DNA from: Octopus vulgaris
Lineage: Eukaryota
Length of the DNA stretch: 64,000 bases
Direction of reading: 5' to 3'
Assembly: GCA_951406725.2 (NCBI GenBank)
Contig: OX597822.1
Location: 71,858,001-71,922,000, forward strand
The translations under genes were made by a program, and so were the position numbers. How positions within the stretch are numbered: position 1 is the first letter of the stretch; each line of letters opens with the position of its first letter. This document shows positions 1-64,000 of this stretch, in pieces. Under the pieces are notes generated by a model. It was not told the DNA's origin and did no database searches. It saw only the letters and a program-made list of their open reading frames with translations.

Positions 1-338
1 TCTGCTCGATACCGAGCTCGATATCTTTAAATTTCATTGAGTACAAAGTAGCCATTAGTTATTTTTCAATTATTAAATAATGCTCCGGGAACATAATGGC
101 TTGTTGAATATCTTAAATTATTCTACATAATGTGTTTTCTTTTTTTTCTTCTTGAAGGTAACAAATACTGATATCAGTGTTAGGTTTTTTAACACCAGTA
201 ATAAAGTTAATAGTATTTTATTTTAAATTTAAATTGTAATGTGGTTCTTTGCTCTGTATTTTTTTTTTCTTATTGTTCGTTTACGTGCACTTGCGATATA
301 AATCTAAATACAATTCCATTATTAAAACCCACGCGGAA

Positions 339-750
339 AGCGGAGAGATGGTAGAAGCGTTGGCACGCCAGGTGAAATGCTTAGCGGCATTTCGTCTGTC
401 TTTACGTTCTGAGTTCAAATTCCGCCGAGGTTGATTTTGCCTTTCATCCTTTTGGGGTCGATAAATTAAGTACCAGTTGCATACTGTGGTCGATCTAATC
501 GACCGGCCCCCGCCCCCAAAATTTTGGGCCTTGTGCCTAGAGTAGAAAAGAATCGTTAGCTTGCTGGGCAAAATGCTTAGCGGAATTTCATCCGTCTACA
601 CGTTCTGAATTCAAATTCTGCCGAGGTTGACTTCGCCTTTCATCCTTTCGGGGTCAATAAAGTAAGCACCAGTTAATTGCTGGGGCCGGTCTAATTGGCT
701 AACCCCTCCTCCAAAACTTCTGGCCTTGTGCCAAAATCTGAAATCAATAT
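339..750 (+). mobile_element. Two adjacent degenerate copies of tRNA-derived SINE family A
   Basis: Contain the recurring motif ttacgttctgagttcaaattccgccgagg...tttcatcctttcggggtcgataa seen many times in the window; B-box-like GAGTTCAAATTCC. Confidence 0.8.
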
Positions 751-1068
751 TAAAGCCCTCACCTTTAATAGGCTTCCATGAGAATTTAATATAGGCACAG
801 GCATAGCTGTATGGTTAAGACGTTCGCTAGCAACCATGCGGTTTCAAGTTCAATCCCACAGCGCGGCATTCTAGACAAGTGTCAAAAAACCCTGGCCGAC
901 CAAAGCTTTGTGAGTGAATTTGACGGTAACTTTGTGGAACACTGTCATCTTTGTGTGTGTCTACACCACTTGATAACCGGTGTTGGTTTGTTTATGTCCC
1001 CTGACCGAGAGAATAAAAACCAAACTTTAAAAAAAAAACAACCTTGTGGTCGATTTGTTCGACTAAAC

Positions 1069-1681
1069 CAGTGGTTCACAAGCATTTTTTTTTACCTATG
1101 GACTCCTCTGTCTACTACTTTATTCTGCTGGACCTCCGTAGTCATTCAATGTTTAAAAACCATACTTATTTTGTTTTTTCACACATTAACTTCAATGGGT
1201 TTGCAATACCACTTTCTGAGAGGACATGTTTCAGTTGCCAGAAACATGTTAAACTAAGGTGGCAAGCTGGCAGAAAGGTTAGCACGCCGGGCGAAATGCT
1301 AAGCAGTATTTCGTCTGCCATTACGTTCTGAGTTCAGATTCCACCGAAGTCGACTTTGCCTTTCATACTTTCGGGGTCGATTAAATTAAGTACCAGTTAA
1401 GCACTGGGGTCGATCTAATCGACTTAATCCGTTTGTCCTTGTTTGTCCTCTCTGTGTTTAGCCCCTTGTGGACAATAAAGAAATCAGAAATAAGAAACAT
1501 GTTAATCTATGTAAAGCAATAGAGAAAGAAACCTAGCTCTTTCTTCTAAAGCAAAATATTTTTCCATGGACCCCGTTAAAGTACTACTGTGAATCCCCAA
1601 TTTACTATTTTGCTTATGGGGACCCCTCAAAATCTTATTTGGACCCTCAGGGTCTACGTGGACCCCGGTAGAGTACCATTG
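1069..1681. mobile_element. Non-autonomous hAT (Charlie-like) MITE
   Basis: Starts cagtggttcacaa and ends gagtaccattg (imperfect TIR); exact 8-bp TSD gactaaac at 1061-1068 and 1682-1689. Confidence 0.85.
1253..1492 (+). mobile_element. SINE family A, full length, nested in the hAT MITE
   Basis: Head ggtggcaagctggcagaaaggttagcacgccgggcgaaatgc, tail aataaagaaat; 13-bp TSD agaaacatgttaa at 1240-1252 and 1493-1505. Confidence 0.85.
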
Positions 1682-1941
1682 GACTAAACCTCTCAAGGCG
1701 GTACTCCAGCATAGCCGCAGTCCAATGACTGCAACAAGTAAAAGTGATAAAAGAAATAAGAAACTGTAACCAATGCAAATATCTAAAGAGCGGCATATGC
1801 TTGATAAATTAGAATATGAAAGAAGAGATAATAAATCTCTTGTCAAGATTAGCTTCTGTTTATCTTTTATCGTTAACCTTCATTTGGTTCAGTCAATGGA
1901 CAGTGGCCATTCTGGCGCATCACCTTGAAGGGTTTTGGTCA

Positions 1942-2545
1942 TCTTATAAAATGTGGCCCGAGTAGACCCGAATGAAATCGGGTTATATTAACCAAAATAT
2001 GAAAAGGGGTCTAAATGGGGCTGGAAGGGGATTAAAATTTACAGGAGCGAGTGTTTAGGAATTTTCTTTTACATCAAGTTCAAAATTTTACGCCAGCCGT
2101 TAAACTGCCACTACGTTGCTGTCCATCGTTAAGAAATGCCAGCCATGGTGACTCTACTATCCTCAGATTCTTTGGTTTCCAATATTTTAAAATTTTTATT
2201 CAGCTCGCAAGTTCGTCTGTCCCTTTTAAATGTTAGTGTTTTGCTGTCTGCCTTGAAGCAGACCTTTCCGTTGTCACTGCCTGATATTTATGATTGATCT
2301 TTCAAAATATTTTGTTTCTCAACTTACTCAAGATCTTTTGTTGTTTATAAAGGGGAGAGAGAGAGATAGAGAAAGATAGAGAGTAAGAGAAAGCGAGGGA
2401 GAGTCCTATAGAAAGGAAGAGTAAGAGAGTGGGAAAGTGAGAGAGAAACAAAGAGGGAGAATGTGGTGATAAAAAACAGAAAGGAAGCAACAGAAAGTAA
2501 CAACCACACTCTTACCCGCGCGTAGAGCGGGTCACCTTAAGCTAG
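1942..2545 (+). mobile_element. Putative non-autonomous Helitron
   Basis: 3' GC hairpin acccgc-gcgtaga-gcgggt (~2515-2533) followed shortly by CTAG|T (2542-2546); candidate A|TC 5' end at 1941/1942. The 5' boundary is uncertain. Confidence 0.45.
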
Positions 2546-2968
2546 TCTGTAGTATAATACGACTGCTAAGTGACAGAACCGCCTGTGTACGGAGTAGCTG
2601 TGCAACAACAGGTATCTTTACAAATGTTGGTCATGTAAAGATGATGTTAGTACAAATGTTTTGTTCTTATTCGCTATATCCTTAGAAATTAAAATAAACG
2701 AAATAACAAATCCATTTCTATACCATGATTTTTCATACACACGTCGCCTAGAAGGGAACCTGATTCTTCTTCTTCTTCTTCTTTATCAGAACTTTATTGC
2801 TATCATAACAACAGCTAACAACAATACGATAATGGTGGTTCTTATGACTGAAATGTTCTAAATAGTTACAGTCAGCCGGGAGTATAAATAACCATTTACC
2901 TATACTTCATATAAAGTCACAAACTGTTTAGTCAAGTGAAATTTATAATTATTTTATACCTATACCAA

Positions 2969-4256
2969 TATGTAACCATCAGCACAAAGAAGAAAATATG
3001 TGGCTAGTTTCAAATTGTAAGTTATAGAAGTAGCCAAGTGTTCGAACAATTGCGCTGCTGCTGGAGCATTCAATGTTACCGAGATGGTACGAGAGTGGAG
3101 AAAGAATGAGGGAAAATTAAGACAAATACCCAAATAAAAATGTGCAATGAGAAGAAAAAACACTCGTTGGCCAAAGTTAGAAAATGATGTAGCAGAATGG
3201 GTGCTCCGGCAGAGACAAGATAGCTACATTGTAACACGAAATAGAATAAGATCTAATGCCGTAAAATGGGCTAGATCACATAAAGAAGAAAGTAAAGATT
3301 TTAAAGCAACAGTGGACTTGTGCAATCGTTTTATGAACCGGAAAAATCTGGTAATAAGAGAGAAAATAAAAATCGCCCAAGAGCTTCAGAGAGATCTCGA
3401 TCACAAAGTAACCAGTTTTCATCAGTTCATCATCCAGCTGAGAAAACGTCATTGGAAATACGGATGAATCACCATTAAACTTTGAGATGCTGGGTAACAA
3501 AACGTAAGATTTGAAAGGAGTAAGAAAACAGTGCTCGGTAAAAGCACAGGATATGAGAAAACAAGGTTTATGGTTGTATTATCCTCCATGGATGACAGTA
3601 CAAAATTAAAACCCACGGTTATTTTTAAACGTAAGACAAAACCCAAAATAGATTTTCCTCTTGACATTTTTGTTCATTTTCACGAGAAAGGGGAGATGGA
3701 CAAGAGTGGTGTGAAATTATGGATTGAAAATATTTGGAACAGGCGGCCAGGTGGCATATGAAACGAATGCAGTTTATTGGTTTGGGATATGTTTCGTAAC
3801 CATGTAATGGCAAATACTAAAACCCGGTTATGTAAAACCAATACTGATATTGCTGTTGCTCCTGATGGTTAGACGTCTATACTGCAGCCACTTGATGTCA
3901 GTTTAAACTAACCATTTAAAGATAATGTGAGAGAGCAATGGAATAACTGGATGATGAATGGAGAAAATTATCTTGGTGCTGCCTCACTTGATATTCTCCG
4001 CGATTTTGTTATAAAGGCATGGGACACATTTAAAGTAGAAAATGTGATAAAATCATTTTTAAAATGCGGTATCTCTAATGCCATGGATGGTACCGAAGAT
4101 GATATTTTGTACAATAGCGATAACGAAGTCGAAGTCGATTGACCAGAAATAGACAGGAATCCTTACGCTGATGGCATATGTGACGAATCTTCTGATATGT
4201 ATGAGAAACTTTTAGAAACAGATGGTGATGGTTGTGAGGAGTTTGATGGGTTTTAG
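2969..4256 (+). pseudogene. Decayed pogo-superfamily transposase (POGK-like, DD35D)
   Basis: Fragments RWPKLENDVAEWV (CENP-B-type HTH), STGYEKTRFMVVLS, KLKPTVIFK, LLVWDMFRNH...ILQPLDVS; 35 residues counted between the WD and LD aspartates; acidic C-terminus; several stops and frameshifts. Confidence 0.9.
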
Positions 4257-4801
4257 ATAACTATATGTGGCAGGCTTGATTTTTTTTCTATTATTACTTA
4301 TTTTGATAGGAAATAAAAAAAATTATAATGTCTTATGTTTTAAATTCAACTGCTGTAAAATAATTTTATTGAAAAATAAAGGTTGTGTGTAATCCAAATT
4401 ATGTTATTTACCACCAAATAATAATAGATACTTATGAAAAATATAAATATGTTATTCTAAATGTTATTACTACAATTATACATCACCATTAAAATTTTTG
4501 AAAGGTTAACGAAATATAAAGGTTACTGCGAGCGCAACCATGACTCGATGTTTAAATTTGCTCAGCCAAGCTCGCATAGATAAAAGTTGATTTCAAAAAT
4601 ATAGAATTATCTCTCAAACAGGCTATTTATTATGAAGATATGCCAATAATATATAAAGTAAAAATCTTTTTATTAACTATATTACAATTTTTTTAAAATT
4701 TTGTTAATCTGTTCATGTATGTCTGTAGTTATCGCACCGAGGTCGAGGTAAGCTTATTTATAAAATCACTTAAAATTTAAATTCTAATGTTTAGAATGGT
4801 G

Positions 4802-4875
4802 GTATAAGACGACCCCAAACTTTTAGGGTAAATCTTATGATTTAAAGGTCGTCTTATACGCGGAAATATACGGTA
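4802..4875 (+). mobile_element. 3' terminal inverted repeat region of the pogo element
   Basis: ggtcgtcttatacgcggaaatatacgg|TA at 4847-4875 with an inverted sub-terminal copy gtataagacgacc at 4802-4814. The matching 5' TIR was not found. Confidence 0.75.
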
Positions 4876-4882
4876 TGTATAT

Positions 4883-5175
4883 GTTTGTTGTTGTTTGTTC
4901 CTTCTCGAGTAACGGTTTCCCGGTTTCCTTGGCGTATAGGTTCCCCATATGGACGGGACGCCGGTCTGCGGCAGGTGAGCTGCAAGATGCAGGAGGAAAG
5001 AGTGAGAGAAAGTTATGGCGAAAGAGTCAGCAGAAGTTCGCCATTACCTTCTGCCAGAGCCGCGTTGAGCTAAGGTGTTTCGCTCATAAACACACACACC
5101 GCCCGTTCTGAGATTCGAACCAGCGATCCTTCGATTGCGTGTCCGCTGCTCTAACCACTAGGCCATGTGCCACCA
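4883..5175 (-). mobile_element. tRNA-derived SINE (a family distinct from A and B)
   Basis: Minus-strand head gtggtggcacatggcctagtggttagagcagcggac...ggttcgaatctc (A and B boxes); flanked by tacggta(ta)tgtatat repeats at ~4869-4882 and ~5176-5191; related head at 52365-52445. Confidence 0.75.
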
Positions 5176-5204
5176 CTACGGTATATGTATATTTAATTGG
5201 CAGT

Positions 5205-5389
5205 AAATCGGTTACGACGACGAGGGTTCCGGTTGATCCGATTAACGGAACAGCCTGTTTGTGAAATTAACATACAAGTGGCTGAGAACTCCACAGACAT
5301 GCGTACCTTTAATGCAATTCTCAGGGAGATTTAGCATGACACAGAGTGTGACAAGGCTAGCTCTTTGAATTACAGGTGCTACTCTCATT

Positions 5390-5390
<1 letters not shown>
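5205..5390 (-). mobile_element. 3' part of SINE family C
   Basis: Reverse complement of the ccttgtcaca...gttaatttcacgagcaggctgttccgttgatcgg...cctcgtcgtaaccga tail also at 21040-21205 and 61440-61565. Confidence 0.75.
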
Positions 5391-5391
<1 letters not shown>

Positions 5392-5421
<30 letters not shown>

Positions 5422-5686
5422 CATACATACATACATACACACACATTCATACATACATACATACATACGTTCATACATGCATACGTACATTCATACATAT
5501 ATACGTACATACATACATGCATACATTCATCCATATATACATACATACATACATTCATACATATATACATACATACATACATTCATCCATATATACATAC
5601 ATACATTCATACATACATACATACATGCATACATACATACATACATACATACATACATACGTACGTACGTACATTCATACATACAT
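5392..5686. repeat. (TACA)n microsatellite with variants
   Basis: Directly visible; similar tracts at 13860-14003, 15385-15520, 19120-19200 and 29568-29632. Confidence 0.95.
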
Positions 5687-5878
5687 CTTTTACGTATTTC
5701 AGTCTGTAGACTGCGGACAAGCTGGAGGACCGCATTGGAGCGTTATAATCGAATGAATCGACGCCACTACTTACTCCGATTTGAACCAGGTACTTATTTT
5801 ATCCGGACTGCTGATTACGGGGATGTAAATAAACCAACACCGGTTACCAAGAGGTGGTAGGAGACAAATACAAACACG

Positions 5879-5941
<63 letters not shown>

Positions 5942-5946
5942 GCACA

Positions 5947-6158
5947 TGTGGGTTTACTGAAAAGTTCTTGGCTTTGGGTAAAAGAAAATACAGGAGGATC
6001 ATTTAATTATAGTTTTGTTCAACATATTCCCCTCTGAAATTCACACACTTAATGCAGCCGTCCTTCAGTTTTTCTTAGTCCTGTAAAAGAGCTTGGAACT
6101 CTAACCAGCCCTTTCGCGATATCCTTAAAGCCAGAAACTTTTCAGCACCTCACACCTC

Positions 6159-6161
<3 letters not shown>
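5947..6161. mobile_element. Mariner-type MITE (~215 bp)
   Basis: Imperfect TIRs ctgaaaagttcttggcttt / aaagccagaaacttttcag; related copies at 23393-24290 (split by insertions) and ~26215-26430. Confidence 0.7.
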
Positions 6162-6227
<66 letters not shown>

Positions 6228-7038
6228 AGACAAGCTTCTTTCAGTTTCCATCAACCAAGTCCATTCAGAAGGTTGGCCTGGATCTATAGCAGAAGCCAGT
6301 TGCTGCACAATGGGACTGAAACTGAAAATCTGTGGTTGAGAAGCAGACTTCTTACCACACAGCCACTCTTGCACGGGCTTCCACACAGCTTCCGTCTACC
6401 AAATTCATCATATTCCTTCACAAGGCATTGGGCAGCCCGGACACTTCTCCAAGGAGTCACGCAGTGAAACCGAACTCGATACCCCGTGGTTGAAAAGCGA
6501 GCTTCTTAACCACACGTCCATGTCTGTGGTTTTTCTTTTATTTGCTTCAGTCATTTGACTGCGGCCATGCTGGAGCAGCGCCTTTTGGTCGAACAAATCG
6601 ACCCCCAAGCCTTATTCTTTGTAAGCCTAGTACTTATTCCATCGGTCTCTTTTGCCGAACCGCTAGATTACGAGGAGGTAAACACACCAACATCGGTTGT
6701 CAAGCGATGGTGTGGGGAGACAAACACACAGACACACACACGCATAAATTTATATGAATAAGGATAAGATCGTTATTTAAAATACCGATCATATCAAGTG
6801 GCCATCATGGGAATAAAATCCTTATAGGTAATAATTATTATTAAAATTATAATTAAGAGTATCTTGTATGAATACCTGATGTGGTTTTAGAGTCAAGTTT
6901 TGACTAATATCTCTAGCATGGTGGTATCTTTTAGATACCCTTAATTATAATTTTAATATATATGTATATTTGTCATTGCCTTTATTCGCCAAAAATACAC
7001 ACACACACACACACACGCACAAACACACTTGTCATCTT

Positions 7039-7071
<33 letters not shown>

Positions 7072-7144
7072 CATTCCTTTTTTTGGAACTCTCTTGCATT
7101 ATAAAACCATATTTCAACTACCTTCAAATTCTGTTCTTTCAACA

Positions 7145-7368
7145 TGTGATCTCTTAAGCACCACCAGCTCAAATATTTTCTCCTCTGTCTTCCCTCCTTG
7201 GGATCTTTCCTTCTCCTTGTTTCCGACGAAGAGCTCCGCTCGAAACGTTAAACCCTCCTTCCCTTCTTTCCTGAGCGTCAATAATACTTTAATTGTTCCA
7301 CGTCCTGCGTTGCTGTGTTTTTATCTCTTTTTTTCTCTTTTTTTCTGTGTTTTCTTGTTTGGATTAAC

Positions 7369-7451
<83 letters not shown>

Positions 7452-7642
7452 AAACATGAAGACACAAACAGAAAACACAACAACGCGAGGACGTGGAACG
7501 AGTATAGTATTATCGGACGCTCAAGAAAGAAGGAAAGGAGGGTTTAACGTTTCGAGCGGAGCTCTTCGTCAGAAACATAGGAAAAGGAAAGATCCAAAGA
7601 AGGGAAGACGGAGGAAAAAAATCGCGGTCATATATACATACT

Positions 7643-7726
<84 letters not shown>

Positions 7727-7949
7727 TAGATAGATAGATAGATAGATCTCTTGAGCACCACCAGCTCAAATATTTTTTCCTCTGTCTTCCCTTCTTGGGA
7801 TCTTTCCTTCTCTTTGTTTCCGACGAAGAGCTCCGCTCGAAACGTTAAACCCTCCTTCCCTTCTTTCCTGAGCGTCAATAATACTTTAATTGTTCCACTG
7901 CGTTGCTGTGTTTTTTTTTCTCTTTTTTTCTGTGTTTTCTTGTTTGGAT

Positions 7950-7955
<6 letters not shown>
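7145..7955. repeat. Three ~200-bp Penelope-pLTR-like units (+,-,+) separated by (TA)n, each with a minimal hammerhead motif
   Basis: 7149-7368 and 7746-7953 are near-identical; 7450-7625 is a reverse-complement relative. Motif gttt-C(C/T)GACGA-A-gagc-tcc-gctc-GAAAC-GTT-aaac at 7219-7253 (+), 7542-7576 (-) and 7816-7850 (+). Confidence 0.7.
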
Positions 7956-7984
<29 letters not shown>

Positions 7985-9895
7985 TACGGGCTCCTTTTAG
8001 TTTCCGTCTGCCAAATCCACTGACACAAGGCTTTGGTCGGCCCGAAGCTATAGCAGAAAACACTTGCCCAAGGTACCACGCAGTGGTACTGAACCTGGAA
8101 CCATGTGGTTGGGAAGCAAGCTACTAACCATACAGTCACGCCTGCGCCTAAATGAGTGTCTGATTAAAATAATCTGATTTTGTTTTTGTTTTTTTTAACG
8201 CCATTCGATGAAAGGAGACGTCGAGGTACAAGAGGTTAAGAGTCTCTGACCCGAATCTCCTAAATGATAAGAAATAGAGTAAGTTTGGCTGCTTAGAGTT
8301 CAACTCGGTGAAAGATGGATGTCAGGCACTAAGCTGACTTGCTCTAAATATGATACGGAAAGATAAATTCTTTAGCGGTACGTTACTTGTACACAAACCA
8401 AAGCAGAAGCATATATACGGCTCTTTGAGCAGCGAGAAATAGCAGCGAAAATCCTCGTTTGAATCACGACATAAGCCTTTACGCGGATTCGCCTCTTTAT
8501 TTCTTGTAGAGAGATTGCTTTTGATGTTTAACTCATTTCATACCTAAACAAAACCGTTCGTTCTCTAATGTATCATTTAGAGGCGGTCTTTTGGCTGCAA
8601 TTTCTAGCAGCCAAAAGCAATCTTTCTACTAGAAATAACAAGCAAATCAACATTAAATAATATGTGGTTAAGAAGGTCCCATTGCAACTCCATGGTTTCA
8701 CAGCCCCTTCAACATGTATCTTCTACTATAGCCCTTGGCCAACCAAAGCCTTGTGAGTGGATTTCATTAGGAGGAAATTGTGTAGAAGCCTGTGGTGTAT
8801 GTGTATATATATATATAGTAGTGGTACAACAATGCACCAATGTTTACTGGAAATAGAAGTCGATATATATATATATATATAATCATACACACACGCGGTG
8901 GGGGGTTGTGTGTTTGTGACAGTGCTTGTCTCACCACTGCCACCGCTTAACAACCGATGCTGGTTAGTTTGTGTTCCCATAACTTAACAGTTCGGCAAAA
9001 GAAACCAACAGAATGAGTACCTAATTTTAGAGAAAAAAAAAAAATTTTTTTAAAGATGTACTGAAGTCGATTTGTTTCACTAAAATTCCTTCAAACTGGT
9101 TCTCCATCATGACCGCAGTCCAATGACTAATGATAATAATTTTTTTAAAAAAAAGGAAAGAAAAAATAAGATAAAAATCTCGGCCTTCTTAATCAGATTT
9201 TGCCAGAGGGTGGAATATGGAGCTCAACTACAGCAGCTATTATCACGACTAACAACACACAAGCCTAGAGCAGTTATCGAAACCGGGTCATATTTTTGGC
9301 ACGCTGGGAATATATTTTCCTTACACTACGGTGCATGTTACCCCTTCTAGACGATTCTGGTGTCCATAGCAACAGTGGAAATTTAACTAGATTCATTGTA
9401 GTTCAAAAGAAGTTATAATAGCTTCCTGTCTGCGTCTTGGGATTAAGACTTCAAATGAAGATATTGGAAATGTAGCGATTATAGTCTTTGCGTATGTAGC
9501 TCATGTGGTACAGTACTGTGTGCGTATGTAAAGATGTGTTGTATAAATGTGTTTAGGTTTTTGTATGTGTATGTGTATGCGTATGCATATACACACAGAG
9601 GCACACACGCAAGATCATACTGGATTCTGCGAATCTTTGCAGGTATATGTAGACACGCAAATATACTTGTATATGATGTTATTACCCCATAGCTGATATT
9701 GGGTATATGTCCGTGTGTTCATATGTGTGTGCGCGTGTGTGTGTGTGTATACCCAATATATATACATGTATATATATGTGTGTGCGTGTGTGTGTGTATG
9801 TATATATACATACACATATATATAACGTGTGTGTATATATATGTATACAGTATGTAGATGCTTGTATATATATTCACACACATACGTATGTGTGC

Positions 9896-9940
<45 letters not shown>

Positions 9941-10039
9941 TGAATATGTATATGTATGTGTCTATATTTTTCAGAATGTATATGTATATGTGTGTGTTTA
10001 TTGTACGTGTGTATATGTATGTATATGTTTGTGCATACA

Positions 10040-10545
10040 CTCACATACACACACACACTCGCACACACACATACGCACACACACACACACATACATCTGT
10101 AAGTACACTCACACACACACACATACACATGCACGCATACACACACATACGCACACACACACAAACATACATCTGTAAGTACACATTCACAGACACACAC
10201 ACACACACACACACAAACATACATCTGTAAGTACGCACACAAACATACTTCTGTAAGTATATACACATTCATACACACACGCACACACACACAAACATAC
10301 ATCTCTAAGTACACATTCACAGACACACACACACACACACACACACATCTGTAAGTACACACACATTCACACACACTCACACGCGCGCACACGCACACAT
10401 GCACACAAACATACATCTGTAAGTATATACACATTCATACACACACGCGCACACACACACACGCACACACACACACACACACGCACACAAACATACATCT
10501 GTAAGTATATACACATTCATACACACACACACACACACACACGCA
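10040..10545. repeat. Compound minisatellite (acatacatctgtaagta + (CA)n units)
   Basis: catct(g/c)taagta-type core recurs about 8 times, separated by variable (CA)n. Confidence 0.85.
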
Positions 10546-11012
10546 CGCACACGCGCGCGCGTACAGATAATATAGACAGGCTTACGTTAATGGGATAAAC
10601 AATAACTGCTTATAATTACAACTACGTGTCTTAAACAATGACGCGCAGGAGTAGATTTAATTAAAATAACAACAACAACAACAACAACAACATTCACCCT
10701 TCCCCGCCATCCACGCCCTGCACTCCGACAACCCATCTACGTAATGAGTTTTTGCTTGAACAACTTGAAAAAAAAAACAACAACAACAACAACAAATATT
10801 CAAACAAACACACAAAAATGCAATCTAATTCCTTAATCAAGCGGAATGGAACTGAAATTTTAAGAGAGGAGTTGGTTTCTGATTAGTTAAGGTAAGGTAG
10901 GGGGTATTCTCATTGTTTAATTTTAATACCATTCTGCCGAGGGCAAAGCTGGACTATGGCCATCATGAAATCTTAAGTACGTCACAAAAATAGTGCAGCT
11001 GACGATCGTTAC

Positions 11013-11412
11013 TTCTTTCTTTATTGCCCAAAAGGGGCTAAACATAGAGGGGACAGACAAGGACAGACAAACGGGTTAAGTCGATTATATCGACCCCCAG
11101 TGCGTAACTGGTACTTATTTAATCGACACCCGAAAGGATGAAAGGCTAAGTCGACCTCGACGGAATTTGAACTCAGAACGTAGCGGCAGACGAAATACCT
11201 ATTTCTTTATTACCCACAAGGGGCTAAACACAGAGAGAACAAACAAGGACAGACAAACGGGTTAAGTCGATTATATCGACCTCCAGTGCGTAACTGGTAC
11301 TTATTTAATCGACCCCCGAAAGGATGAAAGGCAAAGTTGATCCTCGACGGAATTTGAACTCAGAACGTAGCGGCAGACGAAATACCTATTTCTTTACTAC
11401 CCACAAGGGGCT

Positions 11413-11416
<4 letters not shown>
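11013..11416 (-). mobile_element. Head-to-tail tandem array of 5'-truncated SINE A units (~187-bp period)
   Basis: Junction cagacgaaatacc|tatttcttta at ~11198 and ~11385. Confidence 0.85.
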
Positions 11417-11480
<64 letters not shown>

Positions 11481-12100
11481 GCGCGCGCACACATATATAC
11501 TGATGTTTTGCAAATGAGTAAAAGAAATTAGTTGCTTCAAGGTTACATCATAAAAAGCGCCTCCCTTTTTTTTTAAATGCACACATGTGGTGGAACCTAA
11601 TTTATTTGAATATGTATTAAATTACGCAAATTTTGTAGAAAAATATCCACAGTGATAATTCCTTAATCCCATAACTTTTTCCTAAAAGCACTGAGATCTT
11701 CGAGTTTTCCTTGATTTTCATAACCTGTAATTTCAAGAAAAGCGCCCGGTCGATTAGTTTACCGAACTCTTACATGACACCTACGTGACTTTACAGTCTT
11801 TTACACCCGGTTAATTGTTTCGAAATGCGATTCTTTGTCGAGTTCCACTCTATCTCTTTCTCATTTGTTAGTCAGCCTCTCCGAGCAGTGTAATATTTCT
11901 TAATACAAATTCACTGGCTTTTTAATTCTCCTTCTGTCACTCTCCCACTCTATATCGCTTGATAGTCAGCTGCTTTCATACGGCCATGTTAGCAGACAAA
12001 AAATAGCACGTGACTTGGCCTTCTATAGAGGAGGGATAACAAGAGCAGCACACACAAAAAAGTAAATTTTCAATACATTTTTAAATTATTTTTTTAAACT

Positions 12101-12260
12101 AGGAGTGGCTGTGTGGTAAGTAGCTTGTTTACCAACCACATGGTTCCGGGTTCAGTCCCACTGCGTGGCATTTGGGGCAAGTGTCTTCTACTATAGCCTC
12201 GGGCCAACCAAAACCTTGTAAGTGGATTTGGTAGACGGAAACTGAAAGAAGCCCGTCGTA

Positions 12261-12324
<64 letters not shown>

Positions 12325-12546
12325 TGTGTGTGTTTGTGTGTCTGTGTTTGTCCTCCTAGCATTGCTTGACAACCGATGCTGGGGTGTTTATGTCCCCGTT
12401 ACTTAGCAGTTCGGCAAAAGAGACCGATACAATAAGTACTGGGCTTACAAAAGAATAAGTCCCAGGATCGAGTTGCTCGATTAAAGGCGGTGCTCCAGCA
12501 TGGCCGCAGTCAAATGACCGAAACAAGTAAAAGAGTAAAGAGAGAG
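12101..12546 (+). mobile_element. SINE family B, near full length, internal (TA)n(TG)n
   Basis: aggagtggctgtgtggtaagtagcttg...gggttcagtcccactgcgtggc...; tail ggcggtgctccagcatggccgcagtcaaatgac...(agtaaaag)n. Confidence 0.9.
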
Positions 12547-12815
12547 TATAATTTTATATTTGCACTATGTAAAATCACTCTGTGATTTCTATTCCTTGGT
12601 TCCCTTCAAATATAATTATTTTGATTAATGGTTGCTCCGGCTTCGTGTGAGTGTTATTTACATCGTTCCCATCCACCATCTCTCCTATATAGTCAACTGC
12701 TTGCGTCACTGTTGCTCGTGGTAGTGATGATGTTGGTCTTAGCGTCACATCAATCCTGGTTGAGCAGACCAATGTTCAAAGATGTACTATCCGAGGACTG
12801 TTTCTCTCTCTCTCT

Positions 12816-12863
<48 letters not shown>

Positions 12864-12993
12864 GTACTCATATATGCATGCATATATAAATATACATGTA
12901 GGTATATATATATATGTATGTACATATATGCATATATTTATATATTATTTGTATTATATATATATATATATATATTTATATATGTATGTATAT

Positions 12994-13695
12994 ATTAAAA
13001 ATTAATTAAGGGTAGAAATTGATATTAGTCAATTAAAACCAGTGGTCTAGCATATTAAAAAGAATCCGAAGATTAAAATATTTATATATACCAATTAAGG
13101 ACTGAACACGTCTATATCTAGCATGACGTCTATATCTAGCATGTTGACTGTCCACTTTTCGTGTTCAGTCCTTAATTGGTATATATAAATATTTTAATCT
13201 TCGGATTCTTTTTAATATGCTAGACCACTGGTTTTAATTGACTAATATCAATTTCTACCCTTAATTAATTTTTAATATAAAATATATGTTCTTAAACCGA
13301 TAAATTGACTGTTGCTAATTATTAGCTGCTGGCTGGTTTTTCGGGTCTCAGCGCGCCAAAAGTAAAGGCATTTGAAAAATACATTCGAACTTAATCGGTT
13401 GTACTTTATGCATGCGAAACTCCGGTATCGTTTTTTGCATCTAGTCCAGCAAATTATGTTCATAACAGACTGCGCTGACGAAGTTACAGATATCCTTGTG
13501 ATATTAATAACTGAAACTGATCGGTACACATGTGATTATTTCATTTCGTATATTTTCATTTGTCTTATTTATTGCTTTGGTTTGTGCTGAATTTTATTTT
13601 ATTTGAGAACATAATCTTTGTGGAGAATGGCGATTTGACGTCTATATCTAGCATGTTGACTGTCCACTTTTCGTGTTCAGTCCTTAATTGGTATG
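12994..13695. mobile_element. Penelope-like pLTR remnant: inverted 5' segment, partial direct repeat and hammerhead motif
   Basis: 12994-13110 is the reverse complement of ~13160-13277; 13125-13182 is directly repeated at 13637-13694; CTGACGA-agtta...taact-GAAAC at 13475-13517; flanked by (TA)n. Confidence 0.6.
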
Positions 13696-14004
13696 TATGT
13701 ATATATATATATATATATACATATATACACACACATATATATATATATGTATATATACACACACACACTATATATACATAGTAAATCAAAACAAAAACGA
13801 AGAACAAACACAAAAACATGTATTTATGTATGTATATATATATATATATATATATACATATACACATACATACATACATGCATACATACATACATACATG
13901 CATACACACATACATACATACATGCATACATACATACATACATACATACATACATACATACATACATACATACATACATACATACATACATACATACATA
14001 CATA

Positions 14005-15196
14005 CAGGGTGCATAGGATATTTGAGAACAGATTTATGTTTATATAGAAATAAAACAGATATATAGTAACAGATAACTTTAATTATCAAAAAATGCTATG
14101 AGGATAAAAATAAACCTTCTTTTCTATAATGTTATTCAATAAAGCCGCCTTCAGCTTCAACAACTGCTTCTATATGAGATCTAAATCATCTACATGCTCG
14201 AAACAAGTGGTCCTGATTCATTTTAGACATTACTCTCACTATGACAGCTTTCAACGAATCTTTGGTGTTATGGTCGTGTTCATTGACCTCTCTCTCAACA
14301 ACGCTCCACATGTAATAGTCCAATGGATAAAGATCTTGGGAATTAGGAGGCCAAATGTTAGGGGTTATGTGATCATGAAAATTTTCAGCCATCCATTCCT
14401 GTGTTACTAGAGCTATGTATGGTAGTGCAGAGTCTTACTGAAACACATATGGCCTTCCATTGCATACACTGTTTATCCAGGGCTAAACAATTATTTCCAG
14501 GACCTCTATGTAGGCGACAGAGTTAACTCTAAGGCCTTGTGGAAGGAAGTGAAGAGGCATCACATGCCCTTCATTGCTGACAATCCCTAAAACCATGACA
14601 GTTGCACGAAATTTTGTATGCGTAACACTTGGAACTTCAGAAGGGTCTACACATAACCATTTGTCATTTCTTCTGTTAACTTTTGATCTCGGGCGAAGTT
14701 TTTCTCGCTTGAGAAAAATCAAATCAAATATTTTTCTGCTGGATTTTTCAGTTTGTTTAAGAACCTTTTAGATATTATGTAGTGATTTTCTTTTACTTTT
14801 TTTGACAAATTGGCCTTTCCTCATCATATAAGATTTATATCTGATGTCTTCTTGGACAACATTTCTAACTGTTCCTTCTGACACATGGAGATCTTTAGCA
14901 ATAGATCTCATGGACTTTCTGGGATTGTAATCAATGGTCTGTTGAACTTGCTGCATAAATTCAGGTGTTCTGATGATTTCAGAGCGTTTAGAAGGCTCTT
15001 TATGCTTTGATATTGGTGATACATTTCCATCTTCTGTCTCTAGCTCCTTACAAACTTTGTAGATGAAAGATCTGGCAACTTTTAAAAATCGAGATATTTC
15101 TAAATCACTATGCTCAGTCTTTATAACCACAATAACAGCATGCCTCTTCATTTCTCGAAAAAGCTGAGGGTCTGCCATTATTATTTTCTGAAACAA
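14005..15196 (-). pseudogene. Decayed Tc1/mariner transposase of the maT (DD37D) group
   Basis: HTH region (SMRSIAKDLHVSEGTVRNVV), VMVLGIVSNEG, YVFQ*D...WPPNSQDLYPLDY with 37 residues counted between the two D; candidate terminus TA|cagggtg at 14003-14011; frameshifts and stops. Confidence 0.9.
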
Positions 15197-15454
15197 AGAT
15201 TATACAGTGAGCAAAAAATGCAGCAATGACCCAAACAGATTAAAATAACTTAATACATATACAGGTGTGCAGGGATATATAGTGATACATTACAAACAGA
15301 TAATGCAGAATGCATATAGATATAGGTCTACAGAGATATACATATAGATTAAAAGGAATATATATATACACACACACACCCATATACATACATACATACA
15401 CACACACATACATACATACACAGACATACATACATACATACATACATACATACA

Positions 15455-15490
<36 letters not shown>

Positions 15491-15507
15491 CATACATACA
15501 TATATAT

Positions 15508-15557
<50 letters not shown>

Positions 15558-15732
15558 TATTAATAAATAGATGGAAAAAAGATTTTATTTAGGACGACAC
15601 ATGTTTCGACCCGTTCTGGGTCTCTTCGGGTACATAAATAAAAAAAGTCTCGCTAGAGATTCGGTTTTACGTATCACTAAATGTCCGTAAGCTTTGGGAA
15701 TACACACACACACACACTCACACACACACACG

Positions 15733-15764
<32 letters not shown>

Positions 15765-15919
15765 CACACACACAGAACTCATACACCCACCCACATGCAT
15801 GCATATACACATCATACATGTAGATGTATATGTGCATATCTACATATACATACACACAAACACGCACATATATATATATTTATACAAACACATATACACA
15901 CATATATACATATTTCTAT

Positions 15920-16152
15920 ATGTAGATGTCTTTAAAATAAAACTGGATCTCTTCCTGTCAAGTGTCCCAGAACCAACTTCACGGCAGGAGGTGCAGATGA
16001 GGGCAGCTGCATCGAACTCTCTCATGCACCAAATGGCAATTGCTAAAAAGCATTCGTGAAGTAAAATCATGTAGCAACACCGAATGGCGGTGCCCCAGCA
16101 TGGCCACAGCTCGTGAGCTGAAACTAGATAAAATAAAATAAAAATAAAATAA
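15920..16152 (+). mobile_element. 3' fragment of CR1-type LINE
   Basis: Encodes VDVFKIKLDLFLSSVPEPTSRQEVQMRAAASNSL, homologous to the end of ORF 48828-49583; tail gctgaaactagataaaataaaata. Confidence 0.8.
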
Positions 16153-16360
16153 ATATATATTAAGAAAATATACTCACACATATAATCCTATTTACGCTTG
16201 TCAGTATACCAGTAACAGTTATTTACTAGTAACACGCACAAGAAAACAGGTGATTGAATTCGAATATGGGCGAAGCAAGATGTATACATATATACACGCA
16301 CATATGTACAAACAGATGTTTAAAAAATATAGGCAAGCAAAATTTCAAATATACATACAT

Positions 16361-16527
16361 AGGCGCAGGAGTGGCTGTGTGGTAAGTAGCTTGCTAACTA
16401 ACCACATGGTTCCGGGTTCAGTCCCACTGCGTGGCATCTTGGGTAAGTGTCTTCTGCTATAACCCCGGGCCGACCAATACCTTGTGAGTGGATTTGGTAG
16501 ACGGAAACTGAAAGAAGCCTGGTCGTA

Positions 16528-16604
<77 letters not shown>

Positions 16605-16806
16605 CTGTGTTTGTCCCCCTAGCATTGCTTGACAACCGATGCTGGTGTGTTTACGTCCCCGTCACTTAGCGGTTCGGCAAAAGAGACCGATAGAATAAGT
16701 ACTGGGCTTACAAAGAATAAGTTCCGGGGTCGATTTGCTCGACTAAAGGCGGTGCTCCAGCATGGCCGCAGTCAAATGACTGAAACAAGTAAAAGAGTAA
16801 AAGAGT
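16361..16806 (+). mobile_element. SINE family B, full length
   Basis: aggcgcaggagtggctgtgtggtaag head, internal (TA)n, tail aagtaaaagagtaaaagagta. Confidence 0.9.
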
Positions 16807-17224
16807 ATATCAATACATACAAAGATACGGGATACGTATTGTCATGTACATGAAGGGTCTTTCAGTTATCGTAATTAAATAATATAAATAACAAAATTAG
16901 GAAATACTATTAAATCAAGTGAGTATATAGTGTGGTGTTAAGTAATATCAAACGACAATATTAAGGATAATAATGAACTATTTTAGATTAGTGAAAACGA
17001 ATCTAGTCATGTGTTTCCATGAAAAAGCTTTTTCATCCTTCGTATTTACTAGGTTTCCATTCATTTTCATTATTTTATCGCTTTCTACAGATTTTATCGT
17101 TATTTTTGTAAGAAGGTGCAGATGACAGAATTTTTCAATAAACTGAGTAATCAATATTTTTTCATTTTGTTTTTTTCTTTGAGGTGCTAAATTTTTTTTT
17201 TTTTTTTTTGAGAGTCCGGTGCTG

Positions 17225-17317
<93 letters not shown>

Positions 17318-17395
17318 GAGAGAGAGAGAGAGAGAGAGATACATACATACATACATATGTATATAAATATATATACACACATAAATATATATATA

Positions 17396-19075
17396 CATCA
17401 TCATCGTCGTTTAACATCCACTTTCCATGCTGGCATAGGCTGGACGGTTTGACTGAGGGCTTGGCAAGCCAGAAGGCTACTCCAAGCTCCAATCAGATCT
17501 GGCAAAGTTTCTACAGCTGGATGCCCTTCCTAACGCCAATTACTCCGAGAGTGTAGTGGGTGCTTTTTACGTGCCACCGGCACGGTAGTTAGTCAGGCGG
17601 TACTGGCAAGGGAGTTAGTCAGGCGGCGAGCTGGCAGAAACGTTAGCACGCCGGGCGAAATGCGTAGCCGTATTTCGTCTGCGTTACGTTCTGAGTTCAA
17701 ATTCCGCCCAGGTCGACTTTGCCTTTCATCCTTTCGGGGTCGATAAATTAAGTACCAGTTACGCACTGGGGTCGATGTAATCCACTTAATACCTATGTCT
17801 GTCCTTGTTTGTCCCCTGTGTTTAGCCCCTTGTGGGTAATAAAGAAATAGGTACTGGCAACGACCTGGCTCGAATGGTGCTTTTTACGTGCTACCGGGAC
17901 GACAGCCACTCAGGCGGCACTGGCAACGACCACGCTCGAATGCTGCTTTTTACGTGCCACCAGCACGGGACCAGTCAGGTGGCACTGGCATCAACCACGC
18001 TCGAATTGTGCCTTTTACGTGCCAGTCAGGTCTTCGCAAGCGCAGTTTATTGCCCAATGACTGACGGGTACTCTTAAATGGGCCGGCTTTGCTGCACTGA
18101 CACAAGCCACGGTTACGGTCTCACTTGGCTTGCCGGGTCTTCGCAAGCACAGCATATCTCCAATGGTCTCGGTCACTTGTCATCGCCTCAGTGAAGCCCA
18201 ACGTTCGAAGGTCGTGCTTCACCACTTCATCCCAGGTCTTCCTAGGTCTACCTCTTCCACAGGTTCCCTCTACTGCTAGGGTGTGACACTTTTTCACACA
18301 GCTGTCATCATCCATACGCAACATATGACCATACCAGCGCAGTCGTCTCTCTTGCACACCGCATTTGATGCTTCTTATGTCCAACTTTTCTCTCAGGGCG
18401 CTTACACTCTATAGTGTATGCACACTGGCATTACACATTCAGCGGAGCATACTGGCTTCATTTCTTGCAAGTATACGCATGTCCTCAGCAGTCACAGTCC
18501 ATGTTTCACTGCCATGTAGCATGGCTGTTCGCACACATGCGTCATACAGTCTACCTTTTACTCTGAGCGAGAGGCCCTTTGTCACCAGCAGAGGTAGGAA
18601 CTCTCTGAACTTTGCCCAGGCTATTCTTATTCTAGCAGCTATACTCTCAGAGCATCCACCCTCGCTATTGACTTGGTCACCTAGGTAACGGAAGCTATCA
18701 ACTACTTCTAGTTTTTCCCCTGGCATATGACGGAAGATATTTTCTGCACACTTTCAGTGTTTGTTAACATTTGCCAAACACAAAAACTATCTTCCCAGTA
18801 AGCCTTCCTTTGATATTTCTACACCTCTTATGTATCCAAACCTTACACTGGGTACATCTTATGGAGTTTCTACCTAAACCTTTTCCACAGATCGAGCAGG
18901 GCCATCTACCTGAAGGGATTTGTGATTTGTCTGCCTTCCTACTTATTAAGAATTTTGTTTTTGCTAGATTGACTCTAAGGCCCTTCGATTCTAGACCGTG
19001 CTTCAAAACATGAAACTTCTCTAGTTTTGATAGTGACTCAGCTATTAGAGCAAGGTCATCAGCATAGAGAAGCTC

Positions 19076-19078
<3 letters not shown>
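17396..19078 (-). mobile_element. 5'-truncated RTE-clade LINE (RT C-terminal half and 3' UTR)
   Basis: LLYADDLALIAES, VVDSFRYLG, RIRIAWAKFRE, RRLRWYGHMLRM, GRGRPRKTWDEVV are typical RTE ORF motifs; (ATG)n-type tail at ~17396-17410; ~57-bp tandem repeats in the 3' UTR. Confidence 0.9.
17625..17849 (+). mobile_element. SINE family A inserted in the RTE 3' UTR
   Basis: ggcgagctggcagaaacgttagcacgccgggcgaaatgc...aataaagaaata interrupts the RTE tandem unit aggc|ggtactggcaac. Confidence 0.85.
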
Positions 19079-19127
<49 letters not shown>

Positions 19128-19346
19128 TACATACATACATACATACATACATACATACATACGTACGTACGTACGTACGTACGTACGTACGTATGTACGT
19201 ATGTATGTGTATATATATATATATATATATATAAATATTTAGGACATTGTCTCGTGTGTTCTTACGAGTTTTGAGACGGTGATTATGATATGAGGGGAAT
19301 GTGATAGCTATTTCTATCAGATCGACCGACTGTGTCTGATTAGTTA

Positions 19347-19700
19347 CGGTATTTTCGGGTATATAAGGTGCACCCCTAATTTTAACAGGCCTAATCTGCG
19401 AAATCAAAACAAAATGCAACTAACCCCGAATACCCTAGTTGAATATCTCATTGCATTTTCATGTATAGGCACCATTAGGATTTAGACTGACACCTTTTGG
19501 TATGCTGTTATGGAAGGCTAACTTGCAATACCAACCTTTACACTGCCAAATACCATCACTGACCTTCACCAGTATTGTTCTTCGTTAAAAACACCAAACG
19601 AATCTAAGCCAAAACCTGACTTTCAGCATGTAAGACGCAAGGTGACTTTTGAGGGAAATTATTTGGAAGAAAAGTATGCTTTTTGTACCGAAAAATACGG
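19347..19700. mobile_element. pogo-type MITE
   Basis: TA|cggtattttcgggtatataa ... ttttgtaccgaaaaatacgg|TA imperfect TIRs, similar to the pogo TIR at 4847-4873. Confidence 0.7.
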
Positions 19701-20002
19701 TATTTCGTGTTATAAACCTCAACTAGCACTATAGTAGAAATGAAACCTCAACTAACACGTCTTTTATATAGCCAGAAGCGTAACGAACTTCTGTTGAAAA
19801 ATAGGTTTTGTTCTGAACTATCACAATAATGTACATTTGAATGTGTTTTATCAAATAAAATATTTCTAAAATGTATTGTGCGAATCAATAGTGCATAACA
19901 TTTAATATAAACTGAAAAGCTATAGAAATGTATTAGTAGTATGCTCTGAATAAACTCAACCTAACATTGTATTGTGGATAATGAGATTAGGAGTTGAGGA
20001 AA

Positions 20003-20048
<46 letters not shown>

Positions 20049-20117
20049 GATGACCTGAATACTGTTTAAAGAAAATACTTATCATATGGTTAAATGAGAA
20101 TATTCTATCGTTATAAA

Positions 20118-20671
20118 CAGTGGTGTACTGGGTCTAAAGATATTTATTTTTTTATTGATCACAGGGGGCTAAACATAGAGGGGAGAAATAAGGACAGACA
20201 AAGAGATTTAGCCGATTACAGCGACCCCAGTGCGTAACTGGTACTTATTTAATTGACCCCAAAAGGATGAAAGGCAAAGTCGACCTCGGCGGAATTTGAA
20301 CTTAGAACGTTGCAGCAGACGAAATACCGCTATGCATTTCGCCCGGCGTGCTAACGATTCTGCCAGCTCGACGCCTTAACTGGGTCTAAAGATATTGGTT
20401 GCCATGAAACTAAGAGGGTCTACCCACAACTACAATGCTATCATTTAATTTTTTTCTTTTTTTTTTAAGTATTCTTTTCAACTATCTACAAACACAGCCA
20501 GGCTGAAATAATTAATGAATTCTTCCAGGAGTGAATAAAAAAATTCTCAAACATGAGAGGATGGGCCCCTTAGATACTAACATGCCCCATTTCCCATATA
20601 TATATAGATTCTAATGGTGCAGGGGCCCACTTGTCATCGGGCAAGCTGGCAACCTGGCCAGTCCGCCACTG
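20118..20671. mobile_element. hAT MITE with a nested SINE A (minus, 20145-20378)
   Basis: TIRs cagtggtgtactgg / ccagtccgccactg; exact 8-bp TSD gttataaa at 20110-20117 and 20672-20679; SINE TSD actgggtctaaagatatt at 20127-20144 and 20379-20396. Confidence 0.9.
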
Positions 20672-20719
20672 GTTATAAATAGTGCAGGAGATGAAAATTA
20701 GATTCAGATAACACTCCGC

Positions 20720-21210
20720 TTGTGTGGCTTAGTGTGGTTAGGGTATTCAGCCATTAGCGTAGCTGGGCGGTAGGGGCGGTCTGCTCCGGTGGAACTTTTA
20801 AAGGGGTGGTACTTTTGGCTCTGCCGTAGGCAATAAATATGTGTTTTTTGTGGTCTCCGGGGGCGGCAAACGGAAGGGCCGCCCCGGACAGCACACACTC
20901 TAACTACGCTAGTGTGTTCAATTCTCAATCGTAAGGTCGTGAATCGTGTGTTCGAATCCCGGCGGTGCACTGTGCCCTTGCGCAAAGCACTTCATTTCCC
21001 TTTGCTCCAGTTCATTCAGCTTACAAACATGACCTCTACCTGTAATTCAAACGGCCAGCCTTCTCACATTCTGCCACGGTGAATCTCCTTGATAACTACG
21101 CTAAGGGTACATGTGTCTGTGGAATGCTCAGCCACCTCCACGTTAATTTTACGAGCAGGCTGTTCCGTTGATCGGATTAACTGGAACCCTCGTCGTAACC
21201 GACGAAGTGC
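20720..21210 (+). mobile_element. SINE family C with a small hAT-like MITE (20752-20914) inserted in its tRNA head
   Basis: A box tggcttagtgtggttaggg and B box gttcgaatcc are separated by an element with TIRs cattagcgtagct / aactacgctagtg; family C tail ends cgtcgtaaccgac. Confidence 0.7.
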
Positions 21211-21440
21211 AGTTTTAGCTAATCTAATACCCTAACCTAAAGGTATATAAAAAAAAAAAAAAAAAGCAGTTTGGGTTAAGAGGCTCACTTTGCAACCACG
21301 TGGTTTCGGGTTCCGTTCCGCTTCGCAATACCTTGGGCAAGTGTCTTCTTCGATAGCCCAGCGCCGACCAATGCTTTGTGAGTGAATTTGGTATCACAGA
21401 AACCATGTCGAAGCCCATTGAATATATGTGTGCGGGTGAG

Positions 21441-22514
21441 CAGCGTTGGATTAGTTCATTAAGCAAAATAAGCACGTGCTTAGGGCGTCAAGGGACGGGA
21501 GAGGGGGGAACATCAGAAATGAAAATGGTTTACGGCACGAAAGAAATCACTTTAAAGTTGCTAAAATAATATTCGTAATGCCTTTATCTCTACTAAGTAT
21601 AGAAGCAGATGTGTTACCTAAGATTAATTTTAACGATATCATCAAACACTTTGCAATTAACAAAGAAAAAAAATGAAGGATGAAACTTTTCAAATATAAA
21701 TAAAATGGAAGTGTAGTGGATCTTGTAAGCATGAAGTGGATTCGATCCGCCATAGCCAAATTTAAATTAACACTGCAATAGAACTTTTCCCACGGTGTAA
21801 CAATGGTTTTTCTGTGGTAGCAGTTTTACATTTTCCAGATGTCTTCAGCTAGGCGGAAATAATGTCTTCACCACTTGACCTTTTCTAACCTCTTCTAGAA
21901 TAGAGATAACAAGACCACCAACTAAATCTATTGTTCTCAATGATATGGCTATCCTTCTGGATAGTTATAAAGGCAAGAACACCCCAAGCAAAAAAAAAAA
22001 GAGTTAGTCACAGTCGGTGACTACTCAACGAATTCAGTCACATCGTGACGACTCAATTAGGGAACGGACTGTTAGAATCATGATCACAAGGAATGCAGCT
22101 ACTAAAGATAATGGTCAGCGAGAGAAACGAAATTTACTGTCAGCAACTGTGAGACAACGTCCCACAGCCTACAATTCTCACTAGCTCTAATTCTGTTCTC
22201 TTACAACATCATTCTATCTCTCTCTGTATTTACTACTAAACAATTTCTCCCGTTACAATTGGTGACTCGCGACTTCAACTAAAAAACTTTATCGTAATAA
22301 AAATTTCTCCTGTTACAGAAGTATACAAAAGTAAACATTATTTTCCATCTTACTGTGAATTTTGTTTCATTTTGAAAAATAAAAATTTATTTTATGGTTT
22401 ATTATCGTTTACATTTTGAATTTTTTGTTTATTTTTTTAACCATTTACATATACTTGAGTGCACCAAGACTTTTTAAGTGCTAAGGGTCTCTAATGGGTC
22501 TTAATCCGGCCTTG
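21441..22514 (+). mobile_element. Internally deleted hAT element inserted in a SINE B
   Basis: Exact 8-bp TSD cgggtgag at 21433-21440 and 22515-22522; imperfect TIR cagcgttggatta / taatccggccttg; 21580-21676 encodes LSLLSIEADVLPKINFNDIIKHFAINKEKK, resembling the hAT C-terminal dimerisation region. Confidence 0.8.
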
Positions 22515-22754
22515 CGGGTGAGTGCGTCTTTGTGTTTTTCCTTCCCCTTTGAAAACCTGTGTTAGTTTGTTTACGTCCCCGGAAACCGCTAGGATAAGTA
22601 CCAAACATAAAAAGTAAGTACTGGGGTCCATTTATTCGACTAAAACCCGTTAGAGTGGTGTCCCAGCATGGCCACAGGCCGAAGACTGAAACAAAAGATA
22701 AAAACTAAAAACTGCTGTCTCACCGCTCGTAGTAGTAGCAGTAGCAGCAGCAGC

Positions 22755-22786
<32 letters not shown>

Positions 22787-23711
22787 CAGCAGCAGCAGCA
22801 GTAGTAGTAGTAGTCGCAATAGTAGTATAAGACTGCCATATTTCCCAGTGCACTCGTCGTCCCTCTGAGTAAAAAAAACAAAAGGCTTCGAGGAAACTTA
22901 TGGTCATCTGTGTCGATAACAATTAAACAGTGAAATTAGTGAGTTTGGATAGCGTTATATAAAATCATTAAATTCACTGTATAATTATTGTGGATGTGTT
23001 ATGGTGGAGAAAAAAGAATCTTACAACTCGGAGCTGTATCCTTCGCTTCAAACCGAGAATTTCATTTTCAATCCTCCTTCAGACAAAGGTACAGCCCTGA
23101 AGCGTCGAATTTCTCGTCTATCCACGGCTTACGAATTTAACCCAACCTTCCAGACTTTATTTTATTACTTGCTGTTGTTTAACCACTTCATATTATGAGG
23201 CAGTAGTTAGGGGATAGTGTCATGAACAACGCAGATGAGCGGTGACAGTTTAACTGAAGATATATAGCACGTAATCTATAAAGAGAAATCAATGCATTAT
23301 AATAAACCATATAAGAAAATCATAATACATTTGAAATAAAGATATTTCCTGATTAAACGCACGATTAGTATACATGCCTTCTAGTTCTATTATACGAAGA
23401 AGCTGAAAACATCCTGGCTTTGTATAAAAGAAAATACAAGAGGATCAGTTAATTATGATTTTATTCAACATAATAACTACAGAAATCAACCGTCCGAAGA
23501 CAAACAGGTTAAGACAATCCTTCCAAGTATTTGGACTCACGTGGACCGGTTTCTAGACTGGCATTATAACCTCGCCTTCCTCGGCACGCGTTACCAATTG
23601 CCTGTATTATTGATTCTGTTATTATCATTTTATTAAAAATTGTTACACTAGATAATAATAGAGTCAATGATATCTTCGCAAATATTTTCTCGTGAATTAT
23701 TCGCTCCTTTA

Positions 23712-24140
<429 letters not shown>

Positions 24141-24657
24141 GTCCTTATTGAAACTATTTTCACATTGGTGGCTGCTATGATTTGCACACTTATTGCAGCA
24201 GTTCTTCAGGAAAAGGACTAAGAGGGTTGGGCCTTCAATCAAGCCTTTTGCGACACCCTTAAAGCCAGTAACTTTTCTGCACACCGTCGTGTGTGTATAT
24301 GTAGAAAAATACCCACGCAAATATTGAAAACGATATATTCAGAACAGTCACTACCCATGAATTTATTCAGAACAATTCCAGTCACTGCTGCTATAACCAC
24401 AACAGGTCACTTTTAGGTCACTTGACCATTTAAGAAGACTCTACCTACAGCCTATTACTGTCATACCTGTCACGCCTTTTCTCCTTTTCCTACTCCCTTT
24501 TCTTCTTCTTCGTCTTCTTCTTCTTCTTCTTCTTAGCTGTCTCTTTCCTCGGCTACTACTGCTTAAACAATCGAAATCCAGAAACAACAACCCTCTTATT
24601 CAATATTTCTTCAGATCTGCTACTACCTACCTACCGAGCCTTCACAAATGTGGGTGA

Positions 24658-24715
<58 letters not shown>

Positions 24716-24753
24716 TACAGACAAACAGACAGATAGACAGAAAAAAGGAAAAT

Positions 24754-26036
24754 GGGGTTGGACAAAATAATGGAAACATTTTGCGCCATAGCATCACAAT
24801 TTTGAAATATCTATAAAACCGTCAACAGCTTGTTTATTTTTTATGCTTTTAAATTTTATTATTAGTGTTGCTTAATATGTTTTGCTAAAATTGCTGTTTC
24901 ATTTCAGATATCACCAGAAAAAGGTAATTAAAATTCATTAAAATGACAGATCTATCGAGCTTTCAAACAGGTCAAATCGTTGGTGCTCGTTTGGCAGGCT
25001 CTAACGTAACGAAAACAGCAGAAATGTTTGGTGTATCAAGAAGTACTATCTCGAAAGTAATGACAGCTTTTGAGAAAGAAGGAAAAACCTCCTCGTCGAA
25101 ACAAAACTCCGGAAGAAAACCAAAACTTTCAGATATGGACAGTCGGAATCTTACGCGAATTCTTAGAAAGGATCACAAAAGTACAACTCCCAAAATTACT
25201 GCAGAGCTTAATGACCACCTCGAGAACCCAGTTTCCACAAAAGCTGTTCGCTGGGAGCTGCACAAAGCCGGATTTCACGGGAGGGCTGCAATCAGAAAAC
25301 CACTACTTTCAAAAACAAATGTTGCAAAGCGTTTAGAGTGGAGTAAAAACCTACAGAATTGGTCCCTAGAGCAGTGAAAGAATGTTATTTTCTCGAACGA
25401 GTAATCCTTTAACTTATCTCCGACCACCGGTCGAGTATACATGTGGAGAGAGCCAAAAGAAGCATTTGACCCAGACTGCCTTCTTCCAATTGTTAAACAT
25501 GGAGGAGGATCTGTAATGATCTAGCGGGGGGGGGGGGGCTATATCTTGGAAATATGCCGGCCCAATGGTTTCCCTTCATGTCAGAATTAATAATCAAGAC
25601 GATTTAAGTATTTTATCTGATCAAATTCATCATATGTTTGCGGAACTGTTTCCGGAGGGAAACGCAATCTTTCAGGATGATAAGGAACCAATTAACACAA
25701 CCAAAGTTGTTACTGAATGACACGAGGGACATTCTAGTGAAGTTGAACATCTTATCTAGCCACCATGGTCCCCCAAATTTCAATATTATTGAACATTTAT
25801 GGTGCATTTTAGAAAAACAAGTAAGGAGTCGATATACCCCACCATCATCACTACAAGAACTGGAGACTAATTTAGCTGAAAAATGGACAAAAATTCCTTT
25901 GAAAACAATTCAAATTTTGTCCGAGTCCATATCTTTAGAATTCAAACTGTAATTACTGCTAAAGGCGGTCCTACCCGATATTAAAATAAATTTGTTTGAA
26001 ATTTTAAGTCGTTTCCATTATTTTGTCCAACCTCTG
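24754..26036 (+). mobile_element. Near full-length decayed Tc1-family transposon
   Basis: TIR ggttggacaaaataatggaaac (24756-24777) and gtttccattattttgtccaacctctg|TA (26011-26038); ORF 24943-25377 has paired-like HTH, SGRKPKLS and RKPLLS; downstream VKHGGGSVMI, IFQDD, NIIEHLW; stops and frameshifts. Confidence 0.92.
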
Positions 26037-26724
26037 TATTTGAAAACTATGGAAATGTTTTTTTCAAAATATTTCATTTAATTTTTCCACAATTTAATTT
26101 CTTTTCATGCTTTACTCTAAGTTGAAAAAGTCGCAAAGACTGAAACCGGTACTAAAAGGTTCTTCATGATAAAATTATCTTCGCATTTTCTACCTTGCCC
26201 TATTTTCCTTTTATATATATTTCCTGGTTTTAGGTAAAACAATATGCAGGACGATCTGTTAATTATGATTTTATGTAACATATTCCCCTCTCTGATTCGC
26301 ACACTTATTGCAAAGGTCTTTCAGATTTTCTAAGCCCTGTAAAAGAACTCGGAAGATCGGACTGCCAGTTAGGCCTTCCGCGATATTCTTAAGGCCAAGA
26401 ACTTTTCAGCACCTCGCTCCTAGTTCTTCGTGTATCATCAGTGGTTCTCAACCATTTTTTGCCTATGGAACCCTTTCATTCCTAGGTTACTCTATAAGAC
26501 TTCCATAGCTATTTCTTTTGTTTGTTTCAGTCATATTACTGAAGCCATGCTGGACCATCACCTTTAGTCGAGCAAATTGACACCAGGACTTATTCTTTGT
26601 AAACCTAGTAGTTATTCTATCGTTTTTTGGGGTTTTTTTTTGCCGAACCGCTAGTTTACGGGGACGTAAACATACCAGCATCGGTTGTCAAGTGATGTTG
26701 GGTGGACAAACACAGACACACAGG

Positions 26725-26802
<78 letters not shown>

Positions 26803-27033
26803 AATATAAATACGACGGGCTTCTTTCAGTTTCCGTCTGCCAAATCCACTCACAAGGCTTTGGTCGGCCCGAGGCTATAGTAGAAGATACTTGCCCAAGG
26901 TGCCACGCAGTGGGACTGAACCTGGAACCAAGCTACTTCCACACAGCCTGGAACCTGGAACCAAGCTACTTCCACACAGCCACTCCTGCACCTATTCGCT
27001 ATGTTAAAAAAAAAATCTTACTGTATTTTTATA

Positions 27034-27308
27034 TACATTATTTACATTGTCTACATTTGACGGATATTTGTCCTCATCTTGTTTGTTGTTAACACAACGT
27101 TTCGGCTAATATACCCTCCAGCCTTCTTCAGGTGTCTTGTGGAAATTTCGAACCGGGGTTCTCATTCCTAAGGTATTTTTCGATGTTATTATTATTATTA
27201 TTAGTAGTATTATTATTATTATTATTATTATTCAGGTCACTACCTGGAATCGAACTCGGAATCTTGGAGTTAGTAGCCCACGCTCTTAGCCACTACGCCA
27301 TATGCCTG
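27034..27308 (-). mobile_element. tRNA-headed SINE carrying a hammerhead ribozyme motif (copy 1)
   Basis: Minus strand: tggcgtagtggctaagagc (A box), gagttcgattcc (B box), (AAT)n, hammerhead motif, short aatgta repeats; 12-bp TSD tgtatttttata at 27022-27033 and 27309-27320. Confidence 0.8.
27091..27136 (-). ncRNA. Minimal type I hammerhead ribozyme motif
   Basis: gacac-CTGAAGA-a-ggctgg(agggtata)ttagcc-GAAAC-GTT-gtgtt: stem I gacac/gtgtt, 6-bp stem II with two G-U pairs, palindromic AACGTT at stem III. Activity not shown. Confidence 0.7.
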
Positions 27309-27790
27309 TGTATTTTTATAATTAAATACTATTAGGAAGTATATAAAAAAAGAAAAGATAATATTTTATATATTGTATAAATATAACCAATTTATTGCAG
27401 ATAAATTTTAACAATAAAATCTTCTATGGATCCCTAAGGGCCATATGGACCCGGATGTGAACCACTGATCTAATATGATTCAGTTCACATTTAATGTTGT
27501 CGGGAGTTGTGGTGGTGGTGGCGACGGTGAAGGTAATAGTGATTATGATAGGGGATGTGGTGGTCGGGGACGTGTTAATTTTGATTTGTTAAAGTTGGTG
27601 GTGGTGGTGGTGGTAGTGGTGGGGATGGTGGTGGTGAAGTGATTGTGGAGAGAGTGATGATGATCATCATAATTGTCGTGCTCCTGGTGTTGGTGTTGGT
27701 GTTGGTAGAGTAGAATGCCGCATGAATTTGGTGGTGGCATCAGTGAGGGCGAATGTAGCGTTTGTATTGCCATTTAACTTCGAATCAACT

Positions 27791-28120
27791 CGGAATGAGT
27801 CGAATGGGCGCGGCTGTTTCGGCGCTGGCGACTTGGCACGGCTGACTGGACGTTCTGCATGTTTTGGAAGACAGTACCTTTTAGCACTGCAGGCAAACAC
27901 TCGCGGACGCCTGCGCGTGCTCGTAGAAATATATATATATAGAGAGAGAAAAAATGTGAGGAGACAATACACATACATACATGCAAACAAGACTAGAAAG
28001 TCACACACATAAACAGAGAGAAGGAAGTGGAGAGAGAAATGGAAGGGAAGAAGAACGATAGAAACATTAAAATTTCTAATGTCAAATAAGTCAGCATCGA
28101 AACAGCGACTCAAAATAAGC
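27791..28120 (-). mobile_element. Degenerate copy of the unclassified element also at 34690-35467 and 60510-61198
   Basis: Shares the cggaatgag end and the gaaacattaaaat...tgtcaaataagtcagcatcgaaacagc segment. Confidence 0.55.
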
Positions 28121-28450
28121 AACGCTGTAACATCAGTGCTTATTCTGTCAGTCAGTTGCGTTGAACCACTAACGTTACGCGAACGGACATACACAAGCCA
28201 ACACCGGTTGTCAAGCGGTGAAGTGACGAACAAATACAGACACAAAGACATAAACACACACACATACACACATACGACAGGCTTCCTCACAGTTTCTGTC
28301 TACCAAAATTCGCTCACAAAGCATTGGTCGTCTTGGGGATTATAATACAAGATATTTCCTTAAGGTGGGACTGAACTGGAGACCGTGTGACTGCAAAGCG
28401 AGTTTCTTAACCACACAGCCATGCTTGCGACTGTATATTAAATTTTAACA

Positions 28451-28512
<62 letters not shown>

Positions 28513-29121
28513 CAATAATAACAATAATAAAGGACTGGCTCTCACCCTCGAATTTTAAGGATCGAAAACCATGGTTAACGGACCCAGTAAACCGTGTCTT
28601 TACAGACGAGACCAGCGGGACTCGATACATAGTTGAGCTGCACTCATAGAAAGAAGATGGATTCACTAAAGCAAGTAACGGAGCCATTTATCAGTTTAAC
28701 GGTATTGTTACTGCTTACAAAAGCGAACCATACAACTCGGTTGTAGCTAATTACATCTTAGTGGACTGGGACAGTTGAGAGTTAAACGTATTAGACATAC
28801 TCACTGCACATCGTCAGTGATAGGGTTAATAAACCGCAGTTATCTATGGTTCTCAAAACACATGACACGACTGAACTATTAAAAGAGGTTTTATGGTAAA
28901 GATTAGAGTTCTATATAATTATATGAGTTAATATATTTCCAGTATTATAGCTGAGCTTTATCAGCCAATATATAACTTTATCCGCGTCACTATGACGACC
29001 AATGATTATATGAACAGGTGAATGTCTGTGTGTGTCTGTGTGTATACAAATTCACACGCATATAGACATGTGAATGTGTGCACACACGTGTATATATGCA
29101 CACATTCACAGTTATGCGTCA

Positions 29122-29158
<37 letters not shown>

Positions 29159-29178
29159 CACATATACGCATAGCCTCG

Positions 29179-29214
<36 letters not shown>

Positions 29215-29432
29215 AACCAAAATAATATGAATAAAGAGATCTAGGCATGAAAATAGAGTTAATCATTTATTCTTCAAAAAGAGACATAGTAATTTCGAAG
29301 TTCAGTCTAAGACTGGGATTTCAAAATCGAAACAATATGAGAAACTTTGCTTAGTGAAACCTCAAATAATGATCATATGCTGACACGCCATGCTCACATG
29401 CGGGCACACACACACAAACTCTCACACACACT

Positions 29433-29469
<37 letters not shown>

Positions 29470-29604
29470 CACACACACACAGAAAAGAGAGAAAGAGGGA
29501 GAGAATGAGATGCGTTTTTGCGTTTCACGTCCACAATGTTTGTGTGTATGTGTGTGTATACACATTCATACATACATACATACATACATACATACATACA
29601 TACA

Positions 29605-29635
<31 letters not shown>

Positions 29636-30114
29636 TTACATACAAATTACTACAGATGGATTTATTTCACTACAGCTGTTTCAAACGTCTTTTCGTTGAT
29701 AAACAGAAGCTTTACACCGTACAAAAAGAAAAAAAAAACAGTTTTCATCCGGTGGATACATGTAAGAATAAAACAGTTTGAACATCTCTTTCAGTCAGAG
29801 AGTTTGAGTCGGTAGAGTCAAAATGGCGCTTGGTACTCCTTCTTGAGATGTTCAAAATGTTCTTGAGCACTCCACAAGCATGTGTACTCTCAACGAAGTT
29901 CTCAAGGACATGCAGTGTGACACATTTTTTGCTACCTTAGTGAATTGGACTAACGTGAAATAGTGTTTTAAACAAGGACACAATTCTGCCAGGAATTGAA
30001 CTCAAGACCTTACGATCGTGAACCGAATGTCATAGACCATTAAATCATGCGTCTACATTATATATATATATATATATAATGGACCTTTAATAATACAGTA
30101 TATATATATATATA

Positions 30115-30400
30115 TTATGCAGGAAAAGGATCCCATCAACTTTAAACAGAGTCTGGATAGATTCCTTCAAAGAATACCAGATAAGCCACCCATAATTGGA
30201 TACAACTCACCCAACAAGAACTCACTACTTGAACAAAACTGGATACAACTCACCCAACGAGAACTCACTACTTGAAAAAAACTTGACTTAAACAAAACTT
30301 GACTTAAACAGGATTCGAATAATCCTATCAGGTGGTGCTATTAAGTTAGACATGGCCTGGACCAATCTTTGGTCGAAACATATCTAAGTTTATCTAAGTT
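30115..30400 (+). mobile_element. 3' end of a CR1-type LINE (different subfamily)
   Basis: Encodes FKQSLDRFLQRIPDKPP..GY...NKNSLL; internal ~40-bp tandem duplication; tail (tatctaagtt)x2. Confidence 0.6.
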
Positions 30401-30675
30401 TATATATATTTCATTATTCATTTTTTCATTCTCTCTCTATTTTCTTTCATTTCTTTCTGTTGAAAAGTATAGGCTCGAAACGTAAAAGACTTTTTCATTT
30501 TTCCCGAGCGTCAAACTATTACGCTTGCTTGCTGTTCATGCGGTTACAGGTATTGATAACGTTCATTCTCCCTTTTCTCATTAGGAAGTACGCGACTCAG
30601 TCTATCACCTTTATCGATCTTGCTAAGTTGATCCCGAATCCTCCATTCGGTCTCTTTAACTTGACCTTACTTTAT

Positions 30676-31087
30676 AGGCGCAGGAGTGGCTGTGTGGTAA
30701 GTAACTTGCTAACCAACCACATGGTTCCGGGTTCAGTCACACTGCGTGGCATCTTGGGCAAGTGTCTTCTGCTACAGCCCCGGGCCGACCAAAGCCTTGT
30801 GAGTGGATTTGGTAGACGGAAACTGAAAGAAGCCTGTCGTATATATGTATATATTTATAAATATGCGTGTGTGTGTTTGTGTGTCTGTGTTTGTCCCCCT
30901 AGCATTGCTTGACAACCGATGCTGGTGTGCTTACGTCCCCGTCACTTAGCGGTTCGGCAGAAGAGACCGATAGAATAAGTACTGGGCTTACAAAGAATAA
31001 GTCCTGGGGTCGATTTACTCGATTAAAGGCGGTGCTCCAGCATGGCCGCAGTCAAATGACTGAAACAAGTGAAAGAGTGAAAGAGTG
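30676..31087 (+). mobile_element. SINE family B, full length
   Basis: Family B head and (gtgaaaga)n tail; sits between inverted pLTR-like repeats at 30403-30545 and ~31135-31280. Confidence 0.9.
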
Positions 31088-31274
31088 ATATATATATATA
31101 TATAGTTGAAATTTAAAGAAAAACAAAAGACGAAGACAGGTGCATGAACAGCAAGCAAGTGTATTAGTTTGACGCTCGGGAAAAATGAAAGAAGTCTTTT
31201 ACGTTTCGAGCCTATACTTTTCAACAGAAAGAAATGAAAGAAAATAGAGAGAGAATGAAAAAATGAATAATGAA

Positions 31275-31324
<50 letters not shown>

Positions 31325-31820
31325 CAACAACAACAACAACAACTTATGTTATGACTCAAATGGGAAATTACGTTCTGTCTGAAATTGGGCGTCGTCTCAT
31401 CATGATTTGCGTCTTTGACTGGAGTCGGTATGAAGTAGTCATCGCAATAAAATACAACAATAACAGCTAAATATACATGCAACCACAGAATGATATATTC
31501 CTTTCTCTCTCTCTCTCTCTCAGTATATAGTTGTGTGCATGTGTGTGTGTGTTATGTAGGTAGATTAAAAGGTAAATCCAAGCTAGCTTCTGTATACATG
31601 TGTGTGTGTGTATGTGTACATACACACACACACACGCGCGCACACATACACACACATATACGTGTAAGTGGTCAGATGAAAGGTAAAGGGCATTCAACAT
31701 ATTTAGTAGGAGTTACATATATTATTATTTAAAAACAGCTTGATTCGGCTCTAAGCGACTTAAAGTTTCACGGGCCTCTAATAGATATTTATAATAATGA
31801 TAATAATAATAATAATAATG

Positions 31821-31879
<59 letters not shown>

Positions 31880-31880
<1 letters not shown>

Positions 31881-32438
31881 TGCCCTGATGCAGTACCAAG
31901 CAATGGCTCTCGTGGCTTCTGATCTTAACTGATTAGAAGTGTTATCATGTACATTGTTTTGTCTTGGTATAAATAAAAGATGGGCTACAGCAACTATTCT
32001 GCTCAATACCAAAGATTTACTTGTCAGTTGTTTGACCTTAACCAGTTGACCACGTCCCTAAGTGGCTGACGATATGTGTATTTCTGATCACGAATAGGAG
32101 TAGTGGGTAGCATCATAGCCGTGTGTTGAAAAGAATTCTTAGAGGTTTGGATAATTCACCTTTGGAAACATGGGTGGTTCGTTCAACATCCTTAAACAAT
32201 CCTTATTCAGGGACCTTTTGAGCGGGATGGGTTACTCGACCAGAAGAAAATTCTAACTGGGCCCCACCTGCAAGGTCATGTGCTGTTTATCTTGATATGA
32301 GATCACCATGTCGCTCACATATGGTTGTGATGCATGTGCCTGGCGTACCCTTATCAGATGGGTAGTCATGATGGGTATACTGGGCTTCGTATATTTTACC
32401 CCGGTGTCACTTTGATGACATACACTGCTCTCTCATTC

Positions 32439-32440
<2 letters not shown>
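31880..32440 (-). mobile_element. ~550-bp non-coding element embedded in (AAT)n (family D)
   Basis: Highly similar second copy at 43353-43878; (AAT)n on both sides; no TIR or tRNA boxes seen. Orientation inferred. Confidence 0.7.
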
Positions 32441-32507
<67 letters not shown>

Positions 32508-33332
32508 AAGAAGAAGAAGAAGAAGAATTTCTGCACAAGGCCTGAAATTTGGGTTCAGGGTACAATGACAATAATTACCCGGATGCAATACCAGGCTCCC
32601 GTGGCTTTTGATCTTAACTGAATGGAAGTGTACTCATGAACCCCATTTGTGTTCTTCTTTATATGTACGCTACATTTGGAACCATCCCTCAGTTGCATTG
32701 GTACTTATTTGTAAGTATACACCTATATATGTATATCGAACGCCACGCATCCATTTCCAAGTAAGTTTTATCTTAATGGTTCTGGTGCGCACTCTACAAC
32801 TGTCTCTATTCTCCTTCTGTTATTCTCCTTTCTTTCTGTTTTTCTTCTCATCCCCCTTCACTGTTCTCTTTCTCTCCCTCTCTCTCCCTCACTCTTCCTC
32901 CTTGACTCTCTCCGTTGTTCGCACGTGACCGACGGCTATCATTCTTTTTTCCTCTTGCTTTACAAGAGACAGGACACACTTTTGCCTGTCTCCTGTCAGG
33001 GCTCGTTTCTCCAGCGTTCACCACTTCACCTTGTTGTCGCTTAACAGCACTTACCGTTTGTTTTTACTGTTTTGTTCTTATTCTCTTGTTTTTGTTGCCA
33101 CTTTATCCCTCTGCAAATCCCAAATTTTGTTTAGTTTTCTTGGCGGGAGCGACTGTTTTGGCGAGGTCACGTTTTGTCCCAACGATCGTAATGCGGAGTG
33201 GATGAAAGAGGGGACAGCTGATGAAGGGATTATTCTTTGTGTTGCCTGTCTCGTTTCTCCTTTTGTTCACGTTTTTTATGTCTTGTATCCATATAAGCAT
33301 GTATGTGTGTATATATGCATATATATTATTTG

Positions 33333-33375
<43 letters not shown>

Positions 33376-33449
33376 CTGTGTGTATACACACACACATATA
33401 TATACATATATATATACATACATACATAATTATATATATATACACACAC

Positions 33450-33499
<50 letters not shown>

Positions 33500-33524
33500 G
33501 CACGCACACACACATATGCAAAGT

Positions 33525-33830
33525 GTAAAGACCCCTTCGATCACAAATGACCATGGGATTACACCTAGAAAGTTCCCCTCCGAGGCAAAGTCCGAGCAAG
33601 CTTGTTTATGGAAGAATCAGCAGTCGCCCATGCACACCAGCCTCCCCTCTCCACACCACCGATGTTATCCAAGAGAAAGGCAAAAGGGCCGATACATCTT
33701 GGCACCAGTGACCTGGCAACTCATTTCTACATTTGAGTGAACTGGAGCAACATGAAATAAAGTATCTTACTCAAGAACACAACACACAACCTGGTCTGGG
33801 AATCGAACTCAGAACCACATGATTGTAACC
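33525..33830 (-). mobile_element. Degenerate tRNA-derived SINE (another family)
   Basis: Minus-strand B box gagttcgattccc followed by gtgttcttgagtaagatactttatttcatgttgctccag, a CORE-like central segment shared with family C. Confidence 0.6.
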
Positions 33831-34048
33831 TCGATATACATGCATACATATATACAGAAATACATACATGTATGTGTGTGTGTGTGTGTGTGGATGTTTA
33901 TGAGTGTATATATACATACTTATAGTGTACTACCAACAAATGACAAATGTGAGTTGCTTCAACTGGCTGTACGTTCAACAACCAATCCTGGCGCCCTACA
34001 TGTTGATATGCCTAGATTCTAACGAATCCTGCAACCCTTCTTTATATA

Positions 34049-34166
34049 AGGTCGCCGAATCTTAATCTGTTATCATTCAAAGGATCTACGCAATTTCGCA
34101 CCTTGGCGCCTAGGTGCGAAATTGTGTAGATCCTTTGAACGATAGCTAATGAGGATTTGGCGACTT
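34049..34166. repeat. ~118-bp palindrome
   Basis: Inner 34071-34144 pairs with 3 mismatches and essentially no loop (centre ggc|gcc); outer aggtcgccgaatc / gatttggcgactt shares the same centre. Confidence 0.85.
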
Positions 34167-34689
34167 TTTGCATATGTTTTCCGTTATATTATATATATTA
34201 TATATTTTGTGGTTTTTAAAATTTATTATTTAAGGGAACGCCACGCGCCGTCTTTAATTTGGTTTACAGTAAGTGAATTTACACACGCACATACACACAT
34301 ATTGGTGCATGCGTGGTTGTGTGGTAAAGAAGCTTGCTTCGAAACTATACGGTCTTATGTTCCGAGTCAGTAAACAGCATCTTGGGCAAGTGTCTTCTAG
34401 TACAGCCCGGGGCTGACCAATTCTTAGTAAGTAAATGTAGTAGACAGTAACTAATAGAAGTCTGTCGTATATATGTACTTTCGTATGTATGTATGGGTGT
34501 CTCTGTAGTGTGTTAACTCTCAGTCACCGCCTGACAGCTGCTGTTGGTTTGATTGCGTCCAAGTAACTTAGCGATATAGTAAAAGGGAAGCGGTAGAATA
34601 AATACCAGCCGTAAGCACTAAACGCTTCAAGGTGCCCTAGCATGGCTGCAGTTCAATAATTAAAAATGCTTAATAAGGGTTGACTTGAC

Positions 34690-35467
34690 TATGAGATTTT
34701 TGGCGCAGCCGCTTTGGTGCATCCACTTTGGCGCCACCTACTTGGCACTGCTGTTTCGACGCTGACTTATTTGACATCAAACATTTTAATGTTTCCGTTT
34801 TCTCCCTCACTCTCTGACACACGCACGCGCACACTCTCTCTTTCTTTCGCTCTCTCTCTCTCTCTCTCTTGCGCTCTCACCCTCTCACTTTCTTCCTCCT
34901 TCTTACCTCTCTGTCTTTCTCACTGTGTGTGCGCATCTTCCCGTACATTCTATCTTTCGTATCAATCAATAAGAATATGTTTGTATGTACTGTATATATA
35001 TCTGTCTCATTCTCTCTTTCTCTTCTCTCTCTTTCTCTCCAACTTTTCTTCCCTACCCCTCTCTTACTCTCCCTTCCTCCCTCTCTCTCTCTTTCCCTCT
35101 CACTCTTTCTGCGTGTGTATTTTTTTGCGCGCGTGTATGTGTGTACGTGTGCGCGCGCGTATGAATGTAAATGTGTGCGTGTGTGTATATGTGTATCCGT
35201 GTGTGCGTGCATGCGTATGTGTGTGTATGCATGTGTGCGCGTGTCTGTTTGAGCGTTTGTATGTATATATATGCTTGTATGTATGTGCGTACGTATGTGT
35301 GTATGTATAAGTGTGTGTGAGTGTTTCTGTGGGGGGGGGGGGGGGTACGCATGCGTTTGCTTCCAGCGCCAAAATGTTTCGTCGCCAAAACAAGGTTGAA
35401 TGTCCAGTCAGCCGTGTGAAAATGTCTGCGTCCAAACAATTTCGTCCCCAAAAAATCTTTCATTCCG
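34690..35467 (+). mobile_element. Unclassified non-autonomous DNA-transposon-like element with 14-bp subterminal repeats
   Basis: Ends tatgagat... and ...tcattccg mirror those of 60510-61198 (reverse complement); internal (CT)n and (GT)n. Confidence 0.6.
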
Positions 35468-35589
35468 GATTTACTTGAAGCTGAATAACCACAAGACAAA
35501 CGTTACATTCACCATTTTACAAATGCCATCAACAAAATTGTATTGCATTCTTCTACTTTTGCCAACATCACCATATGCTGCACAACCGC

Positions 35590-37320
35590 CGTCCCCACGA
35601 CACTCATAACCACCACCACCACCACCACTACCACCACCGCTACTACCACCACTACCACTATAACCACCACCACCACCACCACTACCACCACCGCTACTAC
35701 CACCACTACCACTACCACCACTATTACCACCACCATCACCACTATTACTACAAACACCGCCACCACCACCAACACCACCAACACCACCATCAGTACTGAA
35801 ATTGTTACTGCCAAAACCAACCAAAACCAACATTTTCAGAAGTACCATATATTCCACCATCATCATCACCATCATCACCATGACCATGACCATCACCACC
35901 ACTATCACCACCATCATCATTACCATCTCCATTACCACTTGCACCACCGCCACCACTACCAACAACAAGAGAAACATCGCCATCACCTCCATCATCAACA
36001 TGAACACCATTACTACCTCCACCACTACTACGACCATCACCACCACCACCACCACCCACAACCACCATCACCATGACTCCCGTCAATACAGAAAAAAAGA
36101 CAATGGTCATCCGCCCCCAACCTCAGTGCTATATTCTGCCAATCCAACCATTTTACTCTACTCAAAGAATGGCGAATGGTTAGTGTCTTTCTTAAAATAC
36201 AACCGTCTTCACCACCACCACCACCATCACTACCACCAACACAACCACCATCACTACTACCAACACAACCAACACCAACACCACCACAACTAACACCAAC
36301 ACCACCACCATCACTACCACCAACACAACCAACACCAACACCACCACAACTAACACCAACACCAGCACTACCACACCATCAGCACCACCACTACCACCAC
36401 CACCACCACTACCTGAAACACAACCACTACTGCCGTCACCTATACCAACACAATCATCACCATCACCAACCCATCCCCTACCACCAACCCATCCCTTACC
36501 ACCAACCCATCCCCACCACCACCATGGCCACCACCTTCACCGCCACCAAAACATCTATCGCCATGATTACCATTCAAACACCATGACCACCACCACCACC
36601 ACCACCACCACCCACACCACCACCACCACCACCATCATCATCATCATAATTATCATCATCATCACCACCATCACCACCACCATGACCACCACCTTCACCG
36701 CCACCAACACATCTATCGCCATGACTACCATTCAAACACCATGACCACCACCACCACCACCAACAACAACAACGTCCCTACGGCCATCATCACTACCATC
36801 ACCTACACCTCTATCACCATGACCACCGCACCAAAACCACCAACAACGACTCCTACAACATCAGTATCACCATCCACATCGACACCACCACTTTCACCAC
36901 CACCACCACCACCGCTACAAGTACTACAACCCAACACAACCTCCCTCCCTCTCTTTCTCCCTCTCTCTCTCTCTCTCTCTCTCTACCACCACCACCCCTC
37001 CACCATCGCGCTACCATCATCAAAGCCAGAGATTCATTACAATAGTGGGCTACCATTCAGAACTATTTATTAATTGAACCAGAAAGATGTTTGCGTAGTC
37101 GTCTTAGTATTACTACCACTGGGACCAACAACACAACGGCTGAACACTTCGCCATCGTCGTCCAACACCGCTGCTACAACCACACAAAACACATACAAAC
37201 ACCATCACCATCACCACCACCACCATCACCACCACCACCACCACCACCACCACCACCACCGACGACAACAACAACAACAACGTCGCCACCGTCACCGCCT
37301 TCCTTACCACTTCCACCGTT
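35590..37320. repeat. Long degenerate (CAC/CAT/TAC/AAC)n trinucleotide field
   Basis: Directly visible, with higher-order duplications (e.g. ccaccaccttcaccgccaccaa.acatctatcgccatga.taccattcaaacaccatgacc twice); a (GGT)n tract on the other strand at 38560-38720. Confidence 0.9.
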
Positions 37321-37487
37321 ACTGATTATTTGTCTAATTTCTTCCTTTATCTTGCAGCCAAAGACATACGTATGTGTATGTGTGTGAATTTATGCACACA
37401 CACACTAACACACAAACACACACACACACACGCACACATATACCTACACATATATATATATGTATATATATGCACATACATATACAT

Positions 37488-37558
<71 letters not shown>

Positions 37559-37561
37559 ATA

Positions 37562-37593
<32 letters not shown>

Positions 37594-37712
37594 CTCACAC
37601 ACATGTGTGTGTAAATATTAACATACGTATGTAGATATGAATATATATATATATACATATACATATATAATGTATATATGCATATGTGTGTACGTATGCA
37701 TATATATATATT

Positions 37713-37782
<70 letters not shown>

Positions 37783-38422
37783 TATTTAGGGATGTACGCA
37801 TGTGTGTGTGTGTGTGTATAGTGTAATTATGTATATGTTCATATGCATACATATGCATGAATATATTTATATAGACATACACAGATTCTTATGTGAATAT
37901 GAGCGTGTGTGTATGTGTGTCTGTGGTGTGTGTGCGTGTGTGTAACTTTATGTATGTCTTTATCGCGCCGTTATGCCAGAATAAAAGATTTTTACAGCTG
38001 TAATCGGCTGAATGCAATCTTTGTGTGTGTGTGTGTAGAGAGAGAGAAGATGGGGGCGGGGGAAAGAATGACGAGAAGAAAATAAATAAATCGAAAATTA
38101 ATCTAGCCAAGCTTTAAATTAAATTATTAAATAAAGGCGAAAATATATAAATAAACTATAAAACATTGCATATGCATATGTACATATATGTATGTACGTG
38201 TGTGTATATGTGTAGTTGTATGTTTGTTGTATGTGCGAAGATAAAGACAGCAAAGAGAAGAAAAGGAAGGTTTTATTTATATCAAGTAATAAAGGAACAC
38301 ACATCGTTTCTGCGTTAGGCTTGTGTTGCTGCTATCTTACTTCGGCAATCCTCTTAAACGTGATTATATTATTTCATTGATTTTAAATGAAACGAAGATG
38401 GTGTTATTTAACATACATACAT

Positions 38423-38456
<34 letters not shown>

Positions 38457-38966
38457 GAACGTATGTATGTATGTATGTATGTCTGAGTATATATATATAT
38501 ATATATATATCACTTTTTTTTCTCTTTTATGAAGTCGGCTATTGAAGGTGTTGATGATGTAGGTGGTGGTGGTGGTGGTGGCGGTGGCGGTGGCGGCGGC
38601 GGCTGTGGTGGTGGTGGTGGTGGTAGCGGTCGTCGTCGTTGTTGTAGTGGTGGTGGTGGTCGTCATCATTTTGGTGATGGTGGTGGTGGTAGTGGTGGTG
38701 GTAATGGTGGTGGCGGCAGTTTTGTGGGTGATCAGGGAATGTTAATATCAATATAGGTGTGTAATTATTGATATTTGCACGTTTGTGTGTGTTTGTGTGT
38801 ATGAGCGTGTGTGTGTGCGTTCACTTATGTATGTATTTATGGATGTGTATGAGTGTACATATAAATGGATGAGTTGAGGGTGGGATGTACACATGTATGT
38901 ACCTATATATGCATATTTTGGACATACATATGTTATACACACATTTATGTACATACATATCTATAC

Positions 38967-39043
<77 letters not shown>

Positions 39044-39207
39044 GTATGTATGTATGTATGTGTGTATGTTTTATGTATATTCATATCCACATTAATTGCA
39101 ATTGTTCGGTCGCACGCACATGAACAATTTTAATTTCATATATACATATGTATATAAATATGTGTGTATGTGTGTGTGTATACACACACACACACACGTA
39201 CAGAGGG

Positions 39208-39256
<49 letters not shown>

Positions 39257-39271
39257 AAGAGAAAGACGGAC

Positions 39272-39366
<95 letters not shown>

Positions 39367-40283
39367 TCTATCATCCTCCAACCTCCACCACTACCAACAC
39401 CACCACCACCACCACTACCAACACCACCACCACCACCACCACCGCTACTACTATCATCATTAGTTTGACTTCCATTTTTCATGCGCGCTTTCTATGAATG
39501 CTTATAATTTTTCCGTCTGCTGCCAGATTTCAACTAAATCTCATCATTTTCATGAATATATTATATCCAAATTCTGCTTAAACATCCCATCAACCCATCA
39601 TGTTTCGGATCTTTCTAATTCTTACACCTTCATATAAGACATCTTACAAACATTTTTCATTCCGTGAGTAGCAGTCTTGTTTGTTAAAAACGAAGTAAGA
39701 AATTTGATTGATGGATTCATTCGAAAACAAATCCCATTTGAATAATTATTTACTTATATATTAATCAGTCGAAATTGCGAGGATGATCCTGTTCTTGACT
39801 GAAGATTGAAGGCTTTGAATGACCCGTCCGTGTTTTTTGTATCGTCTTCTGAATGTTTTGCGTTCTTGTTTCATTTTGTATTTATATATATATATATTAA
39901 AGCTAGTAAAACCATCACCTGCTACTTTATAACTCACCCTACTTTGTTTTCGGGCATTGGACTGCGGCCATGTTGGTGTACGGCTATGTTTGGTGGCCTT
40001 GAACGGTGCTTTTTAGTCAAACAGATTGACTGCAGTATTTATGTTTTTCGGTTTTTTTGTTTTTGCATTTTTTAGAGTCTAGCCCTTATTCTATTGATCC
40101 CTTATGACGAACCGCTAAGTGACAGAGATGTAAACAAATCAACTCCGGTTCTTAGGCAGTGTAGAGAGGGAAACAAACATTGACACAAAAACATACACAG
40201 ACGCATTTACGCATATATGTACATATGTATGTATGTAAACTTACTTGCAAAGGAATGCGTCGCGTTCAGTTAAATAACAAATA

Positions 40284-40347
<64 letters not shown>

Positions 40348-40549
40348 ATATATATATATGGGTAGAGGACGTCACCAACGGTGCAAATAGCATGAAGTAT
40401 GTAAACAACGAGAAAAAATGGAAAAGAGGACAAATAAACACAGAGAAAGGACCCTTCATCAGTTGTCCTTTCTCTGTGTTTACTTGTCCTCTTTTCCATT
40501 TGTTTTCTCGTTATTTACGTATTTCGTGAAGTCTTGTACCCATATATGC

Positions 40550-40617
<68 letters not shown>

Positions 40618-41139
40618 ATTTACAATTTATTATATATGTATGTACATATATGTCTTAGCAGAAACACTTGTCGTTGACTGGGTTGAAAAGAGCTGACAAA
40701 ATTATACTATGAATATGGAAAATTATTCACTTAGATTTTATTGAACATATATAAGAAATGGCTCTTATTGCTGTGAACTTTCACGTAGATGATAGAGTTG
40801 TATCCTTCTGGCCGACATATTGAAAATGACTGTCAACTTTCATTTGGACGATAGAGCTGTTTCCTTCTAGCCAGTATCATCATGGGTGCATATAAACCTC
40901 TGAACTATGATCTCTTGTATTTCAGTCTATAAATGAAGCAAACATCGCACAGATTTTGGCTTATGTCTAGTAAAAGATAACTAAATATAAGTTTGGGGAA
41001 AACTAAAAATATATGTATTATAATTTATAACTTATTTAACTTAGGTATTACAACGAACGAAAATACGAATAGCTTTTCTTAGACGAATATAGTATAAAGT
41101 TGACAATATCAATTTAAAGTTATTATTCATTCTGCTATC

Positions 41140-41480
41140 TTTAGTACCAGTAGGGTAAAAATGAAAATGTTGTTATTGTTCCCCACTCTGAAAGCCCCAA
41201 CGTATAACAGTGAAAGCAGTCTTCCTCTAATTGCAAACCAGCAACTTTCAATGTCTGACCTTGGGGCTTATTAATGGACATCACAAAGACAGACGTATTA
41301 GAAATTAAAGTCGTTTGAACTCGAAGGGCATATTGGAAGGCAAGCAAGGCATCTTCGCCTTTTCCTCAGACAGAAATTATTGTAGCCTCTATGATATTTC
41401 TCGTTAATTTCTTGAGAACAAATCTTGTGCCATTGCACAGCTTTGGTTAATAAAGGTTGCGCAGAAGCTTGATGGGCAAT
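41140..41480 (-). pseudogene. Helitron PIF1-type helicase C-terminal fragment
   Basis: Minus strand gives PIKLLRNL..PKLCNGTRFVLKKLTRNIIEATII..GKGEDA and VFVMSINKPQGQTLKVAGLQLEEDCF, matching the LLRNL-LCNGTR and SINKSQGQTL motifs of Helitron RepHel helicases; frameshifted. Confidence 0.85.
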
Positions 41481-43352
41481 AAATTATAGAATATTTTAAG
41501 TTTTCTCCGAAAGGAACCCTGCAATTTTTGTTTCGTGGCCCCATCCCTTCAATCAAAATTCATAATCTACGTACCTTTTATTCATAGCTATATTTCACGT
41601 TATCCTGTCCGAAGTTCAATACTTCACGTTATCCTAAAGAACATCTTTAAAAGTACAAGTTTAATTTATTTAGGTCAATTACAAATTTCAACAAGTAAAA
41701 CTTCCAGATATGAATAAAACAGCACTTTTATAATCTAGGCATTTTCCAAAGACAAACACGGTACACTTTTCACTTCGCGAAATCATCGACCAGTTTGTAG
41801 TAGCATAACAGGATAGTTGAATTACGTCCTTTTGCTGGTAAACGTCACCAGGTGGCGTCGCAGCTGATGCCTATATATTCCGGTGGTGGAGAGCGGTCTT
41901 TCTCTCTCGTCATTTGGACACCAAGGAGCACTGATCTCTCCCTTTCGACTCGGGTCACAGACCACATGCGGTTACTGTTGTTCGAATGACGCTTGCCTAA
42001 TGACCGTCATTTTCCTGCGTTATCATGGCGATTTGTTCAGCAACTAACTCTACCGCCACATCTTAAGAGACAATTGACTGTCGTGTCACCAACTTCGTTG
42101 ATCCTTCTATCAATTTGTAACAGTAAGTCAAATCTATGAACTGAATAAGTTAGCGTTTACTTGTAGTCCAAAGGATCCACAACATGTTAATATTTGATTT
42201 CTTTCATCGTGTGAAAAACTGTATTTGTATCCTCTATCCAAAATAAATTCTATTTATCATCATCTTCCTCTTATAATAGAACACCGTTATACAGTCTAAA
42301 TTTAATGGAATACTACATGGATAACTCCACACCGCTGAGTTTGGTGTAATATCATGCCAGTATACCGCTAAAAGTTCAGCATAATCAAACTGACAGCTAA
42401 GTTCGTGTTCAATAGATATCTAAAAAGTCTGGTACACGTCCGTGGCACAATTAAATATTTTCAGAAGAACTTTTGCTGGTACAATGCATTACCATTTTAT
42501 TTCTTGAAATTTTCAGTTAACATAGTTTAATTCTGGTTCAACATCTTAACCAAAGCAAATAGATGAATCATCTACGTACTTTAATCTTAATATGGGCTCC
42601 TCAACCGTGGAGGCCGCCTGCAACCCCTGCGGTTGCAGGGGCTTAATGACGTCCCTGGACACTGCGCAGTAGAATCGAACCCGAAGCTTCATAGTTCTCA
42701 AGCAAACTTCTTTTTTAACCACACCGGTGAGCTGTCTTGTGAAGTAATGATTTTCAGACACCCACTTAACAAGCCGTTAGCCAAATTTCTGCGAACCTCC
42801 TTTCGATCATCACAAACAGCTCTCGTATCAACAGAGAAAGAAAAAACACTTTTGAAGAACTTGAAATAAACAAAATCACTATTGAACCAATCAAGAAACA
42901 ATGAAATCTTTTAGAATTCATCAACGCCCAATCACAAACACAGACACTGTTTATGTACATACATTAAACAAAATAATTATAGACGCATCGAAAAAATAAA
43001 TATTCCACGAGGCGACAATAAAGAAAAGTACAAATCCCATTACACACCAAAAATAGTTAAGTTCATAATAAAAAAAAATACAGCAGAGAAAATCTCGCAT
43101 TGAATACACCAAAACCATACAACAAAAGTAAAACTCAACACCGAACAATTAAACAAGGAAATAACAAATAAAATAAAATAAAATAGAATGAAATAAAATA
43201 AAAAATCCTCAGAAAGACTTAAAAATGGTAAACATTTGTATCAGCAAAAACTGACAGAAGAACTAACTGTAAAATACTATAATAGAGCGATTTTCATCAT
43301 CGTTATAATCGTCATCGTCATCGCCATCGTCGTTGTGGTCATCATCATCATC

Positions 43353-43878
43353 GTACCAGGCAGTGGCTTTCATGGCTTCTAATCTTAACTGATTGGAAGT
43401 GCTATCATGTACATTGTTTTGGCTTGGTATAAAACATGGGCTACGGCAAATATTCTGCTCAATACCAGATTTGCTTGTCAGTTGTTTGACCTTAACCAGT
43501 TGAGCATGTCCCTTGGTGGTTGACAATATGTGCATCGCTGATCACAAGCAGAAGTAGTGGGGGGGCAGCATAGCCATGTGCTGAAAGGAATTCTTTGGAG
43601 TTTGAATAATTCACCATTGGAAACATGGGTAGTTAGTTCAACATCCTTAAACAATCCTTATTCAGGGACCTTTTGAGCGGGATGAATTACTCGACCAGAA
43701 GAAAATTCTAACTGGCCCCACCTGCGAGGTCATGTACTGTTTATCTTGATATGAGATCACCATGTCGCGCACATATGGTTGTGATGCATGTACCTAGTGT
43801 ACCCTTATCAGACGAGTAGTCATGATGGGTATACCGGGCTTCATATATTTTGCCCCAGTGTCATTTTGATGGCACTCA
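43353..43878 (-). mobile_element. Family D element, copy 2
   Basis: Colinear with 31892-32440; flanked by degenerate (CAT/CGT)n and (AAT)n. Confidence 0.7.
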
Positions 43879-44075
43879 ATAATAATTATCCTTTCTACTG
43901 GAGACACAAGGCCTCAGTTTGTCGGGAGGGGAATAGTCGATTACATCGACCCCAGTATTTCTTAGTTTATCGATCCTGCAAGGATGGAAGGCAAAGTCGA
44001 CTTCGGCAGAATTTGAACTTAGAGAAATACCGCTAAGCATTAAATATATATAATTAAAAGTAATATTTAAAAATA

Positions 44076-44262
44076 TTCTTTTACTTTTTTCAGTCATTTG
44101 ACTGCGGCCATGCTAGAGCACCGCCTTTAGTCGAGCAAATCTACCCCAGGACTTATTCTTTGTAAGCCTAGTACTTAGTCTATCGGTCTCTTTTGAAGAA
44201 CCGCTAAGTTACGGGGACGTAAACACACTAGCATCGGTTGTCAAGTGATGTTGTGGGGACAA

Positions 44263-44301
<39 letters not shown>

Positions 44302-44467
44302 CACAACAGGCTTCTTTCTGTTTCCGTCTACCAAATCCACTCACAAGGCTTTGGTCGGCTCGAGGCTATAGTAGAAGACACTTGCCCAAGGTGCCACGCA
44401 GTGAGACTGAACCCAGGACCATGTTGTTGGTAAGCAAGCTACTTACCACACAACCACTCCTGCGCCT
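44076..44467 (-). mobile_element. SINE family B, full length, directly downstream of tRNA-iMet
   Basis: Head aggcgcaggagtggttgtgtggtaag at 44467 (minus); tail ...gactgaaaaaagtaaaagaa ending at 44076. Confidence 0.9.
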
Positions 44468-44489
44468 AAAAACGAACAGAAAGTTCACT

Positions 44490-44561
44490 TAGCAGAGCGT
44501 AGTTTTGATCTACAGACCTCTGGGTTATGGGCCCAGCACGCTTCCACTGCGCCACTCCGCT
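44490..44561 (-). tRNA. Initiator tRNA-Met (CAT), copy 1; possibly a retro-pseudogene
   Basis: AGCGGAGTGGCGCAGTGGAAGCGTGCTGGGCCCATAACCCAGAGGTCTGTAGATCAAAACTACGCTCTGCTA: A1-U72, three G-C pairs in the anticodon stem, T-loop A54/A60 (eukaryotic initiator hallmarks); G4 gives a G-U pair; no CCA; T5 run ~18 nt downstream. Confidence 0.88.
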
Positions 44562-45270
44562 GTAAAAGTAATATTTAAAAATACAAAAGTAATGCTTTAT
44601 CTAGCAGCAAGAATAATAAAAGCTATAATCAATTTTAAAATCTAATCTCCCCCGTTTACATAAATATCAATGAATATGTTGAACTGTGTTTAATAAGTTA
44701 AAATCATATATTGAATATTTCTATATAAGTTTTCATATCTACACTCATTTACACTAGCAAATTCAAAAGAAAAGTAGGAAGAAACAACGTTAGAAATCAT
44801 TGGAAATTATTCCAGTTAAAGACGAAATCACAGTCATCCTTTTAGAAAAAAAAAAATATATATATACATAAAAGTATATAATATATAAAGTTATATATAT
44901 ATATATATATGTATATGTGTGTGTGTGTGTGTGTGTATATATAACTTTATATATTATATACTTTTATGTATATATATTTTTTTTTTCTAAAAGGATGACT
45001 GTGATTTCGTCTTTAACTGGAATAATTTCCAATGATTTCTAACGTTGTTTCTTCCTACTTTTCTTTTGAATTTGCTAGTGTAAATGAGTGTAGATATGAA
45101 AACTTATATAGAAATATTCAGTATATGATTTTAACTTATTAAACACAGTTCAACATATTCATTGATATTTATGTAAACGGGGGAGATTAGATTTTAAAAT
45201 GGATTATAGCTTTTATTATTCTTGCTGCTAGATAAAGCATTACTTTTGTATTTTTAAATATTACTTTTAC

Positions 45271-45342
45271 AGCAGAGTGGCGCAGTGGAAGCGTGCTGGG
45301 CCCATAACCCAGAGGTCTGTAGATCAAAACTACGCTCTGCTA
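45271..45342 (+). tRNA. Initiator tRNA-Met (CAT), copy 2
   Basis: AGCAGAGTGGCGCAGTGGAAGCGTGCTGGGCCCATAACCCAGAGGTCTGTAGATCAAAACTACGCTCTGCTA folds as a cloverleaf with initiator hallmarks; TTTTT at 45360-45364. Confidence 0.9.
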
Positions 45343-45396
45343 AGTGAACTTTCTGTTCGTTTTTAGGCGCAGGAGTGGTTGTGTGGTAAGTAGCTT

Positions 45397-47394
45397 TCTC
45401 ACCTCTGACCTGTTCAGACGTGTTTTTTTGCTGCTCCGGCAAATGTCACGTGTTAACGTGAAATATTGAACATTTTACGGCAACAGGTAGGACATTTTGG
45501 ATATTTTTGGAAGCATAGTGAGGTTTATTGCTTGCCGTTAATACTTTTTTGGCATTAATGTTAATTAGTGTTAACACTTTTCTGCGCGTAATAAGCTTCA
45601 CTTTGCTTCGGAAGTATTTGTTCTGCCTGTTGGCATATTTATTGTCTCCCCTTTTAGTGAGAATTGTGTGTTTTGAGAGGCATAGCCCCTCCTCAAGAAT
45701 TAATTTGTTCGCTTGGATTTACCACGGAGAACCAATTGTGCTTGGATTTACCACGGAGAACCAAGTGTGCTGCAACTGGAGTACCCTGTTTCGTGAGGAT
45801 TACCAGTTGCAGAACTGTGTTGCCATTATTTGAACTGTCTTCCTTCGTCCTTTTCTCTGCTCTGTCTTTCTGTTCTGTCATTGTGTTTTTTCTTATTGGA
45901 CTTTTGTTATGGCAAAAAAGGAGTTAACCATATGGGAGTTAACACCTCCGAAGGGTTACCTGAAGGAGCTGGAGGACAAAACCGTGGTGTTGAGGACTTA
46001 TTCAAAGTCACTCAACACCATAATGGTTTTTCCGAAAGCCACTATTATGAACGAGCTGGCAGACTATATGCCAGCCGTTAAATACATTCAACGGGGAGCC
46101 AAATACGCAACGATTTGGTTGCTGTTTGACTCCCCTAAAGCAGCTTGCAATTTCGCAAGCAAGCCCATTGAGGGCGAAGAGATTTTGTTTCTCCCAAGCT
46201 ACAAGGGAGAAAAATTAATAAGATTATGGGTCTGCGGCCTGCCACCCGGCTTTGAGCCCGAGTGGGTGGAAGATTCTATCCGACGGGGTCTGAGTGGTGG
46301 TAGCGCCAAGATCCTGAACGTAAGAATGCAGCCTGCGGCTGATTGGGAGGGGTCAAAGGCTACTTTGACTCTATGGACCCAGTCAGCCAAGAGTCTGGTT
46401 TTGCCGGACTTTTTGAGGATGGCCGGGTCCAAGTATCCGGTGATGCTTGAGGGAGCCCCCCCCCCCAAGTGTCACCTGTGTTTGGAGACCGGCCACATTA
46501 AGAAGAACTGCCCCAGGGACCAGAGTAGAATCCTGGAGAAGTTAATATCAGAGCCTCTCCCTGCCCCACCAATGGAGGGAGAGAAACAGAACGAGGAAGC
46601 GGTGGCTTCCTCAACAAGAAAACGAAAAGTGGGAAACAATGGTGACCCACTAAAAGACCCGGAAGCTACGGGAGAAAGAGTGGACCCGGCGTGTGCAACG
46701 CCGGAACCTCAACCTCCCGTGGCCCAGGGTAAAAAGAAAAAAAGAAAGAAAAGAAACGGGACGCCGCCAGCGGATTGTAACACGCAGACGGCGTCTCCCA
46801 TGTGTCCTCCGGCGGTTGTGGGGCCGGAGAAATATTATGTGGTCCTCTTCCACAAAGGAGGTACATTAGAGAATGAAATAGGTAAGATGAGGAAGAGAAA
46901 CCAATGAGAGGGACTTCGGTCCTGCATGGAGTATCCCGAGTGGCCTTCGCAGCTGGCTGCGGAGGTCCTACTCGAAAATGATATGTGCAGGATCGAGAAT
47001 TCTTTCCCGGAGGATCTCTTGCAAGTTATACCTATATGCGGGGGCCTGACGAAGAACGATTGCGTCATTAAAGCAAGAGCGTTCATCGGTCGGGTAACGT
47101 GAACCTGTATTTGGGTTATATTGTGATAGAGGTTTATTGCCTCTGGAAAAACTTTTGAAATTGTAAATTGTAAAATTTGGAATTTTTTTGAAATTTTTGA
47201 ATTTTTGTAAAATTTTGGATACTTTGTAAAATTACTGGAAAAAAAAAAACATTGTTTTAGAGAAGCGAGAGTCGGCGGGCGCTTTTTGACTTCTCCCATC
47301 ACCATCTTCATCCACCACCACCATCATCCATTAATGTCTTTGTCCAGCCCGTAGCTACTCTGTGTGCTGCCCTAGTGGTAAAATTGTTGAAATA
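45397..47394 (+). mobile_element. ORF1-only non-LTR retroelement (HAL1-like; L1/Tx1-type ORF1)
   Basis: Splits a SINE B head; 9-bp TSD aagtagctt at 45388-45396 and 47395-47403; no TIR or LTR; single ORF; ends in AATAAA overlapping the TSD. Confidence 0.8.
45909..47102 (+). CDS. ORF1/gag-like nucleic-acid-binding protein with CCHC zinc knuckle (internal TGA at 46905-46907)
   Basis: 332-aa ORF with CHLCLETGHIKKNC (C-X2-C-X4-H-X4-C), RRM-like IRLWVCGLPP and basic KKKKRKKR; the same frame continues 64 codons past the TGA to a stop at 47100-47102. Confidence 0.75.
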
Positions 47395-47535
47395 AAGTAG
47401 CTTGATTACCAACTACATGGTCCTGGGTTCAGTCTCAATGCGTGGCACCTTGGGCAAGTGTCTTCTACTATAGCCTCGAGCCGACCAAAGCCTTGTGAGT
47501 GGATTTGGTAGACGGAAACAGAAAGAAGCCTGTTG

Positions 47536-47566
<31 letters not shown>

Positions 47567-47758
47567 CTGTGTTTGTCCCCACAACATCGCTTTAAAATAA
47601 TATGTGACAATTATTCGGTAGCCAAGATAAAACTCTGATGGCCAGATAACCGAAGAGATGGTGTTGTGGATTTCCACCTCGGCATCCGAAACTCAGAATT
47701 TCCTCTATTTACATAATATTGAGGTTTCTTTCTTTCTTTTGTTATCTTACTGTTTTTA

Positions 47759-47809
<51 letters not shown>

Positions 47810-48658
47810 ACATACATACACTCACACACACATTAAGTACAGTACACACGAGAGATAAGTACAGGACATCACCAACGAGTGAAAAATACGTAAACACATA
47901 ACGAGAGACAAGTACTGGACAAAATACCAAAAGAAGTCTAACTTCTCCTCAGTTGTCGACTGTTTGTTACTCCTTATTTCGTGCTTTCAACGACAAGATA
48001 GGAAAACTTCATAAGACAGCAGCATCCAGAAATTTTAAATATATAAAATTTGTAGAGAGTTATGGCTTCGAACGAACAAATAACAGAGTGGACATACAGA
48101 GTAAACAATTGATGAAGATAAATATTAAGGGTCGTTAGGCCAAGACGAATTGTAATGGTTAATGCCTGGGAGAAATTTTGAAAGGATATAGAATAAATAG
48201 CAGAGAAAAAATGTTGGCGGCGAGACAAATGACGTCTAGCTAGGTGGACGTCTGGTCCAGAAAAGACAGAGGTGAGAGAAAATGGCCTGTAGTCACGTGT
48301 GACCTACAAGCAGAGGGGAGGCGGAGACAAGTGAGAGGAAGAGGGAAGGAAACAAAGGGTGTGAAGAGAAGGGAGAAGGAACGAAAGATGATAGGGAGTG
48401 GAAGAACGAAAGGGGACAGCGAAGAAAGACGGGGAGGGGTAATGGAAAAGTAATAGGCTTACAGGGATATAGAGAGAAAGGAAAAAAAAACGGAGTGTGA
48501 AGTCGCAGAGATTGTATATAAATGTATGAACTTGCTATGGACAAAGTCTGCGTGGTGGTTCATTATGAACAAATAAAAAATACACCTTAAGTACCAACGA
48601 GTGAAAAATACGTAAACACACGAGGTAATTACAGGAAAAATACCAAAACACACACGCA

Positions 48659-48699
<41 letters not shown>

Positions 48700-48747
48700 A
48701 TATATATGTTTATATATACGTTGCACACCTGCAGCAGGAGTTGCACT

Positions 48748-49655
48748 CAATTTACAGATGGGCTAAGGATAATAATATGCAGTTTAATGCTGAAAAATTC
48801 CAAGCCTAGCGCTACCAGCATCCAAAATTGAATATGGAACTTACAGGGTACACCGGTCCACAGGGAATTTCAATCCCAAAGCCTAGGTCAATGAGGGACC
48901 TGGGTATCGACATGAGTGGTGATACCTCTTTTCAAGTGCACATTACCAGTATGGCGACAAAGTTCAGGCGACTGGTTGGATGGATCCTAAGAACATTCAG
49001 AACCAGAGATAAGGAAACCATGATGGTCCTCTGGCGGACATTCGTCCTCAGCCGCCTGGATTACTGCTCACAGCTATGGTTACCCACTAGTGTGAAATTA
49101 ACAGCGGACCTTGAAGCAATCCAGAGAAGATTCACAAAGAAGATCGTCTCTTTGCAACAGCTCAGCTACTGCGAAAGGTTGAAACTGCTAAGATTCTACT
49201 CCCTGGAGAGAAGACGGGAGAGGTATGCAGTAATATATATCTGGAAGATCCTGGAAGGAATTGTGCCAAATGTTGGCATTGAAAGCTACACCAATGCCAG
49301 AACGGGACAATACTGCATAGTGCCAAATATCCCAGCAACGCCATCACGCTTCAGGACCAGTTACTGCAACATCCTGGGTTTCAAGGGCCCACAGCTTTTT
49401 AATATTCTCCCAAAGAGTCTGAGGAACTTGCACAAAGTAGATGTAGGGGTTTTTAAATCAAAGCTGGACCTCTTCCTGTCGAGAGTCCCAGATGAACCTA
49501 CTTCATGGCAAGAGGTGCAAATGAGGGTAGGTATATCAAACTCCATTCTTCACCAAGTGTCACATATTAGAGGAGGCTCTTAGTAATAACAGTGTAGCAA
49601 AACGGCGGTGCATCAGCATGGCCGCAGCTCTGAGCTGAAACTAGGAAGAAAAAAA
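48748..49655 (+). mobile_element. 5'-truncated CR1-group LINE (RT thumb/C-terminus and 3' UTR)
   Basis: QFNAEKFQ, RDLGIDMS, SRLDYCSQLW, LEAIQRRFTK, SLERRRERYAVIY; ORF 48828-49583; A-rich tail. Confidence 0.88.
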
Positions 49656-49656
49656 A

Positions 49657-50316
<660 letters not shown>

Positions 50317-51512
50317 TGGTGTTCAGCACGGTTTCAATCTACTAAATTCACTGACATGTCTTTGGTTGGCCTGGGCTTATAGTGGAAGACATTTTCCCGA
50401 GGTGCCACGTAGACAGACTGAACCCGAATTGAACTTTTTAACCACACAACCATAACTGTACCTCTACACATCTGTAACTTCCCGCCAAAACTGTTAAAAT
50501 CTCAGCATCTCTGAAGTTGGGCAAATCCATATTTATTTTAATATCCAACAAAATCTCCAATGATGTAACATCATATAGACCCGAAGCCCACCTCCGGTGG
50601 ACACCCCAAATTTCAGGCCTTGAGCCTATGGCAGAAAGGATTATTTATGGATACAGTTGTGTGGTTAGGACGTTTGCTTTGCAACCATATAGCTTCAGGC
50701 TCAGTCCCAAAACAGTGACACCTTGTCTTCTTCTATAGCCCGGGGTCAGCCAGTGAATAGCCTCTATCATACGAGTTCTGTGTATTCACCAAGCTTTTCC
50801 TGTTTACACTACGCATCAAACATCACATACGCCACTCTTTCCTGTTCTCTCGCTGTATTTTTCTATTTTTAAACCGTGTTTCTCTGCCAAACACCGTTCT
50901 AATTCTAACACGTGTGTCATACAATTTACTTCTTTTGTCCGGAAATAAAATGGCAAAAACAAAAAAGAAAAAGCTTCCTCCGCCAATTTTCCTTACAAAT
51001 TTGGTTAAAAAAAATATAGTGAGAGAGCTATTTACTTCCAACACAAATGAAGTAATTAAGGTGAGAAAGCAAACATATCGCAACATACATGCAGACACGC
51101 ACTCACACACACACACAGAAAAATGCACACATATACAAACATACATACGTACATTTATATACATATGCTTATACAGTGTGTGTGTGTATGTCTATGTGTG
51201 TATGCGCGTGTGTATGATTACAGATAAATAGGTAGGTAGGTAGGTAGGTAGGTAGGTAGATAGATAGATAGATAGATAGATAGACAGATAGATAGGTCTA
51301 ATTTATTTGTAAGAATAACGAGAACTACAAGTTACAGAAAGAAATCATGCTATATCTAAAGAATAAACGCTGTTTAAAATAAACTCTTAGAGGACACACA
51401 CACACACACACACACACTTGTCGCATTCGATTATTTTTTTTAACACGATATATGTACGCATGTATATGTGTATGTATAACGTCTAAAAATAATCGAATAC
51501 AATATATGCATA

Positions 51513-51545
<33 letters not shown>

Positions 51546-51747
51546 CATACATACATACATACACACATAATGTATGTATATATGTCGGTGTGCGTGTATG
51601 TGCATATTTGTACATAGGTACGTGTGTTTAAAAATAATCGAATGAGGCAGATGTGTGTGCACTTTCTTGGGGTTCTTCAAGCACTTGCATCAAACAAATT
51701 ATTTTAAGCAAAAAAAAATGTGTTTTAACTGCAGAAAATAACAATAT

Positions 51748-51955
51748 TGTTTTCTACTCTAGGCACAAGGCCCAAAATTTTGGGGGCGGGGGTCAGTCAA
51801 TCACACAGTATGCAACTGGTTCTTAATTTATTGACCCCGAAAGGATGAAAGGTAAAGTCGACCTCGGTGGAATTTGAACTCAAAACGTAAAGACAGACGA
51901 AATACCACTAAGCATTTCGCCCGGCATTCTAACGTTTCTGCCAGCACACCGTCTT
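51748..51955 (-). mobile_element. SINE family A
   Basis: Reverse complement of the family A body; flanked by aaaataacaatatt direct repeats (~51735-51748 and ~51959-51972). Confidence 0.8.
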
Positions 51956-54900
51956 TATAAAATAACAATATTAAGTAAACAAATAGCTCATTACATGCAG
52001 AGAGTCTAATATTTATCTTTATACTGTTGAAATTTTCTTCGAAGTTTCGCCTCCGGTGGCTTGCATAAACTATAAAGAAAAAGTAGTATTAGGTCAACGG
52101 TCCCCAACCTTTTGTGCTCTACGGGCCAGTTTCATGCACGAGCTTTTTCCTACGGACCGGAGAACAACGTGCATACAATACATAAAATCGTTTTTTTATA
52201 ACACACACACACACACACACACCCATAATATATATACATATAAGTGTGTCTGTGAATGTATATATATATAAATATATACATACATACATATCTATATCTA
52301 TATCTATATCTATCTATATATATATATATATATATATAGGTGTTTTCGTTCAATAGACACACACAACGCTAGGTGTGGGAATCGAAACCGCGATCCTCCG
52401 ACCGCGAGTCCGCTGCCCTAACCACTGGGCCATTGCGCCTCCACATTCAGTAATATAAGTATGTTTAAATGTCTAAAATGACTCTTTCCAAGCAGACGAA
52501 TTTCAAAATATACATGACGCATGCGTACGTATATGAATTAAACTTATGCGCGTGTATTTTCAGTAAATACATAAATACATATTTTGGCCTTTCTGTGAAA
52601 AATAGTTCACATGATTAAAGAATAAAATTTTTATTTTAACTCTGTGTGGCCAGAAAAGATATGAATCAGACTAGTTTCAGTATTAATCCTTCGTTAGATT
52701 GGCGACTGGTTTCTCGTTTCCTGTAGCCAGTATACGCTGGTTTGAATAGACTAAAGTGGTCTGTTTAATTTCTATACCAGTGCAATGTGAATTAATTACT
52801 TAATTGCGGTATTACGCAGTGATAAAAGAAGTATAAATGTATGTTGTTGTTGTTGCTTTTACACGTCTGTGTGGAACTTTGATAGTTAGAGATGTCATCT
52901 ACGTTTTTCTTTAAAATTCTCATCGGTACAAACTTGTCCCCGTAGAGACGAACTTCGTTTTCCAGCCACGTGCTTCTAGGTTCGATTCTACTGCGTAGTA
53001 TCTAAGGCAAATGTATTCTAGTGTGGTTTCGGGTTGATAATGCTTTGGCAGAAAAATTTTAGTCGATGGAAACTGTACAGAAGACCGTGGTATATATGTT
53101 TGTCTTTGTGTGTGTTCGAGGCGTTTTTTTATTTTTTTATGGGTTTAAACTGATGTTTCAAATTGCGTCCCTTTAAATCAAAAACGGTACACTACCCTTT
53201 CGATAGACAGATCGATGAAATGTGTGGCAAACTGAAATAATTATGTACATGAAATGAATGACTAAAATATTTGGTGGCAGTGCTCCAGCACGACTACAAC
53301 TAATGGAACTTTAAAGAAAAAAATTATTAGAATCCGAGGTTTCTAGGGAAGGTCTATTCGACAATGAATAGTTAATAAAATTTTATTCTGCCCAAGGCAG
53401 ACAAATTTATCTTATTTTCTAAATTTTACATTAACTATATCTTAAGTTGTTTATATATTCACAACGACGTATAATCTAATTCTATTTATTATGGGCTGGA
53501 GATGTTTTTAATAAAGTCACTACTACATTCTAAATAAGGATATTTCAGGCTATAAACATGATATAAATATTGTTTGTTTATTTGTTTGTTTTTGTCTTAT
53601 TGTTATTTATATATTATTTCTACTTTTTACTTTTTGAACTGAAAATAATGATATTCATGAAGTTGCGGATAATAGTTTTAGTGTTAGTATAATAATAGTT
53701 ATATAAGGCGGCCGATTGACAGAGTCGTTTGAGTGACGGATAGAATGTGTTGTAATATCTTTTCCGGTTCTCTACACACCGAGTTCAAATCCCTTCTAGG
53801 TCAACCTGGTTATTCATCCAGATGTGGATTGATAAATAAACTACCACGCCTCTGCTAGTACAACCGCCCCTCCACCCAGCTTTCAAGTCCTGGATGTTCC
53901 ACAGGGTCAAGATAGGAGGGCCGAGAGTGTATTTGTGTCTGCTCGTGATCTCACAGGCACCTAAAATTGTTTGCAAACCATGGTATATGAAAAAATAATA
54001 ATAGAGTTCGTATTATGTAGAGTACAGCAGCACCGTATTTCAAATAGGAGCAGTGGAGTCATGAAGTTTACTCTCCAGTATGACGACTGATTCAGTAACC
54101 TTTCATAGCATTGGGTCTTTTGAACATGATTATATATGCTAATATAGTACGTTCGCCTAGTGTGTGTTCATAGAATATAAATACAGGTTTACTGTTGAGG
54201 CAACTGCTTCAATTGTTTTTCAAACATTTCTTCTATTCTCCGAAATGTCTTTCATAGAAATGGCTCGGGGAGCTTTGCACGAGTGCAAGTTACATAAAAT
54301 AGAAGGCTTTTTCATTATATTTCATCTTCGCTCATCTTTCTTGATCCCTTTTTTCACGTTAAATGAAATAACAGGATTTTTTTTTCATCTTGCAGTCGAT
54401 ATGCGGGTTTCTCTCTTACAATGTTTTCAAAAAATTTTATTGTTTCCATGGCCTTCACAGATTCTATAAAACCGATGAGATCGATGCAGTTAAGGTTCAT
54501 TTTCAACAGTTGACGACTGCAGAAGAAATATGTGTAGAGACGAAATTCTAGAGGATCAACTTTCTAAAAAAGGGGTGGACACACTAGAAGTGAATGAGAG
54601 GAGATATTTATTACCGTGAAAACGGGATTGTTCTATTAGAAGAAACTATACCATAAGAGAAATTCCCGTATTGGCTTTTTGGTGCTAAATGCACTCTTGT
54701 TTATATCGCAATGAGAAGATAAATCGTCGCTACCTCCAGCGCTGATACCACTAGCTCACGTGATTTTGATGTTGTTTGATCTTGTTAACGATGGACACTC
54801 GGCCTCTACAAGCAGCAGCGATTAATTTCCCCACCAGCAATATATAGACTGACAGTGCCAGAATGGGATAATGAAAATTGAATGAGCGGAATGAGCGAAG

Positions 54901-56388
54901 GCGGTATGAGACCAAGAGACTCCAAGGAGATGAAGCCAACAGGTTCCAAGGAACTAAGAAAACTTGAGTAGCGGCAGGAAAGGCAGAGAATGAGCCAAGG
55001 TCTAAAGGATCTACCTGATGACACGTTTTTTGGTGGGAAAGGAGCTCACAACTGATGCTGGAATTAGTTTCCCGTTGGATTTTCCTTAATTTGTTAACTA
55101 CAAACATCTCACAAAATAACTTTTATCTTACTTCGTACTCAGTTATATATGATTATCTTGAACTACCCTTTTCTAATATTTTGTACTGTTAGAAGACATT
55201 GTCCATCTGCAGCATTCCTCAATATGTTTTTGAACTGTTTCTTTCCTGACTTATACACCTTCACTCTTTCAGCTTGCGTGTATCCCAGGAGTTGCATTAG
55301 GAAGTTAATGAGATATTTTCTAACGACAGAAAATATGATCTGAAAGGAAAAGTCTGGCCAGCTTAAAGTTAGACTAAGTTTTATAGATTTTATTTTAACC
55401 AGAAATACGTATAGTTAAGATGAAGGGTCTAACACAATTTAGCGAAAAAAATTATTTAATTAACTAAAATTCCATCTGTTGTATGGAGAAAAATTATTAG
55501 CCTTGCTTATTCGTTCTGGACAAAAAAGAGAAAGAGCTATCTCCGTATAAGTTAGACTCAGTTAATAATTATGAATATTAGGAAATAATGACGGAAAAGT
55601 GAATCACAGCAGTGAATGTGTGTCTTTAATGTCTACCAATGTCTCTACCATGATGCAATTGTTTTAGTTCCAGCACATTGTCTCTGATAAAAATCAGTTG
55701 TGTTACAAATACAACGTAAGAAAGGTATCCGTTGAAATTCATAGTAGCAGATTCATCACGAGTAATTACATTGCGATTAATACATCGACTGTAATTTCGT
55801 CGACTGGTAAATTGATCGCTGGGTAATTTCGTCGCTGAGTGCATTGATCGCAAAGTAAGATAAATAGCAGTTATTTTTGCTAAAGTAAAAGAAAAACAAA
55901 GACGCATTATCTACCTACCTTGCAATGGACTAAAAAATGCACACACACACATACATACGATATAGGAAATCGATTATAAATGCAATTAATTTCATTAAGA
56001 AAGATTCCAATAAAAAGGAAGAAAATAAAAACAGAAATACAAGTAGAAAGATGAGTCGAGGAAGAAAGAAGAAATACTCTAAAAAGACAAATTATTAATG
56101 AATTTTTTTTCTATTTCGTTCACTCATAAAATACAGGAGAGCCATTTTTATTGGTTTAATTTTCCTTAACTTTTAAATTATCAGTCAAACTTTGTAGGTT
56201 AGAACAATTGAAATCGCTATAGCAACCGATTTTAACTGAATAATTTCTAAAAGGGGGTATTCGGTTTAAAAAAAAAAAAAAAAAAACTATTTATAAAAGT
56301 GATATATAGATAATATAGATAATGTATACATACATACAGACTATGTAATCACCATTACTTAGTAAATTCTTTGTTGTGACCAGGAAGA

Positions 56389-56421
<33 letters not shown>

Positions 56422-56997
56422 ATCATTTTAACTACTACTACTACCATTACTACAACTACTGTGACAACTAGTAGTAGTAGTAGTAGTTATAGTATCTCAT
56501 TTTTGCTTCGACGATGTATGTATGGGTGTATGCCTAAGCTTCAAATAGAAAGATTGGGAGTGGGGTTATAGAATCAAAATATGGGATGAAGGTAGAAGTG
56601 GTCTGAGGGTCGAAATTTTAATTCAATTCTTGTATAAAATTACAACTATTACCCTCTCTTGAAATGAGCAATTATTGTAAATAAAATAGATTCAAATCAC
56701 CGTGGTTTCTTACACAGGGTACTTCGTAATTGAATATACATTTTTCTGAATTGCATTATTTTTCGGGGGGGGGTGATTTTTTTGTTGTTTTTTTTTTTTT
56801 GTCACTACAACGTATTTGCTGTATCGGCGTATTGCTGTTTTATAAATTCTGTTCTGTCAAATAACAGTCAGTTTGTGATGATAGAAGAAGATAAGATAGT
56901 AAAAGCAGACAGCAATAAAGACAGAATGAGACGTGAGATTGTGAGAGAATAAGAATTGTAAGTATCACGCAACCGAAAGAGTAGACGGCATAAATAT

Positions 56998-57186
56998 TCT
57001 TTTCTACTCTAGGCGCAGGGTCCGAAATTTTTTTGTGGGAGCGGGCCAGTCGATTAGACCGACCCCTGTACGCAACTGGTACTTAATTTACATTATTTAC
57101 ATTCGACGGATATTTGTCCTCATCTTGTTTGTTGTTAACACGTTTCAATGATATATCCTCCAGCCTTCTTCAGGTGTCTTGGTGAA

Positions 57187-57219
<33 letters not shown>

Positions 57220-57815
57220 AATAATGTTCAGGTCACTTCTTAGAATCAAACTCGGAATCTTGGAGTTAGTAGCTCGCGCTCTTAACCACTACGTCATATG
57301 CCCGTGGGCATAATGGTACTTAATCTATCGACCCCAAAAGGATGGAAGGCAAAGTCGACCTCGGCGGAATTTGAACTCAGAACGTAGCGGCAGACGAAAT
57401 ACCTATTTCTTTACTACCCACAAGGGGCTAAACAGAGGAGACAAACAAGAACAGACAGACGGATTAAGTCGATTATATCGACCCCAGTGCGTAACTGGTA
57501 CTTAATTTATCGACCCCGAAAGGATGAAAGGCAAAGTCGACCTCGGTGGAATTTGAACTCAGAACGTAACGGCAGACGAAATACGGCTACGCATTTCGCC
57601 CGGCGTGCTAACGTTTCTGCCAGCTCGCCGCTTTATACCAAATGTATTCATTTCTATTCTAGGCACAAGGCCCGAAATTTGGGGGGAGGGGGCAAGTCGA
57701 TTAGATCGATCCCAGTACGCAACTGGTATCTAATTTATCGACGCCGAAACGATAAAAAACAAAGTCGACCTCGGCGGAATTTAAACTCAGAACGTTTAAA
57801 GACAGACGAAGACGG
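56998..57815 (-). mobile_element. Cluster and tandem array of SINE A units, with the hammerhead SINE nested in one unit
   Basis: Repeated gaaaggatgaaaggcaaagtcgacctcggcggaatttgaactcagaacgt; the same tail-to-body junction at ~57402 as at 11198. Confidence 0.85.
57091..57313 (-). mobile_element. tRNA-headed hammerhead SINE (copy 2, degenerate)
   Basis: Colinear with 27034-27308; 14-bp TSD tggtacttaat(t/c)ta at 57077-57090 and 57314-57327, inside a SINE A. Confidence 0.78.
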
Positions 57816-59149
57816 CATAAATATTGTTGGTGCTTTACATTCTTTTATGCTTTTACTTGTTTCAGTCATTTGACTGAAGCCATGCTGGAGCACTGCCTTT
57901 AGTCGAACAAATCGACCCCAGGACTTAGTCTTTGTAAGCCAAATATTTATTCTATTTTTGCCGAACCACTAAGTTACGGGAATGTAAACACACCAGCATT
58001 GGTTGTCAAACGATGGTATATGTATATATTATTTATATACGATGGGCGTCTTTCAGTTTCCGTCTACCAAATTCACTCACAAGGCTTTGGTCGGTCCGAG
58101 GCTACAGTACAAGACACTTGCCCAGGTTGCCACGAATGGGACTGAACCCAGAACCATTTTTTCAAATAATTTGCCTTCACAAATCTATAATACTGCACAA
58201 GATAACTCACAAAGATTACCAGAGTAGATATTCTAAACTTCTTTTTTGTACCAACGAATTACAGTATAATTTTTTATTAAAATTCTAAATCGCTTATTTA
58301 CTGTACCCAAAGACCGTATGAAGGCGCGTGACCTAGTGGTTAATGTATTCCATCCATATCGTGCGATCGTGATTTCGATACCCGGATCGGGCGGCGGGTT
58401 GTGTTCTTAAGTAAAATACTTCATTTCCCGAAAGGTAATGTTTATCTGCCACTTAAAATGGATGTTGTACTAGGACATAGAAAACTGCCATGTGGGGATG
58501 AGATGAGCCGGAAGGAAAGGGTTGTGACGTCAACGGTCAAGAAGCTTGACCGGAACAGGAAGGGTGGGAGATGAAGTCTGAGTCAAGCCCCCGTAAGCAC
58601 GCTGCACATCTCAGTGGAGCAGAGGAACAACGACGGCTGTTAACTCCAAAAATAACGTTTCTGTGGATGAAATGCCAGGTCACGCCTTGTATGTTTCGCG
58701 GGATTGCCGCCTCGTCGGACGACGAAGGTGGAGGAGAGAAAAAGAACGAGACTACCTCCCTGCGGAGATCACAGTGTGAGCCATCCAGCCGGGTGGATGG
58801 CAGATTTTGACTTGGGGTAAGGAGAGAAGGTGATCTTTGAGATCAGGGGGACGTCTGGGGATGAGATGAACCGAAAAGAAAGGGCTGTGACGTCAACGGA
58901 CAAGGGGCTTGACCGGAACAGGAAGGGTGATAGAAGAAGCGAGAGAAGTACAGCTGGACGGCAAAACGACGAGAAGATAGCCGAATTGTTTCTTATTTCC
59001 CAGCATAACAGTTCCCATTACAGAATGCACTGGGGTCGGTCTAATCGACTGGCCCCCTCCCAAAAAATTTCGGGCCTTGTGCCTAGAGTAGAAAAAGAAT
59101 ATGGTCAGCTCAATCTCTTATACCCAATGGAAGCTAGATTTAGCTCCGG

Positions 59150-59465
59150 TGTTATATGTTCTAGGGATCCTGAAGAAAAAAAAAGAAACCCTGGCATTAA
59201 CTGTAGAACTAGAAATGTAGTCTACAGCATAAGGTGCATAGAAGGTGCTTGTGAAGACAAGAACATGATATACATAGGTGAGACATCTAGAAGCATTTCG
59301 GAGAGACTAAATCAACATTTGAGTCAATATCACAACAAAAATCAGTCCTCTATACTCTACCAACATGCTAAAGACCAACACGGAGGCTCACTAGGTCATT
59401 TTGACATTAAAGCACTCGAAGAACCCAACACTCAGACAAGTACAAGAATACGTCCTCCTAAGTGA
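59150..59465 (+). pseudogene. Penelope-like element GIY-YIG endonuclease fragment
   Basis: NCRTRNVVYSIRC...C...IYIGETSRSISERLNQH...LYQH: the VVY-YIGET-R-H signature with the Cys/His residues typical of Penelope endonucleases. Confidence 0.85.
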
Positions 59466-60509
59466 AATATCCCCAGTACTAAATAAGAAATATACGTAGA
59501 AGGTATTCATACCTCCAATACCCACAGTTTATATATACACAGGTAGAGTTGTTAGTAGGTTGTTATGTAGACGTATATATATGTATATATGTGTATGTGT
59601 ATATGTATATATATATTTGTGCATATGTATGTATCTATGTATATATATATGTGTGTGTGTGTGTAGGTAAACGGATATGTAAGTAAACAGATATATAGGT
59701 ACATAGGTAATACGGACAGACAAACACACACATACATACACAAATGAACACTGAAACACATAACTATATACACACACGTACACTTCCCCCACACACACAA
59801 GGACACATATGGAGACACACATCCATACATAACAGGCGCACGTTCATAGTCACACAAAGACATACACATAGACACACTCAGACATGCACACACAAGGAGA
59901 CATAGATACAGACACAAATACACACACACACACACAACACACACATACAAACACACGTACATACATGCACACATACATAAATACATATGTGTATACACAT
60001 ACACACACATGCGCACAAGCAAACAAACAAACAGATAAAAAGAACGCAGCTCGGATAACAGACAGAGTCAACGACTATTGAAAAGGTTGCAAGACGCAAC
60101 GAAAATTTTAGGAAAAATAATTAAGTAAATGAGTAGAAAATTTACCTGTGCGTGTGTTAAATGATTAGGCACTGAAAGAGAATGACTTTCTCCAGACACA
60201 ATAAAATATGCTTCACAAAATAAAACGAAGAAAACTTAAAAAGAGAAACAATAATTCGAGGCTTTAATTTGCAGAGTGAAAACCAAAATCAAGTGAGAAT
60301 TTTGTAATTGATTCCTTCACACCCCATTATCAGAATATTAATTAAACAATATTATTTTATTGATTATATAATTATTGCAAATATACAAATGAGAATTTTA
60401 AGTTAGTAAATCTTATTTTCTAAATTAGATTAATATTATTAAATTGAATAAGTGATATGAAATTTGAGAGAAACAATATCATAATTATTATTCGTGCTTT
60501 ACATTATTT

Positions 60510-61198
60510 CGGAATGAGACAAATTGCCCCAGCCACTTGGGCGCAGACAATTTGCCGCAGCCACTTGGGCGCAGACAATTTGCTGCACTTGTTTGGAAGT
60601 GGACGATTTAGCCCAGATAGCTGAATATTTGGCCTGTTTTGATGACAGTACTTTATGGCGTTGCACGCAGCACAAACAAACACACTCACGCACGCATATG
60701 CGTACAGATGTATACACATGCGAAGGGAATGAGTGAGAGAGATAGCAAGAGAGAGGGGGGAGAGAAAGAGGGTGAGAGAGGTAGTGAGAGACATTGCAAT
60801 TTATTAATTGAACACGATTAGCATAAACTGTTTCTCCTCTCCCCGTATAGATAAAGAAAAATATGCTCACACACATAAACAAAGGGAAGCGAAAGAGAAA
60901 AAGGGAAGGAGGGAGGGAGGTAGGCAGAGAACAAGAGAACCATTAAGACGTTTGGTGTCAGATAAGTCAGTGTCGAATCAGTGATGCCAAACAGGTGGTG
61001 CCAAAACGGCAGCGCCAAAACGGCAGCGCCAAAACGGCAGCGCCAAAACGGCAGCGCCAAAACGGCAGCGCCAAAACGGCAGCACCCAAACGGTAGCGCC
61101 AAAACGGCAGCGCCAAAACAGCAGCGCCAAAACGGCAGCGCCAGAATGGCAGCGCCAAAATGGAAACGCCAAAACGGCAACGCTAAGACATCTCATAT
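60510..61198 (-). mobile_element. Unclassified element with an expanded 14-bp tandem array (ccaaaacggcagcg)n at ~61001-61185
   Basis: About 13 tandem 14-mers; termini and internal segments match 34690-35467 in reverse complement. Confidence 0.65.
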
Positions 61199-62072
61199 CT
61201 AAATTATTTTATATAATTCCCACTGACAAAAGTATTTATAGCAATAAAACACTGTTCTATGATCGGTAATATTCTCCTAATAATACTTGTTGGTTGTTTA
61301 GTCGAGCTGAACATGTCACACTATTTAATCTTTTATGTTTTCTTGCTTCAGCCACTGAACGGCAGCCATGCTGGGGCAACACCTCAAAGAATTTAAGTCC
61401 GAAGAGTCGACTTCAGGACTTTTTTAATTCCTGCTACTTAGTCCTCCCCGAGAACTACGTTAAAGGTACACATGTCTGTGGAGTACTCGGCCACTTGCAC
61501 GTTAATTTCACGAGCAAGCTATTCCGTTGATCGTATCAGCTGGGACCCTCGTCGTCGTAACCGATCTGAGTGCTCCTTTATTAATTGGTAGACATCGCGT
61601 TCCGAGTTCAATCGCCGCCGGAGTCGACTTTGCCGTTCATCCTTTCGAGGTCGATAAATTGAGTACCAGTTACGCCCTGGGGTCGATGTATTCGACTGGT
61701 CCTCTCCCCAGAAATGTCAGGATTATTAATTGGTAGACAGACAGACCGTATTATTGATTTCATTTTACTTCTGTTTATTAAATATTTTCATTTCATTATT
61801 TTTACATAAACCCAATGAAAGGTAGAAAAAGAAAAAGAAAATAAGAAAAAAATAAAAGAGGAAAGTGAAATTATAATTATTGTACCTCTGTAGCATTACC
61901 TGATATTAACTATATTCCCTTCATTACTCGTTTTATGACGGATAATTCTCAAGGGTATTACTAATGTTTGGCGGTGTATTAACTCAAAATAATAGAAAAA
62001 AGTATGATAAATTTATTTGAAGTCCCAGTGGTAGATAAATTGCGCCTCCTTTGTGTTTAGAAAAGTTCGGCG

Positions 62073-62196
<124 letters not shown>

Positions 62197-62363
62197 TGTG
62201 GCGAATAATTGATTATATACGGCTGGTTGATCATATCACTGCACAGTCTAAATGAATTGGACATTGTAAATAAATATACGTTGATGATGTCACGTACCAA
62301 AACAAAAAATGACTACTTAAGCAGAATTTGAATATGATGCTAAACAAACACTCTTGTAATGTT

Positions 62364-62398
<35 letters not shown>

Positions 62399-62517
62399 TG
62401 GGTGTGGGTATGGATGTGGGTGTGTGTGTGTGTGTAGCTAGATAGATAGAGAGAGACAGACAGACAGAGACAGACAGATAAACATAAACACATAGTCTGA
62501 CAGACAGACAGACAGAT

Positions 62518-62622
<105 letters not shown>

Positions 62623-63215
62623 TATTGATTGATTGATAGATGGATAGAGAATGTGAATGTATGTACATATATGTGTGTGTGTGTGTGTAAATATATGTCT
62701 AGATATGTGTATGCATGTATGTAAATATGAATATCTATATGTAAATATCTGTGGGAGTCTATGCATTCATACACACATATTTACATATAGATATATACCA
62801 CATATACATACATACATATACGCATACATGCATACGATCATGCATATATACAAACGTACGTGCATACATACACCCATACATTGGTGGCATGAGTAAAGAT
62901 CTAGTGACAAAAAAGGCTTCAAGTATAGAAGATAGAGCTATTCGCCTTAAAAGATCCCATCTCCCTCAATGTTTCCGCTCTGCCAATGCTGGTACTAACA
63001 TTTAAGATATTTGATTCTTGAGTGTTTTATCGAAAGCCTATATAAATGCTCGAAATACGAGAGTAGAAAAACAGTCACCAACTGATGAAGGGTTGTTTTT
63101 TGTGTTGTTTGTCTTGTTTTCCACTTGTGTCCTTCGGTGTTTGATAAAATAGTTCATATTCCATGTACTCGTATTTTATAATTGTACACGTTTCATGACG
63201 TCCTGTGCCCACATA

Positions 63216-63273
<58 letters not shown>

Positions 63274-63473
63274 GCTAGCTACTGCACATTCTTTATTTTC
63301 TCTTCTTGTTTCTATCTGTGGAAGAACGTAGGCTCGAAACGTTAAATACTTTTTCACTTCTTGAGCGTTATACTAATACATCTGTTTGTTGTCTGCACCA
63401 CCTGTCTTCGTCTTTTGTTTTTTTTTTGTGAATTCTCCCTATATATGTACATATATATATTATTTATATTATA

Positions 63474-63525
<52 letters not shown>

Positions 63526-63597
63526 ACAGTTTGTCACTGGAGAAAGTATATAGTATTTTGTGTTTGGAATGAGTTCTCATCGTTAGCTGGTGATTAT

Positions 63598-63642
63598 CAC
63601 ACACTGATGACGGGTTACTACCCAGAAAACCGGATCTGTGTG
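63598..63642 (+). ncRNA. Degenerate minimal hammerhead motif (Penelope pLTR-type)
   Basis: cacaca-CTGATGA-c-gggt(tact)accc-a-GAAAAC-cg-GATC-tgtgtg: 6-bp stem I and 4-bp stem II, with extra bases in the core; between (TA)n tracts. Confidence 0.5.
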
Positions 63643-63689
63643 TATCACGTTAGGATAGGAACGATGATTTCCCTTCACAAATACTAATC

Positions 63690-63755
<66 letters not shown>

Positions 63756-64000
63756 AGACAACAATGAGACAACAAAACCAAGGCATCTCTGCGACAGCCA
63801 GTTTAAAAAGAGCTTAGTTTGTGTCACAAAATCACCCCCCACTTTAATTTTGCTCGGATTCTTTTCAAATTTGAGCTATGGATGGAGTTCGGAATTTTGA
63901 TTACACTCAACCAATTACTTTATCTCGTAAATTAAAGAATCTGATGCTATTTGGCTTAAATTTGGAAAATTTGTGTAATTTTAGCCATTCAATAGACAGC

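Follow-up and report, generated by a model that had tools for sequence, protein, structure and literature searches.

At one locus of the Octopus vulgaris genome, within a 64,000-nucleotide stretch of contig OX597822.1 (GenBank assembly GCA_951406725.2, positions 71,858,001 to 71,922,000 of the forward strand; herein the window), a high-copy repeat is split by about 2 kb of DNA that carries a zinc-knuckle reading frame and no recognizable reverse transcriptase (RT), and the question is what kind of element this is and how it came to be there. A first, sequence-only reading had taken it for a HAL1-like retroelement that encodes ORF1p and nothing else. The insert comprises 1,998 bp, has a G+C content of 46% (against 38% for the window) and lies within a local palindrome, on its right arm:

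45397..47394 (+): inserted element, delimited by the junction repeat and by comparison with the empty site
45388..45396 (+): target-site duplication, left copy, 9 bp
47395..47403 (+): target-site duplication, right copy, 9 bp
44240..44905 (-): mirror arm of the palindrome, with the repeat uninterrupted and the empty target at 44436-44444

The duplicated 9-mer is the longest direct repeat common to both junctions (45388-45396 and 47395-47403). Once the insert is removed, the right arm and the reverse complement of the left arm are identical at 540 of 546 positions (microsatellites excluded), and the left arm, in which the repeat is uninterrupted, contains the 9-mer a single time, at 44436-44444, as expected of an empty target. 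Both ends of the insert are exact because the 9-bp duplication, the match between the arms and the single 9-mer of the left arm coincide; the sequence-only reading had proposed a 1998-bp insert with a 9-bp duplication, and a pre-insertion state preserved in the other palindrome arm, and both were recovered here. No poly(A) tail is present in this one copy, whose final AATA abuts the target duplication. Nor was a terminal inverted repeat found (165 of 300 shuffles score equally well) or a terminal direct repeat, the best direct match (equalled in 4 of 300 shuffles) being an internal word of 12-13 nt. These tests and the empty domain scans of the frames agree with the earlier claim that terminal inverted repeats, LTRs, endonuclease motifs and RT motifs are all absent. 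A target duplication and an empty site, accompanied by neither an LTR nor a terminal inverted repeat, indicate retrotransposition.

The target lies in a repeat-rich setting beside a tRNA gene:

45364..45396 (+): interrupted high-copy SINE-like repeat, 5' piece
47395..47530 (+): interrupted SINE-like repeat, 3' piece
45271..45342 (+): tRNA-Met(CAT) gene (ARAGORN, Rfam); 54 nt separate its end from the start of the insert
44490..44561 (-): tRNA-Met(CAT), mirror copy in the other palindrome arm (ARAGORN, Rfam)

About a dozen further copies or pieces of the interrupted repeat occur in the window, and its depth is very high in all sequencing runs; judging from A- and B-box motifs, we take it to be a tRNA-type SINE. 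The two tRNA-Met(CAT) genes, which we presume from their sequence to resemble initiator tRNA, score 52.7 and 50.8 bits and are the only features above threshold in Rfam; the one beside the insert had escaped the sequence-only reading. The palindrome as a whole (44240-47592) is near-perfect over ~660 bp, with a TA/TG microsatellite at its centre and arms about 1% apart; it duplicates one tRNA gene and one SINE-like repeat and is probably a recent fold-back duplication.

Between its two ends, the element is organized around one long reading frame:

45397..45908 (+): 5' UTR, 512 bp, with a 29-bp tandem pair at 45711-45768
45909..46907 (+): ORF1 as read in the window copy, 332 aa up to a premature TGA
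46905..46907 (+): in-frame stop TGA, without counterpart in the contigs listed at this site in four runs
46908..47102 (+): remainder of the ORF1 frame, 64 aa and stop, its residues without a family
47103..47394 (+): 3' UTR, 292 bp, A+T-rich, with near-repeats of 9-10 nt and no ORF2 start

The 5' UTR had been estimated at ~510 bp and measures 512 bp, with the ATG at 45909; we infer an internal Pol II promoter within it. A single frame follows, as had been claimed, but in the window copy it is split by the TGA at 46905-46907 (codon 333 of 397), which that claim left out, and therefore yields 332 aa instead of 397. The third base of this stop is a different letter in every contig listed (15, 19, 16 and 2 contigs in the four runs), so that the stop, which no listed contig carries, looks private to the window copy, and the ORF1 frame of the family probably has 397 codons. 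The frame contains a stop-free run of 357 codons, a length that none of 1000 shuffles reaches (maximum 206), and the 14 other stop-free frames of at least 50 aa gave no endonuclease, RT, integrase or transposase match. Because of its own stop, the window copy cannot supply full-length ORF1p, the RNA chaperone that the sequence-only reading had the family provide for itself. The 3' UTR, previously given as ~290 bp ending in AATAAA, is 292 bp long if the stop is read through and has no open frame of more than 47 codons, but the AATAAA (47391-47396) overlaps the target duplication, to which its last two A belong. Folding of the last 157 nt is no more stable than that of shuffled sequence (z 0.78).

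Several smaller features of the untranslated regions are recorded here in their own right. The terminal motif of the element (47376-47396) recurs at 79% identity at 47226-47249, just before an internal A11 run, and other copies include deletion variants whose rejoining points are 47241, 47286 and 47287, as if an older 3' end had lain at about 47249, with the final ~145 bp a later addition. An identical 12-nt word is found in the 5' UTR (45520-45531) and the 3' UTR (47129-47140) and may be due to chance. At +20 of the element stands the word AGACGTG (45416-45422), which is reminiscent of the downstream promoter core of insect LINE 5' ends.

The identity of the element depends largely on the protein encoded by ORF1, for which the following features were located:

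45945..46208 (+): predicted RRM 1, residues about 13-100 (La RRM, Z 8.5, rmsd 2.6, 81 aligned)
46209..46463 (+): predicted RRM 2, residues about 101-185 (Pub1 RRM, Z 7.8, rmsd 3.5, 75 aligned)
46470..46511 (+): single CCHC zinc knuckle, C188-C191-H196-C201
46731..46754 (+): basic Lys/Arg tract in a Pro/charged linker

The knuckle and the basic tract had been noticed at the outset and are both in place, the former being the only Pfam match of the protein (zf-CCHC, E 0.01, under the gathering score). Structure prediction, which the sequence-only reading had asked for, added the layout RRM-RRM then CCHC: the AlphaFold model of residues 1-215 (pLDDT 89) contains two beta-alpha-beta-beta-alpha-beta units ahead of the knuckle, beginning at residue 13 and preceded by no N-terminal coiled coil. 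RRM proteins fill the top rows of a Foldseek search with this model, and VIA-align superposes residues 13-100 on the La RRM (Z 8.5) and residues 104-185 on the Pub1 RRM (Z 7.8), scores that are middling but consistent over most of 50 rows; structures of L1 ORF1p are not among the Foldseek and VIA-align rows shown, which excludes nothing. In BFVD, the only matches below E 0.001 are RRM proteins of giant viruses, and neighbours in the ESM Atlas are eukaryotic CCHC clusters (0.91-0.93), together with one cluster of ZCCHC3 RNA-binding domains (0.91). Taken alone, the knuckle gives matches to nucleocapsids of retroviruses and Copia. Two predicted RRMs followed by a CCHC knuckle are what is expected of a LINE ORF1, and since type I ORF1p is defined by RRM and CCHC together (PMC4120745, in excerpt), the protein is predicted to be a type I LINE ORF1p resembling ZCCHC3/Tx1-type proteins.

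The nearest named family is that of the ZCCHC3 RNA-binding domains (PF23057, PF23058; Atlas 0.91, 172 of 256 features in common), and the predicted structure of one relative, P0015, is similar as well (TM 0.57). ZCCHC3 differs in being a host gene, and no member of our protein alignment (A2) is listed against PF23057 or PF23058 in the Pfam scans. Towards the C-terminus (residues 305-397), a profile built from the C-terminal segments of five relatives scores no better than shuffles (172 of 1000 as high). Those relatives (P0010, P0015, P0016, P0026 and P0028) seem to have in common a C-terminal segment of ~80 aa, which follows a long disordered linker and bears the motif F/C-x-x-D/N-V/I.

If the insert belongs to a family, related copies should be found in sequencing runs, and they are. 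At least seven of the runs listed contain no less than half of the sampled words of the element, the best share being 0.61, which corresponds to a difference of about 1.6-2.3% from the nearest copies; four coded organisms are represented among the top eight runs listed. In the four runs examined, all 30 bins of the element are covered in each. Single contigs of the 5' UTR reach a depth of 1,622-2,099 in run X1 (against 55-68 for the weakest listed pieces) and of 104-205 in run X6 (against about 7), depths that point to many copies without amounting to a copy count. Depth over the 5' UTR at least equals that over the first 120 bp of the 3' UTR. Five of the 32 listed pieces, from three of the four runs and 2-9% diverged, cross the end of the ORF into the same 3' UTR, and diverged copies thus keep this junction. 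The last 15 bp of the element are covered by contigs in all four runs, some of which extend beyond it, and no contig among those listed spans the whole element. The selection check that had been proposed as dN/dS was carried out as a count of synonymous changes: 9 of 18 listed coding differences are synonymous, compared with 23-28% expected (p 0.01-0.04). The sample is small: of 283 differences, the 40 with the best support were used, and these comprise 19 in-frame sites. An apparent rise in depth at 47379 was set aside, similar rises occurring inside the ORF where many contigs overlap. Separately, a 613-nt contig from run X16, which we guess to be RNA, fits 45432-45904, a segment preceded in the contig by 38 and followed by 99 letters without a match; it may stem from a sister subfamily whose ORF starts differently or from a different element with the same 5' UTR. 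None of the runs listed as sharing the words of the element is on record as RNA.

At the protein level, a full HMMER search returned 36 matches, 29 over the N-terminal region and seven at the knuckle only. Of the 29, we looked up 22, of which 15 are named (five from O. sinensis, five from O. bimaculoides, four from O. vulgaris and one from Argonauta hians) and seven are unnamed. The closest, at 61% identity, is an O. sinensis protein with three RefSeq accessions that lacks the first knuckle cysteine and ends at 281 aa; the others are about 18-28% identical, and their radiation is poorly resolved in a tree that kept 18 of the 29 rows. For six of the unnamed relatives the contig measures 0.6-2.2 kb, and one cluster occurs four times at 1,849-1,930 nt. 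An RT or endonuclease domain was found in none of the 29 relatives scanned, although a downstream ORF2 would be missed by protein searches because ORF1 and ORF2 occupy separate frames and most contigs of the collection are short. A profile search for relatives of 1,092-3,115 aa likewise found none (a weak search by the tool's own note), and a search near the length of the profile returned only two of its own members. One of the 29 has an integrase piece and is probably a chimeric gene model. Additionally, the O. vulgaris gene model CAI9737824 has 28 codons derived from ORF1 fused to a SAM-domain protein: its first 28 residues are 93% identical to ORF1 residues 298-325 (window 46800-46886), and the likeness ends at 46880, where a splice-donor-like site is found. 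This fusion is possibly an exonisation or a prediction artefact, and its start marks another near-identical genomic copy.

We conclude, with a probability of roughly 0.7, that the insert is one copy of an octopod family of ORF1-only non-autonomous LINEs whose members would be copied by the RT of a different LINE, probably one of the L1-Tx1 group. Tx1 is the likely clade of the element itself; because type I ORF1s occur in several LINE groups, this assignment rests on the knuckle count and the Atlas likeness, an RT tree being impossible for an element without ORF2. The family is best read as recently mobile. Candidate ORF2p partners exist, since 13 L1-Tx1 families, with 421 near-full-length insertions, have recently been active in O. 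vulgaris (PMC13282606, in excerpt). Under the proposed mechanism, a source copy would be transcribed from its own 5' UTR and its ORF1p would coat or package the element RNA; the ORF2p of an autonomous LINE partner would then be recruited and nick the target, the nicked strand, ending in TT, would pair with the terminal AA of the RNA, and priming would take place at the A-rich 3' end. Priming that starts at the beginning of this A-rich end is proposed to account for a 9-bp duplication with no tail. The window copy would later have gained private changes, including the stop at codon 333. Neither the protein nor the 3'-end pattern had a match in metagenome and viral contigs, collections in which octopus DNA is not expected. 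A bolder proposal, which we consider doubtful, is an old, self-standing octopod radiation of ~2-kb ORF1-only elements, made up of many lineages about 20-30% identical in three Octopus species and Argonauta, whose RNA-packaging ORF1p would have stayed functional under selection and which would parasitise Tx1-type RTs; the lineage of the insert would home to the heads of tRNA-type SINEs or the sides of tRNA genes.

The insert could instead be the 5' part of an autonomous Tx1-type LINE, in which case its apparent 3' UTR would be the spacer between ORF1 and ORF2 and the transcript would have been cut short at AATAAA, or a rare deletion would have removed the remainder. An AATAAA at the very end and the missing tail fit such early 3' processing, active L1-Tx1 families are present in O. 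vulgaris (PMC13282606, in excerpt), and the contigs that run past the last 15 bp can be read in the same way. However, the 292 bp after the ORF contain no open frame of more than 47 codons, and copies as much as 8-9% diverged retain this A+T-rich region. The ORF2 of L1 and Tx1 elements usually begins close to the ORF1 stop. Together with the absence of long relatives (in the weak search described above) and of RT or endonuclease domains from all 29 relatives, these observations make a truncated autonomous LINE unlikely.

Two further explanations place the origin of the insert outside the LINEs, and we regard both as considerably less probable. A processed pseudogene of a host RNA-binding gene, that is, a ZCCHC3-like ORF1 that the host had domesticated and that LINE machinery then retrocopied, would agree with the ZCCHC3-like fold and with the three RefSeq accessions of the closest protein in O. 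sinensis; but that protein has the missing cysteine and early end that a decayed copy would have, variant contigs are many and deep over the entire 5' UTR and ORF, and the family splits into many lineages, 19-28% identical to the ORF1 protein of the insert, within four octopod species, so that we think a host retrocopy very improbable. Lowest of all we rank a non-autonomous element carrying a gag-like gene and mobilized as a DNA transposon or through an LTR/DIRS-type pathway. Duplications of 9 bp occur also with Mutator-type transposons, the poly(A) tail is lacking and the knuckle alone matches nucleocapsids, yet terminal inverted and direct repeats are both absent by the shuffling tests and the model shows RRMs in place of a capsid fold.

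How, then, does an octopod ORF1-only LINE family relate to those already described? HAL1 proper has a type II ORF1p (Transposase_22) and carries a 3' poly(A) tail, and the window copy has neither. The likeness to mammalian HAL1 is that of a non-autonomous LINE derivative encoding ORF1p only, whose ORF2p must be borrowed (PMC5753468 and PMC5786205, in excerpt). The ORF1p of mammalian L1 is, however, of type II, with a coiled coil, one RRM and a CTD (PMC5203782 and PMC4120745, in excerpt), whereas the octopus protein is of type I, with two predicted RRMs and one CCHC; additionally, the octopus element is molluscan and, in the window copy, lacks poly(A). The earlier label therefore stands for the kind of element, an ORF1-only non-autonomous LINE, and not for HAL1 itself: because mammalian L1 ORF1p is of type II and the octopus protein is not, 'HAL1-like' is an analogy.

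HeT-A of Drosophila is telomeric, whereas the octopus copy is interstitial and flanked by a target duplication. Like Ag-Sponge of the mosquito, HeT-A is an ORF1-present non-autonomous LINE (PMC5786205, in excerpt), and together with HAL1 these make up an established class with origins in Jockey (HeT-A), CR1 (Ag-Sponge) and L1 (HAL1) (PMC5786205 and PMC5753468, in excerpt). Type I ORF1s are known from I, Jockey, R1, Tad1, L2, CR1 and plant L1 elements, so that HeT-A resembles the octopus element in this respect also, but the two-RRM ORF1s of Jockey, CR1 and L2 have three knuckles and the octopus protein has one (PMC4120745, in excerpt). Comparable too are the Tx1-clade LINEs, whose clade the RRM/CCHC ORF1s of non-mammalian animal L1s fit (PMC5203782, in excerpt) and which have RRM/CCHC ORF1 variants (PMC4494074 and PMC5203782, in excerpt), a layout not exclusive to Tx1 (PMC4120745, in excerpt); they differ from the octopus element in possessing an ORF2. 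A preference for repeated targets, be they transposons, snRNA genes or microsatellites, is seen in many Tx1 families (PMC4494074, in excerpt), and the octopus copy lies in a high-copy repeat, at one site in a genome where such repeats are abundant (SINEs account for 11.6% of it; PMC13282606, in excerpt). Its position in a SINE-like head, 54 nt from a tRNA gene, is suggestive, but a single site amid such abundance carries no weight.

The kind of element is thus already established, and the octopod family is one for which we found no description: none of an octopus ORF1-only element was found in the literature (Repbase, Dfam and the Zenodo consensus library lay outside the search), neither 'HAL1' nor 'ORF1' appears in the text of PMC13282606 or its one supplement, and the excerpts of PMC9115989, PMC10294476 and PMC11203168 make no mention of such an octopod family. 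Because RT-based classification misses them, ORF1-only elements are taken for unknown repeats or, in octopus, for 'uncharacterized' genes; the 15 named database proteins noted above belong to this octopod ORF1 family. A molluscan case of Tx1 type would add a fourth origin to those from L1, Jockey and CR1 (PMC5786205, in excerpt) and would support the idea that an ORF1p of its own helps an RNA to capture the ORF2p of a partner. A recently active family with sharp ends also offers a direct way to the trans-acting partner.

Other frames in the window have the appearance of mobile elements. A 257-codon frame at 48810-49583 (+) has no Pfam match and no DNA similarity to the ORF1-only element, and we take it to read like the C-terminal end of a CR1/L2-type LINE ORF2. 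The frame at 58821-59465 (+) encodes a GIY-YIG endonuclease domain (Pfam E 1.6e-06) and is likely a fragment of a Penelope-like element. Three more frames, at 14768-15199 (-), 24928-25377 (+) and 18764-19261 (-), have a mobile-element look by eye; two of them we presume to be Tc1/mariner transposase N-termini and one an RT-end fragment.
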